Notes under the pieces: generated by a model
Databases searched by the model: none
What the model was told of the DNA's origin: nothing
What the model saw: the letters and a program-made list of their open reading frames with translations, nothing else
In this document: one piece after another, positions 1 to 64,000 of the stretch
How the letters are laid out: the number at the start of each line of letters is the position of its first letter
Position numbering within the stretch: the first letter of the stretch is position 1
Virus record (IMG/VR): IMGVR_UViG_3300048851_000098
Coordinates: 32,001-96,000 of that record
From: a virus
Length of the DNA stretch: 64,000 bases
Strand: one strand, 5' to 3'
Program-made: the position numbers and the translations under genes

Positions 1-803
1 CCGAGCACGTTGACGGCAAGCGCAAAGTCGCCTGTTTTATCTGGCGTTGCTGAGACGCCTACACGATAGCGAGCAGAAAAGCGATCCAGCAGCTTGTTAT
101 ACGTGCCGGCTGTTGCGTGATGGCATTCGTCAAGACAGACAAGCGAGAAGTAATCATCGAAAAAGCCGCTCTGCTCAAGATCGTCAAAGCGGCTGTGAAG
201 CGTCTGCGCTGTAGCGATAGTGATGTACGGCGAGACTTGAAAGATACCGTCGCCGATCTGGCCTATCGGATAGTCTTCACCAAGAAAAGTTCTGACTCGA
301 TCTATCCACTGCCAGAGAATATCTTTGGTGTTGATAATGATCAGGCTGCTGCAACCGAGCTGCTGAATCGCCGCAAGGATCGCCACGGTCTTTCCACTAC
401 CAGCAGGCGACTTGATGATCCCTTGTTCATAGGAGAAGATCGATTCGATTTGTGGCTTTTGCCACGGCCGTGCTCTGACTCTTCTGCCAACGCGAAACAG
501 CGGTTCCCAATAGCGCCCCTCGACCAACTCGATCTGCGCCCCAAAGTCATTCATCCCCGCAGCAAAATCAGCAAGAAATCCCCGTGGCATCACGAGGATT
601 TCAGATCCATCTTCCGCTTGCGTGATCTCGTACAGACAGATCGTGTCGGGCATCTCCTGCCAGCCCCACTCATCCATCTTGCGAGCCTTCTGCTTGGCGA
701 TATTCGGGATGTTGAGAGCTTCCAACATGAACGGAACGCTCTCGATAGGAAGATCTGAAAGACGTACGCGAAGCTTGTGATCGATAGTGGTCTTGATAGC
801 CAT
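1..803 (-). CDS. SF2 (DExH, UvsW/XPB-like) helicase, N-terminal part; runs off the window start
   Basis: Manual translation from ATG 803: MAIKTTIDHK...; Walker A SPAGSGKT, motif Ia IINTKDILWQW, motif II LDECHH, motif III GVSATP; no stop before base 1, so absent from the ORF track. Confidence 0.9.
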   Translation of the reverse strand, partial: MAIKTTIDHKLRVRLSDLPIESVPFMLEALNIPNIAKQKARKMDEWGWQEMPDTICLYEITQAEDGSEILVMPRGFLADFAAGMNDFGAQIELVEGRYWEPLFRVGRRVRARPWQKPQIESIFSYEQGIIKSPAGSGKTVAILAAIQQLGCSSLIIINTKDILWQWIDRVRTFLGEDYPIGQIGDGIFQVSPYITIATAQTLHSRFDDLEQSGFFDDYFSLVCLDECHHATAGTYNKLLDRFSARYRVGVSATPDKTGDFALAVNVL

Positions 804-810
804 TTCGCTT

Positions 811-840
811 TTGCCGTAGGTAGCTCTTACATGATAGCAT
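811..840 (+). promoter_or_regulatory. sigma70/SigA-like promoter, probably giving a leaderless mRNA
   Basis: TTGCCG-N18-TAGCAT, 6 nt before ATG 847. Confidence 0.45.
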
Positions 841-846
841 CGCGGC

Positions 847-1101
847 ATGAGATCTGCAATCTCTGCATGTGCTACTCCAAAGTGCTCAAAGGCGCGTATT
901 GAGAGAAGATCGTTCTGTCAAGAATGTTCTGAAAATCTTGCACGTATTCGTAGAGAACTTGAAGAACATCCAGCATTGCTCTTCAATCAGCGAGTAGCAG
1001 GTATGAGAATAAAAAAGTTTCCAACTTGCTGCTTCCCAGGCTGTTTTGAACGGCGAGTACCGCCAGAACCCTTCTGTTACAAAGGTGAAGACGGACACTA
1101 A
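847..1101 (+). CDS. small Cys-rich hypothetical protein
   Basis: CxxxxC, CxxC and CCxxxC clusters; TAATG coupling to the next gene. Confidence 0.55.
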   Translation: MRSAISACATPKCSKARIERRSFCQECSENLARIRRELEEHPALLFNQRVAGMRIKKFPTCCFPGCFERRVPPEPFCYKGEDGH

Positions 1102-1412
1102 TGAGAACTGGTTACTTCGATATGGACACGCGAGCAATAGTCTCGCTTGATCCTGTTATCAGAACTAACACAGGCAAGGATCATACGTGGATTGTGCGTG
1201 TCAATACGCCTGAACGGCATCGAAATAGAGGACTCGCAACAAGATTGATGGAGGAAGTCTGCGCGGATGCCGACAAGGAAAAGGTAATCCTCTATCTCGG
1301 GATTACCGCAAGTGGTCCTCTTGATGGCAAGAGACTGGCGAAGTTCTACGCGAGATTCGGATTCGTATTCTACGACCAACACTCTGCTTCAATGGTGCGG
1401 AATCCACGATGA
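1101..1412 (+). CDS. GNAT-family acetyltransferase
   Basis: Motif A VNTPERHRNRGLATRLM; C-terminal LAKFYARFGF. Confidence 0.8.
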   Translation: MRTGYFDMDTRAIVSLDPVIRTNTGKDHTWIVRVNTPERHRNRGLATRLMEEVCADADKEKVILYLGITASGPLDGKRLAKFYARFGFVFYDQHSASMVRNPR

Positions 1413-1840
1413 GAGCTACCGCATTCACAGATGGCCGGGGAAACGCGAGAAGAACAGGATCTTGCGCGGCAGTTCTGAGATTTCCCGATAGAGAGGTTGA
1501 GCAAGCGAAACGTCTTCCGGGAGAACCTACTAACAACGAAGCCGAATATGAAGGCGTAATTCTGGCTTGTCTTACTGCAATCGGAATGAGAGTGAGAGAG
1601 TTGGAAATCTATTCAGATTCGCAACTCATCGTAAATCAGATCAATGGCTTGTGGAGAATCAGAGAACCACGTCTTCTTCCTTATCGAGATCGAGTTTGGG
1701 CCATTTGTCAATCTTTCGACAAGGTGACCATCAACTGGATTCCTCGTGAAGAGAACGAACATGCTGATTCCCTTTGCCGCAGAGTGATCAAAGAACCTTC
1801 TCCCCGCAGACCAAGGAAGCATCCTCTGTACAAGTTCTGA
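1409..1840 (+). CDS. rnhA: ribonuclease HI
   Basis: FTDG, TNNEAEYEG, IYSDSQLIVNQ, WIPREENEHAD catalytic motifs. Confidence 0.92.
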   Translation: MRATAFTDGRGNARRTGSCAAVLRFPDREVEQAKRLPGEPTNNEAEYEGVILACLTAIGMRVRELEIYSDSQLIVNQINGLWRIREPRLLPYRDRVWAICQSFDKVTINWIPREENEHADSLCRRVIKEPSPRRPRKHPLYKF

Positions 1841-1851
1841 TCCACCGCAGA

Positions 1852-2080
1852 GTGCGGGATGACATTCCACCCGTAGTAGCCCTCCGCTTTCACGGCACCG
1901 CATCCCAGGCTCTACGCCAAGAGTGTCCTCAAGGCGCATGCCAACTCCCGCCCCTCTGATGGTGAACACGCATTTCACCAACGGGCTACGTAACGGTTTG
2001 ACGAATCTTCACAAAGCATTACTTCTCGCCGCGCTTTGTTGATAAGATTCCAACCGCGTTAAGAATCGCGTCCCTGGACA
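1852..2080 (+). ncRNA. candidate structured ncRNA, unassigned
   Basis: Helices GGGATG 1856/CATCCC 1901, GTAGCCC 1876/GGGCTAC 1983, TGGTGAA 1960/TTCACCA 1974, ACAAAGC 2011/GCTTTGT 2033; no credible ORF; followed by a terminator. Confidence 0.4.
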
Positions 2081-2084
2081 GTAC

Positions 2085-2123
2085 CAGAAGCCCCGAGCCT
2101 CGCCGCCGGGGCTTCTGTGTTTC
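2085..2123 (+). terminator. intrinsic terminator
   Basis: 11-bp stem CAGAAGCCCCG/CGGGGCTTCTG followed by TGTTTCT. Confidence 0.7.
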
Positions 2124-2142
2124 TGAGTACGATTCTGACCAC

Positions 2143-2511
2143 GTGCATTACAGAACCCGTCAGCGCCTCCGCGAGCTGGGCTATCCCACCTACGCCCACT
2201 ACCTCCGCTCAGCCATATGGGCCGACATCCGAAAGAACTACTTCGCGATATACAGACGCGAGTGTTGGATTTGCGGAAAGAATCGAGATGTAGCTCTTCA
2301 TCACATCTCCTATGACCGCATTGGTGGAGATGAGCTGTTTGAAGATTTCATTCCGTTGTGTAGGCGACATCATCGCGCTCTGCACAACTTCATGAAATAC
2401 TATCGAGTAGGTCTTATTCACGCACATATTGAATACAAGGCGCATCTCGACAGACCACGGAGAAGACGCAGAAAAAGACGCGCTAGACAGATTCGACGGA
2501 GAGCGATATAG
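2143..2511 (+). CDS. HNH endonuclease-like protein
   Basis: CWIC...LHHISY...LCRRHHRALH; Arg-rich tail. Confidence 0.75.
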   Translation: MHYRTRQRLRELGYPTYAHYLRSAIWADIRKNYFAIYRRECWICGKNRDVALHHISYDRIGGDELFEDFIPLCRRHHRALHNFMKYYRVGLIHAHIEYKAHLDRPRRRRRKRRARQIRRRAI

Positions 2512-2632
2512 TTCCCGCTCCTGCGATAGAAGCGTTCACAGGAACATGGTCCGGACACTGGCGCGTGCTCACGTCGGGGGACACGCCATGACAGTGCGCT
2601 GAAGAGGGTCCTAGGGATAAAGCGCACTACCC

Positions 2633-2705
2633 GCCTCGGTCGTCCAGGGGACTAGGACGCTTGGTTGTCGACCAAGAAACCGGAGTTCGAATCTCCGTCG
2701 AGGCG
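2633..2705 (+). tRNA. trnD: tRNA-Asp(GTC)
   Basis: Cloverleaf; CTTGG-TTGTCGA-CCAAG; T-loop GTTCGAATC. Confidence 0.9.
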
Positions 2706-2707
2706 TT

Positions 2708-2887
2708 ATGAAGTCGGCTACACGTATGTTTGTTGAAGGAATGTCATATCGCGATGTAATGAGAATCGTCGGCATGCGCCAGCGTTACAGTCGCGAAGTG
2801 AATGATCCTGCTCTGCGGCCGGCTCCTCGTCGCAGACCCACGAGACGCCGCGACCGTCGTGCCCCTACAAAACCAATGCGCCGATGA
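2708..2887 (+). CDS. 59-aa basic hypothetical protein
   Basis: ATG 2708 to TGA 2887; ATGA overlap with the ORF at 2884. Confidence 0.45.
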   Translation: MKSATRMFVEGMSYRDVMRIVGMRQRYSREVNDPALRPAPRRRPTRRRDRRAPTKPMRR

Positions 2888-3123
2888 GATCACGAGCTGT
2901 ACGCCGTCATCATCGTTCCCGTCTGATCAAAAGACGCTCTCGCGATGCACTTGCTGCTTCGGTGATGCATTCTCCCGGAAAGCATCCTGAAGGCGCTCTT
3001 GCTGATAATCAGTATTGGCTCGGGTGTAATCTCCCGAACTGCGGCCTTTGCCATCCGTGGAAGCGATGGAGCCGAAGTGCTGATCGCCACAGAGCAAAGA
3101 TCAGCTTGCACGAGGAAATCTGA
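2884..3123 (+). CDS. hypothetical protein
   Basis: ATGA-coupled; CxxxxCxxCH cluster. Confidence 0.45.
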   Translation: MRSRAVRRHHRSRLIKRRSRDALAASVMHSPGKHPEGALADNQYWLGCNLPNCGLCHPWKRWSRSADRHRAKISLHEEI

Positions 3124-3215
3124 GCTGCTAGATTGCATCTCGTGAGCCGTTTCCGCTACATCCGCGCTTCGCGATCAGATCGATCGCGATATACCAGTCG
3201 ATTGCTGCGACTCCG

Positions 3216-3247
3216 CTAGCGCGCGGGTGAGATATCCCGCGCGCTAG
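3216..3247. repeat. perfect 12-bp inverted repeat
   Basis: CTAGCGCGCGGG-TGAGATAT-CCCGCGCGCTAG, 13 nt upstream of tRNA-Leu. Confidence 0.8.
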
Positions 3248-3260
3248 AACAGCAGTGCGC

Positions 3261-3348
3261 GTCGGGGTGGTGAAACATAGGCAGACACGCGGGCCTCAGA
3301 CGCCCGTGCCCCTAACAGGGCGTGAGGGTTCGAATCCCTCTCCCGACA
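3261..3348 (+). tRNA. trnL: tRNA-Leu(CAG)
   Basis: CGGGC-CTCAGAC-GCCCG; long variable arm. Confidence 0.92.
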
Positions 3349-3355
3349 CTTTCAT

Positions 3356-3442
3356 GGCGTCGTGGCGGAATTAGGTATACGCGCGCGGCTGAGTACCGCG
3401 TGGGAGTCAAATCCCTTGGAGGTTCAAGTCCTCTCGACGCTA
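3356..3442 (+). tRNA. trnL: tRNA-Leu(GAG)
   Basis: CGCGG-CTGAGTA-CCGCG; long variable arm. Confidence 0.9.
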
Positions 3443-3459
3443 CCTATAACAAAATAGTT

Positions 3460-3537
3460 GTGGCGATTGTTGAAACTTCAACTGCTCACGTAAGGGGCGA
3501 GCCGAACGTGGGACAGGGAGCTTCAAACAATCGCCAC
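3460..3537 (+). ncRNA. long irregular hairpin RNA, unassigned
   Basis: GTGGCGATTGTT/AACAATCGCCAC 12-bp base plus two further inner helices. Confidence 0.5.
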
Positions 3538-3557
3538 GAGACGAGTGTAGCAGACAC

Positions 3558-3641
3558 GCGCGAGTGGCGGAACGGCAGACGCGCTCGACTCAAAATCGAG
3601 TGTTCCTTGTGAACGTGTGGGTTCGACTCCCACCTTGCGCA
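3558..3641 (+). tRNA. trnL: tRNA-Leu(CAA)
   Basis: CTCGA-CTCAAAA-TCGAG; long variable arm. Confidence 0.92.
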
Positions 3642-3655
3642 TTTAGGTAAAACTT

Positions 3656-3742
3656 GGAGGCTCGCAAGGTTGGCGTGCTTATCGGTCTTGAAAACCGTGA
3701 TGGCTCTAACGAGTCGTGGGGGTTCGATCCCCTCAGCCTCCG
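3656..3742 (+). tRNA. trnS: tRNA-Ser(TGA)
   Basis: CGGT-CTTGAAA-ACCG; long variable arm; G73. Confidence 0.9.
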
Positions 3743-3754
3743 TAGTTCCAACAT

Positions 3755-3836
3755 GCCGGGAAGGCCCCAATGGTGGGGCACCTGACTGTAAATCAGGCGT
3801 CTCTGACAACGGCAGGTTCGATCCCTGCTCCCGGCA
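3755..3836 (+). tRNA. trnY: tRNA-Tyr(GTA)
   Basis: CCTGA-CTGTAAA-TCAGG. Confidence 0.92.
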
Positions 3837-3864
3837 CTAAGAAAACATAAAAACCCCTGCAAAT

Positions 3865-3952
3865 GGACGGTATCCGAGTGGTTAGGGGCGCGACTGCTAA
3901 TCGCGTAAGACAGAGCGAATCTGTCCGCTGGGTTCGATTCCCAGGCCGTCCG
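3865..3952 (+). tRNA. trnS: tRNA-Ser(GCT)
   Basis: CGCGA-CTGCTAA-TCGCG; long variable arm. Confidence 0.92.
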
Positions 3953-4071
3953 TACTAATCGTTCTGATCGTTCTTCTCTTGACTCTTTGTAGAGGAGTGG
4001 TACTGTTGTGTGCAAGTCGCCTCGTAATGAGGCTTTCCCACACACCACGATGACCTTAGGAGGCCATCAGC

Positions 4072-4596
4072 ATGACCGCTCTTCTCGAAGAGATGACGAC
4101 CAGAATCGACAGTCGTATGGAGGAGCTTCAGCCGCTCGTCCAGGAGTACGGCGAGTTGGCCGAGGCCAAGGCTCGCCTGACCGGCAGAGAGGTCAACGTC
4201 TCCCTGTCTCCCGCGCGTCGTCGCGGCCGCCCGAGCGCCAAGGACGGATCGGCTCCCCGCGCCGGCAAGCGCACCGACATGGTGATCGCTTACCTGCGCG
4301 AGCATCCGGACGGTGCCACGGTCAATCAGATCGTGGAGGGCACGGGCACGTCGCTCAACTACACCTACGCGATCGTCCGCGATCTCGTGGACGCGGAGCC
4401 GCCCGTCGCCAAGCGCGCGGAGGGCAGAGTGGTCCTGATCGACCCCAACTACCGTTCGCCGAGCGAGGACGAGAACAAGGGCGACGAGGGGAACAGCGAT
4501 GGCGACTCGACGCAGGGCGAGCAGAAGCCCGACGAGACGCCGGCCCCCGACAAGGCCAAGCCCGCCGCGAGAGCGAGAGCGACCAGCAGAAAGTGA
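4072..4596 (+). CDS. putative nucleoid-associated DNA-binding protein (coiled coil, AT-hook-like RRRGRP, winged HTH)
   Basis: N-terminal heptads; RRRGRP; ATVNQIVEGTGTSLNYTYAIVRDL HTH-like segment; strong RBS AGGAGG; upstream TTGACT-N16-TACTGT. Confidence 0.7.
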   Translation: MTALLEEMTTRIDSRMEELQPLVQEYGELAEAKARLTGREVNVSLSPARRRGRPSAKDGSAPRAGKRTDMVIAYLREHPDGATVNQIVEGTGTSLNYTYAIVRDLVDAEPPVAKRAEGRVVLIDPNYRSPSEDENKGDEGNSDGDSTQGEQKPDETPAPDKAKPAARARATSRK

Positions 4597-4601
4597 TCTC
4601 C

Positions 4602-4648
4602 TAGCGGCTCGCTTGTAATCACTCAGGCGAGCCGCTAAGATCCTTTTT
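4602..4648 (+). terminator. terminator-like hairpin overlapping a promoter
   Basis: TAGCGGCTCGC/GCGAGCCGCTA stem, T-run downstream; TTGTAA(4613)-N17-TAAGAT(4636) lies within it. Confidence 0.55.
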
Positions 4649-4659
4649 GGAACAAAGAA

Positions 4660-4732
4660 GGGTCGTTAGCTCAGTCGGTAGAGCAGGAGACTCTTAATCT
4701 CAAGGCCGTAGGTTCGATCCCTACACGACCCA
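4660..4732 (+). tRNA. trnK: tRNA-Lys(CTT)
   Basis: GAGA-CTCTTAA-TCTC; canonical D and T arms. Confidence 0.93.
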
Positions 4733-4754
4733 TACTGGTTATATCGTTGATATG

Positions 4755-4979
4755 GTCAGAACTACCCCCGAAAGGTAAGAGCGGGCCACGTCCGGGTACC
4801 CCGAGGCCGGACAACAATTTCATAGTGTCCCGAGAGCGGGTAGCTGACGGTAGGAGAAATCCGTACTAAGGTCCGACTCCGGATATCTGTACGTGACAGA
4901 GAAATTGCCTTCGGGAACCGATACACGGAATGATCGGATCGCGGACAAATGTGGGGGTGCGTCCACTATAAAAACGCAC
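4755..4979 (+). ncRNA. multi-branched structured RNA ending in an H-type pseudoknot, unassigned
   Basis: GTCAG(AA)CTACCC 4755/GGGTAGCTGAC 4838; GTCCGG/CCGGAC; pseudoknot GTGG-GG-GTGCGT-CCAC-TATAAAA-ACGCAC 4951-4979. Confidence 0.6.
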
Positions 4980-4983
4980 ACTC

Positions 4984-5059
4984 GCCCCGTTGGTCTAGTT
5001 AGGCTTAGGACGCCTGCCTCTCACGCAGGAGATCACCGGTTCAAATCCGGTACGGGGTT
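4984..5059 (+). tRNA. trnE: tRNA-Glu(CTC)
   Basis: CCTGC-CTCTCAC-GCAGG. Confidence 0.92.
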
Positions 5060-5119
5060 TAGGGAATTGGAAAGCCAACTAATCACAAAGCGCGAGCGTT
5101 TCTAGAGCGACTGCGGCGT

Positions 5120-5311
5120 GCGTCATTAGAGTAGGAGCTATCGATTCCCGATCTCGGAATCGGATTCCTCTTACCTTGCCTTTCCTCTAATGGGTCTGGC
5201 TGGGAAGATCCCCACGCAGCCCTCTGGCACCGTTCCAATGGGATTCGGCATTGCCATTCCCGGAGCAACGCTTTGAGGTCGGTCGGCATACGACTAGAGG
5301 AATCCGATTCC
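5120..5311 (+). ncRNA. candidate structured RNA or paired operator region
   Basis: Perfect 16-bp inverted repeat 5156-5171/5296-5311, crossed by CATTAGAG 5124/CTCTAATG 5185; inner hairpins. Confidence 0.5.
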
Positions 5312-5323
5312 ATCTTCTGCGAA

Positions 5324-5380
5324 GTGGCGTTTGGCCGGACTTGGTAGCCGGTGTAAACGGGTTCGATTCCTGGCGTCACG
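5324..5380 (+). ncRNA. 57-nt D-armless tRNA-like RNA with a TGG-centred loop
   Basis: Acceptor GTGGCGT/GCGTCAC; GCCGG-ACTTGGTAG-CCGGT; T-loop GTTCGATTC; only 3 nt where the D arm should be. Confidence 0.55.
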
Positions 5381-5533
5381 CTTATGAAATTCAGACCAAT
5401 CGACGGCATGGCTGTAGAAGTTGATGATGAGGAAATCATTGTCAACTATTCGGGCGAAGGTACCGATTTGCTCTTGCATCAGGCACATCTGGCCGATAAG
5501 ATCATCGACAGATGCGTGAGAGCGCATGATTCT

Positions 5534-5605
5534 GCCCGGTAAGCTTTGTTGGCGAAGCGCTGGTTTTGTAATCCAGTGAGCAGGGTTCGATTCCTTGACC
5601 GGGCG
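5534..5605 (+). tRNA. trnT: tRNA-Thr(TGT)
   Basis: Acceptor GCCCGGT/ACCGGGC; loop TTTGTAA. Confidence 0.88.
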
Positions 5606-5610
5606 CTTGC

Positions 5611-5985
5611 ATGGACAACCCGCGTCGAGATGAACTTGGCAATTACATCTTTCTGCCGCAAACCCGGTTCGATCCCGAACCTTGGGCGAGAGTTCTGCGC
5701 CGCGATCCATGCTCATATTGCGACGGCGCGGGCGGCACTGTAGATCACATCGTGCCGCTGGCTCATGGCGGCGAGAAGGCCGTTTCTGTCAACGGCACCG
5801 GCGCCTGCTCGACCTGTAACAGTCTGAGCCACCAGAAGTCCGACACGCCCCTCCTCCAATTCCTCCTCAAGCGAGCACAGCGGAGAGACGCCTACGAGCA
5901 CTACGTCAGATCCTCTCCGCAGATCACTCACAGATTCTTCACGGAGGAGCAGTTGGAACTTCTACGTCGAGTTGCAGAAAGCTAG
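5611..5985 (+). CDS. HNH endonuclease
   Basis: CSYC...TVDHIVPLAHGG...NGTGACSTCN. Confidence 0.9.
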   Translation: MDNPRRDELGNYIFLPQTRFDPEPWARVLRRDPCSYCDGAGGTVDHIVPLAHGGEKAVSVNGTGACSTCNSLSHQKSDTPLLQFLLKRAQRRDAYEHYVRSSPQITHRFFTEEQLELLRRVAES

Positions 5986-6010
5986 CGAATACTGTAGTAT
6001 TGACCCTCTT

Positions 6011-6083
6011 GTGCCTATAGCTCAATTGGTAGAGCAGTGGACTTCTAATCCAAAGGTTGAGGGTTCGAGCCCCTCTAGGCATG
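6011..6083 (+). tRNA. trnR: tRNA-Arg(TCT)
   Basis: TGGA-CTTCTAA-TCCA; canonical D and T arms. Confidence 0.93.
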
Positions 6084-6086
6084 TAT

Positions 6087-6473
6087 ATGAAGGAATATAG
6101 AGATTTCATGTGCTCTTGTAAGCCTGACGGCAAAGAGCGATGTGAAGACACTCTAAGAAGAGTTTGCAGACTTCTTAGAGTTGAACCAACAAAGCTTCTC
6201 ACTGGTGTTGTTTACAACATGCAGCATCTTGAGAATTGGAGAGATAGACCGGGAACTGTTTGGATTTGCGGTAATATCGAATCTATCTATTCTGATATGT
6301 GGGCTGCGATCAATGCAGAGATCCAGTATCACGATGAGGAAGAAGATGAATTCAGACTTATTGCAAGAATTCGAGTTCAATGTGATCTGATTGAACATGG
6401 CGTTGCTCGTGTTTATGAGCTGGCGCTTAGAGCAGCAGAAGATTTCGAAGCGTCTATAGCTCAGTCTGGTTAG
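6087..6473 (+). CDS. hypothetical protein
   Basis: ORF between tRNA-Arg and tRNA-Ile; stop lies inside tRNA-Ile. Confidence 0.55.
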   Translation: MKEYRDFMCSCKPDGKERCEDTLRRVCRLLRVEPTKLLTGVVYNMQHLENWRDRPGTVWICGNIESIYSDMWAAINAEIQYHDEEEDEFRLIARIRVQCDLIEHGVARVYELALRAAEDFEASIAQSG

Positions 6474-6524
6474 AGCGTCCGTCTGATAAGCGGAAGGCCC
6501 GAGGTTCAAATCCTTGTAGGCGCA
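6450..6524 (+). tRNA. trnI: tRNA-Ile(GAT)
   Basis: TCCGT-CTGATAA-GCGGA. Confidence 0.93.
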
Positions 6525-6527
6525 CCT

Positions 6528-6737
6528 ATGGCATTGCATAAAGAGGATTTCGACGGACAGATCTGCCACTGCGGCGATGATGGATGCGATATGAGCATTA
6601 TGTATCTGCATTCGAGTTGTCATCTTGGTGCGCCTACGGAGGCTTCGTATTCCGGAGGCGAGATTACAATCAGATGTTCTGTGTGTAAAACCTTTATCGC
6701 TTCGATAGCTGTCGCATCAAATGCAACAACGAATTAG
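6528..6737 (+). CDS. small putative Zn-binding protein
   Basis: CHC...C, YLHSSCH and CSVC clusters. Confidence 0.55.
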   Translation: MALHKEDFDGQICHCGDDGCDMSIMYLHSSCHLGAPTEASYSGGEITIRCSVCKTFIASIAVASNATTN

Positions 6738-7011
6738 TCACAAGCTCACTGCTCACCACTTCCGTCATAATCGTAAAGGCGGAACGATTATTGGTGTCTG
6801 TAGCTGCGGATATCGCCATGGCATCTTTCGCAAGATGCGTCGTACACAGCTCACTCGCGGAATCGTCTGTTTCTTCCGTGGTGGGCATCGATGGGGCGAG
6901 GAAGATACCTGGGAGGTCGGCCCGGCCGGCTTCAGAGACGGCGAAGGTGAAGCTTCTGGCCGTTTCAAGCAATGCGATTTCTGCTATAAGATCGAAGATA
7001 CGCACCTGTAG
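6721..7011 (+). CDS. Cys/His-rich hypothetical protein
   Basis: CSCG...CFFRGGHRW...CDFC; overlaps neighbours. Confidence 0.5.
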   Translation: MQQRISHKLTAHHFRHNRKGGTIIGVCSCGYRHGIFRKMRRTQLTRGIVCFFRGGHRWGEEDTWEVGPAGFRDGEGEASGRFKQCDFCYKIEDTHL

Positions 7012-7073
7012 TGTTAGTGGTAACACGTCAGCCTTCCAAGCTGAAGTGCTCGGTTCGAATCCGAGTAGGTGCT
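7002..7073 (+). tRNA. trnG: tRNA-Gly(TCC)
   Basis: TCAGC-CTTCCAA-GCTGA; U73. Confidence 0.93.
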
Positions 7074-7115
7074 TTTGTTCGCTAGAGGGCGAACGAAACG
7101 AACCGAACAAAAGCC

Positions 7116-7144
7116 TTGACACGCCCCAAAACCTCCTCTAAGAT
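7116..7144 (+). promoter_or_regulatory. sigma70/SigA promoter
   Basis: TTGACA-N17-TAAGAT. Confidence 0.8.
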
Positions 7145-7220
7145 GCAAAGCATGATGCAGCCGCCCACCACTCAGAATTGCCGCCGATGGCGATTCCATC
7201 GACCGTGCCGAAATATGCAT

Positions 7221-7291
7221 GGGCGAGTGGTGCAACGGCAGCACAGCGGCTTCCAACCCCGCTGATCCGGGTTCGATTCCTGGCTCGCCCG
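7221..7291 (+). tRNA. trnW: tRNA-Trp(CCA)
   Basis: Counting from the D arm gives stem GCGGC/CCCGC (C31-C39 mismatch) and loop TT-CCA-AC; G73. Confidence 0.82.
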
Positions 7292-7292
7292 C

Positions 7293-7490
7293 TTCTGGTC
7301 CTCGCCGGCCACAAGGTGAACGTGCGCACTGCGACGGCAGAGCGCGGCCCCCACAGCGTTCACTGGTCGTTTGGACGCCAGAGCGCCTGTCTGAAGCAGA
7401 GGATAAGATAGGCGGCTAGCCGGGTGGTCTTCGCACTCCGCGACCGACAGACGCCACCATACGCCTCTCCAAGACGGAGATAGAGAGGAC
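7293..7490 (+). ncRNA. structured spacer with two copies of an ACGCC + NAAG..GATA hairpin motif
   Basis: GTGAACG/CGTTCAC; CGCCTGTCT-GAAGCAGAGGATA-AGATAGGCG 7384-7414; CCTCTC-CAAGACGGAGATA-GAGAGG 7464-7488. Confidence 0.5.
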
Positions 7491-7495
7491 TTCGA

Positions 7496-7568
7496 TGCGC
7501 GATAGTTCAATTGGCAGAACGCTCGACTGTTAATCGAGTAGTTGAAGGTTCAAATCCTTCTCGCGCAG
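7496..7568 (+). tRNA. trnN: tRNA-Asn(GTT)
   Basis: CTCGA-CTGTTAA-TCGAG; G73. Confidence 0.93.
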
Positions 7569-7569
7569 T

Positions 7570-7752
7570 ATGCGAATAGCAGCTCGTGTAGCACATACAA
7601 GAAACGGACCTGTTGTTACTATCGTTGATGATGTTCCTAACGATTGTGGTCCTGGCGAATATGTGATTCTGGAAGAACGCGAAGGAAAATACACAGAAGT
7701 CGGAGAATTTGGTAAAGATATAGATACTCGCACTGATAGCTCAGTCCGGTAG
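7570..7752 (+). CDS. small hypothetical protein
   Basis: Fills the Asn-Phe spacer; stop lies inside tRNA-Phe. Confidence 0.45.
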   Translation: MRIAARVAHTRNGPVVTIVDDVPNDCGPGEYVILEEREGKYTEVGEFGKDIDTRTDSSVR

Positions 7753-7804
7753 TAGCGCCTGTCTGAAAAGCAGGAGGTCCCTGGTTCGATTCCAGGTCAG
7801 TGCA
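7730..7804 (+). tRNA. trnF: tRNA-Phe(GAA)
   Basis: CCTGT-CTGAAAA-GCAGG. Confidence 0.92.
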
Positions 7805-7805
7805 T

Positions 7806-7880
7806 GGGTCCGTAGCATAATTGGAACAATGCCCCTGGTTGTGGTCCAGGTCGATGCGGATTCGAATTCCGCCGGACCCC
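7806..7880 (+). tRNA. trnH: tRNA-His(GTG)
   Basis: CCTGG-TTGTGGT-CCAGG; C73. Confidence 0.9.
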
Positions 7881-8014
7881 TATGAAAATGATCGGGAGAT
7901 GTGTCGGATTGGGATACTGCTGGTGTCCCGAGTGCCGTCCTCGCGGCGATAGCAGAAAATCAGAAAGACGACGGATCAAGCGGCGCGAGCGTCAGAAATG
8001 GAAGAGAATCGTGA

Positions 8015-8218
8015 ATGGCGCGCAAATCTAGAGATCTGAGAGTAAGAGTAGGAGACGTTCTGACTGAGCATCAAGTCAGTCAGATTGAAAAACTAGAAGC
8101 GGAATGCGTAGCTCTTGCCAAGGAAGCAAATCGTTGGCGAGAGGAAGCGCATCGATTGAAGACTAGACGTAGCGCGGTGCGTGAATGGCTAGCGGGTCGC
8201 CTGCAAAGCGAACGATAG
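8015..8218 (+). CDS. small coiled-coil hypothetical protein
   Basis: Heptad pattern; 3' end overlaps tRNA-Cys. Confidence 0.4.
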   Translation: MARKSRDLRVRVGDVLTEHQVSQIEKLEAECVALAKEANRWREEAHRLKTRRSAVREWLAGRLQSER

Positions 8219-8241
8219 GGGTTCGATTCCCCTCCGCGCTT
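8171..8241 (+). tRNA. trnC: tRNA-Cys(GCA)
   Basis: TCGC-CTGCAAA-GCGA; U73. Confidence 0.88.
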
Positions 8242-8259
8242 CTTTGCTAAACTGCACGC

Positions 8260-8463
8260 ATGAATCTAAGAATTATTCGCAAAGGTACAATTTGGAAGTA
8301 TAAAAACAGAACGGGAGCTGCTACTATTGTAAAAGTCATCTTTGTCCATACCATCGCAAGTGTCACATGGGTTGCCTTTATGCCGATTCACCGCGATAGA
8401 CTTGGCGGGGTAATGACAAGAGAAGACTTTTGTGATACATTCGAGTGGATGTCGAGCAAATAA
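8260..8463 (+). CDS. small hypothetical protein
   Basis: Fills the Cys-Val spacer exactly. Confidence 0.45.
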   Translation: MNLRIIRKGTIWKYKNRTGAATIVKVIFVHTIASVTWVAFMPIHRDRLGGVMTREDFCDTFEWMSSK

Positions 8464-8536
8464 GCCCGGATAACTCAGCGGTCAGAGTGCGGTCCTTACA
8501 AGACTGTGGTCCTTGGTTCGAATCCAAGTCTGGGCA
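8464..8536 (+). tRNA. trnV: tRNA-Val(TAC)
   Basis: CGGTC-CTTACAA-GACTG. Confidence 0.93.
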
Positions 8537-8539
8537 CTT

Positions 8540-8746
8540 ATGAGTCTTTTTGTATGTGAAGAATGTAGATGTATCGAGAACACTGCAACCAGTAAATACT
8601 GGTTGCGTAGCGAGATCGACGGAAAAAGACTCTGTTCGCTGTGTGACCCTCGAATTGGAAAATGGCATAACATCTTTCCGCGTGAGACAATTTCCGAATT
8701 TGAACAACGAATCGGAAGACCAGTAGATCGCAGCAACTATTTGTAA
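8540..8746 (+). CDS. small Zn-finger-like protein
   Basis: FVCEECRCIENTA...LCSLCDP...WH. Confidence 0.6.
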   Translation: MSLFVCEECRCIENTATSKYWLRSEIDGKRLCSLCDPRIGKWHNIFPRETISEFEQRIGRPVDRSNYL

Positions 8747-8752
8747 CAACCA

Positions 8753-8827
8753 CGGGATATAGCGCAGCCTGGCTAGCGCGCTCGCTTTGGGAGCGAGAGG
8801 TCGAAGGTTCGAATCCTTCTATCCCGA
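8753..8827 (+). tRNA. trnP: tRNA-Pro(TGG)
   Basis: CTCGC-TTTGGGA-GCGAG. Confidence 0.94.
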
Positions 8828-8828
8828 C

Positions 8829-8899
8829 TGCGGAGTAGTCTAACGGCAAGACGCACGGTTCTGGCCCGTGAGTAGAGGGTTCGAGTCCTTCCTCCGCAT
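8829..8899 (+). tRNA. trnQ: tRNA-Gln(CTG)
   Basis: CACGG-TTCTGGC-CCGTG. Confidence 0.92.
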
Positions 8900-9002
8900 T
8901 ATGCCGCTACATGATCTTATTGCTCTAGGAATTCTTATTGCTGTGATACTGCTAATTGGATTGCTTTTGTTGATTTTCTTCGAACTGAAAGACTGACCCC
9001 TT

Positions 9003-9074
9003 GGGGGTCTAGCTCGAAGGTCGAGCAGGGAGCTTTTAACTCTCCGGTGATGGGTTCGATTCCCTCGGCCCCCA
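9003..9074 (+). tRNA. trnK: tRNA-Lys(TTT)
   Basis: GGGAG-CTTTTAA-CTCTC. Confidence 0.9.
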
Positions 9075-9076
9075 CT

Positions 9077-9268
9077 ATGAAAACTGAAACGTTTTATTGT
9101 GATCGGTGTAAAATAGAAGTTCATCCGGAGCGTCTGCATAGGATCACACATGATTGGTATCCTGCTGCGAATGTCTCTGAGACTTATGATTTTTGCGTAA
9201 ATTGTATTACTGATATCGTAAATGTAATCAATCGCGCAAGTGATACAAATCAGTTTCGATTTCGATGA
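9077..9268 (+). CDS. small CxxC...CxxC protein
   Basis: YCDRC...DFCVNC. Confidence 0.55.
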   Translation: MKTETFYCDRCKIEVHPERLHRITHDWYPAANVSETYDFCVNCITDIVNVINRASDTNQFRFR

Positions 9269-9339
9269 TGGCGGATCGTCTAATGGTAAGACGCAAGCCT
9301 TTGGAGCTTGCTATCGGGGTTCGAATCCCTGTCCGCCAG
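9269..9339 (+). tRNA. trnQ: tRNA-Gln(TTG)
   Basis: CAAGC-CTTTGGA-GCTTG. Confidence 0.93.
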
Positions 9340-9448
9340 TGGCAATGACTAGACAGCGTACGAGTTGAACAGGGAAGCTGGCACGTCAGGCGTGTAGAGG
9401 TTGAGTCGGTACCAGGCTCGCCGTCCCTTGCGGCCCTTGTCATTGCCA
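9340..9448 (+). ncRNA. branched RNA closed by a perfect 10-bp helix, unassigned
   Basis: TGGCAATGAC/GTCATTGCCA; inner AGGGA/TCCCT and CACG-TCAGG-CGTG. Confidence 0.5.
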
Positions 9449-9468
9449 ATTCGTTTACCGCAGCACCT

Positions 9469-9542
9469 ACCCCGGTAGCTCAACTGGACAGAGCGCTGGT
9501 CTACGGAACCAGAGGTTTGGGGTTCGAATCCCTAGCGGGGTG
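9469..9542 (+). tRNA. trnR: tRNA-Arg(ACG)
   Basis: CTGGT-CTACGGA-ACCAG. Confidence 0.92.
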
Positions 9543-9552
9543 CTGTAACAAT

Positions 9553-9646
9553 GGGCCGGTAGCCAAGGTTAGGACAGGCCACTCCCCGGCAGTGGTAGCT
9601 GTCGGAAGAGAAGGAGTGAAAGCGGGTTCGAATCCCGTCCGGTCCA
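9553..9646 (+). ncRNA. tRNA-like RNA with Ala identity (G3-U70, A73) and the anticodon loop replaced by a 27-nt hairpin module
   Basis: Acceptor GGGCCGG/CCGGTCC-A; D arm GCC/GGC; stem ACTCC/GGAGT enclosing CCGGCAG-TGGTAG-CTGTCGG-AAGAGAA; T arm GCGGG-TTCGAAT-CCCGT. Confidence 0.75.
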
Positions 9647-9647
9647 T

Positions 9648-9677
9648 TTGACACAGACTATGATTCTTGTGTATAGT
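9648..9677 (+). promoter_or_regulatory. sigma70/SigA promoter with extended -10
   Basis: TTGACA-N18-TATAGT preceded by TGTG. Confidence 0.75.
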
Positions 9678-9791
9678 AGCTCTACCTTCGCAAAAGGTGC
9701 GTTACGAGTAGGTTCTGGAAATTTCTGCAAACCATCAACTGGTTGAGAAACGCCTAAAGTTGCATCGAAGTCAGAATAGATGCAGCTCCGC

Positions 9792-9862
9792 TGCGGATTG
9801 GTGGATTGGTACCACGCGAGGCTCATAACCTTGAGGGACGGGTTCGATTCCCGTATCCGCTA
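9792..9862 (+). tRNA. trnM: tRNA-Met(CAT); unpaired 1:72 suggests initiator-like, Ile2 not excluded
   Basis: CGAGG-CTCATAA-CCTTG; U1-U72 mismatch. Confidence 0.85.
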
Positions 9863-9940
9863 TGTGCGATAGCTGGCCGCGCATCTCTGAGTGTGCCTTT
9901 GGCATTTATCAGACAAGGGTCTTCGACTCCCAGCTAACTA

Positions 9941-10012
9941 GGGCGATTGGTGTAATCGGGAACACACTAGCTTTGCAAGCTAGAATTGGGGGTTCGACTC
10001 CCCCATTGTCCA
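9941..10012 (+). tRNA. trnA: tRNA-Ala(TGC)
   Basis: CTAGC-TTTGCAA-GCTAG; G3-U70; A73. Confidence 0.92.
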
Positions 10013-10107
10013 TGCCGAGCCGGATGTGATGGATTATCTTGGTAAATGGTGCGACCCACCTACCGAGTTCGAGTCTCGGGTATCCACCGCAATTGATTTG
10101 CTCGGCA
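10013..10107 (+). ncRNA. Y RNA (distal copy with a T-arm only)
   Basis: TGCCGAGC/GCTCGGCA ends; CGAGCCGGA-N9-TTATCT...ATTTGCTCG motif as in the three Ro60-adjacent RNAs; CCGAG-TTCGAGT-CTCGG. Confidence 0.75.
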
Positions 10108-10133
10108 ATCTAAATCCACAAAGGAGGCGAATC

Positions 10134-10169
10134 ATGCTGAAGCGCCTGCTTGTCCTTAGGACAAGCTAG
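10134..10169 (+). promoter_or_regulatory. putative leader peptide MLKRLLVLRTS
   Basis: Strong RBS AAGGAGG 10121-10127; ORF contains hairpin GCTTGTCC/GGACAAGC. Confidence 0.45.
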
Positions 10170-10238
10170 CCTCAGTCGAAGGGACGGATGAACCGTCTCT
10201 AGTGCCGGCTGGGGCGCCCCGAAAGGGGGTGAAACAGC

Positions 10239-10415
10239 ATGGCTAGTGGAACGCCCCATACGGCGAAGTCCACCACTACGAAGACGAACAAAAAACGTCT
10301 TCGCAAGGGCGGTCGTAACGAGCGAAAGTACGCGAGATATCGCGCTCGCGTCGGTAAGCCGAACGGCCCCGGTATGCCCGGTAATAAGTCGGGCAAGAAC
10401 AAGATCCATTCATAG
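10239..10415 (+). CDS. 58-aa highly basic protein (not in the ORF track)
   Basis: MASGTPHTAKSTTTKTNKKRLRKGGRNERKYARYRARVGKPNGPGMPGNKSGKNKIHS; RBS GGGGGTG; terminator follows. Confidence 0.6.
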   Translation: MASGTPHTAKSTTTKTNKKRLRKGGRNERKYARYRARVGKPNGPGMPGNKSGKNKIHS

Positions 10416-10447
10416 GGGGTGAGCTAATGTCTCCCCACAAGGCAACG

Positions 10448-10471
10448 GCCCCGCTTTCGAGTGGGGCTTTT
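10448..10471 (+). terminator. intrinsic terminator
   Basis: GCCCCGC-TTTCGA-GTGGGGC-TTTT. Confidence 0.75.
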
Positions 10472-10634
10472 GTCGTTCCCTAGAAGACAAGTACGAGCAT
10501 CAGAATTACTGCTGCCCAAAACGCAATAAGGAAAGCAGTAATAGTTACCAGCATCTCTGTCTCTCGTGTACGATTGTTCATCTTCGCGATTTTACACGAT
10601 TACCTTGCTATCAACTTCGCGCTAAGATAGCATC

Positions 10635-10997
10635 ATGCAAGAAGATCAAAACCCTGATCGGATCTACATCAGGGAGGCTGCGGAGATGCTGAATCGTCGC
10701 ATGCCCACACTGCGAAAGTGGGATCGCGATAGAGAACTTCCTACGCATCTCTGCCCAAGACGCGGTATTCGTGGTTGGCGATATTGGAGTCCTGAGCAGA
10801 TCGAAGGAATCCGGCAATGGCTTCGGGATACTGATAAACGTCCCGGAAAGAGTTTGCCGCATTACAATCCCACAGAAGAACAACTGAATAACGCAATCGC
10901 AGCAATGCGAAGACCACGATGGAGATTCGGAAAAGCCGGACCATCTGGTATTGTTTTCACAGAAGAAAAAATAGAAAAGGAAAACAATGGCGACTAA
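10635..10997 (+). CDS. MerR-type HTH DNA-binding protein
   Basis: IYIREAAEMLNRRMPTLRKWDR...P.R...GWRYWS; TAAGAT -10 six nt upstream (leaderless). Confidence 0.8.
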   Translation: MQEDQNPDRIYIREAAEMLNRRMPTLRKWDRDRELPTHLCPRRGIRGWRYWSPEQIEGIRQWLRDTDKRPGKSLPHYNPTEEQLNNAIAAMRRPRWRFGKAGPSGIVFTEEKIEKENNGD

Positions 10998-11394
10998 TCC
11001 TTTCATCGCTAGAACTGTGGGAAAAGAAGACACACAGTCGCGAGCCAAGGCTGATTCTGCGTCTAGACGTGCAAATGAACAGGTGTCAGGACTTGATGCC
11101 GGTAACGGGTGGCCTCGCAACGCGAGAGGCACACCAATGGTCGAGGCAGAAATGTCTTGTGCCGAGCTGATTCCAACAGGAAACTACGCCAATGTATCTA
11201 TTGGTCCTGCTCGCATCCATTTTCTCATCGATCCTGATCGCGATCTCGAATCAGGAAATTACTTCACGTCTGAGCAGTGGACGAATATCACTCGTGCTCT
11301 CAATGAAGCTGCGGAATTGGTAGGAACTGACGTTATTGCCGTACAACGCAATCTCGTCATGGAGTCGATGCAAGAGCAGATTGGACAGAGATGA
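10987..11394 (+). CDS. hypothetical protein
   Basis: Coupled ORF in the replication operon. Confidence 0.65.
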   Translation: MATNPFIARTVGKEDTQSRAKADSASRRANEQVSGLDAGNGWPRNARGTPMVEAEMSCAELIPTGNYANVSIGPARIHFLIDPDRDLESGNYFTSEQWTNITRALNEAAELVGTDVIAVQRNLVMESMQEQIGQR

Positions 11395-11723
11395 TGGATG
11401 AAAGACAGATTAGAGATGAGGGATTTGTCAGAGTGGATGAGGAAGGAACACCTGTTGTTGAGCATCGCCCTCTCGACATGAAGGATCTCGCCGGCCCGCT
11501 CGATGTAGTTCATCTCCCGCAGGTTCTCAACGACGAGTTCGGACTGAGCCTCAGTGAAGCTCGACGCATCCTCACCTACGGCGTGGAGATCGATAGCCAG
11601 CCGTGGACTGGTGGCTTGGATGTGCCGCTTGAAGAGATCGATGGAAAGCTCGTGAGAGTAAAGGATCAGACGAAGAGTCTGATGTTCACGTATCGCCCAG
11701 CGCGCGACCGCTATTTCGGCTAA
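11391..11723 (+). CDS. stand-alone S4-like RNA-binding domain resembling the TyrRS C-terminus
   Basis: VHLPQVLNDEFGLSLSEARRIL..GVEIDSQP...LDVP...DGKLVRV resembles the S4 SxSEARR..I..G.V..DG pattern; recalled similarity only. Confidence 0.55.
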   Translation: MMDERQIRDEGFVRVDEEGTPVVEHRPLDMKDLAGPLDVVHLPQVLNDEFGLSLSEARRILTYGVEIDSQPWTGGLDVPLEEIDGKLVRVKDQTKSLMFTYRPARDRYFG

Positions 11724-11725
11724 AG

Positions 11726-13075
11726 ATGGATATTGAGCGCGCTCTCATCAGCAAGATTATCTCGACTGGACAACTGGAAGAAGTAGTAAGTCGAGGCATT
11801 CGCTTCGACTTTTTTAGCGATCCAGAATGTCAAGATATGTTCAAGTATCTTGCCGGTCATGTTCGTAGATACAAGGTTGCTCCCTCTTCTGCTGCGGTGA
11901 AGGAAGCAAAGCCCGGTTTTGAGTATGTAATCGTTCAAGATCCGCTTAATTATTTGATTGACGAGTTTGTTGTCAAAGTCAAGCGACTCAAGGCGAATGA
12001 AATGCTCAGAGAGCTGGCAGTGATTGCTAGCGACAGAGAGAAGAGCCGCGATATCGAGTTGCACTTCATGGAAATCAGTCGCACGCTGGCGACCATGGTT
12101 CCCTCTATCGAAGTTCACAATTTCGCTAGAGATATGGAATCTCGTATTATCGATTACGAGAGAAAAGCAAAGGAAGGTGTTCCGCCTGGAATTCCTTTCG
12201 GTTTCCCGACACTTGATCGTTGGACTGGTGGCATTCAGTCGCACGAATTTGTGACGGTGATGGCCCCATCTGGTGTTGGCAAGTCGACAATGCTGATGAA
12301 GATGGCATTCAATGCGTGGATGGCCGGAAAGACTCCACTCGTTATTTCGCTTGAGATGGAGAAGCATGCCATTGCCCGTAAGTTCGATGCCATGTTCGCC
12401 GGCATCGACTACAACAAAATTAAACACCTTGAACTTCCTGAAGTACAACTTCGCCGTTGGCGTCAAAAATTGCAGGAAGTTGAAGGAAGAGGATGTGACA
12501 TTCCGATCATCGATTCGATTCGCGAATGCACTCCTGATCACGTATTTGCTGAGACTGTTCGGCACAGTCCCGACATTGTTTTCATCGACTACCTGAGCCT
12601 TATGCGGTCCTCGCGGCCCAACAGTAGTAGTTCGTCTCAGTGGCAGACCATCACTGAGATCACTCAGGACATGAAGCAGAACGCGCGTACTCTGAGAGTT
12701 CCGATGGTGGCCGCCGCGCAGACCAATCGCGAAGGCTTCAAGAGAGGCGTCGATCTCGAAAACGTAGGCCAGTCGATTTCTATCGTTTGGGATTCAGACA
12801 TCATCGTTGCGCTGTGGGCGACCGACGAGATGAAAGAAGCCAATCGCATTGATCTCAACCTGCTGAAGAATCGTGATGGTCGTCTTGGTCAACTCAGAGG
12901 CGTGTGGGATCACAAGCACGCCGACTATCGCGAGTGGAGAGATGGTGAAGAGCTGCGTCATTTCCAGCGCGAAGAGCAAGATCGTCAGGAAGATGAACTT
13001 GACAAGGCAATGGAAGTAGCCAAAGAAAAGGCCAAAGCTCAGATGGGAAACCCATTCGAAAAGTTTATGAGATGA
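11726..13075 (+). CDS. dnaB: DnaB-like replicative helicase
   Basis: APSGVGKST, ISLEM, FIDYL, AAAQTNRE, LLKNRDG. Confidence 0.95.
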   Translation: MDIERALISKIISTGQLEEVVSRGIRFDFFSDPECQDMFKYLAGHVRRYKVAPSSAAVKEAKPGFEYVIVQDPLNYLIDEFVVKVKRLKANEMLRELAVIASDREKSRDIELHFMEISRTLATMVPSIEVHNFARDMESRIIDYERKAKEGVPPGIPFGFPTLDRWTGGIQSHEFVTVMAPSGVGKSTMLMKMAFNAWMAGKTPLVISLEMEKHAIARKFDAMFAGIDYNKIKHLELPEVQLRRWRQKLQEVEGRGCDIPIIDSIRECTPDHVFAETVRHSPDIVFIDYLSLMRSSRPNSSSSSQWQTITEITQDMKQNARTLRVPMVAAAQTNREGFKRGVDLENVGQSISIVWDSDIIVALWATDEMKEANRIDLNLLKNRDGRLGQLRGVWDHKHADYREWRDGEELRHFQREEQDRQEDELDKAMEVAKEKAKAQMGNPFEKFMR

Positions 13076-13338
13076 GTGAAGACGAGCTTGGAAAGCAGGA
13101 CATCAAGAGAGTATACGAAGCAATCAGTACGTCTCGTCAAGATGATGAAGAATTTGATGGTGCTGTGCTGATTGGCTTCATGTCTATCGGTGAGTGGATT
13201 ACTGCTGAAGGCAAGAAGTATTTGACACTCATTGATGGCAACGGCTCAGGTGAACGCTTGCATCGTTGGCAAGTACAAGGGTACTGTTTCAATCTTCTGC
13301 ACGACCCCTTGTGGGGACCTGATCGCAAGGAGGACTAA
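13072..13338 (+). CDS. hypothetical protein
   Basis: ATGA-coupled to dnaB. Confidence 0.6.
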   Translation: MSEDELGKQDIKRVYEAISTSRQDDEEFDGAVLIGFMSIGEWITAEGKKYLTLIDGNGSGERLHRWQVQGYCFNLLHDPLWGPDRKED

Positions 13339-13591
13339 TGCCATTTGATATCGGCACTAGCAACCATTCTAACTTCTATCTGAGAAACCCAATCTATTAT
13401 CCGCCGTTTCAATACGGAACTGGAACCAGAGTCAAGCTGGTGGATCGGCTTCAGCAACAGCATCATTACAACGATTTTCATTTTCAGATTCCAAGAATCA
13501 CACTCGACAGAATCACGCTCGACATGCTTTCAAGAGCGTGGGACGATCCAGAAATTCTTCCGAGATCAGACATGGATGAAATCTATCTCAG

Positions 13592-14671
13592 ATGTCCCGA
13601 TTTGACGTAACAAATGTAGATGTTGAGCATTTTCTTGACACTCTAGAGATTCGGAATATCACAAAAGCGACGGAGGAGGAATTCCGATTCTCCTGCCCCT
13701 ACCCGAATCACTCGGGTGGCGATGAGTCACCGTCGTGTTATATGAATGCCGAGACAACTAAGTTCTATTGCCATGGGTGCAAGGAACGAGGCAACGCGAT
13801 TTCGTTTGCCTCTTATTGTCTCGGTATTTCATATATCGCATCAATTTCTCTACTTCGATCGGCATATCAGCCTGGCGCTCTCGACCCTGACGAGATCGAC
13901 ATGGTTGCCGAGATTGAGCGTTTGCTCAATCTAAGAGAAGAAATTGATGAACAACCATTGCTTCCTCCATCTCTCGTAGATAACTACGAGATGGATTGGA
14001 AATTGGCATGGGATGCTTATCAGGAAGGTAATGGCTTCGAACCAGCCAACTACATGTTCGAGCGTGGATTTGATTGGGAAACGCTCACAACATGGGGATT
14101 CGGTTGGGATGATTTTTCCAAGCGCATTGTCTTTCCTGTGTATGACGACGTTGGTCGTCTGATCGGATTCAAGGGGCGAGCCACAGACGGCCGGCATCCG
14201 AAGTACCTCGTGCTCGGTGACGGGCCTAGAAGATCGCTCTACGGCTTTCCGCGTTATTACCCGTCCAGAGTGGTGTTCGGGGCCTACAGAATCCAGGACG
14301 ACCCGGTTCTGATCGTCTGCGAGGGTGAGCTGAATGCCATTGCCGTGACGATGAAGACGGGCCTTCCCGCAGTGGCGATCAACGGCTCCCACTTCACCGA
14401 ATACCACTCCAAGGTCATTCGCAGAATTGCATCTGAAGTGATCCTTTTTCTGGACACCGACAGAGCTGGTGACGATGCCGTGTGGGGCTGGGACGATGAG
14501 AGAACTGGTAAGCACCATTCAGGAATCGTAGAAAGTCTTAGTCCATTTCTCCCTATCAGACTCGTTCCTCCGCACGAGGGTGACCCTGCTTCTATGACAA
14601 AAGAAGAGATCATCGAGTGTGTAGAAAGATCAGAGTCAGATCTATTGACATTTCTTTCTGAACCTTGCTAA
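13592..14671 (+). CDS. dnaG: DnaG-type primase (CHC2 Zn finger plus TOPRIM)
   Basis: CPYPNH...CHGC; RIVFP; GFKGR; CEGELNA; FLDTDRAG. Confidence 0.93.
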   Translation: MSRFDVTNVDVEHFLDTLEIRNITKATEEEFRFSCPYPNHSGGDESPSCYMNAETTKFYCHGCKERGNAISFASYCLGISYIASISLLRSAYQPGALDPDEIDMVAEIERLLNLREEIDEQPLLPPSLVDNYEMDWKLAWDAYQEGNGFEPANYMFERGFDWETLTTWGFGWDDFSKRIVFPVYDDVGRLIGFKGRATDGRHPKYLVLGDGPRRSLYGFPRYYPSRVVFGAYRIQDDPVLIVCEGELNAIAVTMKTGLPAVAINGSHFTEYHSKVIRRIASEVILFLDTDRAGDDAVWGWDDERTGKHHSGIVESLSPFLPIRLVPPHEGDPASMTKEEIIECVERSESDLLTFLSEPC

Positions 14672-14674
14672 GGT
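14645..14674 (+). promoter_or_regulatory. promoter for the SSB gene
   Basis: TTGACA-N18-TAAGGT with TG extension. Confidence 0.7.
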
Positions 14675-14729
14675 GATCACACGCGGCGGAAACGCCAGAA
14701 ATAATCAGAAGCAGTAGAGGGAGAATTAC

Positions 14730-15455
14730 ATGCCGCGCGGGTTTGGAGCTGTTCGTCAGGCTGCCGCTGAGCTTGAAAGCAAGCGAGGCTCCGGTGGTCC
14801 GGGAGTCTTCTATTTCAAGTTGGACGCTGGCGAAGAAGCGGTAGTGCGATTTCTTGAGCAGGATGATGATGTCTTCTGCGCAATGATGCACGAAGTTCCT
14901 GTTGAAAATCGCAGTTGGGGTAAGAACGTCGTTTGCATCGATCAAGAGCGCGACGGTACACCTTGCCCCGGTTGCGAACGAGATATGGATCGCCGCTTCA
15001 AAGGCTTCATCAATGTTATTTGGTTCAATGCGCCCGTATTCAGACGTGATGCTGATAGAAAGCTGATCCGCGACAGCGCTACAAACAAGCCAGAGAAGAT
15101 TGGTGAAAGACCACAAGTAGCAGTGTGGAATTCAGGCATTCGCCTTTTCGAAGAACTTGAAGAGATCAACGCCAACTACAAAGGCTTGAAGTCTCGTCGT
15201 TTCAAGGTCAAGCGCAAGGGCAGAGGGCTTGATACGAAGTATGTAATCGTTCCCGAAGACATCGATTCTGGACCACAGCCGATGACTGAAGAGGAACAGA
15301 AGCTTGCGGCCGAGAAGCCTGATCTGAATCAGTTCACCAGACCAGGCACCTACGAAGATTTCCTGCGGGAATTGAGTGGTGGCGGTCAGTCGCAACAGAG
15401 TCAAGAAAGCGGTTCGGCTCCGTCGAGAGCTAACCCTTTCATGCGTAATCGCTAG
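14730..15455 (+). CDS. gp32-like single-stranded DNA-binding protein
   Basis: FKL..GEEAVVRFL, HEV, C...PCPGCE; flexible tail; sits between primase and polymerase. Confidence 0.7.
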   Translation: MPRGFGAVRQAAAELESKRGSGGPGVFYFKLDAGEEAVVRFLEQDDDVFCAMMHEVPVENRSWGKNVVCIDQERDGTPCPGCERDMDRRFKGFINVIWFNAPVFRRDADRKLIRDSATNKPEKIGERPQVAVWNSGIRLFEELEEINANYKGLKSRRFKVKRKGRGLDTKYVIVPEDIDSGPQPMTEEEQKLAAEKPDLNQFTRPGTYEDFLRELSGGGQSQQSQESGSAPSRANPFMRNR

Positions 15456-15484
15456 AAAAACAACAAACCAGGAGTAAGAGCAAA

Positions 15485-15808
15485 ATGGCTCCAAGACCGA
15501 ACCCTGCCGCTGCATCCAACGGCGAGGCCCCCGAGGTCGAAGGCGGGGAGAAGCAGAAGAGAGAGAAGAAGCCGGCGCTGTACCACATCTACGATGCGGA
15601 AAAGCTGGCCGACGCGCGTATCGGTTCCTACGACGCGATCAACGCCATGGGCGCCATCGCTGCGTTCATCGAATCGGGCGATCAGGAAGAGATCGCCGAG
15701 CAGGTAACGAACGGTAACCTCGTGGTCGCCGTGGTCCCTGAGCGCAACCAGACGGTCGCCTCCGCGCAGGTGCAGACGAAGACCAAGGTGAAGCTCTCCG
15801 CTGTGTAA
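15485..15808 (+). CDS. hypothetical protein with high-GC3 coding
   Basis: RBS AGGAG; strongly biased codons. Confidence 0.7.
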   Translation: MAPRPNPAAASNGEAPEVEGGEKQKREKKPALYHIYDAEKLADARIGSYDAINAMGAIAAFIESGDQEEIAEQVTNGNLVVAVVPERNQTVASAQVQTKTKVKLSAV

Positions 15809-15942
15809 TAATCTGATTGCTGTCGTAATTCCCGCCCGACAGCACTCGGCCAAGAATGCCGCGTACCGCACCGTCGTCAACCGGTGTAGGGCGCGGCATT
15901 CGCCTTTCTTGAGCAGAGTATGTACATAACCGAGGATATGTC

Positions 15943-18900
15943 TTGACAATTGTTCACTTGCATCGCCACAGCGAATTCTCAAGACTTGATGGAATTGGTA
16001 CTGCTCGGCAATATGCAAGACGAGCTGCTGAGCTTGGACAGCCAGCACTTGCACAGACAGATCACGGTACCCTTTCAGGAGCACTGCATCATATTGTCGC
16101 TTGCGCTGGTAAAGATGAAAAGGGCAAGCGAATTCATGATCCGATCATTCCGATCTCAGGCGTCGAAGCTTACTTCCGTCCAGATCGTAGACTCGCTGTA
16201 AAATTTAGACAGCGTCAAGCGTGGCATTTGTGTCTGTTTGCTCGTAATCTCAAAGGCTGGCACAATCTCCTGAATATCGTCTCGACTGCTTATGCCGATC
16301 CGAAGGACGGCGGTGGCTTCTATCAGTACCCGTGTGTCGATTGGGAACTGCTCGAACGATATAAAGAGGGCCTTGCTGTCTCTTCGGCTTGCATCTCCTC
16401 ATATCTTTCAACACTCGTACAGGATGGACACGCTGCTTCCATCAGAGAGTTTGTTGGGAGAATGCTCTCGATCTTCGGAGAGAATTTCTGGATCGAGATC
16501 ATGCCGCACGACTTCGAGGAGCAGTGGAGACTCAATCTGGCCCTCGTAGATGTCGCGCAGGAATTCAGTGTCCCTCTGATCGCTACTAACGATGCTCACT
16601 TCCCCTTCAGAGAGTGGGCAGAGACGCAGCGTGTAGCGAAGCTCTGCGGGACCAAGAGATCTTTCAAGTCAGTCGAGATTGACAAGGCGAAGGGCAGAGC
16701 GAGCTACCTCGCGGATCTTCACCCGACTTTGTATCTGGCTTCCGAGGATGAAATGCGGACGTGGTTCCGCAAGCATCATCCTGGTATTCCGCCATCGGTT
16801 GTTGATGAGTCAATCAGCAACACGGTTTTGTTCATGCAGAAGATCAAATTCTTCATGCTCGACAAGACCGACAAGCTTCCCAAGGTCGTCAACTCGAAAG
16901 ACGAAGGCGAAGCCCTTTTGAGATCGTGGATCGATGAGGGATGGGATCGACTCTGTGAGGAATACCCCGAAGACCATTGGGATAGATGGTCCAGACAGAC
17001 ATATTTGGATCGTATTGAGTCGGAATGGAAAATCCTCAAGAGCAAGGGAGTAATTGATTACTTCCTGCTGACTGGTGATGTTGTCCGCTGGTGTAAGAGT
17101 GACGCTCCTCTTCCAGACAGATCAACATGGGAGAAATTCAGACATGAAGAGGGAAGAAAGCGACCAATTCGTGTTGGTCTTGGTCGTGGCTCTGCTGCTG
17201 GCTGCCTCATTTCGTATCTGGTTGGAATTGTTGCGATTGATCCCATTTCGTGGGGACTTCTTTTCGAGCGTTTTCTCAATCCTTCGCGCAAGGGTCTTCC
17301 GGATATCGACCTCGATTTCCAGAGACACCGCCGGCATGAAGTCAAGGAATACATCTCCCAACAGCACGGTCGAGATCACGTTGCAGACATCATCACCCAT
17401 GCTCGATTCCAACCAAAATCTGTACTCAAGGCGCTCTGTCGAGTTCATGACATCCCGTTTGCAGAGTCGAGAGCGGTAACAGACACAATCGAGATCCGGC
17501 AGGATTCAGAAGAAACAACACTCGAAGAGCTGCTTCCGCTCAACGAAGCACTGAGAGCTTTCAAGAACAGATATCCCCAAATTTGGGAACACGCGCTGCG
17601 TCTTGAAGGCACAGTAGAAAATGCCGGCAAGCATGCTTCCGGAGTAATCATCACTCCCAAGCCTGTTGCTGATTACATGGCGTTGGAACGAGGCACGAGA
17701 GGCGATCTCGTAACGTCATGGTCAGATGCAGCCGACTTCCCCGTTGTTTCTGATCACGGTCTGGTCAAGATTGATGCTCTCGGCTTGCTCGGCTTGGAAA
17801 AGCACGATCACTCACTGCTCGCTATCGAGAGACGCCACAAAAAGTTCATCGATCTCAATAGATTGCCGCCCCTGCGCAATCCATATGACGTAGACGATGA
17901 AGTGCTTGAAGGATTCCGCAAAGGCTGGACTATCGGAATCTTTCAGTTCGGCTCACGCGGCATCACGAGCCTCATGCGCGACATCTCACCGTCCGGCGCT
18001 GCCCTTGACATCGCCGCAGCGAACGCGCTCTACCGTCCTGGCCCTATGAAGGGTGGAGTCACCTGGGACTACCCGAAGCGCAAGAGAATGGCTATCCAGA
18101 ACGACGGCCATTTCGATGAGTGGTACTGGCATGAGTACGTCTTTCCGATTCTGTCTGAGACGTACGGCTTGGTCTGTTATCAGGAACAGGTGATGGAGAT
18201 CTCGAAGCAGCTCGGCGGCTTCTCAGGTGCCGAAGCTGATGATCTCCGCAAGGCCATGGGCAAGCTCTACCGCATCAAGGGCGGTAACGCTGCCAAGGAA
18301 TTCATGAAGCGGTTCGAGGAAAGATGGTTCGCCGGCTGTGTGAACCGTGAAATCCCAATCGATATCGCTCACGAGATCTGGAACAAGATCCTTGAGTTCG
18401 GTCACTACGGATTCAATAAGTCGCACTCCGCATCATATGCACTTCAGGCATATCAAGACATGTGGCTTAAGGTGCATTACCCAATCGAATTCTATGCGGC
18501 ATTTCTCACGTACGAAGCTGATGACGATAAGAGAATGGCTGCTATCCGCGAGGCTCGTGGTCGCGAGATTCAGATTCTCCCACCTTGTATCAACTCATCT
18601 GATATCGGATGGACAGCAGATGATAATTGCATTCGCATGGGTATCCCTTCTATCAAGGGGCTTGGTGACAAAGGCGCCGCTGCCATCATCAAAGAGCGCG
18701 CCTATGGAAGATTCGAGAGCATCGATGACTTCAGAGAGCGAGTACCAGCAAAATCAGTAAACAGAAGAGCGCAAGAGGCTCTGTTTGAATCTGGCGCACT
18801 TGATTGCTTTGAGGCCCGAAGAGGCGTTGACGAGAGAATCATTGCTGCGTGGGAAAAGGCTCGCTTGAACATGAGCCTTACGGTGCCGAGTGGCGCCGAC

Positions 18901-19248
18901 AGATATGCAGAAGTGCTGAAGAGAAACATCTACACGCAAGATGAAGTCGCGTCGTATATGCCTGGCACCACTGTGATTGTCGGTGGGGAAATCACCAGAT
19001 TCGAAGTGAAGAACACAAGACGTGGCTCACCCTTTGCCAACGTCGATCTGATCTTTGAACTGAATCAATATCGCGTCAAGTTCTGGTCAGAAGCGCTTGA
19101 AGAAAACTACTCTAAGTTGGCTGAAGGCAACACCATCATCGTTGCCGGAAAGATTGATGAGTGGAATGGATTTCGATCAGTAGTAGCACGCGATGTAACA
19201 GACGATCTGCAAGCTTTGGAAGGTAAAGATGCCAGTCAACCCGAATAA
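15943..19248 (+). CDS. dnaE: DNA polymerase III alpha subunit
   Basis: PHP HLHRHS/TDHG/GVEAY/TNDAH; GRGSAAG; PDIDLDF; GKHASG; KIDALGL; YGFNKSHS; OB tail; no intein. Confidence 0.97.
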   Translation: MTIVHLHRHSEFSRLDGIGTARQYARRAAELGQPALAQTDHGTLSGALHHIVACAGKDEKGKRIHDPIIPISGVEAYFRPDRRLAVKFRQRQAWHLCLFARNLKGWHNLLNIVSTAYADPKDGGGFYQYPCVDWELLERYKEGLAVSSACISSYLSTLVQDGHAASIREFVGRMLSIFGENFWIEIMPHDFEEQWRLNLALVDVAQEFSVPLIATNDAHFPFREWAETQRVAKLCGTKRSFKSVEIDKAKGRASYLADLHPTLYLASEDEMRTWFRKHHPGIPPSVVDESISNTVLFMQKIKFFMLDKTDKLPKVVNSKDEGEALLRSWIDEGWDRLCEEYPEDHWDRWSRQTYLDRIESEWKILKSKGVIDYFLLTGDVVRWCKSDAPLPDRSTWEKFRHEEGRKRPIRVGLGRGSAAGCLISYLVGIVAIDPISWGLLFERFLNPSRKGLPDIDLDFQRHRRHEVKEYISQQHGRDHVADIITHARFQPKSVLKALCRVHDIPFAESRAVTDTIEIRQDSEETTLEELLPLNEALRAFKNRYPQIWEHALRLEGTVENAGKHASGVIITPKPVADYMALERGTRGDLVTSWSDAADFPVVSDHGLVKIDALGLLGLEKHDHSLLAIERRHKKFIDLNRLPPLRNPYDVDDEVLEGFRKGWTIGIFQFGSRGITSLMRDISPSGAALDIAAANALYRPGPMKGGVTWDYPKRKRMAIQNDGHFDEWYWHEYVFPILSETYGLVCYQEQVMEISKQLGGFSGAEADDLRKAMGKLYRIKGGNAAKEFMKRFEERWFAGCVNREIPIDIAHEIWNKILEFGHYGFNKSHSASYALQAYQDMWLKVHYPIEFYAAFLTYEADDDKRMAAIREARGREIQILPPCINSSDIGWTADDNCIRMGIPSIKGLGDKGAAAIIKERAYGRFESIDDFRERVPAKSVNRRAQEALFESGALDCFEARRGVDERIIAAWEKARLNMSLTVPSGADRYAEVLKRNIYTQDEVASYMPGTTVIVGGEITRFEVKNTRRGSPFANVDLIFELNQYRVKFWSEALEENYSKLAEGNTIIVAGKIDEWNGFRSVVARDVTDDLQALEGKDASQPE

Positions 19249-20260
19249 TTGGGATGATATTGTTGCGAGAATCAACAAGAAATACGAGAATGACATTCGA
19301 CTTGGAAATGACTTTCAGAAAGTAAGCCGAATCCCGACTGGCTCTCTCGAACTGGATGCCGCAATGGGTGGCGGTGTCCCTATCGGTCGCTGGACGCGCT
19401 TCTATGGTGGCTATTCATCTACTAAATCAACTCGTGCCCTGAGTGTTGTTCGCGAAGCTCAGAAGATGGGCCTGCTCTGTGCCTATTACAACTTGGAGAA
19501 GCAATACGATCCGGTGTTCACAAAGAACAGCATCGGCGTCGATGTCGATAACTTGACGGTCGTAGAAGGAACGTCAATCGAAGAGGTTGGCGACAAGATG
19601 GAAGCGCTCTTCCAAGTTGTCCATCTTCACGTCATCGATTCGTGTTCGATTGCTGTTTCCGAAGATGAGCTTGATGCTGATATTCGTGAGTGGCGCCCCG
19701 GTATTACCTCGCGCGCTTGGGGCAAGGTGTTTCGTCGTCTGAATGAGCGCTTCGATCAGAACGAGAACACCGTGATCATGATCGATCAGGTGCGAACCAA
19801 CTTCAAGACGGGCGCCGAAGAGGCCCCCGGTGGGCGCATCCTTGATCACCAATCCTCTATGACCATCCACTTCAAAAAGGGCGCTTGGCTCCACCGCGCA
19901 GAGGATGGATTCCTTGACGACAGAGCTAGACAGGCCAGAGGCGCATCAGGTCAGATGGAGCCTGCGGGCATTGAGGTCAGAGCACGTGTGATGAAGTCGC
20001 GCGTCTGTCGGCCATTTCGCACTGCAACGATGCGTTTTGATTTCAAGTCACTCGGTTTCGATAACGAATTTGAAGTCATCAAAGCTGCAAAGTATTACGG
20101 GATTGTAGACGTTAGAGGTCGCTTCATCTACTACACGCCTCCGCAAGGTGGAGAAGCGATCCGTTTCGACAACAGAGTAGATTTTCGCAACTTTGTGCGT
20201 AGCGATATCTCTTTCCAGGAAGAGGTTCGCGACCGTGTGATGAGATCATTGGATCGTTGA
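19229..20260 (+). CDS. recA: RecA/UvsX-like recombinase
   Basis: IPTGSLELDAAMGGGVPIGR; variant P-loop GGYSSTKS; VIDS; IDQVR; PGGRIL. Confidence 0.9.
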   Translation: MPVNPNNWDDIVARINKKYENDIRLGNDFQKVSRIPTGSLELDAAMGGGVPIGRWTRFYGGYSSTKSTRALSVVREAQKMGLLCAYYNLEKQYDPVFTKNSIGVDVDNLTVVEGTSIEEVGDKMEALFQVVHLHVIDSCSIAVSEDELDADIREWRPGITSRAWGKVFRRLNERFDQNENTVIMIDQVRTNFKTGAEEAPGGRILDHQSSMTIHFKKGAWLHRAEDGFLDDRARQARGASGQMEPAGIEVRARVMKSRVCRPFRTATMRFDFKSLGFDNEFEVIKAAKYYGIVDVRGRFIYYTPPQGGEAIRFDNRVDFRNFVRSDISFQEEVRDRVMRSLDR

Positions 20261-20468
20261 TAATTTGATAGGATAAATCTGTGTCGAAGCTCTGCAAAAT
20301 CTGTGACCGACCAACTCACAATGGTTTGTGCAACATGATCGAACTGAGCAATGGCAAGATTGTTCACGCACATCGCGTGGATTCTTACGAAGGCGATGTA
20401 CGAAAGCAAATCGAACGTGGCGAAGTCAAAGTAAGAAACCGCTGGATCAAGAGACGGTAGGTGTATCT

Positions 20469-20648
20469 ATGCCGATTGAAATAACAAGAGCTGTCTTGAG
20501 AAGGGGCTATGCCTACTGTCTTCACTGTGAAGGCAAGGGTTGTCGTTCAAAATACGACGAGGGCTGGCGATCACTCGCTCATAGTCCCGAACTTGCCGCA
20601 CCACGAACATGCGGTTGGTGCAATGGCACAGGCTTGAGGAAGATATGA
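20469..20648 (+). CDS. small protein with DnaJ-type CxxCxGxG repeats
   Basis: CLHCEGKG...CGWCNGTG. Confidence 0.6.
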   Translation: MPIEITRAVLRRGYAYCLHCEGKGCRSKYDEGWRSLAHSPELAAPRTCGWCNGTGLRKI

Positions 20649-21181
20649 CGCTTGTCGTAAATCTCTTCGGCGGCCCTGGAAGTGGCAAGTCAACGACTGC
20701 CGCTGGCGTCTTTCATGACCTGAAGATGAACGGAACAAATGTCGAAATTGCTCATGAATTCGCCAAGGATCTTGTATGGGACAAGTCAGACCGAATGCAC
20801 TTTGAATGCCAGCCGCGCATTGCCGGTGAGCAGATTTGGCGCATCGAGCGACTGATCGGACAAGTTGATGTTGTAATCACTGATAGCCCGGTTCTGTTGT
20901 GCTCGCTTTATCACAAGAGCAGTGGGCCTGTTGAAGAGGCTTTCGACAAATTTCTGATTGAGCAGTGCAAGCACTGGCCTGCGTTGAACATTTACATCAA
21001 CCGTAGTGGTCGCCCTTATAACCCAAGAGGTCGCAATCAGACGCTTGAAGAGGCATTGGATCTTGATGCACAGATTCGTGACTTGCTTGCGCGAACTGAA
21101 ACGCAATACACGACAACTACTGTAGAAGAAGCAACTGACTACACGTATCGACAAATCCGCGATTATATCGGTGGTACGTGA
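20645..21181 (+). CDS. NadR/AAA_28-like P-loop nucleotide kinase
   Basis: VVNLFGGPGSGKST; EFAKDLVW; VITDSPVLL. Confidence 0.8.
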   Translation: MTLVVNLFGGPGSGKSTTAAGVFHDLKMNGTNVEIAHEFAKDLVWDKSDRMHFECQPRIAGEQIWRIERLIGQVDVVITDSPVLLCSLYHKSSGPVEEAFDKFLIEQCKHWPALNIYINRSGRPYNPRGRNQTLEEALDLDAQIRDLLARTETQYTTTTVEEATDYTYRQIRDYIGGT

Positions 21182-21573
21182 TGAATGTCTACATTGCTGG
21201 ACGCACTTATGCTAATACTGCGATCACTGAAGTAGAAGACGTAGTAGAAAATCTCGGTCATGAAATCACTTTCAAGTGGTGGCTCGCCGACGAAGAACAA
21301 AACTGGCGAATCGATCAAGGAATCGCTGCTGATCTTGCTGGTAGAGAACGACAAGCGGTTTGGGAAGCAGATCTTCTTATCCTTTGTTATGCAGAGGATT
21401 TGCTTGGCGGTCTGATTGAAACTGGAATCGCAATTGGTGAAGACAAAGACGTATATATTCTCAATGCGTTTCGAGAATCAGTGTTTTGGCATCTACCCAA
21501 TGTGTATCTGCTGAGAGATATCGAAGAGCTGAAGGTTGCTCTTCGACATGAAAGATACCGTTGGCTGACGTAA
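21178..21573 (+). CDS. nucleoside 2-deoxyribosyltransferase-like protein
   Basis: VYIAG...AVWEADLLIL...GGLIETGIAIG. Confidence 0.7.
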   Translation: MMNVYIAGRTYANTAITEVEDVVENLGHEITFKWWLADEEQNWRIDQGIAADLAGRERQAVWEADLLILCYAEDLLGGLIETGIAIGEDKDVYILNAFRESVFWHLPNVYLLRDIEELKVALRHERYRWLT

Positions 21574-21812
21574 CGAGACGAAATCCTTTTATTCTCAAAG
21601 CCAAGAGACGCGAGCTAGATCAGCTCAGAATTGGCGATGAAGTAGAAGCAGTATGGAAGGTTGATCCGGCGTATTCAGTCAAGGGTCAGTCAACTGCTCG
21701 GCACAAAGGAAGAATTACTAGAATTTCCGGATGGGGAATAGAAATAGTAGACAAAGATAATGTCTACATGTATTCTCTGTACTACATGTTCTCGTCGGTA
21801 AGAAAGATATGA
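21561..21812 (+). CDS. hypothetical protein
   Basis: Coupled ORF. Confidence 0.5.
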   Translation: MADVTRRNPFILKAKRRELDQLRIGDEVEAVWKVDPAYSVKGQSTARHKGRITRISGWGIEIVDKDNVYMYSLYYMFSSVRKI

Positions 21813-22825
21813 TCTACGACAAGAAAAACATTGCGTCACTAAAGCTTAGAAGCGCTTCTTATCTGCGGAGACTTACTCGCAATGAGATGCTGACGCGAAT
21901 GCAGATTGTTCGTAGTCTTGAGCCAATCGTCGCTAGCGCATATAAAGACGTAGAAGATCGCAAGTGGAGAGAGCAACTTGATGACTCTCCACACGGGAAC
22001 CCGTGGCACGTTTCCTTCCATGCCTCTCAGTTTCCCGGTGATAACCCGATGGCGTGCCCTCGGCAATCGCTGTACCGGATGATGGATCTTCCATCTGAGA
22101 CGCCATTCTCGCGCGCCAGTCGTACCGTCATGTCCGCAGGCAAGGGCATTGAGATTGAGCTGGTGCAGACCTTTTCCGACGCTGGCATTCTGCTGAGCGC
22201 CAGACCTGATGACGAAGTGCAGACGGGATTTGAGATTCCAGATGTGTGGCTGACTGGATCAGTTGACTGCGTAATTCTGCCGCCTCGTTGGAACAAGCCT
22301 CTGCCCATCGAGATCAAGACGAAGTACCAAGAGAACATCAACAGAATGAAGCTTGGTCTTCAAGGTCCAGATGATGGACACGTATTTCAGATCAAAGTGC
22401 AATTGGCTCTACTTGCTCTGAGACAGAAGGAATACTGGCCTGGTCTTGATCAGATCACACACGGCTACATCTACTACTTGTCGCGAGATCGCCCTGATGA
22501 CACAGCAGAATTTCGTGTCGATCTCGATATGCGCTTCTATGAAGCAGGCGTAGAGCAGCTTTTGAAGTGGAAGCAAATGTTTCTTGATGAAGTATTGCCC
22601 GAGTATGACCCTGGTAAGCGCACTACCAAGTTCGGTCACCCGATGGGTTGGAAGTGGAGCAAACTTCCTTGTGCGTGGTGCTCTTTCAGAAAAACATGCC
22701 AACTTGATTTCCGTCAGAACATTCAGGAGATGAGAGAATCAGTTGGCATTGAGCGGGCGAAGCTGGTTCGGCCTCAATACGATTACCAAGTCGCCCGACA
22801 GAGAGTTTTGGAGCGGTGGAGATGA
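21809..22825 (+). CDS. PD-(D/E)xK exonuclease (RecB/Cas4-like)
   Basis: ACPRQ; GSVDC...IEIKTK; Q motif; C-terminal CAWCSFRKTC. Confidence 0.8.
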   Translation: MIYDKKNIASLKLRSASYLRRLTRNEMLTRMQIVRSLEPIVASAYKDVEDRKWREQLDDSPHGNPWHVSFHASQFPGDNPMACPRQSLYRMMDLPSETPFSRASRTVMSAGKGIEIELVQTFSDAGILLSARPDDEVQTGFEIPDVWLTGSVDCVILPPRWNKPLPIEIKTKYQENINRMKLGLQGPDDGHVFQIKVQLALLALRQKEYWPGLDQITHGYIYYLSRDRPDDTAEFRVDLDMRFYEAGVEQLLKWKQMFLDEVLPEYDPGKRTTKFGHPMGWKWSKLPCAWCSFRKTCQLDFRQNIQEMRESVGIERAKLVRPQYDYQVARQRVLERWR

Positions 22826-23346
22826 CCGCCTACTACGCGGGTATCGGATCACGAGAGACGCCCAGCGACATCCTCGCTGTCATGGAAAAGGCCGCTTGGC
22901 ATCTGAATAAGGAGGGCTGGACCCTCCGCAGCGGTCACGCACCTGGAGCAGATCAGGCTTTTGAGAATGGTGCTCGTGGTAAGGCTCAGATCTTTTTGCC
23001 ATGGAGAACATTTGAATCAGAAGTGCGCGTATGCGCAGCAGAGGTATACAACGAACCAATCAGACAAGCATATGCAGTAGCAGCGGAGTTTCATCCGGCT
23101 TGGGAAAAACTCAGAAGAGCTGCGAAGACTCTCCACGCTCGTAACACACATCAGATGCTCGGTCCAAAGCTTGATGATGTTTCATCATTTGTTATATGTT
23201 GGACTAGGAATGGCAGAGCATCCGGAGGCACCGCCCAAGCATTGCGTATTGCTGAGAGTTTTCAGATTCAGATCTTCAATCTTGGCGATCCGTTTGATCT
23301 GCAACTCATTGAGAAATGGCTGAATAAGACGAAGGGAAAGAAGTGA
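22822..23346 (+). CDS. DprA/SLOG-family protein
   Basis: YAGIGSRETP, LRSGHAPGADQAFE, ARNTHQMLG, GGTAQA. Confidence 0.8.
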   Translation: MTAYYAGIGSRETPSDILAVMEKAAWHLNKEGWTLRSGHAPGADQAFENGARGKAQIFLPWRTFESEVRVCAAEVYNEPIRQAYAVAAEFHPAWEKLRRAAKTLHARNTHQMLGPKLDDVSSFVICWTRNGRASGGTAQALRIAESFQIQIFNLGDPFDLQLIEKWLNKTKGKK

Positions 23347-24563
23347 ACGCTGAAAAAGCACGAGCTATTCTGGCTCAGGCTAAAGCAGATGAGACATACG
23401 AAGGGCCAATCCCTGAAGATGACTCGAAGGCAATTTCCGAAGCCAATAATCTCGTAGAACAAGCTCAGACCGCATGGGATCAGTTCGCTCGCGGCCCTGA
23501 AGTAGAATCAATTTTGCGCATTGCCAAGGAAGATTTCGGTGGCGATGCAACACCCGAAGCAATCGAAGAATCAGAAGCACCGGCTGATGAAGTGTCGGAT
23601 GTGGTCCCTGATGCTCCTGCTCCTATGACTGAAGAGGAGATGCAAACCACAGAGCCCTGGGATAACTATTCGATTGAGCGTGTTTCAGATGTTATTTCTG
23701 GAATCAATGCGGCAGTCGATAGTTTCTCTGAGCAAGATCTCACTGACCTCATGGGTCACATTTGGATCTACGAAGAGGCAAATAAGAGACGTGCGACAGT
23801 TCTCACCCATCTTCAGGATATTGCGAATCGTCTTGAGAATGGATCTGATCTGCCAGATGATCCTGAAGATGCACAGCCGGACGCACCTGGCACGCCTGAG
23901 CCTGAAGTAGAACCAGAGCCAGAGCCAACGCCCGAACCCAATCCTGAGCCGGCCCCTGCACCGGCAGCCGATCCTGAGCCTGAGCCAGAACCGGAGCCTG
24001 CTAGAGAGCCAGAAGAAGTACCAACACCTGAGCCGGAAGCAAGAGAACCGGAGCAGGAAAGAAGCGAATATTCAGATCTCGTCAGCAGAGTCAATGATGA
24101 GTTGAGTCGTGAGCGTATGCACACGCCTGAGCCACCATCTGAAGAAGTCCCTGATTTGCCTTGGGACTGGACGAAGATGTCTGATGCAGAGTTGCATCGC
24201 TTCTACGGAATCTACTCAAACATTTGTTACTACAAGTCATACCTGCTCGAAAGAGACGAGCGTATGACAGCGCATTGCCGTCAAGCTGCGGACGAGATTC
24301 ACAATGCTCTGCTCGTAAGACTCGATAAGTACGATGACAACGGCAAGCAAAAGACAATGACGTTGCTTGAGGCAGAGATCGAGAATCACGATCTCGTAAA
24401 GAGCTGGCGTCATCGTCAGCGCAAGCATGAAATGTATGCGTCGGGCCACCGTCGTGAACGTGACTCCCTGATCAAACTGGTCGAGGCCCTGTCTCGCGCA
24501 GAGTCCATGCGCCAGCAGGAATGGGAGCGCAGTGGTGGCAAGTCCGGACGCAGAGTGAAGTAA
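23343..24563 (+). CDS. acidic protein with a Pro-Glu repeat linker and helical C-terminus
   Basis: PEPEVEPEPEPTPEPNPEP tract at about 23890-24050. Confidence 0.8.
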   Translation: MNAEKARAILAQAKADETYEGPIPEDDSKAISEANNLVEQAQTAWDQFARGPEVESILRIAKEDFGGDATPEAIEESEAPADEVSDVVPDAPAPMTEEEMQTTEPWDNYSIERVSDVISGINAAVDSFSEQDLTDLMGHIWIYEEANKRRATVLTHLQDIANRLENGSDLPDDPEDAQPDAPGTPEPEVEPEPEPTPEPNPEPAPAPAADPEPEPEPEPAREPEEVPTPEPEAREPEQERSEYSDLVSRVNDELSRERMHTPEPPSEEVPDLPWDWTKMSDAELHRFYGIYSNICYYKSYLLERDERMTAHCRQAADEIHNALLVRLDKYDDNGKQKTMTLLEAEIENHDLVKSWRHRQRKHEMYASGHRRERDSLIKLVEALSRAESMRQQEWERSGGKSGRRVK

Positions 24564-24635
24564 GATTCTGATGGGGCGCGCAACTACACGGATGGTGATC
24601 ACCGAGGCTGGCTCTGTGCGCCCCGCCAGCCTCCT

Positions 24636-25082
24636 TTGCGGGGGTCGCGCGTGATCACTCTGCGCATTGCTGGTCAAGCTAAGGGCAAGGACCGTCCAAG
24701 ATTCAATACGTTCACTAGAAGAACGTATTCGTCTTCCAGCAATATGATTTCTGAGAACGATGTGCGAGCTGTCTGGCGTGAAGCTGGCGAACCGCGTATC
24801 GATGATGACGTTGCAGTGGGAATCGCGCTCAGAATCGAAGTACCTCGCCCGCAAGGTCATTTCAAAGCTAACGGTGAGTTGTCCGCAACAGGACTGCGAC
24901 ACCCTGTGCCTCGAAGCAGAAAGCCTGATTTGGATAACGCGGTGAAACTTGTGATGGATGCGCTGAATACTCGCGCTTACAGAGATGACGTACGAATCGC
25001 TCGTGTTTACTGTGAACGGGTATGGGGTGATTGGCCCTTGACAGTCGTAAAGATTTGGCCTTTGCATGAGCCGGTTGAATGA
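24636..25082 (+). CDS. rusA: RusA-like Holliday junction resolvase
   Basis: KGKDRPRF; KPDLDNAVKLVMDALN..YRDD. Confidence 0.9.
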   Translation: MRGSRVITLRIAGQAKGKDRPRFNTFTRRTYSSSSNMISENDVRAVWREAGEPRIDDDVAVGIALRIEVPRPQGHFKANGELSATGLRHPVPRSRKPDLDNAVKLVMDALNTRAYRDDVRIARVYCERVWGDWPLTVVKIWPLHEPVE

Positions 25083-25771
25083 GCGTATATAACCCGTATC
25101 TCGAAGATACAGAAGAAACTTCTCGTCTCTATCAAACATATCCAGGTGGACGTAAGCTGTGCAAACATAAATCGCACATCGGTCCGCGTTGGCTTTTCTA
25201 CTCAGAGTTTGCGATTCTGAGACGGGATTACAACGGAAGAGTGCAAACCCTTCGATCATGGTGCAAGACATGTCAGCGTGTCCATGATCGTTATCAGAAG
25301 GGCATGCAGCGATACGGCCGTCCGATGACTCCTATCTATAAGAGATACATCCACGGTGATCGTAAGCTTACTGATGGCGAGCGACAAAGACGCTACATGG
25401 AAAGACTTGCTCGCACCAATCCTGAAGCAATCGAGATTCGCAAGCAGAGAAAACGCGAATACGATGCGTTCTATCGTGAGAGAATTCGTCAGCTAAACGG
25501 TATTAGACAGCGACAGAAGAAAACTGATCTCAATGAGGGGGCGGGTAGAAGATTGCCGGCGGCTCCCATGTGTGCTTGGGCGAGAGCAGTTATTGACGGT
25601 CGAAACATGTCATTCACAGAGCTTGCTAAAAGATGCGATGTGAATGAAAAGACGATTCGTAATCTCTACACCAGTAGCGTGGCATATATTTCTGAAGGTC
25701 TTGTAGATCGCATGCTCACGAGTGAAGGGTCCAGCTTGCTGCTGGAAATTTATCCCGAGCTGTACGCATGA
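25079..25771 (+). CDS. hypothetical protein with an N-terminal Cys motif and C-terminal HTH
   Basis: SWCKTC; MSFTELAKRCDVNEKTIRNL. Confidence 0.6.
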   Translation: MSVYNPYLEDTEETSRLYQTYPGGRKLCKHKSHIGPRWLFYSEFAILRRDYNGRVQTLRSWCKTCQRVHDRYQKGMQRYGRPMTPIYKRYIHGDRKLTDGERQRRYMERLARTNPEAIEIRKQRKREYDAFYRERIRQLNGIRQRQKKTDLNEGAGRRLPAAPMCAWARAVIDGRNMSFTELAKRCDVNEKTIRNLYTSSVAYISEGLVDRMLTSEGSSLLLEIYPELYA

Positions 25772-25790
25772 TTATTGCTACAGTTTGAAC

Positions 25791-26276
25791 ATGTCTGAAA
25801 GACGTAGACGGCACATCAGTCCGGAAGCACGAGAGAAACTTTCTCGGTTGGCAAAGCAGCGTCATGCCGAAGGTAAGTTCAATCTCACACCCGAGCTGTA
25901 TGAAAAGCGTCGTAGAACTTTCAGAGAGAAGAACAGACGTGAGCGAATCGCCAAGCGTGTTGCGGAAGCAGCAGCAGATGATGCAAACGCCAGAGCGATC
26001 ATCGAAGTCTTCAAGGATGCGATCCATCCGAATCAGCCTATGCAGACTCGCCTCAAGGGGGCAGAGGCGTGGGCCAAGCTCGCGATGGAGCATGCGAGAT
26101 TCGAGCTTCATCAGGAAGTGCAAGATGCAGCTCAGCACTCCCGCGAGGAACTGCTCGAAATCCTTTCAGACAAGCTGACTAACGGTCCCGCCGCTCGCGT
26201 CATCAGTGCTCAGCTTGAGCAAGAAAATATTGCCGAAGCTGAGATCGTGGAGGAGGAAGAGGATGCCGCCGCCTGA
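25791..26276 (+). CDS. putative terminase small subunit
   Basis: Directly upstream of TerL; helical; TGC-TACAGT -10 gives a leaderless start. Confidence 0.55.
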   Translation: MSERRRRHISPEAREKLSRLAKQRHAEGKFNLTPELYEKRRRTFREKNRRERIAKRVAEAAADDANARAIIEVFKDAIHPNQPMQTRLKGAEAWAKLAMEHARFELHQEVQDAAQHSREELLEILSDKLTNGPAARVISAQLEQENIAEAEIVEEEEDAAA

Positions 26277-28074
26277 CATGCTGGCGACTCTTTCTCGTCT
26301 TAGTGATGACGAGCTGCGGGAACTGCTCGACGCGCAAGAGCAGCTTGAACGCCGCCTTCAAGAGGAAGGTCCGAGAAATGATGACGAGCTGCACGAATGG
26401 TTGAAGTTCGAACTTGGCATCGACGTTCCACGGGTGGCAGTGTGCGAAGGACATTCATCGCCGTTTCAATTCCTGGCAGATCTGTACTTCGAACGGATCG
26501 AAGCAGCTCTCGGTGTAGCAAATCGTGGCGGCTCCAAGACGTTTCTCGTCGCCGTTCTGCACTGGCTCAACTCTCGTTTCAAGCCCGGCTGCGAAAGCTG
26601 TACGTTCGGCGCTATTGAGGCTCAGTCATTCCGAGCGTATTCCCACCTGAAGGGGTGGATCTTCGATGAGAGAGGAGATAAAAAGGCAGAGGTTGTTTCT
26701 TCTCTCATGCGCGAGACGATTTTCGAGAACGGATCGAGAATCGAAGTGCTCGGTTCGACCCCTGAAGCCGTCAACGGCCCTCACCCGCAGAAGGCACACG
26801 CTGACGAGATCGAACTGATGCGCGACGATACTTGGAAAGAGTCGCGCAACATGACCGTCTCCAAGAGATTGAGAAATGGTCAAGTCCTGATTCCCCAGGA
26901 CATTCTCACGAGCACGCGCAAGGGTCCGTCTGGTCGCGTGCAGATGCTCATTGACGAGATCGAGCAGGCGGTGGCCGCCGGCTATCAGCCACCACGCTCT
27001 CTCTATATTTGGTGCATCAAGGAAACAGCGTCACAGGTGAAGAACTGTCGTGTCGCACGTCCTGATCTGCCCGAGGCATTCAAGTGCCCTTGCAACAGAA
27101 TCCCGAAGGGGGAATGGGAAGACGGTAGACCGCGCACGCTCGACAGAATTTGTCAGGGAGATTTCTATCGGTCGCGTGGATGGCAGCCATATGGCGACAT
27201 TGTGAAGCACTTCCGCGAGAATGATCGCAACACATTTGAAGTGCAGCAGCTTTGTTCAAAGCCAGAAATGAGCTACCACTATGTTCCGAATTGGCGTGAT
27301 GACCGTCATCTTGTACGCAACTTTGTTCCTGATCCAGCAAATGGTCCGATCGTCCAGTCAGTCGATTGGGGAGGTACCAACCCTCACGCCGTCAACTGGT
27401 ACCAACTTTTGCGCAATGAAGTTGAAGCAGAATCATGGCTTCAGCCCGAGCATGGTCCGCCTAACACGGTGCGTCTCAGAGAAGGCACCCTTGTCTGTTT
27501 CGATGAAATCTACATTGCTGAGATCGGTAATGAAAAGTTGGCAAAGCTCGTAAAAGCCAAAGAAGATTACTGGAAGCTCAGATTCGGTCCACAATGGCAG
27601 ACGTTTGAGCGTTATGCAGACCCCCAGGGTAGAGCTGCGCGTCTCGATTGGAAGGCTGAGGGGCTTCGCACTACCTGGCATACGACTCGTGAGTTTGACG
27701 AACATATCAAGGCGATCCGCAATATGTTCGAGGATGATCTCTTTCGCTGTGCCGGCGATAGATGTCCAAAATTTGTATGGGAAGTGAAGCAGTGGCGCGC
27801 TGACGAGCGCACGGGCAGACAGCTCGACATCAACAACCACGCGATGTCGAACTTCCGCTATGCCGTAGCAAATCTGAAGCGCATCAGACGCCGCTTCGTG
27901 GGCGATCACAGACCGCGTGCGCGAGCATTCACCCGTCGATCTGTTCGAGTAAGAATTACTCGATCACACGAATCGACTCCTCCGGTAGTCTTCAACGATA
28001 AGAACGATAGATTTGCTCAGTGGCGTAAGTCTCTCGGCGGCCCTATCACCGACGACGAACGTAGATTGGTATGA
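26263..28074 (+). CDS. terminase large subunit
   Basis: ANRGGSKT, HADEIELM, LTST, nuclease SVDWGGTNP, YADP, DINNHAMSNFRY. Confidence 0.9.
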   Translation: MPPPDMLATLSRLSDDELRELLDAQEQLERRLQEEGPRNDDELHEWLKFELGIDVPRVAVCEGHSSPFQFLADLYFERIEAALGVANRGGSKTFLVAVLHWLNSRFKPGCESCTFGAIEAQSFRAYSHLKGWIFDERGDKKAEVVSSLMRETIFENGSRIEVLGSTPEAVNGPHPQKAHADEIELMRDDTWKESRNMTVSKRLRNGQVLIPQDILTSTRKGPSGRVQMLIDEIEQAVAAGYQPPRSLYIWCIKETASQVKNCRVARPDLPEAFKCPCNRIPKGEWEDGRPRTLDRICQGDFYRSRGWQPYGDIVKHFRENDRNTFEVQQLCSKPEMSYHYVPNWRDDRHLVRNFVPDPANGPIVQSVDWGGTNPHAVNWYQLLRNEVEAESWLQPEHGPPNTVRLREGTLVCFDEIYIAEIGNEKLAKLVKAKEDYWKLRFGPQWQTFERYADPQGRAARLDWKAEGLRTTWHTTREFDEHIKAIRNMFEDDLFRCAGDRCPKFVWEVKQWRADERTGRQLDINNHAMSNFRYAVANLKRIRRRFVGDHRPRARAFTRRSVRVRITRSHESTPPVVFNDKNDRFAQWRKSLGGPITDDERRLV

Positions 28075-30596
28075 GTCCACAACCACGCATTATCAGAACT
28101 AATGGTTCGAGAAATGGTGGTGCTCCCGTTGGCGAGGTAACGCCTGAAGAAGCGGCAGTTATTCGCTCTTCTGTCGGTGCGAGAGAACAAGCGCCTTCCA
28201 CGCGAGTCCAGTCGATTTTCTCGAACTGGCGCGAAGTAGCAGATCAGCTTGGCGATCCATTCGAAGTAGAAAAGATTCCTGTCTCAAAGCTTCGAGCGAT
28301 GCGCCGAGATCCGATGCTCGGCTTTGGTCTTTCGTTCACAAAGACCCCGCACGTACGGGCGAAGTGGACAATCAACGCGAAAGATAACAGAGGGCCAAAT
28401 CCTCAAGTTGCTGCGCATCTTGATCACGACTGGCGACGTATCCATGCCAGCTTCGTAATGCAATATTTGAACTGCCTTGAGTTTGGCTTTCAAGCTATTG
28501 CAAAACGTTTCGAGTTTCGCACTCCATCGGGCACATACATCGATAACACCAGCGAAAGCCCATCTGAAAGACCTATTTGGTCTGAAGGTGGTATTCAGCC
28601 AATCGCATGGAAGCCCTTCGTGGCTCTGCGACCAGAAGGCGTCGATCCGATTTGGGATAGATCTACTGGTGAGTTCTCTGGTATCGAGTACACCCCTTCT
28701 GGCGGCGGGAGAACTGGTGGAGGCGGGAGCGCCCCCGCTGGTACTGCCGCGCAGCAAACCTCCGGCGGCAGTGGCGGCACCAATAGAGAGCAGACCTACA
28801 AGATCGATCTGCCTCACTCTCTGTGGGTGACGAATGAAAAGGATGCGAACTTCGGTTCCGTCTTTGGATATCCACGTCTCGGATACGCATATCGTTATTG
28901 GTGGAGCTATTGGATGCGCTGGGCGATTGCTGATCGTGCATTCGAGCGCAAGGCTGATCCTTCTGTACTCGTGTATCACCCCGAAGGTGAGTTCCTTGAC
29001 GAGGACACAGGTCAAACTCTGACACACTCTGAGTACGCGCTTATGATTGGTGAGCGTATGCGCTCAGGTGGCGTTATCGCGATGCCTTCAGAAGTGTTTG
29101 AGAGCATCGATGGTCGCGGTACTATTCGTCAGTGGCAGATCGAGTTCACCAAAGATTCAACAAACTTCGATCCATTCGATAAGTCGTTCGAATATCTCGA
29201 TGTGCAGAAACTTCGTTCTCTGTTCATTCCTGAACAGGCATTCCTTGAAGGCAAGGGCGGCACTTCCTCTCGAAATGTTGCAGCCGAGATGGGTGATTCC
29301 TTTGTCGAATCACAGGCTGTACTCAACGCACAAATCGTAGAGACGATTAATCGTTGGATCATCCCACAATGGCTTGCGGTGAACTACCCCGAGTTTGTCA
29401 TGAATGGCGGCACTGCCGAGATCATGATGCAGGGATTCGGCGATGAAGATGTCACCTTCATGAATCAGCTCATCACGCTCATTGGTCAGCAAGAGAGCGG
29501 TATGAGAGAAATTCTGAAGATGGCTGATCTCAGAAAAATGCTCGAAGATCGCGGTGCTCCCATCGCAAACTTCGCCGAGCAGCAGCGTCGTGAGAGACAG
29601 TTGATCGAAGAGGCGCAAGCCGCTGCGGCCCCTGCTGTTGCGCCGGCACCAGGAAGACTTGGCGTGGTGCCTACCGCTACGGGATTCTCCTACGTAGCTC
29701 CGCGCGAGATCATCTACCTGTCTGAGACGGCGACGAGCTTCATCGACAATCTGCCTGACGCCCCACAGTACGAGGACAGATCAGTAAGACAGCTTGCGCG
29801 ACAGCTCTGGAATATCTATGCAGATCTGTATCGTGATGAATATCTCTCCGCTATTGACATCATTCTGAATGGTGACGATAACGTAGAAATGAGCGACTTC
29901 AAGGAACGCGCAAAGAGACTGCTCGAAAAGTGGACAGGCTCAGAACGCTGGGCAAGTGCGCTTGATAAGTCGATCTCTCTCATGACCAACCTCATGCGTC
30001 GTGCGGCCAGAATCGAGTTGACCCGAGTTGGTGAGGTCGGCGAAGTTTCTGACGAAGAGGTCGAGAGATGGTTGCGCGAGCACTTGGCTGAGATCGCTCC
30101 CAAGATCGCTGCTACTACTCGTGGCGAGGTAGAGAGCTTCCTCGCGGCCACCATGGAGTCTGGCGTTACCAATCGCGAAGAGCTTGCACAAGCTGCGCGT
30201 GAACACTTCTCTGATTTCCCACAGTGGAAAGCTGATCGCCTCGTGCGCACAGAGGTCCGCGACATCTACAACGCGGCCACCCTGCTTGCCGCAGAGGCTC
30301 ACGGAATCAGACGTGTACAGGCTGTAGACGCTCAGGTCACGGCCAACACCGACGAGGAGTGCGTCCACCGCGACGGCAGAATCTTCGCGATCAGAGATGC
30401 CTTCGAACAGCGCGAGCATCCGAACGGAACGCTCGGCTGGCGCATGGTTCCTGCTGAGTTGTCTATTGAACGCCGGGACGTTGATGGTGCAGAGTTTGAC
30501 GAGAGACTGAAGATTCTCACGCTCTCGAATGACTTGCCAGAAGAGACAGAAAACAGAATTCTCAAATCAGTGGTGGATGTGATGCTTAGTGCTTAG
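28071..30596 (+). CDS. portal protein fused to a MuF-like minor head domain
   Basis: Follows TerL; DUF935-like region; C-terminal RLVRTEVRDIYNAA...CVHRDG...HPNG. Confidence 0.8.
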   Translation: MSPQPRIIRTNGSRNGGAPVGEVTPEEAAVIRSSVGAREQAPSTRVQSIFSNWREVADQLGDPFEVEKIPVSKLRAMRRDPMLGFGLSFTKTPHVRAKWTINAKDNRGPNPQVAAHLDHDWRRIHASFVMQYLNCLEFGFQAIAKRFEFRTPSGTYIDNTSESPSERPIWSEGGIQPIAWKPFVALRPEGVDPIWDRSTGEFSGIEYTPSGGGRTGGGGSAPAGTAAQQTSGGSGGTNREQTYKIDLPHSLWVTNEKDANFGSVFGYPRLGYAYRYWWSYWMRWAIADRAFERKADPSVLVYHPEGEFLDEDTGQTLTHSEYALMIGERMRSGGVIAMPSEVFESIDGRGTIRQWQIEFTKDSTNFDPFDKSFEYLDVQKLRSLFIPEQAFLEGKGGTSSRNVAAEMGDSFVESQAVLNAQIVETINRWIIPQWLAVNYPEFVMNGGTAEIMMQGFGDEDVTFMNQLITLIGQQESGMREILKMADLRKMLEDRGAPIANFAEQQRRERQLIEEAQAAAAPAVAPAPGRLGVVPTATGFSYVAPREIIYLSETATSFIDNLPDAPQYEDRSVRQLARQLWNIYADLYRDEYLSAIDIILNGDDNVEMSDFKERAKRLLEKWTGSERWASALDKSISLMTNLMRRAARIELTRVGEVGEVSDEEVERWLREHLAEIAPKIAATTRGEVESFLAATMESGVTNREELAQAAREHFSDFPQWKADRLVRTEVRDIYNAATLLAAEAHGIRRVQAVDAQVTANTDEECVHRDGRIFAIRDAFEQREHPNGTLGWRMVPAELSIERRDVDGAEFDERLKILTLSNDLPEETENRILKSVVDVMLSA

Positions 30597-30705
30597 AAGA
30601 GGTATTCCAAGTGGCGAGATTTGTAATCAGTGTGGTGGAATGCTGATTCAGACTGGTTCATGTAGAACCTGCACACAGTGCGGATCGACTTCAGGTTGCG
30701 GGTAA
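30589..30705 (+). CDS. 38-aa stand-alone Zn ribbon resembling the class II RNR (NrdJ) C-terminus (not in the ORF track)
   Basis: MLRRGIPSGEICNQCGGMLIQTGSCRTCTQCGSTSGCG; overlaps the portal stop and is TAATG-coupled to the next gene. Confidence 0.65.
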   Translation: MLRRGIPSGEICNQCGGMLIQTGSCRTCTQCGSTSGCG

Positions 30706-31427
30706 TGAGATTCGATAGGAACGGTGTTCAACTTGCAAACGTTCCGAATGCTGGCGTATCGCGCCGTAACGCCGATACTGATTCCGGCAATGCTAATCAT
30801 GATATTCGTTCTGGTAAATTCGCTCCGGGCGGTAGACCTGATCAAAGACCTACTGCACCGGCGAATGTTGATCCGCTCGAATATCAACGAATGCTCGATG
30901 CCGTACGCGATGCAGCACGTGAGTTCGATGGCTTCGATGAAGGTGACATCAGAGAATTTGTGAGTGGTCGCGCTAACGCTCCGGATGTCGTAGATATTAG
31001 ACAATTCATGGAGATGGTGACAGAGCAGCGCAAGAGTGATCTTGTGGACATGCTCGATCAGATTCTTCGTGTATATGGCTCCGCTCCGCGAGGACGACGC
31101 AAGGTGCGTGTCTCGGCACCAAAGGGATTCATTCGCAAATCTCTCAACGGCCTTGATCCTGATGATCTTGCCAACGTAATGCACCGCTTGGAAGCTCGCG
31201 GTCATACGACTGAAGATGTCGAGAGATTTTTTGAAGGACGTACAAAAAATCTTGATAGAGCCAAAGAGAGACGAGATACTTTGACAGCTTCAGATAACTG
31301 GTGGGAAGATCCATTTGATTCTGAAGCTACAATCTCATCTGACCAACCGATTATCGTCAACGTGTTCGCTAACGATCAGGTGAACCCTGATTTGATTGCA
31401 GACGAAATTCGGTTCCGACTCAGATAG
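30705..31427 (+). CDS. hypothetical protein, possibly virion-associated
   Basis: Coupled ORF; NHDIRSGKF resembles head-associated HPR..GKF repeats. Confidence 0.6.
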   Translation: MRFDRNGVQLANVPNAGVSRRNADTDSGNANHDIRSGKFAPGGRPDQRPTAPANVDPLEYQRMLDAVRDAAREFDGFDEGDIREFVSGRANAPDVVDIRQFMEMVTEQRKSDLVDMLDQILRVYGSAPRGRRKVRVSAPKGFIRKSLNGLDPDDLANVMHRLEARGHTTEDVERFFEGRTKNLDRAKERRDTLTASDNWWEDPFDSEATISSDQPIIVNVFANDQVNPDLIADEIRFRLR

Positions 31428-31442
31428 CGCTACAATTTCAGC

Positions 31443-32090
31443 ATGGCTCTGAATGGTCGGCTGCCGGCATCGGATCTCGCGCCAATTGCCGGCGGTCAAC
31501 TCCGCAAAGACGCAGCATTGCGATGGAATGCAATGAACTACTCGCGTCGCAAGAACGGTCTTACCACCATTCTTCCCAATGGTCCGCAAAGTTCGTATCG
31601 AACTTATAACGGACAAGTGCTGATGCGTAATATGTGGTGTGGAATGGGTAAGTGCGGAAACGCTGCCATTCCAGGCACATCAAATCACGGCTGGGGGCTT
31701 GCGGTAGACGCGAATAACCCTGCTGGTGTGAGTGCATCTGGTGCTCCGTATGGCTATCAAAAGAGATGGTCAGACGCATCATGGGAACCATGGCACTTCA
31801 AGTGGGCAGGGTTCGGATCTACGGTCGGCGGTGCTCCTACAGCAATCGACCGTGTTCGCGAGAATCCGCTGCGCCTTGGAAGCAAGAGCACGGATGTTCG
31901 AGACATTCAAATCTGGCTTCGTCGCGGTGGATACATTCGCAGAAACGCCAGAATTGCAAAGAATGTTGGCACTATGGGTCCAGCAACAGTTAGTGCCGTA
32001 AAAAGATTTCAAAGGCATGTCGGATTGACTGCCGATGGAATCGTTGGACCTAAGACTTACGCCGCAATTCGGCGTCGTTGGATCAAATAA
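31443..32090 (+). CDS. endolysin: M15 (VanY-like) peptidase plus peptidoglycan-binding domain
   Basis: SSYRT, GTSNHGWGLAVD, EPWHF; AVKRFQRHVGLTADGIVGPKT. Confidence 0.9.
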   Translation: MALNGRLPASDLAPIAGGQLRKDAALRWNAMNYSRRKNGLTTILPNGPQSSYRTYNGQVLMRNMWCGMGKCGNAAIPGTSNHGWGLAVDANNPAGVSASGAPYGYQKRWSDASWEPWHFKWAGFGSTVGGAPTAIDRVRENPLRLGSKSTDVRDIQIWLRRGGYIRRNARIAKNVGTMGPATVSAVKRFQRHVGLTADGIVGPKTYAAIRRRWIK

Positions 32091-32108
32091 CCCACAGGAG
32101 GATATCTC

Positions 32109-32492
32109 GTGGACTTCGGGGACCAGATCGAAAAGGTCTTCAAGAGCTATATCGGTCGAGTTGTAGCATTTGTGCTCGCACCGCTGCTCGCTATTGCAGT
32201 TCCGCCACTCACTGTTGCCGTGAACAATGTTCTCGGAACAGGGTTCAGTGACGGTGAGATCGCAACTGTCGCTATCGCTGCTGTCGTCGGTGTGGCACTG
32301 GCAGTCTTCCAGTGGCTCCGTAACCTCGGCAATTGGGAAGCAAAGGCACAAGAGGCATACATGCTCTACAGAGCTGGTGAGCAGAATCTTGCCGCTGTTG
32401 AAGCTCAGCAGGGCATCGTTGCAAGTGAGCCTGACGTTTCTGCTGAGCCTCTTCCCAATGAGGGAATGCCCAACCGTCCTGATCGACTGTAA
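32109..32492 (+). CDS. putative holin
   Basis: Two hydrophobic helices; between two lysins. Confidence 0.65.
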   Translation: MDFGDQIEKVFKSYIGRVVAFVLAPLLAIAVPPLTVAVNNVLGTGFSDGEIATVAIAAVVGVALAVFQWLRNLGNWEAKAQEAYMLYRAGEQNLAAVEAQQGIVASEPDVSAEPLPNEGMPNRPDRL

Positions 32493-32494
32493 TC

Positions 32495-33211
32495 ATGGCC
32501 TGGCGCCCCTCCGCAGCGTTCCGATACGCCTTCAAGGAAGGGATGTCCGGGTGGGATGTGTGGGCACTTCAGATCAACCTGAAGCAGCTTGGACCTTCTA
32601 CTAGAGACATCCCTCTTGATGGGAGTTTTGGTCCTGCTACGAGACAAGCTGTACTTCTTCATCAGAAGAATAGAAATCTCGTACAGGATGGGATTGCCGG
32701 GATTGCAACGCAAACTTCGATTTGCTTGACACTCTCAAAGAAGCCCGAACAGGCAGCTAATTTGCCTATCGGGCTTCTGCGAGGTCTGATCGAAGGTGAG
32801 TCTGGATTTGCGATTGCCTGTTTCTCGCCTCATCCTTCAGACTCGGGGTTTGATCTTGGAGCTTTCCAGGACAGCATCACCCCCGGTGAAGTAGGTAACC
32901 AGCAACGTTATGCTCGCGCATTCAACGTTCCAGTGCTTGCTGTTGAAACTGCTGAGAAGATTCGTACTCAGTTTGACGAGTACGCAAAGGTAGTCAGTCA
33001 TAAGCGTGCTTGGGAATTGGCTGTGCTGTATCACAACTGGCCGTCTGCTGCACACAATCTTGCCTATATCGGACGCATCTACAAGAATCAGTCAGCAGAT
33101 GAACCACAACAGTGGATTATCTCTGCAACTGGCGGTCGTCTCCAAACAGCAAGACAATGGGTTGAAAGTTACATCGAAAAGAAGTTTATTTACGTCACAA
33201 GGTTTCCTTGA
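32495..33211 (+). CDS. peptidoglycan-binding domain plus lysozyme/SLT-like domain
   Basis: LDGSFGPAT..AVLLHQKNRNLVQDGIAG; LIEGESG, LGAFQ, AVLYHN. Confidence 0.7.
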   Translation: MAWRPSAAFRYAFKEGMSGWDVWALQINLKQLGPSTRDIPLDGSFGPATRQAVLLHQKNRNLVQDGIAGIATQTSICLTLSKKPEQAANLPIGLLRGLIEGESGFAIACFSPHPSDSGFDLGAFQDSITPGEVGNQQRYARAFNVPVLAVETAEKIRTQFDEYAKVVSHKRAWELAVLYHNWPSAAHNLAYIGRIYKNQSADEPQQWIISATGGRLQTARQWVESYIEKKFIYVTRFP

Positions 33212-33269
33212 CAGATGTGCAAAACTTCCTGTAATATTCGCGCTTAGCTTGAAAGCCAACGGGGGACAG

Positions 33270-33521
33270 ATGACTGCTATTGAATCTTATTATACCTACA
33301 TTTGCCAAGGAAAGCTTCCTGCAACCGTACCTGTAGCTAGTAAAGATGGAAAATTCATCGGCATTGCTACTACTGCTTTTGATGTCAGAACACCTGATGC
33401 TGTCGAGATGGCAATGAGTGCTGATCCGAGACAGCGCGCGCTTGCTGCCATTTACGCGATTAGTGATGCGATGGATCGTATCCATAACGAGAGTGAGACG
33501 CTTGAACCAGTAATCCGCTAG
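33270..33521 (+). CDS. small hypothetical protein
   Basis: RBS GGGGGACAG directly upstream. Confidence 0.55.
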   Translation: MTAIESYYTYICQGKLPATVPVASKDGKFIGIATTAFDVRTPDAVEMAMSADPRQRALAAIYAISDAMDRIHNESETLEPVIR

Positions 33522-33530
33522 TGTTAGCGG

Positions 33531-34022
33531 ATGCTCTCAACGCTTGTTGTAGCAACAGCAGCAGCATTTACTATCTCGGGGCCTTCGTCTTGGTACGGAG
33601 GCCCTTGTGATTCGGGGGACAACAATATCCCGAAGTACGCGCCGAGCGACTACAATCGCACCCCCGGCATTGCGATGCGCACAAGTCACACCGTGCGCCG
33701 CACATTCCTTTTGAGAGGGTCTAATAACCGCCTGGTGGTGGTCTGGCATTCAGACTACGGCCCCGCCCTCTTCACCGGGAAGCTCGTAGACGTGAACTAC
33801 ACCGCCGTCATGGGCCTGGGCTATCCCGGCCCCTGCGCTTGGTCATATCCCACGCCATCGACAGTCTGGCTCAGACCACTTGACCGTCGTGGTGCTTCCT
33901 GGTGGGCGTACAAAACCAGAACCACGCTCGATGACAAATGGATCGTTCGCAGATGGGTTCTCTACAAGTTGAACCGATCACAGCAAAAGAAAAACTTGCA
34001 GAAAGCGAAGCGAATGCGGTAA
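33531..34022 (+). CDS. secreted RlpA/DPBB-like protein
   Basis: Signal-like N-terminus; SSWYGG; DYGP...LVDVN. Confidence 0.6.
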   Translation: MLSTLVVATAAAFTISGPSSWYGGPCDSGDNNIPKYAPSDYNRTPGIAMRTSHTVRRTFLLRGSNNRLVVVWHSDYGPALFTGKLVDVNYTAVMGLGYPGPCAWSYPTPSTVWLRPLDRRGASWWAYKTRTTLDDKWIVRRWVLYKLNRSQQKKNLQKAKRMR

Positions 34023-34031
34023 CATTTTAGC

Positions 34032-34736
34032 ATGCATGCAACGCTTTGCTTTCTCTCGTACAACCGAGCAGAATTTCTCGCAAGTGCGATCACAACAGCA
34101 GTAGACAACGCAGGATATCCAGTTGAGGTAATCGTTCATGATGATGGTTCGACTGAAGGTGATGATGTCACCACGGATATGTTGCGTGAGTTTCAAGAAG
34201 ATGGATATGTCAGCACACTGATTCTCAATCGCCCTGGTCATAATGAAGGCCAGGGTGTTGCTTTGAATCGCATGTTTAGTATCGCCACTGGCGATTACAT
34301 AGTGAAGCTGGATCAAGATCTTATCTTTTTTGATAACTGGCTCAGACAAGCAGTAGATATCCTCGAAAAAGATACTGAGATCGGTTTGCTTGGTCTTTTC
34401 AGATACGAGCACGATCCTGTTGACTATCGCAAGACCGAAGTAGTTAGCGTCACGCCTCAAGACGACACCTACACATTCCACACGCACATTTGCGGATCTG
34501 GATTCGTCGTCCCACGCGGTGTGTGGGAAGAGCTTGGCCCCTTTGCTCAACGCAGCCCGGCGTTCTCAGAAGATTGGGAATTCCAGAGAGCTGTAGCTGA
34601 GGGCTGGTACAACGCCTTGCCTACGAGGGATCTCGTACAAAATCGCGGCTTCGGTATTGGTCCGAGCACCATTGTGAATCCTGGCAATAAGATCACCAAG
34701 ATTCAGACCGGCCCCTACATCATCGAGAGAAGATGA
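34032..34736 (+). CDS. glycosyltransferase family 2
   Basis: SYNR, VHDDGS, KLDQD, SEDW. Confidence 0.9.
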   Translation: MHATLCFLSYNRAEFLASAITTAVDNAGYPVEVIVHDDGSTEGDDVTTDMLREFQEDGYVSTLILNRPGHNEGQGVALNRMFSIATGDYIVKLDQDLIFFDNWLRQAVDILEKDTEIGLLGLFRYEHDPVDYRKTEVVSVTPQDDTYTFHTHICGSGFVVPRGVWEELGPFAQRSPAFSEDWEFQRAVAEGWYNALPTRDLVQNRGFGIGPSTIVNPGNKITKIQTGPYIIERR

Positions 34737-35626
34737 CTGATTTCGTTCCCGGTGTCGTGATGCCTGTTGGTCCTGGACGGCACGAGTTCGCGAATAAATC
34801 TCTCAAGAGTATTTATGCAGGTGATATAACGCCAGCCGCTTGTGTTGTGGTGGCTGATGGATGGACACCGGATTCTAGCCTTGAACAGATTTTTCCTACC
34901 GATGTCAGAGGATTTCGCGTCGCAAATGCGGAGTACATTTTTCATGAAACTCGTAAACATGAGCCGGGAAGAGAGCAGCCGCGCAACATAGGGGTGCGAG
35001 TGCTTCGTGATCATTTCGCTGAATGCACACATGTTTGGTTTGCAGACAGCGATTTGATCTTCGAGAGATCAGCGCTTGCTGAGTTCAAAAAGGCGTACGA
35101 GAAGATTCGCGACAACAGAGCAATCCTGATTGGCCCTTATGAGTGGATGCCATCTGGAAACGATCAGCCAATGCCAAAGTTGAGAAACGACCCTCGATGG
35201 CCTTTCTTCAACGAGACTGAAGCAGGAGATATTCAAACAGGACTGAATGCAGGGCTCGCCTGCTTCTCAGGTAATCTTGTGTGGAATATCGATGAGTTCA
35301 TTCGCATTGGAGGTTTCTGGAATGAGATTCATCACGGTCGTTGCGAGGACGGGGAGCTTGGTATTCGCGCGTATGCGCAAGGAATGGCCTTTGCCCCTGT
35401 TGCCAACGCTCGTGGTTGGCACATGGATCACCCTCGGAATCATCAACGCATTCTTGAGATGAACGCCCGCGACGTGCCGATGCTCAATGAGCGCCATCCG
35501 TGGGTCGAGCAGCACGGGGTCTTCGTCGCAGAACGAGACGGTAAGCGTTTCGACCAGACCTGCGCTATCTGTGGACAGGTCGTCAACACCATCGACTGGT
35601 GGCAGCACCAGGAAACGCACTCATGA
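34733..35626 (+). CDS. glycosyltransferase family 2 (GT-A)
   Basis: VVADG, RNIG, FADSD, GGF...CEDGELG, HMDH. Confidence 0.85.
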   Translation: MTDFVPGVVMPVGPGRHEFANKSLKSIYAGDITPAACVVVADGWTPDSSLEQIFPTDVRGFRVANAEYIFHETRKHEPGREQPRNIGVRVLRDHFAECTHVWFADSDLIFERSALAEFKKAYEKIRDNRAILIGPYEWMPSGNDQPMPKLRNDPRWPFFNETEAGDIQTGLNAGLACFSGNLVWNIDEFIRIGGFWNEIHHGRCEDGELGIRAYAQGMAFAPVANARGWHMDHPRNHQRILEMNARDVPMLNERHPWVEQHGVFVAERDGKRFDQTCAICGQVVNTIDWWQHQETHS

Positions 35627-35811
35627 GTCACTACGGTGATTTGTATCGACACGATGAAGAATCGCGTCTTGTCAAACGGTTCCTGCCGAGATGGGCAGAT
35701 GAGATGAGACTTGATTGGCGTGTACAAGTGGAGATTGCCAAGGGTCAAAAAGCACAGAAGCAATTGTGTGATTTGCAAACTGCAATCAGAGTATTTATCG
35801 ATGCAGTCTGA
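35623..35811 (+). CDS. small hypothetical protein
   Basis: ATGA-coupled within the GT cluster. Confidence 0.45.
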   Translation: MSHYGDLYRHDEESRLVKRFLPRWADEMRLDWRVQVEIAKGQKAQKQLCDLQTAIRVFIDAV

Positions 35812-36592
35812 CACATTGGCAGTAATGCCTACATTTGTGCGCTCTCGTGATGATCTTGACATCACGATGAATGCAATCGAGAGCCTGCATGCGACTAGCG
35901 ATGCTGAAATTCTCGTAGTCGATGACTGTTCACCGAACGAGAAGCTTCGAGAAGAGCTGGCAGATTTTGTAGCCGGTCAATCGCTTAGTATTAACCTGAA
36001 GGCGAGAAATGAAGGCTTTTCAAAGACAGTCAACTACGGTCTGAGACAAGCTCTTGAACGCGGACAACATGGCCTCTTGGTGAACGCAGATATCCAGTTC
36101 TTCAATAACAGATGGCTGGATATTATGCGCAGTAACGATGCTGATGTGGTAGGTGCTCTGCTTCTATATCCCAACGGTCTTGTTCAACATGCCGGTATTT
36201 TCTTCAGTGTGATCACTCGCATTTTTGATCACATCCACCGCATGGCACCAAGCACTCTTGACCTTGTAGATCGCCCACGCATTTGTCCTGTGACCGGTGC
36301 TCTGCAACTGATCAAACACAGAACACTTGAGACTATTGGTCTGTATGACGAGAATTTCAAGATGGGCTGGGAAGATGTTGACTACTGCCATATGGTTTTC
36401 AAGGCAGGCATGAAGTGCGCCTACGAGCCAAGAGCTATTGCGATTCACTATGAAAGCTTGTTTCGTAATAGAGATCCGCCGAGACACATTCAAGAGTGGA
36501 CCACACAAAGTCTTGAATACCTCTATGAGAAGCACAAAGGTCACGGCTTCTCTGAATATGTTCCGTCAATGATTTGGCCTGATGAGATCTAA
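35801..36592 (+). CDS. glycosyltransferase family 2
   Basis: VVDDCS, NEGFSKTVN, LVNAD, VTGA, WEDVDYC. Confidence 0.92.
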   Translation: MQSDTLAVMPTFVRSRDDLDITMNAIESLHATSDAEILVVDDCSPNEKLREELADFVAGQSLSINLKARNEGFSKTVNYGLRQALERGQHGLLVNADIQFFNNRWLDIMRSNDADVVGALLLYPNGLVQHAGIFFSVITRIFDHIHRMAPSTLDLVDRPRICPVTGALQLIKHRTLETIGLYDENFKMGWEDVDYCHMVFKAGMKCAYEPRAIAIHYESLFRNRDPPRHIQEWTTQSLEYLYEKHKGHGFSEYVPSMIWPDEI

Positions 36593-37638
36593 TGCTTTCA
36601 TCTGAAGACGTTCTTTTTGTTGGCAAGGGAACTGGCGTAGTGCCGTGGTATCGAACCGGCCTCCCTGCTTTCAATCTCGGGTGTGACTGGATCGGCGCAG
36701 TAGGAAGACCCAATGATCTGCGCATGGATACCAGTCTCAAGCGAGGCGGCCATGTGATGCCGAACCTGTACAGCTACAAGGTGATCGTTCTCCAACAGGT
36801 ACATGGTCCCGACTGGATGCGTGAGATCTGCCGTCTGAGAGATCAGGGGATCAAAGTCATTTATGAGGTAGATGACTACTTGCATGGTGTGCGTCGTGTG
36901 AAAGGGCACAGCGCACGCAGAATGTACACCCGCAAGGTAATGCCTCTCTTCGAGATGTGCATGCGAGTATGTGATGCAATGATTGTCTCTACTGAATGGC
37001 TTGCTAATGCTTACAAGAGATTCAATCGTAACATCTATGTGTGTAGAAATGGCGTAGATAGCAGACGTTATGCAAAGTTCAGATTGCCTAGACGGAGAAC
37101 TCTCAACTTCGGTTGGGCAGGTGGAGAGGGGCATCTCGAATCTGTTTCTGCATGGTTGCCGGCAATCGATGCATTGCTCAGAGAGAATGAGAACTATCGG
37201 TTCATCTCTATTGGTCTTTCTGCGGCAAGAGCGCTTAACAATCCCAAGCAGGCTGTATCGCTGCCCTTCATTTCCATTGAGAATTTCCCTGGTGCGCTGA
37301 CCAACATCGATGTAGCGATTGCCCCGGCGGCCCGCAACAGTTTCTTCGCGGCCAAGTCAGATCTGCGGTTCCTTGAGACTGGCGCTCTCGCTATCCCCCT
37401 CGTCGCAGATCCCTTCGTCTATAGAGACTGCATCCCTGGTGAGACTGCTCTCTACGCCGAGAACGCGGATGAGGCATACGAGGCCCTGCGCAAGCTTGCC
37501 GGCGATGCTGAGCTTCGTAAAGAGATCGGATACAACGCACGCGATTACGTCAATCAGAATCGATCTATCGAAAGAGCAGTCGAGCAATGGGAAGAAGTAT
37601 TCGTGAAAGTGACAGTGCCGAGAAAGATCGCGGCATGA
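36592..37638 (+). CDS. GT-B (GT4-like) glycosyltransferase
   Basis: IYEVDD, IVSTEWLA, NGVD, FGWAGG, DVAIAP...KSDLRFLE. Confidence 0.88.
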   Translation: MLSSEDVLFVGKGTGVVPWYRTGLPAFNLGCDWIGAVGRPNDLRMDTSLKRGGHVMPNLYSYKVIVLQQVHGPDWMREICRLRDQGIKVIYEVDDYLHGVRRVKGHSARRMYTRKVMPLFEMCMRVCDAMIVSTEWLANAYKRFNRNIYVCRNGVDSRRYAKFRLPRRRTLNFGWAGGEGHLESVSAWLPAIDALLRENENYRFISIGLSAARALNNPKQAVSLPFISIENFPGALTNIDVAIAPAARNSFFAAKSDLRFLETGALAIPLVADPFVYRDCIPGETALYAENADEAYEALRKLAGDAELRKEIGYNARDYVNQNRSIERAVEQWEEVFVKVTVPRKIAA

Positions 37639-38300
37639 AGGAAGAAGAGTTCTGGAAGTATGAGAACTGGCCTTCTGGTGAGCCGTATCAGTGGGAGCCA
37701 GCCGGACGCGGATCAACAAAGTACGACCTGATGGATTATCACGTTGATCTTGGATGTGGAACGATAAAGAAGGGTCGTATTGGAATCGATCGTTTCGTCG
37801 CACCCGGTGTCAATATCGCGATGGATTTGAACATCAGTTATAACGGCGAGCTTCGACCAGTCTTGATGCCAGAGCGACCGGGTGATGATGCAACAGTCAC
37901 CACGTTCCAATCTGGTCTTCCGTTCCCTGACTCTTCCATTGAATCAATCATCTCCCATCATTTCTTCGAGCACGTTGGTGACGGATTCGTAGACCTTATT
38001 GATGAGTGTTATCGGGTTCTGAAGCCTGGCGGAATCCTGCGCGCAATCACACCACTCTTCCCCTCACGCACTGCCGTAGAAGATCCTGATCACAAGCGCT
38101 ACTTCATGGAAGGCTCGTGGGAATCTTTCTGCGGTACGCCTGGTCCTGGTGGCTCATGGTATGAGTCATTTAGTGTTCCTTATATGAATGCGCGGTTCAC
38201 AATGCTCCATAAGGAGACAACTCCACCACTTCCCATTGAAAAGCAATGGGGGCCTGAAGATGCTCGTGAGATTCGAGTAGCTTTGCAGGCAAACAAATGA
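37635..38300 (+). CDS. class I SAM-dependent methyltransferase
   Basis: VDLGCG, LPFPDSS, HFFEH, RVLKPGG. Confidence 0.9.
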   Translation: MKEEEFWKYENWPSGEPYQWEPAGRGSTKYDLMDYHVDLGCGTIKKGRIGIDRFVAPGVNIAMDLNISYNGELRPVLMPERPGDDATVTTFQSGLPFPDSSIESIISHHFFEHVGDGFVDLIDECYRVLKPGGILRAITPLFPSRTAVEDPDHKRYFMEGSWESFCGTPGPGGSWYESFSVPYMNARFTMLHKETTPPLPIEKQWGPEDAREIRVALQANK

Positions 38301-38872
38301 GCGTACCTGTGTCAATTTTGTGCGATTCAACAATCGTGCGGCTTGCACTCGACGGACAGATCAAAATAGAACCATTCGATAGCAGTCTTGTACAACCAGC
38401 AAGTATTGACGTAAGACTTGGAAGTCACTTTCGAATCTTTGATACTCATACGATTGAAGTTATTGATCTGAAAAGCAAGCAGCGCAAGATTACTAGAGAA
38501 GTAACAATCAGAGACGATGAAGCATTTATTATTCATCCTGGTGAATTCTGTCTTGGGACTACAGTCGAGCGAGTAGAGCTTCCGCGAAATATTGTTGCAC
38601 GTGTAGAAGGCAAGTCATCTCTTGGTCGTCTCGGATTGATTGTCCATGCGACAGCAGGATTTATTGATCCCGGCTTCAGAGGCCCGATTACTCTTGAGTT
38701 GAGCAACCTGATGCGCGTTCCGATCATGCTGTACCCCGGTATGCTGGTTGCTCAGCTTTCTTTTATGACACTTGATCAGCCAGCGATGTTCCCGTACGGC
38801 AGTCCCGAGTTGAATAGTCACTATCAGGATCAGGAGGGGGCAACAGAGAGCCGATACGAGGTGACTGGCTGA
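38297..38872 (+). CDS. dcd: dCTP deaminase
   Basis: QPASIDVRLG, EGKSSLGRLG, TAGFIDPGFRG, AQL, HYQDQ. Confidence 0.96.
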   Translation: MSVPVSILCDSTIVRLALDGQIKIEPFDSSLVQPASIDVRLGSHFRIFDTHTIEVIDLKSKQRKITREVTIRDDEAFIIHPGEFCLGTTVERVELPRNIVARVEGKSSLGRLGLIVHATAGFIDPGFRGPITLELSNLMRVPIMLYPGMLVAQLSFMTLDQPAMFPYGSPELNSHYQDQEGATESRYEVTG

Positions 38873-38890
38873 CTTTCATTAGGAGGGGTA

Positions 38891-39319
38891 ATGGATGATC
38901 AGGCAGATATTCGTGATTTGTACGACCGCTTGCGGCAATGGGAAGAAAGATTTCATGCTGAGCGAGATCGTCGTTATGCAGAAGTTGCACTTGAACGTGA
39001 AAAAGCTCTGAAAATCAAAGAGACAGGCGACAATGCCGCGCTGAAACTTGCACGCGAAATTCAAACATACAAAGACGAAAAGGCAAATGAGTTGCGTTCT
39101 CAAATCGAACGTGAACGTGTAACATACGCCACAAAGGAAGACTTGAAAGCACTTACTGACAAATTCGAGATTGCTTTGAAACCATTGAATGAATATGTAT
39201 CTTCACAACAAGGTCGACAAGAAGGAATCAGACTTAGTACGGGAGCTATTGTCACTACGGTTAGTCTTATCATCACGATTCTCGGGGCGATTATTGTAGC
39301 CGCGAATGTTCTTACATAA
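38891..39319 (+). CDS. coiled-coil protein with a C-terminal TM helix
   Basis: RBS AGGAGG; hydrophobic C-terminus. Confidence 0.7.
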   Translation: MDDQADIRDLYDRLRQWEERFHAERDRRYAEVALEREKALKIKETGDNAALKLAREIQTYKDEKANELRSQIERERVTYATKEDLKALTDKFEIALKPLNEYVSSQQGRQEGIRLSTGAIVTTVSLIITILGAIIVAANVLT

Positions 39320-39753
39320 TGACTCGTGCTAATCCTTTCAAGCGTCCCGGTGAATCTGCACAAAAAACCGGATATCGTTTCGAAAGATACTTTGCCAAGA
39401 TTTTCGGGGTAAGTCCTACCAGGGGTAGCGGCTCGCAATGGACTGCCAAAATGGACGTTGGCGACGGCACAATCCTCTGGTCGCTCAAGCACACGGATGC
39501 TGAATCGTTTCGCGTCACTCAAGGATTGATGCGCGAGGTCATCGACGCGATCAACGGTCCCGGTGGCGTGGGTGGTGATGTGATTCCGGGCCTCGCCATC
39601 TCTGTGCAGGGTGAGATCTACACGGTCCTCCGCGCAGATGATCTGATTGCGATGCTGACCAGTGATGAGGTTGGCTACATCAGACCGAGCAAGGGTGAAG
39701 CCAAGCGTCGCCGCGCGCGCGTACCAAACATGTTCAAGGACGAGATAGAATGA
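39319..39753 (+). CDS. PD-(D/E)xK (Hjc-like) endonuclease
   Basis: G..FER, GSGS, DVGD...WSLKHT. Confidence 0.65.
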   Translation: MTRANPFKRPGESAQKTGYRFERYFAKIFGVSPTRGSGSQWTAKMDVGDGTILWSLKHTDAESFRVTQGLMREVIDAINGPGGVGGDVIPGLAISVQGEIYTVLRADDLIAMLTSDEVGYIRPSKGEAKRRRARVPNMFKDEIE

Positions 39754-40028
39754 GCAGAAATATAAATCTTGCGGGAGAATTTCTGCGAGGCGTGGCAGTT
39801 AGTAGGTGCTGGCACACCTGTCATCGCTGCGGCAAGCCTATTATCGGAATGGAAGAACAATACGACATCGTTGCATTCTGTCGCTTCTGTTCTAAAAAGC
39901 TCGTGAAGGAAGATAAAATTGGCTAATCGAGTAAGAGGCAAGCGAAAAGCAGCAGCCGCTCGTAGAGGTCACAAAAATACGAGCAGACGTAATTCTAATG
40001 CGGGTACACGTAAAGCTGCACGAAAGCG

Positions 40029-40361
40029 ATGGGGGAAGAAGTGATTCCTGAAGACCGACTTCAAGAAATTATTCTCCACAAGGATGCTGAGAGAGCACTC
40101 GACTGGTGTACAAGACATCAGTATTCAGAAGGCTGGGCGATCATTGATGGTGCAATGGTCATCTATGACATCGACAACCCACCTGTCTGGCTCAGACCGA
40201 TTCTTGCGATGCGCGATGAAGACGGAAACTCGCCGAGAAAACTCATCGATGTAATCCCTGTGCGTAGACCTACCGCGAGAGAAAGAAAGCGCGGTGTCGC
40301 TTCTGTGACGTGGTTCGACTTCCCTGATAACAACGGGATCTACGAGAGTGAGGCAGCGTAA
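40029..40361 (+). CDS. hypothetical protein
   Basis: TAATG-coupled to the next ORF. Confidence 0.55.
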   Translation: MGEEVIPEDRLQEIILHKDAERALDWCTRHQYSEGWAIIDGAMVIYDIDNPPVWLRPILAMRDEDGNSPRKLIDVIPVRRPTARERKRGVASVTWFDFPDNNGIYESEAA

Positions 40362-40612
40362 TGCCCTGGCCTGCTCTTGGCCCTGTCCGCAGAGACGATT
40401 CGAACGAGCGTGATCTGACTGGCGGCCACCCTACGGTTCCAGGAGATCTCGATAGAACTGTCTACCGTCACGGCTTGCCCTCACCTGGCAACGGAATGCC
40501 GGGTATCCCTCGCGTAAGACACGGCCGCCGGCACGGCCCTGGTATCCCCGGCATGACGCCTACGGGACCGACGCAGCCTGGTGTCACCTACGACGGCGAG
40601 AGAGAACTGTGA
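40361..40612 (+). CDS. Pro/Gly-rich hypothetical protein
   Basis: Coupled on both sides. Confidence 0.5.
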   Translation: MPWPALGPVRRDDSNERDLTGGHPTVPGDLDRTVYRHGLPSPGNGMPGIPRVRHGRRHGPGIPGMTPTGPTQPGVTYDGEREL

Positions 40613-40941
40613 CACATATCGGATATGAGATTCCTGAAGACGCAGTTGATATCGGACATGACCATTTCATATCTTTTTACGGATGGTCGCCTGATCGTCA
40701 ACTGAATCCACAATTTGATGGAATCGCAGACGAGGATAGATCTGGTGTGATGATGTACCATCGAACATCAGATGGCTGGTGTGGTGGTGGAGTTACGTTT
40801 GATACTCCCGCGATGAGAGCTGCACACAGCGGCCCGATGTGGACCGTAGAATCGTTTGAACCACTGACGATTTCGCCTTCTGTGCTTTGCAGTTGCGGTG
40901 ATCACGGGTTCATCAGGCAGGGTCGCTGGGAACCAGCCTGA
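40609..40941 (+). CDS. conserved Cys/His protein (DUF6527-like)
   Basis: LTISPSVL...CGDHGFIRQGRW. Confidence 0.65.
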   Translation: MTHIGYEIPEDAVDIGHDHFISFYGWSPDRQLNPQFDGIADEDRSGVMMYHRTSDGWCGGGVTFDTPAMRAAHSGPMWTVESFEPLTISPSVLCSCGDHGFIRQGRWEPA

Positions 40942-40986
40942 TTAGGGTACAATTTCTACTAAGCCTTCGAAGGGGGTGAATCACAT

Positions 40987-41256
40987 ATGGCTAAGCGTGG
41001 TAGCAATAAGGTTGTAACTGTAACTTCCAGAGGAAGTTTCGCACCTGCGTTGACTCGTTCACGTATTCCGGTTGCGAACCTCGGAAGATTCGATCCTGCG
41101 ACTGGACGTGTTTATCAGCGTCCGCGTCAGAAGATCGATTATGTCAGTGGCAGCTCTGTTCGTGTGACGAACCCCGCATATGCTGGTGGACGGCAGGAAC
41201 AGCGCACTGCTTCTATCGGCATGAACGCAGCCGGGCAGAAGATGCGTAACTCGTAA
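40987..41256 (+). CDS. small basic protein
   Basis: RBS GGGGGTG; upstream TACAAT; terminator downstream. Confidence 0.65.
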   Translation: MAKRGSNKVVTVTSRGSFAPALTRSRIPVANLGRFDPATGRVYQRPRQKIDYVSGSSVRVTNPAYAGGRQEQRTASIGMNAAGQKMRNS

Positions 41257-41283
41257 CACTTACGAGAAAATTTATGTAAAATA

Positions 41284-41312
41284 AAAACGCCCCGGTTATT
41301 CCGGGGCGTTTT
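41284..41312. terminator. bidirectional terminator at the strand switch
   Basis: AAAACGCCCCGG-TTATT-CCGGGGCGTTTT. Confidence 0.9.
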
Positions 41313-41595
41313 GCGTATCTCGAACGAGATCCAGATGTGATTCTCGTGCCCTTAGCTCAGATGAGTAGCGCATCATGACTTCGCCATTGATCATTGTCTC
41401 CCATAGAAGAGGTTCATCACCGCCAAAGGAGTGATCAATGCCAAGAAACACTGTTGAAATCTCCCATAAATGATCCTTATAGTAACCGATGCGAAATGGA
41501 TCAGGAAATCCTTGCTTGATCATCTCTTCACGAGCAGCAGAGATCTCAAGCATCTCTGACTCTGTGATTTGTCTTCCTGATCGGTTGTAGAACAC
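41296..41595 (-). CDS. conserved phage hypothetical protein
   Basis: ISTVFLGIDH...PLLWETMI. Confidence 0.7.
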   Translation of the reverse strand: MFYNRSGRQITESEMLEISAAREEMIKQGFPDPFRIGYYKDHLWEISTVFLGIDHSFGGDEPLLWETMINGEVMMRYSSELRARESHLDLVRDTQNAPE

Positions 41596-41861
41596 TAATT
41601 CATTTCAGCGTCAAGTCGAATTGCGCGATGCCAAGCTCCCCAGCCAAGTTGAAGAGCTTCAAGCGCATATTCTTTCTGTGGCTCTGTAGTTGCGACAATA
41701 ATCCTTCCATCTGGTGGCAATGTCACAACCAGAGTGATGTTTGGCTTGTCTTCGTCCGTTGAGAATTCTTCTCGAAACGCTTTCTTGATGGCTTCAATTG
41801 CACGTTCTGCGATGACCTCTGATGGATCATCGCGGTTCGGTTCTCTGCGGACCCTAGCCAT
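41595..41861 (-). CDS. hypothetical protein
   Basis: Coupled ORF. Confidence 0.6.
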   Translation of the reverse strand: MARVRREPNRDDPSEVIAERAIEAIKKAFREEFSTDEDKPNITLVVTLPPDGRIIVATTEPQKEYALEALQLGWGAWHRAIRLDAEMN

Positions 41862-42237
41862 GGATCACGATGCGCGCGCTCGCACTCTGTGCTGAGCAGT
41901 TACCCTTGCGGCAGACGGTGATCGTGAACACACCGGGGAGCATGCCGGCGACGGTGCGCATGCGAGCGTCTACGCGGCCCCACGAGTCCGTCACGGCCCA
42001 TCCGAATCTCACACGTCTGCCGCTGTTGCTAGCGAAGACCGTCAGGCGAGCGCGGCCGTCGAAGCCTCGTGCTCGCACGTTGAAGCTGTCGCCCGCCTGG
42101 ATCTCTCTCGGCGCCACTGTGACGCGAGGCCCCTCCGCAGCGTCAGCATCTCCACCGAACGCCATAGCGATAGCGAATCCCATCGCAACCGCAAACACAC
42201 AGAATCCGAATGCATACTTTTTCACGAGCTTATTCAT
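41854..42237 (-). CDS. secreted Ig-like protein
   Basis: Signal peptide ending ADA; beta-strand pattern; preceded by AAAGGATCAG. Confidence 0.65.
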   Translation of the reverse strand: MNKLVKKYAFGFCVFAVAMGFAIAMAFGGDADAAEGPRVTVAPREIQAGDSFNVRARGFDGRARLTVFASNSGRRVRFGWAVTDSWGRVDARMRTVAGMLPGVFTITVCRKGNCSAQSASARIVIHG

Positions 42238-42463
42238 GACTGATCCTTTTCGTGTAAAAATCATCGCAATACTGCTCGACTTTGATCTTCGAGACTGAGC
42301 AGCGGCCACAGTACCGCAGCAGCTTCGTTGTAGTGACTGATGTTGAGCTGTTCGTTTCTCAGCTCGGCGATCTTTCTTGCGATAGCTCTCTTTGTTTCTC
42401 CATAGTCAAGAGTCACACCATCAGGAAAGAATCTGTAGTTGCCGCGCTCCGGAATATCAGCCA

Positions 42464-42832
42464 TCATCGTCTCCACACAAGTTCACGCAAGCGGCTTTGT
42501 TTATTCTCGCTACGTGTTTCTTTGGCTTCGCGCTTCTGTCGCTTGAGCCGAGCTTTCTTATCAGGGCTAACAAACAGAACGTCGTAAATAATAAAATTGA
42601 AGTATCTTCTACCGAGAAGATAGATGGCAACGAAAGGCCACAAAAATCCCAGCTCTATCCCGCCAAACAACAGGAAAAACAGGATCTCACCCACATCTGG
42701 ATCGCTGTGGTGATTATCACGGTATGCGATAATAGTCGCGATACGACATGATGTATAAAACCAGATAACACCATAGGCAATCAGAAATATCAAAGGCAGT
42801 GAGATGATTTCGTGAAGAATATCCAGAATCAT
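42464..42832 (-). CDS. membrane protein
   Basis: Two TM helices and a basic tail. Confidence 0.6.
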   Translation of the reverse strand: MILDILHEIISLPLIFLIAYGVIWFYTSCRIATIIAYRDNHHSDPDVGEILFFLLFGGIELGFLWPFVAIYLLGRRYFNFIIYDVLFVSPDKKARLKRQKREAKETRSENKQSRLRELVWRR

Positions 42833-43392
42833 GGCTGATCACACGGATGATGACCGTGCTCCAAGAAATACTTATTGCTCTTCTTGAACTTCAATCTGCC
42901 GTCAACTCTGCGTGGCACCCAAAACCCCCACTTGCGACGATCAGGAAAGAAATACAGAAGTGTCCAACAGCCGCCGGGATCAACAGCAACAGTGTGTCTG
43001 TGCTCAGCTTTGCGGAATGCGAACTTTCCCGGTGTCATGTGCTGAAATCTCATCATATACCCGTGCGCACACTTGAGTCGAGCGCACACGCCTGACGCGC
43101 ACCACGGGCATCTTCTGTCGGTCAGCTCCCAATCGACGTAACCGCCCTTGAGCACGAGCGTGCAGAAATCTGCGGGGTGATCGTGCTGGTAGCGCTTATC
43201 GTCGCTCCGGTACCAGTGGTGGAGCCGCAATGAGCCGAGCCGGCCCATGTTGATGACCCACCGTCGCAGGTACGGGCATTCAGGTTCGCCGAGGTACTGC
43301 CCCCATGTCACGCCAAGCTTCAAGAAATTCCTTCCTTGAGCAGAGCTGTTTCCACAATGGATTTCACCTGAGAGTTCTTCAGATGATTCCAC
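42829..43392 (-). CDS. cupin-like phage protein
   Basis: YLRRW, LRLHH, HDHP, VLKGGY, HRHTV, WTL. Confidence 0.7.
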   Translation of the reverse strand: MESSEELSGEIHCGNSSAQGRNFLKLGVTWGQYLGEPECPYLRRWVINMGRLGSLRLHHWYRSDDKRYQHDHPADFCTLVLKGGYVDWELTDRRCPWCASGVCARLKCAHGYMMRFQHMTPGKFAFRKAEHRHTVAVDPGGCWTLLYFFPDRRKWGFWVPRRVDGRLKFKKSNKYFLEHGHHPCDQP

Positions 43393-43682
43393 TTCGCCTC
43401 GCGAACAGCAGTGCGGATAGCAGCTTCGAGTTCTTCTGCTGTTCTCGCCGCATCGTTCATGGTCTGTTCCGATTCTCAGGCAAGTTCTCAGGCAACAGAT
43501 CGCTGGCAGGCCGCAGGCCGGCGTCTACCTGTCTCTGCACGCGGATCTGCCGACATGGAACACACTCAAACGCATTCACTATTCCGCCATCAACGATGAA
43601 TGTGATGTAACGATCCGTGGGTTCACCACAGTTGTAACATCTCATTGCCTCGATGGCTTTGCGGATTTGTTCTCTCAGGTCG

Positions 43683-44252
43683 TCATCCATCAGATTCCAG
43701 CTCTGCCCACGACTTCTGAAGATACTTATACCAACGGCTATTAACTCTGCCTTCTGATTTCACATCCCATTCAGACAGCGTGGCCTTGTCGCCGTCTCGA
43801 ATGATCACGGCTGAGGCCAGGGATTCGTCTTCCACGCATGCGAACCAAACCAGTACGTTTTCCTCGACACCATCCATGTAGGAAATGTCGCCGTAGTATT
43901 CAACAGGATTGCCAGCAGCCTTGCGTCTTTGTATGTAATCGAAGGCGGGTGTGTCTCCTTTGATATTCCATGTCTCAGTCAGAATAGCGAAGTATCTGCC
44001 GCCTGCTGTTGCCATAGGCGCGAGCACTTCTGAGCCAAGTCGCTCTTTCATCGTAGGATTTGCAAACAATTCCGTCGGCATATTTACGATAATTGCAACG
44101 GGATCGATCGTTCGATGCGTGATCAGAATCGGAAGCATTTGTCCGGCACGTCTGAATACTTCATCTGCGGCATGCATTACAAATTCAGTGAACTCCTCAA
44201 AGGAGCCTCTGAATGGCAGTGAAAGCGAATGAATATCTTCTTCAGTGATCAT
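43683..44252 (-). CDS. hypothetical protein
   Basis: Long ORF in the co-oriented arm. Confidence 0.6.
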   Translation of the reverse strand: MITEEDIHSLSLPFRGSFEEFTEFVMHAADEVFRRAGQMLPILITHRTIDPVAIIVNMPTELFANPTMKERLGSEVLAPMATAGGRYFAILTETWNIKGDTPAFDYIQRRKAAGNPVEYYGDISYMDGVEENVLVWFACVEDESLASAVIIRDGDKATLSEWDVKSEGRVNSRWYKYLQKSWAELESDG

Positions 44253-44419
44253 TGATTTCCCGCGCTTTCCTAATTCGCTTTGCTTCCCATTCATATGTCG
44301 TGCGAATACGAATAGGCGCTGTCAGATCCCACCAGCGGAGTTGCCAGCGATGATAGTGCCACCATGGCTTAGCTTCCATTTTGTCAAGGATCTGCGCTGC
44401 TTCCATAGGATTTGTTCGT

Positions 44420-44770
44420 CTAATGTTCATCGCTGGATTCAAGTTCCTTGATGCGTCTGTCTCGAATTGCGATTCTGATCTCTCTTTTTGTTGCTGGCGT
44501 AAAGTGCATGAATGTTCTGATGAACGTCCATCTCATCGTCTGCGGTCGCTTGCTCTCGATTGTATTGCCGGCGACGACCAGCCACGCCAGCGGCCACATG
44601 AGTGCACAAATACCACCGATGAGCAGTGCGCTACCGGCCCCCGGCTGGCTTCTGTAGTCGCTCCACCCCTCTGACCATCTCCGCAGACGTGGTGCGTACA
44701 GCATGCCCGCGAAGATCCGCATGCTGATAATCGCAATGACCAAGTACACACTGGTCACATAGATGTTCAT
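44420..44770 (-). CDS. membrane protein
   Basis: Two TM segments. Confidence 0.55.
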   Translation of the reverse strand: MNIYVTSVYLVIAIISMRIFAGMLYAPRLRRWSEGWSDYRSQPGAGSALLIGGICALMWPLAWLVVAGNTIESKRPQTMRWTFIRTFMHFTPATKREIRIAIRDRRIKELESSDEH

Positions 44771-45102
44771 ACTTGACTTCCGCCTCCCAGCAAGTCCAGT
44801 CCGATACAAATCGCCAGAGCGATTGCCCAATCATTCCAATCGTTGAAACTGACGTGCGGTGTATCTGAAATCAACCACACTACAAACCAAATGAACGTCA
44901 TCGAATCACCAGTTTCAACAATCCACCGCAACGTCGTCCATGTTCTTTGACGTGAACGCCTTGACGTTGAATTTCACCAATTGCACTGCAACAGGCTTTG
45001 ATAGGCAAAACAGTGCCACCACGCGGACAAAGAAAGTTCCTCATCCACGAGTAGTTTCCGTTGTATCTACCGCCACAGCGCTGGCACTGGAATATGTATG
45101 AC

Positions 45103-45315
45103 TTAGCCATCGTCGCTCGCAAGTCGCGACAGAAACGTTCCGATAGCGTCGTTGATGTCATCCCGGAATCTGACTATACGTCGAGAATCAGCCAGTACAT
45201 CAGGAGTAACATCAATATTCAGCTTGTCAGCTTCGGACACCAGTTGGCGAAGCTCTTCGACCTGCTCATGAGAGAGCGAGAGCGCCAATTCCTTGATTTG
45301 CTCATCACTCATCAT
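45103..45315 (-). CDS. small coiled-coil protein
   Basis: Co-oriented; coupled downstream. Confidence 0.5.
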   Translation of the reverse strand: MMSDEQIKELALSLSHEQVEELRQLVSEADKLNIDVTPDVLADSRRIVRFRDDINDAIGTFLSRLASDDG

Positions 45316-45479
45316 CAGGGTCAAAAATTTACAGAATATTCCTTGAAATCATCCTATAAAGATAGGCAAAACATCCAGCAAGAAGACGCTGCCGGGGTGG
45401 TCGCGATCTGCGCGGCCCCAGGGGGTTTAGGGCACTCGTTAGGGCAGACCGATCAACCAGGGGGCACCCCCGACAGCAG

Positions 45480-45673
45480 CACGCAGGGTGGGATTTGAAC
45501 CACACGACCTCCGGGTTGTATCGAGTCTCCGAGCGACTACTTGCGCGCCGGCCGGAATACGCAAGTGCTTATCATCGGCTGTCCGGCGGTCGATGCCTCG
45601 ACCCTCCATGTTTACCGATTTCCACCTGCTCTTTGACTCTTCCCGGTGCTCTACCAGACTGAGCTACCCGCGT
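45480..45673 (-). ncRNA. tRNA-like RNA with a 126-nt structured insert replacing the anticodon loop
   Basis: Acceptor ACGCGGG/CCTGCGT; D arm GCTC-AGTCTGGTA-GAGC; stem CCGGG/CCCGG around 45516-45641; AGGTC variable region; T-loop GTTCAAATC. Confidence 0.75.
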
Positions 45674-45811
45674 ATGTGATGGGTTGCGATTCCAGACCTT
45701 ACGCAACCCGAATCGGATTCCCTCCCATACTTCACAGCGAATCCGATTGAATGAAGTAGTCTTCAGCCGCCCGTTACGACGTGGCTCATCTGGACTTCAC
45801 TCATGCGATGC

Positions 45812-45840
45812 ACTCTACAGTAGCTTGTGGGCTTTGTCAA
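45812..45840 (-). promoter_or_regulatory. sigma70/SigA promoter driving the tRNA-like RNA
   Basis: TTGACA-N17-TAGAGT on the minus strand. Confidence 0.75.
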
Positions 45841-45842
45841 CC

Positions 45843-46277
45843 CTAGGCGGCGACAAGCTCGCGCCCGCGCAAGTCCTCCACGGCACGGTCAATGACCTCC
45901 GCGCATGCCTCTGCACCATTGCGCACCATGTAGTCCGTGAAGGGGTCTGCTCTCATATCGCTTTCGAAAAACGTCGTCCCGGAATCTGCCTCTTCCGGGA
46001 TGAACGGCATGACAGCCAATTGCGCTCTATCGGCGAGTGGACTGTCATCGAACAGCGATGGAACGACTGGAATAACGCCGTAGCCATGCTCGCCCAAATC
46101 GTGTGCTGCCATCCGAATGCAGCCGACAAAGCAACCGCGCTCTGCTGTGCCAGTCCACGCCCCTTGAGCCCCGTCCGCAGTTTCGTACATAGAGTGAAGC
46201 GGGTCCTTCACCACTCTGTCAGGATCACGCAGCATTCTGGCGGCTGCTTCGAGCACGTCGATTTCAGAAACGCTCAT
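45843..46277 (-). CDS. hypothetical protein (DUF6197-like pattern)
   Basis: VLEAAARML...GCFVGCI...AEVIDRA; RBS AGAAAGGGACAG. Confidence 0.6.
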   Translation of the reverse strand: MSVSEIDVLEAAARMLRDPDRVVKDPLHSMYETADGAQGAWTGTAERGCFVGCIRMAAHDLGEHGYGVIPVVPSLFDDSPLADRAQLAVMPFIPEEADSGTTFFESDMRADPFTDYMVRNGAEACAEVIDRAVEDLRGRELVAA

Positions 46278-46543
46278 CTTCTGTCCCTTTCTGCTTCAAG
46301 ATCCGATACGAGTACATTGATCGGATTTTTGAAATCTGCGGCCAGTTCATCACAGATGATTTCTGCTTCGCCGTACTCATCATTGATTTCATGAATAGTG
46401 CATCTGAGACGGCTTACATTTTCTGATTTGAGTGAGCAGATTTTTCTTAGGAGAAGCGCGTTTGGATACCAACCAGAATGCTCTCGAATAACTTCTTCGA
46501 GTTCATCTGACAGGATCAGATACGCTGTGTCACCGGTTTGCAT
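46274..46543 (-). CDS. hypothetical protein
   Basis: TAATG- and ATGA-coupled on both sides. Confidence 0.55.
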   Translation of the reverse strand: MQTGDTAYLILSDELEEVIREHSGWYPNALLLRKICSLKSENVSRLRCTIHEINDEYGEAEIICDELAADFKNPINVLVSDLEAERDRR

Positions 46544-47001
46544 TAGCCGATGATTCCGAGCACGGCACTGACCTTCGCCAGTTCCTTCTGCCACTCGGCC
46601 TTTTCTCTTTCTGCTTGCTCGATTACTCTGTCCTGCCAAGCAATTCTCTCGCGAAGGAAATCGCAATGCTCGGTAGCGCTTTTGTACAACGCCGGAATCA
46701 GGTTACCCTCGTGAGTTGATTCTTTGAGAGGCAGACGTGATCTGTCGTCGTACTTCGTTTGTGTTGAGCTAACTGTGCTTCGAGGATCTACAGGCAGCTC
46801 AAGCCCCAGGCGTCTTGCGCCACGGCGAATTTTCTTCGCACTGAAGCCTGTTGCATCTTCGATCTGCGTCCACGTCAGCCCATCGTGACGCATCTCAACT
46901 GCCCATCTAATTCTGAAGTCGTCGCCTTGGTTTGGCTCCTCCTCCACCGCCACTGACTCGCGTGCCTCTTCGCCAGTGACCCCTTCCTCGGTTACCACCA
47001 C
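46543..47001 (-). CDS. HTH plus coiled-coil protein
   Basis: GLTWTQIEDATGFSAKKIRR. Confidence 0.65.
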   Translation of the reverse strand: MVVTEEGVTGEEARESVAVEEEPNQGDDFRIRWAVEMRHDGLTWTQIEDATGFSAKKIRRGARRLGLELPVDPRSTVSSTQTKYDDRSRLPLKESTHEGNLIPALYKSATEHCDFLRERIAWQDRVIEQAEREKAEWQKELAKVSAVLGIIG

Positions 47002-47021
47002 GACTCCTTTCCTCGTGTTCC

Positions 47022-48704
47022 TTAGATGCTCTCCTGAATGAACTGCGCCATGATCTGTGGTGCGCCAGAGTCGAACCCGACGACATCCAACATGCCTGGA
47101 TCTCTTGGGTTAGCGATGCTGTATTCGGTAGCTGTGTAGGCAGCAGCAATCAGCTTTGCTCTGATACCGCTTTCCTTGCGATAGAACTCCAAAGCTTGCG
47201 ATGCGTGAATCCCACCATTCCACGACTCGTTATCGGTGTGGATCTCGAAAACGTCGTATTCCTTGCCGTTCTCACGGGCGTACATGATTGGCAGTGCGCA
47301 ATCTGTAGCACCCATAAACGGAGACATCGCTCGCATCGCGCGATCAACATCATCGAGACGCTGACGGGGGCTGAGTGCCATCGGTGTCAAGCCAGGGTAG
47401 ATCTCTCTACCGGAGTTCCGACTGCGGTAATAACTGTCCCCTCCGCTGGTAAACGCAACCACGTCGTAGGGATCGCCCGTCTTCATGCTGGCGAGCGACA
47501 TCGCACCGGCCGCCTCTGCGGCCACGAACCCTTCGATGCCGGCGACGTACCTCGGGTACGCGCCCCACATCGAACCGGAGATATCGAGCGCAATCAGACG
47601 ACGTGCGCCAGTCGGCTCCAAATTGTCGAACGCGAGATAGAACGCCTCATCGAGGGCGTCGAGAATCTGAGGCACAGGTGTCCACGTCTGCCCGCGCCGG
47701 CCCACCCCCGCCGCATAGGTCTTTGAGGCCAGCAGCACGTTGGCAGGGTGGATTCGCGCAGCGCTGATTACCTCCGCGTCAGTGAGCGTTCTGCGGATGA
47801 TGTCCGTCTCTCTGCTTGTGCCAGTGATCACACCATCGCGTGTCATGTTGGCGAGATTGCGAATCATCGCCGTCATGGGCATTTGTGCATTCAGAAGTGC
47901 AGACCAGACCTCGGGCTGATTTCTGTGCTCAGTCAGAATCGCCTCGCGTGGCAGACGGAATCTTTCGATCAGTCTGGCAGTAGCTCTCGGCGTTCTCGCT
48001 CTGAGAGCCTTGCCGGCAGCCTGCACGATCTCCGGGAGATCTCTTTTCTTTCCCTTGTATCTGTTGGTCGCCCACTGGAAGAGCATCTTCATCTCTTCCA
48101 TATCTTCGTGAACAACTCTCTCGCGATCCTCTGGATTTGGATGTGCGAGACGCAACAGATCCTCGTGCGACCATCCGTCGCGCTGTGGATACTTCACGAG
48201 CTGGTAGGCGAGCTTCGGAATTGGCTTCTTCAGATACCAATTCGCCACGGCGTTTCTCATACCACGGCCCCAGCCGGCGAACTGCTCGCGGAACGTAACG
48301 AATTGGAACAAATGTGTGCCGATACGGCAGACATTGTTCACGTTCTCGAATGCGTACTGGCGTGTTGCGTCATCACCAAGCGCAGAGGCCATGGCGAGAG
48401 CGAACACGGCTTGATCATTCTTCGGTGCGCGAGCGTCCATCGAGATTTCAACGATGGTGTCCACGGTTCTGATTCCGTCAAGTTTGCAACACTCGATTAC
48501 GCACTCGGCGTTTTCACGAGTCAGCTTGCGCTCACCCGTGTAGTAGGTCCCGCCCTCGGAACCGAGAATGAGGAATCGCCGCAGACGAGCAAAGGGATCG
48601 ATCTCATAGACGAAACCACCAGCGTTGTTCTCGACCTGATCTTGACCAGGGATCGGTTCGCTCTGTGGTGTTTCTTTTGCTCCGTAATTTCTCAGATACG
48701 ACAT
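47022..48704 (-). CDS. rsr: Ro60/Rsr TROVE-domain RNA-binding protein with a vWA domain
   Basis: NNAGGFVY, RLRRFLILGSEGGTYY, VCRIGTHLF, YQLVKY.QRDGWSH.DLLRLAHP, MPMTAMIRNL, MIDAS ALDISGSM, TDC, TDNE, MLDVVGFD. Confidence 0.97.
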   Translation of the reverse strand: MSYLRNYGAKETPQSEPIPGQDQVENNAGGFVYEIDPFARLRRFLILGSEGGTYYTGERKLTRENAECVIECCKLDGIRTVDTIVEISMDARAPKNDQAVFALAMASALGDDATRQYAFENVNNVCRIGTHLFQFVTFREQFAGWGRGMRNAVANWYLKKPIPKLAYQLVKYPQRDGWSHEDLLRLAHPNPEDRERVVHEDMEEMKMLFQWATNRYKGKKRDLPEIVQAAGKALRARTPRATARLIERFRLPREAILTEHRNQPEVWSALLNAQMPMTAMIRNLANMTRDGVITGTSRETDIIRRTLTDAEVISAARIHPANVLLASKTYAAGVGRRGQTWTPVPQILDALDEAFYLAFDNLEPTGARRLIALDISGSMWGAYPRYVAGIEGFVAAEAAGAMSLASMKTGDPYDVVAFTSGGDSYYRSRNSGREIYPGLTPMALSPRQRLDDVDRAMRAMSPFMGATDCALPIMYARENGKEYDVFEIHTDNESWNGGIHASQALEFYRKESGIRAKLIAAAYTATEYSIANPRDPGMLDVVGFDSGAPQIMAQFIQESI

Positions 48705-48762
48705 TTCGATCCCTTCGCATATGTGATTTCTTCAGCGCCCCTAAGAGGCTACGAACCTCTAT

Positions 48763-48862
48763 CTGTTATCGGAAAGCTCAGCCGGTGTGCATCGCCTGCG
48801 CGTGGCCGCGTTAGAAGCACGACCAGCGAGAGGGACCGGCAGCCTATGACACTTTCCAACAG
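48763..48862 (-). ncRNA. structured RNA presenting an isolated anticodon-like stem-loop (CUUCUAA)
   Basis: CTGTT-GGAAAG/CTTTCC..AACAG, GCCGGT/ACCGGC, TGGTCGTG-CTTCTAA-CGCGGCCA (48803-48825). Confidence 0.5.
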
Positions 48863-48888
48863 GACTCGTACGAGAGTCGGGGCAAGAA

Positions 48889-49025
48889 AGGCTACGAGCA
48901 AATTGTTTGGATTCGATATAGGCGCTCTAACCAGGCTGAGCTACACGCCTTTTGAGCGTGACGGGATTCGAACCCGCGACCTCCCTCTTATGCGGAGATA
49001 ATCGATTCCATCCGGCTCGTAGCCT
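48889..49025 (-). ncRNA. YrlA-type Y RNA with a permuted tRNA-like domain
   Basis: AGGCTACGAGC/GCTCGTAGCCT ends; T arm (GGGTTCGAATCCC), closed acceptor (CACGC/GCGTG), then D arm (TAGCTCAGCCTGGTTAGAGC); adjacent to Ro60. Confidence 0.9.
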
Positions 49026-49033
49026 TCAAGAGA

Positions 49034-49106
49034 TCTCGCGAACAAATAGTTGGTGATGGGTATTGTCTGTTCGATAGAGATAACCCAAAACCTCCGGCTC
49101 GCGAGA
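49034..49106 (-). ncRNA. minimal 73-nt Y RNA without a tRNA module
   Basis: TCTCGCGAGC/GTTCGCGAGA ends; CGAGCCGGA-N9-TTATCT...ATTTGTTCG. Confidence 0.8.
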
Positions 49107-49128
49107 GCAGTTATTCAGTTGTAAGGGG

Positions 49129-49270
49129 CTGGTCGAACAAATTAGTTGAAAAGCGAGATTTTTTACCACTGCTCTACCAATTGAGCTACCGACGCTCTTC
49201 GAGCCTCGGGCAGGAATCGAACCTGCAACCTTTGGTCCCTGAGATAACGCTTATCGTCCGGCTCGACCAG
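49129..49270 (-). ncRNA. second YrlA-type Y RNA
   Basis: CTGGTCGAGC/GTTCGACCAG ends; T arm GCAGG-TTCGATT-CCTGC, closed acceptor, D arm TAGCTCAATTGGTAGAGC. Confidence 0.9.
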
Positions 49271-49276
49271 TTGTAA

Positions 49277-49441
49277 CTATTTTCTCCTTGACCCTCGCCA
49301 ATCAGCTCTTCGTGTCTTTCTATTATGAGCCCATTTTCTTGCTGCTCTTCTAGCAGTGGCCCACATAAATCTACGCTGCTTTTCACTTCTGAATTTACCG
49401 CCGCCATGTTTTCTCTGGCGAGAGCGAGAAGCCATTTTCAT
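49277..49441 (-). CDS. 54-aa Arg-rich small protein (not in the ORF track)
   Basis: MKMASRSRQRKHGGGKFRSEKQRRFMWATARRAARKWAHNRKTRRADWRGSRRK; GGGAGA RBS. Confidence 0.6.
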   Translation of the reverse strand: MKMASRSRQRKHGGGKFRSEKQRRFMWATARRAARKWAHNRKTRRADWRGSRRK

Positions 49442-49516
49442 CTATCTCCCGAAAATCTCTTCCGCCCGACATCCGAAGCATACCATGAGATCCGAATCAG
49501 ATGCAAGGAATCCCTG

Positions 49517-49684
49517 CAAAAGAAAAGAACTGCCGAGAGATCGCGATACGCGGTGTCTCTCGACAGTCCTTTTCCCCCAACACAGCGACCAGGCGGGACG
49601 TGGTCACTGTCATGGTGAGCCTGCAAGCGAATGCCGGAAGAGGATCAGCAAAACCGGCGGGCTTGCAGGCTCTCCACGATTATA
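49517..49684 (-). ncRNA. putative trans-acting sRNA with its own promoter and terminator
   Basis: TGnTATAAT (49679-49687); 12-bp stem GAGCCTGCAAGC/GCTTGCAGGCTC; 16-nt loop TTTTGCTGATCCTCTT; 11-bp terminator stem followed by TTCTTTTCTTTT. Confidence 0.65.
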
Positions 49685-50041
49685 TCAGTCTCTTTCGTGT
49701 TCCCGCATGATCTCGTGCGCTTGAATGTCAGCCTCTTCGAGATCATGCACGAGTCTGATTGCTTCTTCGAGAGTTTCACAGGAATGCACTTCAACATCCC
49801 ATTTACTTGGCTTTCGACCAGGATATGAAATTTCTCGACCGCTGTCATCCAGAATCAAAATCTCGCCAACGTGGAAGACTGGTGCTCGCATCACCAATGC
49901 AAGCTGAAGAGGAATAGGAGAGAATTTTCCATCATCTCCATATTGCTTTTCAGGATTATCTGAATACAGCTCGAAAGCAGCAGCCAGATTACCACCTGTC
50001 TCTGGTTCGCACACTCTGGTGACAACAGCGAATTCAGCCAT
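49685..50041 (-). CDS. hypothetical protein
   Basis: Overlaps the Fic stop; ends at the sRNA promoter. Confidence 0.55.
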   Translation of the reverse strand: MAEFAVVTRVCEPETGGNLAAAFELYSDNPEKQYGDDGKFSPIPLQLALVMRAPVFHVGEILILDDSGREISYPGRKPSKWDVEVHSCETLEEAIRLVHDLEEADIQAHEIMREHERD

Positions 50042-50507
50042 GATGTCTGTCAAGCGTGGCGTAGTACCAGAGCTGAAGGAACGGCAGTACGAACGGATCG
50101 TTGCCAAGCCTCATCATCTGCCAGGCCCACAGAGCGCGCCCGCTGCGGCCGTTGCCGTCCATGAACGGGTGGATGCGCTCGTACTCCGCGTGTGCGTCGT
50201 ACGGGTTGTCCAGCACACCGTTCACAGCGTCTTGTATCCCGTCGAGCCAGTCGGTCAGGTACTTCACGACCAACGGCCCGCCTTGTGGCGGAACATGATT
50301 CCCCACAACCACAGAGTGATGATCCTGCGTCCGCAGTGGTGCGTTGGCTACCGTAGAAACGAATTCTTGTATATCTTCGATTCTCAGGTAGTCCTTCATC
50401 CACAGATCTTCGTGCGCTCTGATCTCGCTCGCATTCGGACGACGAAAGATTCCCTCGATCCCGTTCGACTCTGTGATGAATGCTATTACCTTTTCTCTAT
50501 TCATCAC
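50034..50507 (-). CDS. Fic-domain protein with an N-terminal inhibitory helix motif
   Basis: HPFMDGNGRSGR; SNGIEG matches (S/T)xxxE(G/N). Confidence 0.92.
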   Translation of the reverse strand: MMNREKVIAFITESNGIEGIFRRPNASEIRAHEDLWMKDYLRIEDIQEFVSTVANAPLRTQDHHSVVVGNHVPPQGGPLVVKYLTDWLDGIQDAVNGVLDNPYDAHAEYERIHPFMDGNGRSGRALWAWQMMRLGNDPFVLPFLQLWYYATLDRHHG

Positions 50508-51022
50508 AGATGATCATTCTCTCGATCAATTCTCTTCATGCGCTCGTAGATGACCAACCAGACTATCGCGCAAAAAAGCACGAACAGTCCGAGCATCACC
50601 AGAATGCCTGCAATTGTAAGGGCTACTTCCATTAGTCCACTTCTGCGTCGGGGTACGGAACTTCCGCTTCTTCGAACCGAAGTGTACCAGTTTCTTCCTG
50701 ATAACGTTCGCGCTGTTGCTGATTCGCGTAGATCTTCTCAGCTCTTACACGTTGATCGCCATGATAGCGAATCGCATCAGCAATTCGATTTACCCAGCGA
50801 TCAACGTCGAAAGAATTGATCACTGTCTTGGTGGTGCTGCACTGAAGAGCTGAGTGCGAAGATCTTCGACTTCGTTGCCGAGTGCTTCGTTACTTGCGTT
50901 GAGGCGATTGATCTCGATTCTGTAATCTTTTGTAGCCTCTTCGATTCTGTCGGCTACATATCTTCTGAAAGTGGGCTTCTGTTCCAGTTTGTTGAAAAGG
51001 AACTGAGTGAGCATGTCTGACA

Positions 51023-51313
51023 TTATTCGCTCAGTCTCTTCAGAGCACGCCCGCGCGCGATGTTACGCCCGATGCGCTTGGAGAACTGATCGTTCGGGTG
51101 GCACACAGCCAGGCCCGTAGCGATGATGTTCTCTTCGGCGTCGTAGACCGTTGCGGCGGTCGCCCGGTGCTGCTCGCCCAGCGTATGGCCCTGCGGGGTG
51201 GAAAGCGTGTAGGCGTGGTCATAGATGACCTTGGCGCCTTCGGGAAGCTGGAATCGGCCCTTCGGCTTGCTTCTCGGCTTGTCTGTCTGCGTCATGCGTT
51301 CTCCTATCTGCAC
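51023..51313 (-). CDS. conserved phage hypothetical protein
   Basis: GLAVCHPNDQFSKRIGRNIARGRA. Confidence 0.65.
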   Translation of the reverse strand: MQIGERMTQTDKPRSKPKGRFQLPEGAKVIYDHAYTLSTPQGHTLGEQHRATAATVYDAEENIIATGLAVCHPNDQFSKRIGRNIARGRALKRLSE

Positions 51314-51564
51314 GTTGGGTCTTCGATTACTGCCACCGCCACGCCGACATCATCCCCGCCGACTGAGTAGACGCGATGCCCTCTGCTGTCGCACTTGTGT
51401 GCAACGCTGGCGAAGCCATCAGGAAAGTTGATCACGTTCGCTGGGGCAGTATCACGCTGCTCGATCTTCGCATCGTTACCGCACCCCGCGAAGAAAATCA
51501 GAACAACAACTGCCGCGATGATTGCAACACACAGCAGAAAGAAACGTTGATTGGTTCTACTCAT
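51304..51564 (-). CDS. lipoprotein
   Basis: Signal peptide with lipobox FAGC. Confidence 0.65.
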   Translation of the reverse strand: MSRTNQRFFLLCVAIIAAVVVLIFFAGCGNDAKIEQRDTAPANVINFPDGFASVAHKCDSRGHRVYSVGGDDVGVAVAVIEDPTCR

Positions 51565-51691
51565 AGTTATCCCTTGAATATAAGCCACAGAAAAACAAGT
51601 GCGAGAAGTGTTCCGCACAGGATGATCGTTACTTGTACTGCGGGGTGAAGTTCCGTGAAACTGGTTTCTTCGGTCGCTGCCAAAATAAAGT

Positions 51692-51988
51692 TCATCGATT
51701 CAGTGTCCGATCATTGAGCGCAACCAGCTTATATCGAGCTTGAGATCGCAACTCTTCGATTCTGTATTCGAAATCAGGATTAGCGAATGCAACTGATCCG
51801 ATCAGAAGACGCTCTTCACCCGGCTTGACTACGTAGACAACGACTTGTTCGCCGTCAGATCTCTCGCTCAGCTCCCACTCGGCATCGGCCTGCTGACGCT
51901 TAGCAAGCTGAGTTTTGGCCCATGTGACCGCCAGGTATCCCAGGCAGACCACGAGGATGATCAGAAGCAGTACCGCGAGCGCTTTCAT
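51692..51988 (-). CDS. membrane-anchored protein
   Basis: N-terminal TM helix. Confidence 0.6.
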   Translation of the reverse strand: MKALAVLLLIILVVCLGYLAVTWAKTQLAKRQQADAEWELSERSDGEQVVVYVVKPGEERLLIGSVAFANPDFEYRIEELRSQARYKLVALNDRTLNR

Positions 51989-52398
51989 CTGACTGGATAG
52001 TCGTAATCAAGAGATTGCGGACTGGCTCTGGCGTCGTCACTGACCACCACGACCTCTTCCCGCAGCAGTTTCAAGCCCTCTGTCAGATCGTTGATGTCGA
52101 GCTTCAGCAATTCGCCATCGTCTTTTGTGCTGAAGATGATGGTTCCGTTCTCTCTGGCGCGTGCGATGATCAGCTCGCATCTGATGCCGTACTCATTCAC
52201 AACAGCAGGCAGCCGCACATCTACTTCGATGTTGCGAACGACTCTCGGCGTTGGCGTCTCCACTGGCGTTTCCGCTCTCGCGGATCTCTTCTTTCTGTCT
52301 TCGCGCCGTCTGCGAGCGCGCTCAGCCTGCTTGCGTCTTTCGCTCGGCAGATCTCTCTTGTAGTAGTAGCTCTTGCCGTCTTCGAAGTATCGCGGCAT
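51985..52398 (-). CDS. hypothetical protein
   Basis: AAAGGATCAG motif and TGCTATAAT promoter (52450-52458) upstream. Confidence 0.65.
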   Translation of the reverse strand: MPRYFEDGKSYYYKRDLPSERRKQAERARRRREDRKKRSARAETPVETPTPRVVRNIEVDVRLPAVVNEYGIRCELIIARARENGTIIFSTKDDGELLKLDINDLTEGLKLLREEVVVVSDDARASPQSLDYDYPVR

Positions 52399-52460
52399 AT
52401 GCTGATCCTTTCTGAAATTCTACAAAAACTGATTCGAACTCTACCTATTATTATAGCACA

Positions 52461-52736
52461 CTACTCGTCGCGTCTCCAAATGTCCCATTCTCTCATGAAT
52501 CGTCTCCACCACCAGTGAAGACACCACAGCATCCATATACCGGCAATAATTTGCCCAACGCCAATAAGAACGATATAGGTCTTTTCGTCATCCAGTTTAC
52601 TTCCGCCAGACAAAAAGTCGTAGATGCTGAAGATGATGCACCAAATAACGAAAAAGAGCGCCAACCAGAAATCTGGACGTGGCGGCTTCCAGCGTCTACG
52701 GCGGCTGCGTATACGAGGCAGTGCGATGCTCGTCAT
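52461..52736 (-). CDS. two-TM membrane protein
   Basis: Two hydrophobic helices. Confidence 0.6.
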   Translation of the reverse strand: MTSIALPRIRSRRRRWKPPRPDFWLALFFVIWCIIFSIYDFLSGGSKLDDEKTYIVLIGVGQIIAGIWMLWCLHWWWRRFMREWDIWRRDE

Positions 52737-52974
52737 GTCGGAAGACGGTCGCCCATGTACTCGCGCACGCTCTCGGGCAACTGCAACACCATCACGCCAT
52801 CAACTGAGATACCACAGCGTTCACAGTCAATGCGACAGAAGAGAGATCTTTTAGCATCGCTGAGTCTCCGGTCCCACTTGTGTTTACCGGTGACTTTGCA
52901 CATGAATGGTTTATTGCGAAGATTATTGAGCATGATGGAAAAAGCGGACGGGATCTCTCCCGCCCGCTGAATTC

Positions 52975-53970
52975 CTATCTGAGGTTGGTGATTACGTCGC
53001 CGCCCCCGCCGAGCACCTGAAGGTTCTGACAGCCTGCGTCGCCACACAGTGCCTTCACGTAGTCGATTCTCGCCTGGTACGGATTTCTCTCGTACGATCT
53101 AGCTGTGAGAGCGATCTGCTTCGCCGTCTCACGTCTGACTGCTGTCACGCCCTCTGCGGCGACTCTAGCTCTCTGAGCGTCGAGCGCTGCATTGGCGACC
53201 TCTGTGCGCTTCGTCTGCGCCGCAGTGATCTGCGTATTGACCTCGGGCGCGAAGCCGATCTTCAGATTCTGGAAACGCACGCCTTCCAGATATTCGTCAC
53301 CAAGATTCGCTCTGAGTCCGATGATGAGCTGTCTGGTGATCTCGGCCTGCACTTCGGCCAAGTTCTGAGTGTTGTTGATCGACTTGACTCTGCCTCTGAC
53401 TGCTGAATCTGCCGACTGAATGTACTGGCAGAGGTTATTCAGATCAGTGCAGTTATTAGCGCCGATTGACTGACGGAGTGCATCAGTCAGAACCGGACGG
53501 AATCGAATGCGAAGGAAGTTCTTCCAGCCCTCGTCACTGCTCAATTCCTTGCCGTCCCACTTACGCCGGCCGTACGCTCTGACGAATCTCCGCAGCAGTA
53601 CCGGATCGCTGGTCAGACGGAAAAGCGCCTGCCCCTCGGGGAACACCTGCACAGCGTCAGCCGTGGAGACAGAAATCTGATCCACGTCGTCATTGTCAGT
53701 CTCGTTCGGATTGCTCGAAAGAACCCAATCGCGTTCGGTGATCGAGTAGCAGTCCTGCTTGTTGAACGCACCGATTGGCTTGGCACCAGAGCCGGGCTGA
53801 CGAACCTCTGTGATGTCCCGTCCGTCGAATGGGCCACCTTGGCGGATAACGCACGCCTCGCCGGAATCCGTGCCCTTGAACGAGAACAGCCAAGCGGCGC
53901 CCCCAACTATCAGAAACAAGACCACGATGATGCCGACGATGCCGGCGACAAATCCCGCCGTTGCCTTCAT
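52975..53970 (-). CDS. SPFH/band-7 domain membrane protein
   Basis: N-terminal TM; STADAVQV; FRPVLTDALRQ; C-terminal coiled coil. Confidence 0.75.
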   Translation of the reverse strand: MKATAGFVAGIVGIIVVLFLIVGGAAWLFSFKGTDSGEACVIRQGGPFDGRDITEVRQPGSGAKPIGAFNKQDCYSITERDWVLSSNPNETDNDDVDQISVSTADAVQVFPEGQALFRLTSDPVLLRRFVRAYGRRKWDGKELSSDEGWKNFLRIRFRPVLTDALRQSIGANNCTDLNNLCQYIQSADSAVRGRVKSINNTQNLAEVQAEITRQLIIGLRANLGDEYLEGVRFQNLKIGFAPEVNTQITAAQTKRTEVANAALDAQRARVAAEGVTAVRRETAKQIALTARSYERNPYQARIDYVKALCGDAGCQNLQVLGGGGDVITNLR

Positions 53971-53971
53971 A

Positions 53972-54850
53972 TTACTCCTCTCCACTACTTTCATTGCTAA
54001 CCGCCGTTGCGGTCAGCACGTTGTCAGAACCAACGATGCGAGGAAAAGGTTCCTTCACGCGCCACGTCAGTTGCATCAGTCTGTCACCGTTATAGAAGGC
54101 GTTGAATGCCTTCACGATGAATGCGGTTGCCATGATCGGCGGCACTCGCTTCAGGTCAGATGCTCTCTCGCGAAGCATCCGGTTGCGGAGCGTGAAAATC
54201 GGACTATCTTCGGCAAGACCGGCACCACTGCCAATCTGTTCGAAGAAATCCGTAGCAATATCTTCATCCACAACTGAGAAGAGAAAATGAAGAGCTGCGA
54301 TATCGGTCTTCTGAAGGATCTCAGCGCCGGCCCCTCTACGTGATGAGAACGTAACGGATCGCCGCAGATCACCGTGCCGATTCAGAAATTCGAGTGCTTG
54401 ATTGTTGCTCGTTTGGTGACGCGGGCCGTAGGGGACGCCGGTCCGTTCGTACGCGACGCACTTTCGCAGTGCTGAAGCAAGCACGTATACGTTCGTCTCT
54501 CTGCGAAGTCGCAGAGTGTCTGCGAGCGTACGCGCCGCTCCGGTGTCCATCGTCTCTTGTGTCGCATCGGCGACCCCTCTCACGACGAGTGACACCATTG
54601 GCGTGTTGCCCTCGATGATTGCCAGAAGTCGATTCTGACCGTCGAGCAGACGACCTGTGTTAGCGAAAATGATCGTCTCGCCATTGATATTCCATCTTCC
54701 CGCCTGCATGTCTTCTGCGTACTGCGTGATCTTGCGATCCCGTGATCGACGGTTATGCGTGTTCTGACCGATCCACTTCTCGGCAATCTCCGGAGTGATC
54801 TGAATCAGATCTACTTGGAGGTTTACACCGAATCTTCTGATACGAGCCAT
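53972..54850 (-). CDS. ParB/Srx-like N-terminal domain protein
   Basis: ITPEIAEKW..NTHNR..YAEDM..GRW..NGETI..LLDGQNRLLAI. Confidence 0.75.
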   Translation of the reverse strand: MARIRRFGVNLQVDLIQITPEIAEKWIGQNTHNRRSRDRKITQYAEDMQAGRWNINGETIIFANTGRLLDGQNRLLAIIEGNTPMVSLVVRGVADATQETMDTGAARTLADTLRLRRETNVYVLASALRKCVAYERTGVPYGPRHQTSNNQALEFLNRHGDLRRSVTFSSRRGAGAEILQKTDIAALHFLFSVVDEDIATDFFEQIGSGAGLAEDSPIFTLRNRMLRERASDLKRVPPIMATAFIVKAFNAFYNGDRLMQLTWRVKEPFPRIVGSDNVLTATAVSNESSGEE

Positions 54851-54980
54851 TCTGATCCTTTCCCGTGATCTGGTGTGCTGGCCGAACACTACCAGAAACG
54901 GCTTACATGCGGTGACTTTCACAGATACGGGCTACAAGCAATAAGCGCCTGTAGCCCCGTATTTCTGCGACTAGTTGGTG

Positions 54981-55808
54981 TTAGCTCGGGTTCACTGCGC
55001 CGAGCTTCAGCGCGTCGATCTTGGCAGCTCCGATTTCACCAGGATCAGAACCCTGACTGATGAGTGCGAAGCACCGCACTTCGAGAACCGTCTCACTTGC
55101 GAACGTCTGCTGAGCACCGAGATTGATTCCGACTCGATATCCGGGTGTTCCGCTCTCGCTGTTGTTGTAGAACGATGCGTAGAACGTGTCGATGTTCGCG
55201 CTGTCCGTCGCGTTGACGAGATTGCACCGAGTGCGCGAGATCAGACCGCCGTCGCCATCGACAGCCGGCGCGATGGCGCTGACGCTGCTGGTGATCATGT
55301 ACGTTCCGGCCGGGACCGTGAGAGTCGTCTGAGTGGTCCCCTTGAGCGTGTAGTCGCCCGCGTCGGTATCTACGTCCGCAGCACGCCGACCACCGATGCC
55401 GTTGGTGTAGAGAGCGACTGACGCATCGGTTCCAGGCTCACCCTGTGGGCCTTGCGGACCCTGAGCGCCGTCCTCGCCGTCTCTCCCATTCGCACCCGGC
55501 GCACCATTGGTGCCGTCTCTTCCCGCCGGCCCTTGCGCGCCGTCGAGTCCCTTCGCACCGTTGATCCCGTTGGCGCCGTCCTTGCCATTGGCGCCCGGAG
55601 TGCCGGCAGGCCCCTGCGGACCGACAGGTCCCGGCTTTCCTGTCTTGTTCAGCTTGCTCGTGACGCCAGGAGCGAGATCCTTCTGCTGAATCGATCTGTC
55701 CTTGATGTCCTTGCTCCCGATGAGAGAGCCTGCCGTAGCGAATGCGCCACCGCTGATGAAAACGCCCACGAGCACGAAACTCAGGGCAAAGAGGATCTTT
55801 CTCCTCAT
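54981..55808 (-). CDS. secreted collagen-like (Gly-X-Y) protein
   Basis: Signal peptide ending AFA; about 24 GXY triplets. Confidence 0.85.
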
Positions 55809-55880
55809 TTTGGCTGATCCTTTCTGTTGTTGGCGATACAGCCGGACTACAGGGTAACACAGAACCCCAAAGTCCACAAG

Positions 55881-56339
55881 CTACTTCTGACGCTTCTCTT
55901 CTGTGATCTTGTGAATGGTTGCTGTCAGGACCAAATGCGTTCTCATGAAGAGATCGAACACCTTCAGAATTCTTGCGTCAATTTTGCCTTCGATGCCCGG
56001 TTCGTTTACTGCTTCTTCCAGATCAATAGTGCCCATGAGGGCGGTCTGACAGGCAGCAATCATGGTTCGCATAAATCTTGCTTCGTGAGAATCATCCATC
56101 CATTCGGACAGATATTCCGCGAATGCGCTGGTGATCACACGCGGCTTTTCTGCTTCAGGCAGATTGAGGAAAGCGCCAAGCGACATATCCCCAATATTGA
56201 GATCGCCCTCGTCAAGTTCGATATCATCGAAAACCGACTGACTTGGCTTGGTGATCTCGATACCGACCATCTGAATATTATCGCCTTCAATTCCGAGTTT
56301 TCTCAGAATCTCTTCCACTTGATCGTCAGTGAGTCTCAT
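55881..56339 (-). CDS. acidic hypothetical protein
   Basis: TAATG-coupled. Confidence 0.6.
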   Translation of the reverse strand: MRLTDDQVEEILRKLGIEGDNIQMVGIEITKPSQSVFDDIELDEGDLNIGDMSLGAFLNLPEAEKPRVITSAFAEYLSEWMDDSHEARFMRTMIAACQTALMGTIDLEEAVNEPGIEGKIDARILKVFDLFMRTHLVLTATIHKITEEKRQK

Positions 56340-57886
56340 TATCGTGTTGTCCGGGTAGGGGATTCGAGCCGGCTTGCCAGCAATGCTGTGCGGTCGGCAT
56401 AACGGAACAGAGCTGCGCTGTTCTCGGGAATTCTTTCGATTCGACGGCGCTCGTTGTCATTGATCGGAATCTGTGCGCCAGGTCCGATTTGCACGACCTC
56501 TTGGCCCGTGTATCGGGTTCCGACAATTCGACCGCCGAAATCGGCGAATACTGTTTCGCCCCACTCAGGAATTTGAATGCTCTGCTCAGCCGGACGAAAG
56601 CCAGTGCAGAGAATCGCCCAATCGTAGGGAACCTCTCGCACCCGCACACCTTCGTAAGAAGGTTCTATATCTGTCTTGTCGCGCACCGGAAAGATTCGAG
56701 AGGTTTTCACTTCACTAGAGTTCTTCGGGAAATAACGGCTCAAGCCCTTGTAGCGTGAGCGAACACATCTTTCCCATTCAGAGCGATACGCTGATTCTTG
56801 GAGAAAGCCCAGGCCAAACCAGGCGATCTTTCTCGGGTAGTCGAGCGCTGCGACGGACATGCCAGTAGACGGCCCTTGGCCCGTCAGCGCCTCCACCACT
56901 GTCTTTCCGGAGTCACCACCCCCGATCACGGCCACACGATCCATTCCGCGCAGGGGGAACGGCTGGTCCATTCTTGCCATGAATTCGGTGAAGGTGATGA
57001 TGCGAGGATCGGCAACTGGCGGCGGCAGTGGCTCGCCGAGTCCCTTCGCCACGATGATCCGATCAGTGAATATGAATCTGTTGTCCTGCTCTGTGACAAT
57101 CAGATATCTGCGAAGACCAGGATCAGCGAATCTGTTATTCGTGTTCTGTATCCGTGTAACTCTCGCATTAGTCATCACATCGGCGTTCATCGCCAACGCA
57201 ACGCGAATCGCCAGTGCAAGATCCGTATTGCGCTGATATTCGTCACCGCTCAGATCTGAAGGCTGGATCGGACCACCAGGAATGACGTTGAGTGCAGTCC
57301 CTCCCGAACCTGATCCGGGAAGTCCGATGGTGCCGGGGCGATTGCGAGAATTCAGATAGAAAGCAGCTTGCTTGCTCATCGCGAAGGCACCACCGACGCG
57401 AGGCCCGCTTTCGAGCACGAGCGGTCTAGGAAAGCCGCGCTGGCGCCGCACAGAGCAGTAGATAGCGGCGTGGAGGCCACCACCGATCACCACTTCCTCG
57501 GCATCGTAGATGCGCTCGCTCTGATCCCAAATCGTGTCGAGCTGATTCTCGAATTCAGTACGACTTGAAGAGTCCATCGCAATAGCAGCGATTCGCGCAG
57601 CTATCGGAGTAGAGAATTCCGCCTCGCGTTCCAACATCAAATCCATGATGCTGGAATCCATGTTTCTGCTGATCTCTACCAGAGCACGCTCGAATTGCGG
57701 AATCTTCTCAAACGGAGATGAATAGAAGAGCGAGCTATCGAAATCACTGTCATTAATGCGTACAGTGATAGATCCAGTTTTCACAATACCGCCGGACGCA
57801 TAAGCGGTAGCAGGAATCTCTTCTGTTTTTGTCAGGTCTGCCAGCTCTTCTCTGGTAACTGACCTGATATCGCTCCACCCTGCCAC
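56339..57886 (-). CDS. FAD/NAD(P)-dependent oxidoreductase (class B flavoprotein monooxygenase-like)
   Basis: VVIGGGLHAA..VLE..VGGAF; VAVIGGGDSG; ILCTGF. Confidence 0.7.
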   Translation of the reverse strand: MAGWSDIRSVTREELADLTKTEEIPATAYASGGIVKTGSITVRINDSDFDSSLFYSSPFEKIPQFERALVEISRNMDSSIMDLMLEREAEFSTPIAARIAAIAMDSSSRTEFENQLDTIWDQSERIYDAEEVVIGGGLHAAIYCSVRRQRGFPRPLVLESGPRVGGAFAMSKQAAFYLNSRNRPGTIGLPGSGSGGTALNVIPGGPIQPSDLSGDEYQRNTDLALAIRVALAMNADVMTNARVTRIQNTNNRFADPGLRRYLIVTEQDNRFIFTDRIIVAKGLGEPLPPPVADPRIITFTEFMARMDQPFPLRGMDRVAVIGGGDSGKTVVEALTGQGPSTGMSVAALDYPRKIAWFGLGFLQESAYRSEWERCVRSRYKGLSRYFPKNSSEVKTSRIFPVRDKTDIEPSYEGVRVREVPYDWAILCTGFRPAEQSIQIPEWGETVFADFGGRIVGTRYTGQEVVQIGPGAQIPINDNERRRIERIPENSAALFRYADRTALLASRLESPTRTTR

Positions 57887-57944
57887 GCTGATCCTTTCTG
57901 ACAGTTTTCAGGCTATCGGTCTACATCATCTCATATGCGCTGCT

Positions 57945-58505
57945 TTAGAGCAAGTCGTTCTCTTCAAGCTTTTTCCGCAAAAGGCGCAAATTCTCAGTCA
58001 GACCTTCGACTTGCTCGTGAAGCTGCTGCTTTCCATTTTCGCGCTGAGTATGTCTTACGCGAATCAAAACAAATATGAACGGACTAGAGAACAGCAAGGC
58101 CACGAGGATTACTGGCAGGAGCCACGCCGGATTGATAATGAGACTCGTGATTGTTTCGCCGTAGTTTCTTGACCATCCGCGCGTGTCTTCCCATGTCTGT
58201 TCACGCGAGCACTCAATATAAGTTTGTCCAGAATCGATTTGTTGAGTGAAACTCACGGGGTCGTTCTGACCAATAACTCTGTCTGAACAAACTTGGATAT
58301 CTCTCGTAGTGGCATCTCTATCGAGCAGATAGGCAGATGCAGTGAGTTGTGTTACATCTGACGGCAGTCTGCCGCTGTGATTCCAGTCTTGGCGTCCGCT
58401 GACATCAAGCGCTATTGAGGCGATAATGAACGATGTAACGGCCAGACACAGCCAACCGAACATCCAACTGCCCCAATACTCATACCAGTGTGGAAGTTTC
58501 TTCAT
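57945..58505 (-). CDS. two-TM membrane protein
   Basis: Two TM helices with an extracytoplasmic loop. Confidence 0.6.
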   Translation of the reverse strand: MKKLPHWYEYWGSWMFGWLCLAVTSFIIASIALDVSGRQDWNHSGRLPSDVTQLTASAYLLDRDATTRDIQVCSDRVIGQNDPVSFTQQIDSGQTYIECSREQTWEDTRGWSRNYGETITSLIINPAWLLPVILVALLFSSPFIFVLIRVRHTQRENGKQQLHEQVEGLTENLRLLRKKLEENDLL

Positions 58506-58680
58506 CTCTCGCCTATCCACCACGCGCGCATTTTCGATGATTGCTCATCGATTTGGACGAGTTCTGTTTCAACCAGACCTTGTGATTCGAGTTCGAGCAC
58601 CATTGGCAGGACAGGCGCATCGCGACGATCTATCACGATTGTTCTGCCTGCTTTCAGGCCCTCGATCAGTTCACCCATGG

Positions 58681-59145
58681 TCATTCGAATCTCACCAGCT
58701 CATCCGCGATATGGAGAGTAAGAGTATCTTCGAGATCCCATTCGCAAATGAGACTCCACAAATTATCCCACTCTTTGACTTTTTCAATTACATCTGCAAC
58801 AGTGGGATTTTCAGGGATATCCTCTTCATCAGGCCAAATCTCATCAAGAGTGAGATCAGAAGTACCTGTTATCTCAAAATGAAATGTCTTTGGTGAATTG
58901 GAAGCAGCTTCATCGTTTCTGACTGACACGGTTGTTACAGATGATTCATGCATCATGATGTGTCTAAGTACGCGCGATGGATCTCCCAGCGCCGCTACAC
59001 GCGCTTTGTGAGCGGTTGTACGTCTGGCATGGCACTCACCGAGAATCGGAAATCCTTCTCTGTCTTTACAGAATTCGCCTGCATCTGCACAACATTCTGG
59101 ACACGCGGTAATCGTTATTGCCGCTTCGAAACTATCGATCTTCAC
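58681..59145 (-). CDS. Zn-finger-containing hypothetical protein
   Basis: ACPECCADAGEFC...CHARR. Confidence 0.6.
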   Translation of the reverse strand: MKIDSFEAAITITACPECCADAGEFCKDREGFPILGECHARRTTAHKARVAALGDPSRVLRHIMMHESSVTTVSVRNDEAASNSPKTFHFEITGTSDLTLDEIWPDEEDIPENPTVADVIEKVKEWDNLWSLICEWDLEDTLTLHIADELVRFE

Positions 59146-60137
59146 AGTCCCGCACCCCCAAGTGCCAGATCGAACGCATTTGCCTTGAATGAGCCGGGAT
59201 CATCTATGGCGCGCTGAAAGCGACCGCCATCCTTGCGTTCCTCGCGCATCCAATCGGCATGCTCCACAGCAGCGTTGTAGAGGCTCCACCACGAGCGCGG
59301 GGAGTTGCCAGTGGTGTCGCCATCGGGGCCGTGGCCCTCGAAAATGAGCTGGACCTGTTCACGTGCCGCCTCGCGATTCCGTCTCTGACGCTCGCCTGTC
59401 TGATCGGTAATCGGAAACAGTCCGCTCAGGTAGGCGCGAACATCGGCTTGGGAGGGGATCGCCATAGCGAGCAGATCACCCAACGCCTTGAACTGTTCGT
59501 AGTAGTTGACGGTGACTCTGAGCACATTTGCAGCGTTTTCCATCTTCGCTTGCATGTTGCCCAGGTGTCGAAGCGTGTAGGTCCGGTCAGCGTTGTAGTC
59601 GTGCGCGAGCCTTACAGCCGCCGTGACGGTGTTCTGACAGACGATGCGGATCGGGGTCACCGCCGCAGTGATAGAGCGCTTGCCGTCGTGAGCATTCTCG
59701 ATGAATGCGTACTGGCCGATGGCGTCGCCGCCGACCTCGATGTAGTCAGGGATCTTGAGCATTACCCATACACGTCTGCCGTTCATCAACGAACCGGCAG
59801 TTTCGAAATGCATCTCAGACTGGAAGATTCCAGACAGGAAAGAGAATGCTTCGATGTTCTGCACTGGCGAATAACGTCTAGAGACGATGCCAAGTGATGC
59901 ACCTGTATCACTTCGCACGTTTGCAAAATAGCCAGGAATTGCTGTGAATGTTGGTTCATCCAGACTATTCAGGCTGTGATAAGCAATTGGCTTCTGAACG
60001 ACATCCCAGGCGAGCCCGGAAAGATGAATCGCTTCTTCAATGCTGTCGGGCGCCTTGTCGAGCACAGCCCCCAGGCCGTGCCACGGCACTTCCCGTACAG
60101 AGAACATGTGATCGTCTTGATTGATTCCCGCCGGCAT
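59142..60137 (-). CDS. DUF932 (TIGR03299-type) phage/plasmid protein
   Basis: MFSVREVPWHGLG, LGIVS.RY.PVQN, FETAGSL..GRRVW, N.HDG, PIRIVCQNT, W..YNA. Confidence 0.92.
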   Translation of the reverse strand: MPAGINQDDHMFSVREVPWHGLGAVLDKAPDSIEEAIHLSGLAWDVVQKPIAYHSLNSLDEPTFTAIPGYFANVRSDTGASLGIVSRRYSPVQNIEAFSFLSGIFQSEMHFETAGSLMNGRRVWVMLKIPDYIEVGGDAIGQYAFIENAHDGKRSITAAVTPIRIVCQNTVTAAVRLAHDYNADRTYTLRHLGNMQAKMENAANVLRVTVNYYEQFKALGDLLAMAIPSQADVRAYLSGLFPITDQTGERQRRNREAAREQVQLIFEGHGPDGDTTGNSPRSWWSLYNAAVEHADWMREERKDGGRFQRAIDDPGSFKANAFDLALGGAGL

Positions 60138-60147
60138 TTCTGATCCT

Positions 60148-60600
60148 TTATCTTGCGGTTCTGTGTTTGATGTGCGCTTTCATGACAGCCGCTTTGTCGT
60201 CAGACCACATGCCTCTCAGATCATCGAACTGTGGCAATCCGTTCTTTGCTCGTTCGATCTCCAAACGACGGCGATCATCAGACCACATTTTGCGAAGCTG
60301 TCGTTGTCTTTCTTGATCTGCTTTATTTTTGTTGTTTGGCTCATATGGACCAAACTCATCGATAAGTCGATGAATCAGATCGATAATCGGATGCGATTTA
60401 TCTCTCTGAGGCTTTGTTTCTTCTATTGCTGAAAGCGCAGTCGCTACATCCACACCAGCTTCGATTTCCTGAATCACGTTAGTAGCGACTCGCCATCTGC
60501 GGTTTGCATCCTCGATCTTTTCTTTCGCTGCAACCAGACCTAACCATGAACCGGCACCAATTCCAGCGATAAAGATTACAAGTGCGATCAAGAGTTCCAT
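60148..60600 (-). CDS. membrane-anchored hypothetical protein
   Basis: N-terminal TM; AAAGGATCAG upstream. Confidence 0.6.
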   Translation of the reverse strand: MELLIALVIFIAGIGAGSWLGLVAAKEKIEDANRRWRVATNVIQEIEAGVDVATALSAIEETKPQRDKSHPIIDLIHRLIDEFGPYEPNNKNKADQERQRQLRKMWSDDRRRLEIERAKNGLPQFDDLRGMWSDDKAAVMKAHIKHRTAR

Positions 60601-60626
60601 TGCTGATCCTTTACGTCAAACGCACA

Positions 60627-60650
60627 GTGGCGAGGCCGAAGCCCCGCCAC
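60627..60650 (-). terminator. terminator-like hairpin after the AAA gene
   Basis: GTGGCGGGGC-TTCG-GCCTCGCCAC. Confidence 0.6.
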
Positions 60651-60675
60651 ATTGCGCATTTCGTTGTTACTGGTG

Positions 60676-62193
60676 TTACTTCTCGGCCGGAACGAACACG
60701 CCCGTTTCGCCGATGCGAGGCATGTCGATGTTGGTCTTTCTGAGACGCGAGTCCACCGCTTCGTCCACCACGCGCGTGAGGCTGACCGTCAGCGGCTCTC
60801 TCGTCGCGTCCTCCTGCGCTTCCTCCATCAGTCTGAGCTGATCGCGCAGACCGTTGGCAGCGTGGACGAAATCGTCCGTCGTGAGCTTCTTCGGACGCCC
60901 TCTCTCGCGCCCGATTGCGTAGCGCTGCGCGCGGTCGATGGCTTCCTTGACGAACGCCGGCATGTAGCCGTCCATCGCTCTGCCGATGGCGTCGTAATCG
61001 AGGTTGTCGAACAGGTCGTTTCTGACCGTTGCCTCGATCATGCGTTGCACGCCGTGCGTGTCGAGCGCGCCGATGTGGATAACGGCGTCGAGACGGCCGG
61101 GACGCACCATGCCCTTGTGAATGCGCTCGGCGTGGTTGGTGGTCAGAATCGCCACCAGTTCGGTTCCCTTGGCGGTAATGCCGTCGAACATGTCGAGCAG
61201 CTCGGAAACCGCGTCAGTGCCTCTCTCAGGTGTGGAAACGGCGTCCACGTCCTCGAAAAACACCACCGATGGCTGATAGAGCCGGGCGGTCGCCATGACC
61301 TCGCTCAGATCGTCCTTGTTCGGACGGCAGAAGATGAACGTCCACCCGTTCTTGACGGCCTTCTGAGCGGTCAACAGGGCGGCCAGCGACTTGCCGGTAC
61401 CGTACGGACCTTCGAGCAGAACCGAGCGCTTGAGGGGCAGGCCAAGCTCTCGATTGAGTCTGGTCTGTTCCAGCAGCGTGAAGACGTTCGCGCCGAGCTG
61501 CGTGATCACTTCGTCGGAATAGATCACTCTGCTGGCGTGGACTGCGTTCTGATCCAGGAACGTCGGATCGGTCGAGCCGTAGATCGCTCTGCCCTTGTAG
61601 ATGGAACGCTCGCGCAGCTCCTCGCCGATTGCCTGAAACAGGCCCTCGACGTGAGTAGCGAACTTCTTCGGAGCAGTGATCGACAGCTTGAAGAGCTGGC
61701 CCAGCTCAGAATCGATGGTGTAGCCGAATTCCATCGTGCCTTGCAGCACGGGCATGGAGATCTCGCCCCACGGCACCTGCACCGTGTCAGTCAGGGAGAT
61801 CGGAATCGAGATCATCTGCGGCGGCTGGTAGCCACCGAAGAAAGACCATGTGCCCTTGCCGATGCCCGTCGTACCGAAGATGCGTCTGGTGGCAGCCAGA
61901 ACGGCGTGCGCGCCATCCCACGGGCGGAACTTGAACACGCGGGAGAATTCCGTCTCCTTCTCCTGCGCCTCCATGTGCTGTCTGAGGAACTTGATCACTG
62001 CCGGGATCGACATTCCCTCGGGCAGAACGATCTGCTTGCCCGTGTGAATGATGTCCTCGTTGGTGACGCGCTTCCCGCCGATCTCCGCGAGAATTGCGAG
62101 CTGCTGCTTTTCGAGCTGTTCCTCTGACGTAAGTCTGCGACGGCCGTTGCCGTTCGTCTCCTCCACGTCCACTTCCATCAGGTCTGTTGCCAT
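60676..62193 (-). CDS. AAA+ ATPase (classic clade)
   Basis: LLEGPYGTGKS; VFFEDVD; TTNH; RPGRLD Arg finger. Confidence 0.92.
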   Translation of the reverse strand: MATDLMEVDVEETNGNGRRRLTSEEQLEKQQLAILAEIGGKRVTNEDIIHTGKQIVLPEGMSIPAVIKFLRQHMEAQEKETEFSRVFKFRPWDGAHAVLAATRRIFGTTGIGKGTWSFFGGYQPPQMISIPISLTDTVQVPWGEISMPVLQGTMEFGYTIDSELGQLFKLSITAPKKFATHVEGLFQAIGEELRERSIYKGRAIYGSTDPTFLDQNAVHASRVIYSDEVITQLGANVFTLLEQTRLNRELGLPLKRSVLLEGPYGTGKSLAALLTAQKAVKNGWTFIFCRPNKDDLSEVMATARLYQPSVVFFEDVDAVSTPERGTDAVSELLDMFDGITAKGTELVAILTTNHAERIHKGMVRPGRLDAVIHIGALDTHGVQRMIEATVRNDLFDNLDYDAIGRAMDGYMPAFVKEAIDRAQRYAIGRERGRPKKLTTDDFVHAANGLRDQLRLMEEAQEDATREPLTVSLTRVVDEAVDSRLRKTNIDMPRIGETGVFVPAEK

Positions 62194-62276
62194 TACTTGG
62201 CTGTCCCGCCTTTGTGTTGGTTTACACAACTACCGATGCCCTCACCGGTAATGAGAGTTACGGGAATCGAACCCGT

Positions 62277-62573
62277 CTACACCATCGCTTCCGCAAGCTG
62301 CACTCTCAGCAAATCTGTTGCAGCAGACATTCTCGTCAGTTCTTCGGGATCACCTTCGAAATTCGCCTCTTCAGTGCGGAGAATCCCAATGTATTCGATG
62401 CTCTGATCGATTACCTCTTGTCTCTCGCCTGAAATGGTGATCGCATCTCTGATCGTTACCGAATCGACTGTGAATCCCCCACCTTCAATCAGAGTTCTGA
62501 CATACCAACCAAGAAAGGTTCCGCCTCGATTGATATTGAAATGCAGATTGTATTCAGCGCCAAGATCCACCAT
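62277..62573 (-). CDS. hypothetical protein
   Basis: Co-oriented and overlapping its neighbour. Confidence 0.5.
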   Translation of the reverse strand: MVDLGAEYNLHFNINRGGTFLGWYVRTLIEGGGFTVDSVTIRDAITISGERQEVIDQSIEYIGILRTEEANFEGDPEELTRMSAATDLLRVQLAEAMV

Positions 62574-63107
62574 TTATTCTAAACTCGAAAGTTCCTCCGG
62601 TAGATTGAATAAATGCATCGACTTGCGACAGCAACTCGACCACGATTTCGGTCTGATCTTCGTAACCGCTAATCGCCATTCCGCCGCGCTCTTCTGAGCG
62701 AAGAATGATGATCGAAGACAGGTCTTCCTGTTCTCTGATCACGTCCTGCATCTTTTTAGCCCACTGTGTGAGCCGGTCATGCGGACTGTCGGAACTTCTA
62801 ATGTCTGTTGTGAGTGCCACTAGCACGCTCGCTGGTACTTCTCTTCGACAGAGCCGGTGTCCTTCACGCGCTTCCAGCCGAGAGTTTCCATGTTGATATC
62901 GACATCACGGCTCGTACCTCTCTTGCGTGATCTCGCCATTCTCTTGGCCTCGACCATGGCCACATGGATCTCTCGCCGCAGAGCGCGGAGTCTCTTCGCC
63001 TCGCGCAGTCTATTGACGTGTCTGCGGTGTGTGATCTCGCGTGTTTTCAGGTTCATTCTCGCCTTTTTTCTAACTGTTACGAACCCTACAGACTGGCTCG
63101 AAAGCTG

Positions 63108-63434
63108 TCAAGCCTCATCGTCCATGGGATATCTGTACTGTTCGAGCATTTGCGCCAGGGTGATACATGTTTCGTTTGGACCAGCGCGATTGAAGCTTAT
63201 TACTTCTTCTGCTGACGAATTTGTATTTGTATAGCTAGTACCGGTTTCGTCTGCGCGGGCGATCCGGGCCTCGCCGGTTGCCAGGTCACGGGAAACCCCT
63301 TCTTCCGTGATGGTGTATTCGCTCGCAGCCTTCACCGCTTGCTCCCGCGTCATCACATACGACACGGGAGCATCTACGACCTCTGACCACTCGATATATG
63401 CGTCATCACCAAGTTTCAGGAATGCACGACTCAT
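63108..63434 (-). CDS. conserved phage hypothetical protein
   Basis: YIEWSEVVDAP...FNRAGPNE. Confidence 0.6.
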   Translation of the reverse strand: MSRAFLKLGDDAYIEWSEVVDAPVSYVMTREQAVKAASEYTITEEGVSRDLATGEARIARADETGTSYTNTNSSAEEVISFNRAGPNETCITLAQMLEQYRYPMDDEA

Positions 63435-63510
63435 TAGATATAATACACCATGAGAGCTACAAACGCGAGAAACATGATGATTTCGCCAATGCTGGCAGTG
63501 CGTGTTCTTC

Positions 63511-63810
63511 TCATGATTTGTTCTTTCGTGGTGGTGTGATTTCTCGGATTCGATTCATGACGATTGCCAGACGAATGAGAACGTCTTGCTGAGCAAAACG
63601 GTCCCAATAGCCTCGACAAATCGCGTTGTTGCCATCAAGTGTTGAATGGCAGACAATGGTACCGCCTTCCTTGCTTCGAGCACTATCTACCATCTCGCGT
63701 ACTCGACCCGACTTGAGCTGCATGCGGTTGCCGCTATGGAAAATGCATGTGTCGCACATTCTGGCGCACACATGCACATGATCATCTCGAAATACGTTGT
63801 GTTGATCCAT
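63511..63810 (-). CDS. Cys/His-rich actinophage-type protein
   Basis: MCDTCIF...VCHSTL...AICRGY. Confidence 0.65.
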   Translation of the reverse strand: MDQHNVFRDDHVHVCARMCDTCIFHSGNRMQLKSGRVREMVDSARSKEGGTIVCHSTLDGNNAICRGYWDRFAQQDVLIRLAIVMNRIREITPPRKNKS

Positions 63811-64000
63811 AGCGCTTCATCACCCATTTCACGTGTGCGATGAACCTGCGGTAGCGCCGCTCCGCAGCGACAGGCGGATACCTCTTGACCTCGTGCCGGC
63901 GGGCTTGTTCTGTCCGCATATTCATGCCTTGCAACCCGTCACGCATGGCTTCATCTCCCCTCTAGCTGCCTGGTCGTGGACGTACAGTCTTAGGACGCGG

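Follow-up and report, generated by a model that had tools for sequence, protein, structure and literature searches.

In YrlA, a tRNA-like Y RNA that occurs in bacteria and actinophages, the helix that binds Ro60 is formed by the two ends of the RNA (Chen et al. 2014, PMC4201824). The locus described here is in a soil phage, and it resembles YrlA (Rfam family RF02553) in several ways: its D and T arms and its acceptor stem are those of a tRNA-like RNA, it cannot decode as an ordinary tRNA does, and it is encoded near a Ro60 gene, in a phage that has YrlA-type RNAs as well. However, the two differ in their topology, because the acceptor of YrlA is closed by a loop, whereas the acceptor ends of our element are free. 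In addition, the GNCGAA/GUUAUC docking helix of YrlA is undetectable in the element.

The second described system consists of the rnaC and rnaD genes of phage T4 (species 1 and 2; AF158101 70908-71171). Like the element, these are phage-encoded RNAs with tRNA-like parts; the T4 RNAs are stable. The T4 RNAs have no sequence similarity to the element, and rnaC does not have a clear D arm or anticodon stem, both of which the element has. The T4 genes also lie inside a tRNA cluster and are transcribed alongside the tRNA genes, whereas the element is 35 kb away from the tRNA array of its phage. The nearest published RNAs are YrlA and, more loosely, T4 rnaC and rnaD.

Two other systems share the site of the insertion. 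Some bacterial tRNA genes, including those for tRNA-Leu(UAA) and tRNA-fMet, have group I introns that interrupt the anticodon loop, as it is interrupted in the element; however, the element has neither a group I core nor the U(-1)/G(omega) pair, its insert is too short, and U33 cannot be restored. In the engineered tRNA scaffolds of Ponchon and Dardel, a foreign structured RNA reportedly replaces the anticodon loop and the tRNA body provides processing and stability. The anticodon stem is intact both in those constructs and in the element, but the element is a natural gene.

The stretch of DNA that was analysed (64,000 nt, referred to as the window) belongs to a 124-kb IMG/VR viral contig that is about 85% complete. 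The gene content of the phage includes a DnaE-type polymerase, a helicase, a primase and a portal protein, and ARAGORN and Rfam place about 27 tRNA genes in an array at 2.6-10.2 kb of the window. Three details of this array were noticed. The tRNA-Arg(CCG) gene at 9552-9647 measures 96 nt and, unusually for Arg, has a long extra arm. A permuted 'tmRNA*' call by ARAGORN at 9553-10204 extends across several of the tRNA genes and appears to be a false positive. Finally, Rfam finds a tRNA at 3755-3836 (47.7 bits) that ARAGORN missed, and its loop, CUGUAAA, suggests that it is a tRNA-Tyr(GUA).

The Ro60 system of the phage consists of one protein gene and a short array of Y RNAs:

47022..48704, minus strand: the phage Ro60 gene, with TROVE and Ro60 vWA domains (E 9e-48 and 7e-45)
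48889..49270, minus strand: three canonical-topology Y RNAs directly upstream of Ro60, identified by sequence and by matches at their junctions to R2, a covariance model described below

The closest Ro60 proteins are just 54-57% identical to that of the phage and are encoded on contigs of 60-125 kb. The three upstream Y RNAs have in common a private 5' consensus, GAGCCGGA-N8-GUUAUC, as well as a 3' AAYNAUUUGYUCG. Two of the three have D and T arms and an acceptor closed by a loop, and all three score under the Rfam gathering threshold for YrlA. The acceptor of the RNA that we call Y1 is a loop-closed helix of 7 bp, as in the Mycolicibacterium smegmatis YrlA that is cleaved by RNase P.

The element lies 1349 nt downstream of the Ro60 stop codon at 47022, in agreement with the 1.3 kb given by the first-pass annotation, and three small ORFs lie between the two. 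Read on the minus strand from 45673 to 45480, it is a full tRNA cloverleaf with a 126-nt insert inside the anticodon loop. Its parts, together with those of the putative transcription unit around it, are as follows, in 5' to 3' order:

45812..45840, minus strand: sigma-70-type promoter-like site, TTGACA-N17-TAGAGT, matching at 10 of 12 positions, with a predicted start near 45805
45674..45805, minus strand: 5' leader, about 130 nt, for which the fold of the whole unit predicts three hairpins
45667..45673, minus strand: 5' strand of the acceptor stem, ACGCGGG (sequence and alignment to R1, the model introduced below)
45648..45664, minus strand: D arm, GCUC-AGUCUGGUA-GAGC (sequence and R1 alignment)
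45642..45646, minus strand: 5' strand of the anticodon stem, CCGGG, which pairs with CCCGG
45516..45641, minus strand: the 126-nt insert, with a closing helix, a long arm and a short arm (fold)
45511..45515, minus strand: 3' strand of the anticodon stem, CCCGG, which pairs with CCGGG
45506..45510, minus strand: variable region, AGGUC (sequence and R1 alignment)
45488..45505, minus strand: T arm, GUG(u)GG-UUCAAAU-CCCAC (R1 alignment)
45480..45487, minus strand: 3' strand of the acceptor stem, CCUGCGU (45481-45487), followed by the discriminator G (45480) (sequence)
45375..45479, minus strand: 3' trailer, which contains a long hairpin when the whole unit is folded

The first-pass annotation had described the tRNA body as intact, and all of the parts that it named are indeed present. 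The acceptor ACGCGGG/CCUGCGU has 7 bp, one of which is G.U, and the element encodes no CCA at its 3' end. U8 and A9 are present, and the D-arm region carries A14, G15, G18, G19 and A21. The C48 of the variable region can form the Levitt pair with G15; with this pair, G18, G19, A14 and A21 all in place, the L-shape can form. One blemish was found in the T stem, which consists of 5 bp plus one bulged U; the T loop, UUCAAAU, is intact.

ARAGORN and Rfam, two of the checks named by the first-pass annotation, do not call the element. ARAGORN with default settings makes no call on it, Rfam over the whole window at the gathering threshold finds nothing there, and neither does Rfam at E<=10 over 43000-48500. 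The 126-nt insert is the reason why the element is missed. A covariance model that can accommodate large inserts, built from the tRNA-topology Y RNAs described below and named R1, aligns the element end to end (model positions 1-139) with 30.2 bits and an E value of 7.7e-6 over 625 kb. This score is inside the range of 24-47 bits that genuine tRNAs obtain with R1. T4 rnaC, in comparison, matches R1 with its acceptor and T arm only, at 16.6 bits. We also deleted the insert in silico at each of the 8 possible loop positions, and ARAGORN calls a 76-nt tRNA in all eight reconstructions. The tRNA body is no recent copy of any of the 27 tRNAs of the phage.

The insert itself, which occupies the place of the 5' portion of the loop, folds well. 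Its predicted structure has a GAGUC/GACUC closing helix, a long irregular arm and a short G+C-rich arm (45556-45528); the long arm holds the helices GCAGGUG/CACUUGC and AUCGGU/GCCGAU and ends in the tip GGUCGA-GGCA-UCGACC. Seven bases, GAUACAA, are left unpaired just before the anticodon stem. The folding energy is -49 kcal/mol compared with -35.7 +/- 3.7 for shuffled sequences (z -3.6), and none of 200 shuffles was as stable. The closing helix and the GGUCGA-GGCA-UCGACC hairpin had been pointed out earlier and both appear in this fold. The proposed ACUUGCG/CGCAAGU hairpin fared less well: its two strands are present, but it and GCAGGUG/CACUUGC are mutually exclusive, and the minimum-free-energy fold takes the latter. 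No Rfam family matches the insert at E<=10, and the insert is repeated nowhere else in the genome. For the element as a whole the folding z-score is modest, at -2.3.

The flanks have the appearance of a separate gene. The promoter-like site proposed by the first-pass annotation is where it was said to be, and a terminator-like hairpin followed by a U tract (45395..45375) lies at the end of the trailer. Sites of the type TTGACA-N16-18-TANNNT occur 6 times in the window, where 0.93 would be expected. No ORF of at least 70 amino acids occurs on either strand of the 518-nt gap that holds the unit (45325-45842). When the 437-nt unit is folded as a whole, the predicted structure retains the cloverleaf, between the three leader hairpins and the long trailer hairpin. 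The leader opens with an AUG at the predicted start, followed by a 13-codon frame (MSEVQMSHVVTGG, then a stop), which may be a leaderless mini-ORF or a chance occurrence. Another terminator-like hairpin with a U tract lies further upstream on the minus strand (45977-46000), within the predicted ORF 45843-46277; because of this hairpin, the call or the extent of that ORF may be wrong.

Taken together, these results make us favor, with a probability of roughly 0.45, the reading that the locus is a gene transcribed on its own, whose product is a non-decoding RNA with a tRNA scaffold and an orphan cargo domain. The full-length R1 match, the eight ARAGORN calls and the intact tertiary nucleotides speak for the body; the z-score of the insert and the persistence of the cloverleaf in the larger fold speak for the structure; and the promoter-like and terminator-like flanks in an ORF-free gap speak for a gene-like unit. 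A body that was not recently copied from the tRNAs of the phage points the same way, as does the precedent, described next, of cargo-bearing tRNA bodies that are common beside Ro60 genes. Against these points stand the bulged U of the T stem, which is a possible sign of decay, the modest z-score of the whole element, and the fact that the structure comes from a singleton and has no backing from conservation or covariation.

The first-pass annotation had proposed that the element is a topological mirror of YrlA, with free acceptor ends and with structured cargo on the anticodon stem. The physical description, of a tRNA-shaped body whose acceptor ends are free and whose cargo is structured, agrees with the R1 alignment, the ARAGORN calls and the fold of the insert. 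The relationship to YrlA was examined in 165 Ro60 gene neighbourhoods from IMG/VR and the JGI metagenomes (1.5 Mb in total). In some of these, the Rfam tRNA model matches odd "tRNAs" of 95-128 nt just upstream of Ro60, and a cloverleaf scanner recovers many more such RNAs than the Rfam tRNA model does. Twelve of them align well (alignment A3), and this alignment has compensatory changes in all seven acceptor pairs as well as in the D and T stems. R1 was built from these twelve, and a search with it yields about 55 members, with scores of 55-120 bits, in contigs of phages and metagenomes, including the following:

L002, 5479-5737
L011, 2130-2252
L019, 207-673
L022, 529-1533
L064, 1202-1639
L083, 3719-4236
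L103, 1663-2017
L107, 5442-5847

About 40 more were found in the same search. In 49 of the 55 members a perfect 7-bp acceptor is formed by the RNA's own two ends, and so the members are not artefacts of tandem YrlA genes. With about 55 such RNAs beside Ro60 genes, the topological mirror of YrlA does exist and is widespread. We found no description of tRNA-topology Y RNAs in the literature that was searched.

The cargo of this family is a loop-closed Ro60-docking module, which consists of the 3' strand of the upper helix, CAAnnCUUGCC, a cap, GGGCCGA, N8 and GGUUAUC; both of its helices vary in a paired manner. Two subtypes occur. In the first, the docking module takes the place of the anticodon loop. 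In the second, it is located between the D arm and an intact hairpin with a 7-nt anticodon-like loop, for example CUGUUAA, CUGAUAA, CUUUUAA, CUCAUAA or CUUCCAA. These loops can be read as the anticodons Asn GUU, Ile GAU, Lys UUU, Met CAU, Gly UCC and others, and the RNAs of the second subtype may be tRNAs that are still able to present an anticodon.

Three tRNA or tRNA-like genes were also noticed just upstream of Ro60 in related Ro60 phages (L004 4481-4556 and 4676-4773; L005 5135-5230). One is a tRNA with a CUA anticodon (amber suppressor-type), one is called as a tRNA with a 4-base anticodon (UAAA), and the third is a 96-nt tRNA-like gene with the loop CCCUAAA and a long extra arm.

The element shares with the tRNA-topology Y RNAs a full cloverleaf, an acceptor made from its own ends, cargo on the anticodon arm and a Ro60 neighbourhood. 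One alternative is that it is a Ro60 partner, namely a circularly permuted Y RNA of the YrlA type whose docking helix has diverged. We consider this doubtful, although it survives best among the alternatives. The topology is real and common in relatives, and Y RNAs are located downstream of Ro60 in other loci as well, such as L108, L123 and L155. However, the members of the family score 55-120 bits with R1 and have the module, whereas the 30 bits of the element come from the tRNA body alone, and R1 skips the insert. The insert is also longer (126 nt versus 43-122 nt) and branched, and the element, with its own promoter-like site, is 1.35 kb downstream of Ro60 and not in the array directly upstream of the gene; some members of the family are downstream of Ro60 as well.

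Several direct searches for the docking module bear on this alternative. In an unfiltered search of the whole window, the R2 model, which was built from the docking modules of 35 members, matches solely at the junctions of the canonical Y array (19-20 bits); on the sense strand of the element, it scores no higher than -0.4 bits. Profile HMMs of both module strands (nhmmer) have no match on the element, and RF02553 has none at E<=10 in 43000-48500. Pairwise alignments of the insert, judged against shuffles, give no objective support for a Y module. When the phage's own Y 5' strands were slid along the window, the insert was not among the top places, and GUUAUC and CUUGCC are missing from the insert at the expected register.

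Two short matches would favor a connection, but we regard them as motif coincidences. The insert carries GCCGGAC and GAUAAGC, 7 nt apart and beside 6-bp helices, and both are also present in the 5' strand of Y1; the chance expectations per 126 nt are 0.013 and 0.007, respectively, for matches that were picked post hoc. Three insert registers that had been selected by hand (GCCGGACAG-N5-GAUAAGC, CACUUGC..GGCCGGCGC and GGGUCGAGG) were dropped as over-fitting in a G+C-rich sequence.

The docking module defines the tRNA-topology Y RNA family, and these searches did not find it in the element. Thus, the mirror of YrlA that was proposed for this locus exists elsewhere, beside the Ro60 genes of other phages and metagenomes, but the element itself is probably not one of these RNAs. 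The link between the element and Ro60 is one of proximity: within a genome of 124 kb, the Ro60 gene is 1.35 kb away and the Y RNA array 3.2 kb away.

The search for relatives of the element had one outcome throughout. No homolog was found by blastn in its 'distant' setting against 50,697 GenBank phages, or by blastn and nhmmer against the 165 Ro60 loci. A single-sequence covariance model of the insert, R3, has as its top match in the 1.5 Mb of Ro60 loci a site within a Ro60 coding region, with 19 bits and an E value of 0.2. Exact and gapped pattern scans of IMG/VR and one pattern scan of the genome collection gave no relative either. Searches that started from the surroundings had the same result: the flanking-ORF search in IMG/VR was empty, and so was a tblastn search of all Ro60 loci with 16 neighbouring ORFs. 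The sole relative of the DNA polymerase (58% identity) is on an 18-kb contig that has no tRNA-like match. Hence the element is a singleton among the sequences searched, and its structure rests on one sequence.

Finding no homolog would also be expected of a dying tRNA gene, one that was disrupted by inserted DNA and is no longer functional. The bulged U, the lack of U33 and the location of the element in an accessory arm rich in orphan ORFs fit such a history. We nevertheless think it unlikely, because all of the stems and all of the nucleotides for tertiary interactions are intact, the insert is self-closed, single-copy in the genome and folds much better than its shuffles, and the promoter-like and terminator-like sites have been kept.

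It is more improbable still that the element is an intron-bearing tRNA gene from which splicing would produce a decoding tRNA, for example one with the loop AAUACAA and the anticodon UAC. The 3' end of the insert, UACAA, does abut the stem as the 3' half of a tRNA-Val(UAC) loop would, and ARAGORN accepts all of the spliced forms. However, every product has A33 instead of U33, as expected from the earlier remark that simple removal of an intron would not rebuild U33 and an anticodon. The first-pass annotation considered the insert short for a group I intron; neither group I nor group II introns match it at E<=10, and it has no bulge-helix-bulge motif. The known size range of group I introns lies above 126 nt, and a discriminator G is unfit for Val identity; both count against an intron. 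The phage already has a tRNA-Val(UAC) gene at 8464-8537. Group I introns in tRNA anticodon loops have U at position -1 and G at omega (doi 10.1101/2020.01.27.920355). This pair occurs at none of the eight loop positions of the element; a U(-1) is present solely at position 6, and omega there is A. ARAGORN with introns allowed produced a forced tRNA-Thr(AGU) with a 101-nt intron, which was disregarded as implausible.

The suggestion that the element is a miniature tmRNA-like RNA, with a tRNA-like domain and a short tag frame that ends in the tandem stops UGA UAA, can be set aside as extremely improbable: the tandem stops are present as reported, but the frame before them, ..GKHGGSRHRPPDSR (..HRPPDSR), does not resemble a degradation tag, charging with alanine would need G.U at pair 3:70, where the element has G-C, the full D arm and anticodon stem are unlike tmRNA, ARAGORN in tmRNA mode reports 0 genes and Rfam has no tmRNA-clan match.

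If the preferred reading of a non-decoding RNA with a tRNA scaffold is right, the tRNA body would be a substrate for the tRNA-processing machinery of the host. Were it processed like a tRNA, RNase P would cut at the 5' end and remove the leader of about 130 nt, and 3' trimming and addition of CCA would follow. The product would be a stable RNA of about 195 nt, in which the inserted branched domain would be the working part, probably as a handle for some protein or RNA. Pfam and PHROGs searches with the neighbouring ORFs gave no useful partner candidate. The genomic context offers solely the phage Ro60 system, 1.3-3.6 kb away, as a candidate partner.

A more specific proposal can be derived from this context. 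The element could be a second and structurally new kind of RNA of the phage Ro60 system, one that has a tRNA body, is cut by RNase P and is tailed with CCA, and whose branched 126-nt domain docks Ro60, or a different protein of the phage, by means of a surface that does not resemble the GNCGAA/GUUAUC helix. We regard this as improbable, less so than splicing and more so than a decayed gene, but if it were true, the phage could tether host enzymes that recognise tRNAs, or could decoy them, including anticodon nucleases.

Phages are turning out to encode many RNAs in which a tRNA body is the chassis for other domains, and the Ro60/Y RNA system is the best-understood case. As a singleton without evidence of conservation, the element has at present the weight of a lead. 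It would be a chassis whose cargo differs from the known Ro60 handle, and the phage encodes Ro60 and ordinary Y RNAs besides. If the RNA is expressed and stable, it would allow a direct test of the role of the tRNA body, that is, whether such a body serves processing and stability only or recruits tRNA-binding enzymes to a new partner.

What the first reader, a model, noticed from the sequence alone, without database searches (positions are those of the whole stretch)
49517..49684. Phage sRNA whose loop is antisense to a start motif shared by seven accessory-arm genes
Seen: a minus-strand unit with an extended -10 (TGATATAAT, 49679-49687), a 12-bp stem and an intrinsic terminator. An inner GCCGG/CCGGC helix exposes the 16-nt loop UUUUGCUGAUCCUCUU (49638-49653). 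This loop pairs over 8-11 contiguous nt with AAAGGAUCAG(C), which lies 1-5 nt before the start codons at 42237, 52398, 54850, 55808, 57886, 60137 and 60600. The longest match is 11 nt, with the gene at 60600. Known: the loop contains CUGA, a YUNR U-turn motif typical of antisense recognition loops. Inference: a trans-acting RNA that occludes the RBS of a whole gene set (a regulon switch), or a guide for a ribonucleoprotein. It is encoded immediately upstream of the Y RNA/Ro60 locus.
Basis: partly seen in the sequence, partly recalled or inferred. Interest (0 to 1): 0.9.

Follow-up and report, generated by a model that had tools for sequence, protein, structure and literature searches.

The report
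Phage hairpin RNA mirroring start-site tag
An uncultivated soil phage puts the same 10-letter tag in front of about 25 of its accessory genes and also encodes a strongly folded small RNA whose open loop is the mirror image of that tag, so one RNA may control translation of the whole gene set; nobody has seen the RNA, and chance is not excluded.

Summary
AAAGGATCAG is the commonest 10-mer of the whole 124-kb phage genome: 27 exact copies, 25 of them 1-10 nt before a start codon, and 24 of those 25 on the minus strand. This is a start-associated sequence (SAS) in the sense used for Cluster K mycobacteriophages.

The unit at 49517-49687 (-) lies between two real genes. It has a perfect extended -10, three hairpins (z = -8.3) and a terminator. 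Its 16-nt loop is predicted to be open (0.33 kcal/mol) and pairs with every SAS start over 8-13 contiguous nt. Net energies are -8.8 to -17.1 kcal/mol. No shuffled loop (0 of 3000) does as well.

The RNA's function is not shown. There are no close relatives, so covariation cannot be tested, and no RNA run is listed. Antisense matches within 1 kcal/mol also occur inside coding sequence. The chance of such a loop match is about 0.003-0.06.

One independent parallel: in K1-type mycobacteriophages the single reverse-oriented SAS copy sits in the loop of a conserved, covarying hairpin behind a conserved promoter. Other SAS-bearing K lineages lack that match.

This scan has noted the same design in at least six other phage genomes. 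I did not check those notes.

Verdict: a candidate anti-SAS regulatory RNA, confidence about 0.45.

The parts
49679..49687 (-). Extended -10 promoter-like element TGATATAAT (TGnTATAAT). Its first three bases are the TGA stop of the upstream gene, and there is no convincing -35.
   Evidence: It is one of only two TGNTATAAT in the 124-kb genome. Both are on the minus strand; the other (52450-52458) precedes SAS gene 52398.
49617..49672 (-). Hairpin 1: 12-bp outer stem (49661-49672 with 49617-49628), 5-bp inner GCCGG/CCGGC helix and a 16-nt apical loop. The transcript start near 49672 is inferred from the -10 position.
   Evidence: MFE and centroid structures agree.
49638..49653 (-). Apical loop UUUUGCUGAUCCUCUU, the anti-SAS sequence. 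It is complementary to (G)AAAGGAUCAGCAA(AA) apart from one A-C mismatch.
   Evidence: Opening cost 0.33 kcal/mol. Contiguous pairing of 8-13 nt with all 25 SAS starts. Best 16-nt window on the minus strand for duplex with the SAS consensus, -19.3 kcal/mol.
49577..49615 (-). Hairpin 2 (10-bp stem plus a short extension); role unknown.
49517..49576 (-). Hairpin 3: long (about 21-bp) G+C-rich hairpin ending in UUCUUUUCUUUUG, an intrinsic-terminator-like 3' end.
   Evidence: The simple terminator scan did not list it.
42240..42249 (-). SAS copy AAAGGATCAG, 2 nt before ATG 42237.
52402..52411 (-). SAS copy, 3 nt before ATG 52398; 10-nt loop match.
54852..54861 (-). SAS copy, 1 nt before ATG 54850.
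55814..55823 (-). SAS copy, 5 nt before ATG 55808 (collagen-repeat protein).
57888..57897 (-). SAS copy, 1 nt before GTG 57886 (Pyr_redox_2-like protein).
60140..60149 (-). SAS copy, 2 nt before ATG 60137 (DUF932 protein).
60603..60612 (-). SAS copy, 2 nt before ATG 60600; 11-nt loop match.
49685..50041 (-). Upstream gene, 118 aa as called in the public protein collection. The unit is at least its 3' untranslated region.
   Evidence: P0001, 118 aa; relatives at 52% identity or less; no Pfam or PHROG hit.
49277..49441 (-). Downstream gene for a 54-aa very basic protein. It bounds the 246-nt non-coding gap that holds the unit.
   Evidence: phrog_1375, E = 2.7e-5.

Best explanation
The unit is a non-coding RNA of about 155 nt. 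It is made from its own extended -10 promoter, as the 3' end of the upstream gene's message, or both, and it ends at a strong intrinsic terminator. Hairpin 1 holds a 16-nt loop open. That loop base-pairs with the private start-associated tag AAAGGAUCAG(CAA), which sits in the Shine-Dalgarno position of about 25 accessory genes, 24 of them on the minus strand. Pairing would cover the ribosome-binding site and often the start codon, so one RNA would lower translation of the whole tagged set together. This would work like an RNA version of an early-gene shut-off. Shown: the motif set, the fold, loop accessibility and the complementarity. Inferred: transcription, pairing in trans, the direction of the effect (repression) and its timing.
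For: 1. The tag is real and strongly selected. It is the commonest 10-mer of the genome. There are 27 exact copies, 25 within 1-10 nt of a start codon, with almost no one-mismatch variants at starts. Many genes without the tag, including plus-strand ones, have GGAGG-type sites instead.
2. The unit is non-coding and unusually structured. z = -8.3, no Pfam or PHROG hit for any overlapping ORF, and real genes on both sides.
3. The loop is predicted free, with an opening cost of 0.33 kcal/mol.
4. Complementarity covers the invariant core AGGAUCAG and runs into the half-conserved flank: C at +10 in 14 of 25 sites and A at +11 in 15 of 25.
5. Contiguous pairing is 8 nt at 11 sites, 9 at 5, 10 at 1, 11 at 7 and 13 at 1. 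Mean duplex energy is -16.2 kcal/mol, and 0 of 3000 shuffled loops reach it.
6. With accessibility included, all 25 SAS starts score -8.8 or better (mean -12.0). Only 4 of 187 other ORF starts reach -8.
7. The loop is the best of about 124,000 minus-strand 16-nt windows for duplex with the SAS consensus.
8. The expected number of chance hits of one given 9-mer in a loop closed by a perfect stem is 0.058 (stem of 5 bp or more) to 0.003 (8 bp or more) per strand.
9. An independent parallel, checked here: in Anaya and other K1-type mycobacteriophages the single reverse-oriented SAS copy noted by Pope et al. 2011 (PMC3203893) lies on the transcribed strand. It sits in the loop of a conserved hairpin with a covarying outer stem, behind a conserved SigA-like promoter, and gives a duplex of -22.8 kcal/mol with their SAS.
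10. Pope et al. left open whether an RNA or a protein reads SASs. The role was still called unknown in 2024 and 2025.
Against: No transcript has been observed and no relative exists, so neither expression nor covariation could be tested. The match is the best on its strand but not an outlier: coding-sequence windows score -18.8, -18.5 and -18.5 against -19.3. The antisense 8-mer occurs five times in the minus arm, and at least one copy simply encodes a hydrophobic peptide. The loop mismatches (A-C) an invariant A of the tag, and 11 of 25 sites pair over only 8 nt. The promoter rests on one 9-mer that is not enriched in the genome (2 copies against 2.9 expected), overlaps a stop codon and has no -35. 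SAS function does not generally need such an RNA. Amohnition keeps 17 copies of the Cluster K SAS consensus (exact or one mismatch), but its hairpin loop pairs only imperfectly (-15.7). Marshawn, Keshu and Pixie have no match. Phage Mordin's SAS-like repeat has no same-strand antisense copy in its first 45 kb. One RNA would have to titrate about 25 messages.
Confidence: 0.45

Rival explanations
1. The unit is only the structured 3' untranslated region and terminator of the upstream operon (Fic/DOC gene and the 118-aa gene). It insulates that operon from the Y RNA/Ro60 block. The loop's complementarity to the tag is a coincidence. The tag itself is read by something else: a phage or host protein, or simply the ribosome as a tuned binding site.
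For: [quoted passage not shown] A strong terminator closes it. Comparable antisense matches arise by chance in coding sequence. TGNTATAAT is not enriched. With a lenient definition of a hairpin, the chance of a 9-mer loop hit is about 6% per strand. Several SAS-bearing phages have no anti-SAS RNA.
Against: A terminator needs neither hairpin 1 nor hairpin 2. Hairpin 1 has no U-tail and displays exactly the anti-tag in a 16-nt open loop. 0 of 3000 shuffled loops match as well. The top-ranked minus-strand window of the genome falls in this loop. The same layout recurs in K1 mycobacteriophages.
Confidence: 0.33
2. The anti-tag acts in cis or within its own operon, like the c4 RNA of phage P1. It would be carried on, or processed from, the same long transcript as a tagged gene (for example gene 52398, about 2.8 kb upstream). 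It would pair mainly with that copy and control one operon, not a genome-wide regulon.
For: The unit lies downstream of SAS gene 52398 on the same strand, and that gene has the genome's only other TGNTATAAT. In K1 mycobacteriophages I saw no terminator between the anti-SAS hairpin and the next gene, so it may lie in a long structured leader.
Against: Terminator-like sites at 51599-51618 and 51511-51529 lie between gene 52398 and the unit. The loop matches other tagged genes better than 52398: 11-13 nt against 10 nt. There is no Rfam C4 match.
Confidence: 0.1
3. The reverse-oriented copy works at the DNA level, or as a general anti-Shine-Dalgarno mimic. In the first case a DNA-binding protein that recognises the tag, in the manner of Cluster A stoperators, also binds this inverted copy. 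In the second, the CCUC-containing loop soaks up ribosome-binding sites or competes with the 16S rRNA tail without tag specificity.
For: The plus strand at 49639-49648 reads AGAGGATCAG, one mismatch from the tag. The loop's 3' part AUCCUCUU is complementary to GAGG-type Shine-Dalgarno sites. Stoperators are the known precedent for about 30 asymmetric sites in one orientation (discussed in PMC3203893).
Against: The tight spacing of the tag to start codons (1-10 nt) points to translation, not transcription. Only 5 of 27 copies have a -10-like hexamer just upstream. Non-SAS starts are predicted to bind the loop poorly: 4 of 187 at -8 kcal/mol or better.
Confidence: 0.07

Closest known systems
Start-associated sequences (SAS) of Cluster K mycobacteriophages, with their single reverse-oriented copy (Pope et al. 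2011, PMC3203893)
   Same: Both are short asymmetric sequences in many exact copies, a few nt before start codons. They are confined to the non-structural arm, in one orientation, contain a Shine-Dalgarno core and are conserved beyond it. One extra copy in the opposite orientation is not linked to a gene start. In K1 phages I find it in a hairpin loop on the transcribed strand, as here.
   Different: The sequence is unrelated: AAAGGATCAG against GGGATAGGAGCCC. The phage is unrelated and its host unknown. I looked for no ESAS-type inverted repeats. Here the anti-tag sits in a unit with a terminator, whereas in K1 it may lie in a long leader before the next gene (I saw no terminator there). The published work gives the reverse copy no function.
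c4 antisense RNA of phages P1/P7 (Rfam RF01695) and similar phage immunity RNAs
   Same: A small structured phage RNA whose exposed loops pair with complementary sites, one of which covers a ribosome-binding site (my own knowledge of the system).
   Different: c4 acts on two sites in its own transcript to control one operon. Here about 25 dispersed genes carry the site. There is no sequence or structure match to the Rfam model.
Multi-target trans-acting bacterial sRNAs that occlude ribosome-binding sites, for example the 6C/B11 sRNA of Actinobacteria
   Same: A loop-displayed pyrimidine-rich seed, an intrinsic terminator at the 3' end and many targets hit at the ribosome-binding site. B11 is reported as a multi-target regulator (PMC10470900, abstract seen). 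The C-rich-loop mechanism is from my own knowledge.
   Different: Those sRNAs exploit ordinary G-rich Shine-Dalgarno regions of host genes. Here the targets carry a private, exactly repeated tag, so the regulon is defined by design. No chaperone is known.
T4 RegB endoribonuclease and RegA translational repressor
   Same: The functional logic is the same: a phage factor recognises a short motif in the ribosome-binding region of many early messages and shuts them off together (my own knowledge).
   Different: Those factors are proteins. Nothing here indicates cleavage, and no RegA or RegB homologue was sought.
Stoperators of Cluster A mycobacteriophages (L5 gp71 sites)
   Same: About 30 copies of a short asymmetric sequence in one orientation relative to transcription (as contrasted with SAS in PMC3203893).
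   Different: Stoperators are DNA sites that block transcription and are not tied to start-codon spacing. The tag here sits 1-10 nt from starts.

Membership tests
Start-associated sequence (SAS) as defined for Cluster K phages | Short asymmetric sequence present in many near-exact copies per genome | tested here: met
   27 exact copies; it is the commonest 10-mer of the genome.
Start-associated sequence (SAS) as defined for Cluster K phages | Located within a few nt upstream of start codons | tested here: met
   25 of 27 copies are followed by ATG or GTG within 1-10 nt.
Start-associated sequence (SAS) as defined for Cluster K phages | One orientation, restricted to the non-structural arm | tested here: met
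   24 copies on the minus strand, nearly all at genome 74-116 kb. Most plus-strand genes, including the replication and structural genes, lack it.
Start-associated sequence (SAS) as defined for Cluster K phages | Contains a Shine-Dalgarno core, but conservation extends beyond what 16S rRNA pairing explains | tested here: inconclusive
   AAAGGA fits the usual UCCUUU tail and UCAG does not. The host and its 16S rRNA are unknown (inference).
Start-associated sequence (SAS) as defined for Cluster K phages | Sequence GGGATAGGAGCCC, or homology to it | tested here: not met
   The motif is different, so this is an analogue and not a member of the Cluster K family.
Trans-acting base-pairing sRNA that occludes ribosome-binding sites | Discrete transcript with its own start and end | not testable with these tools
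   Promoter-like and terminator-like sequences are present. No RNA data were available.
Trans-acting base-pairing sRNA that occludes ribosome-binding sites | Accessible seed complementary to the target ribosome-binding sites | tested here: met
   Loop opening cost 0.33 kcal/mol; 8-13 nt contiguous pairing; net energies of -8.8 to -17.1 kcal/mol at all 25 sites. This is in silico only.
Trans-acting base-pairing sRNA that occludes ribosome-binding sites | Seed and target conserved or covarying in relatives | not testable with these tools
Trans-acting base-pairing sRNA that occludes ribosome-binding sites | Regulatory effect on targets with compensatory rescue | not testable with these tools
   This needs an experiment.
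P1/P7 c4 antisense RNA (Rfam RF01695) | Match to the covariance model | tested here: not met
   No C4 hit at the gathering threshold or at E <= 10.
Y RNA / YrlA (Rfam RF02553) | Match to the covariance model (Ro-binding stem plus tRNA-like domain) | tested here: not met
   YrlA matches lie only at 48889-49022 and 49147-49253. Within 49517-49687 the only hits were weak, sub-threshold ones on the terminator hairpin: ctRNA_p42d (E = 0.094) and mir-1329 (E = 5.1).
Intrinsic (Rho-independent) terminator | G+C-rich hairpin directly followed by a U-run | tested here: met
   A hairpin of about 21 bp ending in UUCUUUUCUUUUG. It was not listed by the simple scan.

The most novel reading that the evidence does not exclude
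A private ribosome-binding tag plus a phage-encoded 'anti-tag' RNA is a recurrent phage design. The phage marks a set of accessory or early genes with an exact start-site tag and makes one structured RNA whose loop reads that tag, giving it a single switch for the translation of about 25 genes. That would give start-associated sequences, unexplained since 2011, an RNA partner in at least some lineages (this phage and K1 mycobacteriophages).
Probability: 0.35. Interest if true: 0.8.

Novelty: new variant of a known kind. Interest (0 to 1): 0.6.

Why it matters
Start-associated sequences have been known in mycobacteriophages since 2011, and their role was still called unknown in 2024 and 2025. 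The original paper explicitly left open whether an RNA or a protein reads them. A loop-displayed antisense copy gives a concrete, mutable candidate partner. This phage is uncultivated, but the parallel in K1 mycobacteriophages sits in phages that are grown, engineered and already have RNA-seq data, so the idea can be tested directly. If it holds, it describes a way for a phage to define its own regulon by tagging ribosome-binding sites. It would also give a simple orthogonal tag and anti-tag pair for translational control.

Tried and rejected
- **Near and distant DNA searches** of the unit against 50,697 phage records found no match.
- **Exact 16-mer loop scan of IMG/VR** gave 108 hits. All are unrelated coding contexts and none has the stem.
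These are high-G+C coding matches. The one hairpin-like hit (L248) is a bacterial contig with no similarity to this phage.
- **Protein anchors.** The upstream gene's best homologue is 52% identical. Its one IMG/VR relative (L002) has no comparable RNA downstream. The best DNA polymerase relative is 58% identical on an 18-kb contig without the tag. Ro60 relatives at 42-47% identity carry no copy of the tag.
- **Sequencing runs.** Only one soil DNA run holds the stretch, probably the source sample. No RNA holder is listed.
- **Rfam.** No family matches the unit, only weak sub-threshold hits on the terminator hairpin. None matches the K1 region either.
- **Coding readings.** No Pfam or PHROG hit for any ORF overlapping the unit. 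The upstream TGA is in frame with 23 more codons through hairpin 1, but there is no support for read-through.
- **Promoter association of the tag.** Only 5 of 27 copies have a -10-like hexamer just upstream, against a background of 3.7%. This is some enrichment but not a general rule.
- **Extended -10 as a phage-wide promoter type.** Not enriched.
- **Generality test in Citrobacter phage Mordin** (26-bp SAS-like repeat). No same-strand antisense copy in the first 45 kb; the second half was not examined.
- **16S rRNA tail mimicry by the loop.** Considered by eye only. The host is unknown, so this was not pursued.

Full report
**Where the window comes from.** The window is bases 32001-96000 of a 124,171-base IMG/VR virus record. 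One soil metagenome run holds it. G+C is 52%. The phage has 25 tRNA genes, a DnaE-type polymerase, a DnaB helicase, a primase and portal-like genes on the plus strand. A long minus-strand arm carries mostly unknown genes. No cultivated phage is close: the polymerase is at most about 34% identical to any phage record and 58% identical to one 18-kb IMG/VR contig.

On the minus strand the TGA stop of the upstream gene begins TGATATAAT at 49687-49679, a perfect TGnTATAAT. From about 49672 the RNA folds into three hairpins:
- Hairpin 1 (49672-49617) has a 12-bp outer stem, a 5-bp GCCGG/CCGGC inner helix and a 16-nt loop at 49653-49638.
- Hairpin 2 is 49615-49577.
- Hairpin 3 (49576-49520) has about 21 bp and runs into UUCUUUUCUUUUG.

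The 181-nt stretch has MFE -95.6 kcal/mol against -60.1 +/- 4.3 for shuffles, so z = -8.3. The loop costs only 0.33 kcal/mol to keep open, with or without 300 nt of upstream message.

No ORF overlapping the unit hits Pfam or PHROGs. Both neighbours are real genes. The upstream one is a 118-aa protein with about 38 metagenomic homologues. The downstream one is a 54-aa basic protein in phrog_1375. The unit therefore fills a 246-nt non-coding gap.

AAAGGATCAG occurs 8 times in the window against 0.2 expected. In the whole genome there are 27 exact copies, and it is the commonest 10-mer. Twenty-five copies are followed by ATG or GTG within 1-10 nt. Twenty-four of these are on the minus strand, between genome 74 and 116 kb plus one at 29.8 kb, and one is on the plus strand at 120.4 kb.

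One-mismatch variants at starts are nearly absent. The positions after the core prefer C, A, A: 14, 15 and 17 of 25 sites. The last of these is often the A of ATG. Many genes without the tag, including plus-strand ones, have GGAGG-type sites. The tagged genes are unrelated to one another: a collagen-repeat protein, a Pyr_redox_2-like protein, DUF932 and unknowns.

This is a start-associated sequence in the sense of Pope et al. 2011. They described GGGATAGGAGCCC in 11-19 copies, mostly 3-7 bp before starts, in one orientation in the non-structural arm of Cluster K mycobacteriophages. They left open whether an RNA or a protein reads it. Papers from 2024 and 2025 still call the role unknown.

**Loop against motif.** The loop UUUUGCUGAUCCUCUU is the reverse complement of (G)AAAGGAUCAGCAA(AA), apart from one A-C mismatch at the second A of the core. 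Results against the 25 tagged starts:
- Contiguous Watson-Crick pairing is 8 nt at 11 sites, 9 at 5, 10 at 1, 11 at 7 and 13 at 1.
- Mean duplex energy is -16.2 kcal/mol. None of 3000 shuffles of the loop reaches it; the best is -15.3.
- After adding the cost of opening loop and target, all 25 tagged starts score between -8.8 and -17.1 kcal/mol (mean -12.0). Of 187 other called ORF starts, four reach -8 and two reach -10.

These numbers mostly restate a single fact, that the loop matches the tag. The relevant question is therefore how often such a match would arise by chance.

**How much is chance?**
- I scored every 16-nt window of both strands against the tag consensus. Leaving aside the strand opposite the tag copies themselves, the loop is the best window on the minus strand (-19.3). 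However, three coding-sequence windows follow at -18.8, -18.5 and -18.5.
- The antisense 8-mer occurs five times in the minus arm, where about 0.7 is expected (my own estimate). One copy (genome 104,923) shares 15 nt with the loop because it encodes a hydrophobic peptide. Complementarity of this strength is therefore not rare in itself.
- What is unusual is the place. The expected number of hits of one given 9-mer in a loop of 8-20 nt is 0.058 per strand if the closing stem is 5 perfect bp or more, 0.003 for 8 or more, and 0.0006 for 10 or more. Hairpin 1 has 5 bp directly at the loop and 12 more outside.
- I put the post-hoc chance at roughly 0.003-0.06. That is suggestive, not decisive.

- TGNTATAAT occurs twice in the genome against 2.9 expected. 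Both copies are sensibly placed: the other one precedes tagged gene 52398 and has a partial -35.
- A YUNR motif is expected in more than half of all 16-nt loops.
- Nothing ties the unit to Ro60 or the Y RNAs beyond adjacency. YrlA-like matches lie only at 48889-49022 and 49147-49253. By eye, a TTGCAT-18-TATGCT promoter-like site follows the terminator.

**Relatives and expression.** I found none of either.
- The loop 16-mer, the tag-plus-start 15-mer and a degenerate hairpin pattern gave only unrelated coding hits in IMG/VR and in metagenome contigs.
- Protein anchors reach only 42-58% identity, and none of the loci fetched carries an exact copy of the tag.
- Covariation, the test that could have settled the matter in silico, was therefore not possible.

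[quoted passage not shown] I located it in Anaya at 59,870-59,882.
- On the transcribed strand it reads GGCCUCCUAUCCC. It lies in the 385-nt gap between genes 96 and 97.
- It forms the loop of a GCGCGG/CCGCGC helix nested in a 10-bp outer stem.
- The region is conserved in 150 Cluster K records.
- The alignment shows the upstream gene's terminator, a conserved TTGaCG-17-TAGACT promoter and this hairpin. RNAalifold keeps 16 pairs, two of them with double changes.
- The loop is identical in Anaya, Angelica, Validus, Murucutumbu and Niklas while the flanks vary. It gives -22.8 kcal/mol with the SAS, and -21.0 in SgtBeansprout.

The parallel has limits. Amohnition keeps 17 copies of the same SAS consensus (exact or one mismatch), yet its loop pairs only imperfectly (-15.7), as do those of Amgine and TClif. 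Marshawn, Keshu and Pixie have no match. In Citrobacter phage Mordin, whose 26-bp repeat was likened to SASs, the first 45 kb hold no same-strand antisense copy. An anti-tag RNA, if functional, is therefore a lineage-specific addition and not what makes SASs work in general.

**What the scan noted before.** After I had reached this reading, a look-up showed that the scan has noted the same design in at least six other phage genomes. In each, a hairpin loop is antisense to a phage-wide start motif. One note reports that tag and loop changed together in relatives. I did not check those notes. They are leads, not support.

**Reading.**
- Most likely (about 0.45): the unit is an RNA, free-standing or 3'-UTR-derived, whose loop pairs with the tag and lowers translation of the tagged genes together.
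- Main rival (about 0.33): a structured 3' end and terminator with a coincidental match, while the tag is read by a protein or simply by the ribosome.
- Smaller rivals: a c4-like action within its own operon (about 0.1), and a DNA-level site or general anti-Shine-Dalgarno mimic (about 0.07).
- The mechanism is of a known kind, an sRNA occluding ribosome-binding sites. A regulon defined by a private, exactly repeated start tag with an RNA reader is not described in the papers I read.

Noticed in passing
L351:39683-40067 (Mycobacterium phage Anaya, record 59682-60066) and homologous loci L352-L363: A non-coding region of about 385 nt is conserved in 150 Cluster K records. It has its own SigA-like promoter (TTGaCG-17-TAGACT) and several hairpins, one displaying the reverse SAS copy in K1 phages. 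Some annotators call a hypothetical ORF over it (Angelica gp92, Validus gp103), but indels that are not multiples of three argue against coding. No Rfam family matches it.
   Followed up: partly
window 49277-49441 (-): A 54-aa, very arginine- and lysine-rich protein gene (phrog_1375, unknown function) lies between the unit and the Y RNA array. It has its own GGGAGA ribosome-binding site and a promoter-like TTGCAT-18-TATGCT.
   Followed up: partly
window 49614-49687 (-): The TGA stop of the 118-aa gene is in frame with 23 further codons that run through hairpin 1 and end at a second TGA. There is no evidence for read-through; it is noted only because TGA is the leakiest stop.
   Followed up: no
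genome 24672-24681 (+), 7.3 kb before the window: An exact tag copy on the plus strand lies 4 nt after TATAGAAT but has no start codon within 16 nt. It could be the 5' end of a non-coding transcript or a decayed gene start.
   Followed up: no
window 46503-46520 (-): Immediately before an ATG (about 46503) the minus strand reads ...UCUGAUCCUGUCAG AUG. The reverse complement of the tag core sits in the ribosome-binding position of a gene, just after the stop of ORF 46543-47001.
   Followed up: no
window 48705-48735 (-): The Ro60 start is preceded by GAAGGGATCGAAATG, which looks like a degenerate tag (AAAGGATCAGAAATG in tagged genes).
   Followed up: no
window 64731-64746 (just past the window end; genome 96731-96746, -): A variant GGAGGATCAGCC directly before a GTG start joins a canonical GGAGG site to the ATCAG part of the tag.
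   Followed up: no
genome 109.5-110.6 kb (-), outside the window: Several tagged starts in a row are preceded by a repeated GTGCATAC...ATGTACATAGACT block, possibly a repeated promoter cassette comparable to the ESAS of Cluster K.
   Followed up: no
window 50037-50507 (-): A Fic/DOC-family protein (PF02661, E = 7e-9) is encoded two genes upstream of the unit, in the same apparent operon.
   Followed up: no
L365:15880-17377 (Citrobacter phage Mordin): A 1.5-kb stretch between two annotated terminators has no annotated gene, right after the block of genes that carry the 26-bp SAS-like repeat.
   Followed up: no
L002:2700-3700: The only IMG/VR relative of the upstream gene uses a repeated (G)ATGGAATGA stop-start overlap for several consecutive small genes. 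This is a different kind of stereotyped start context.
   Followed up: no
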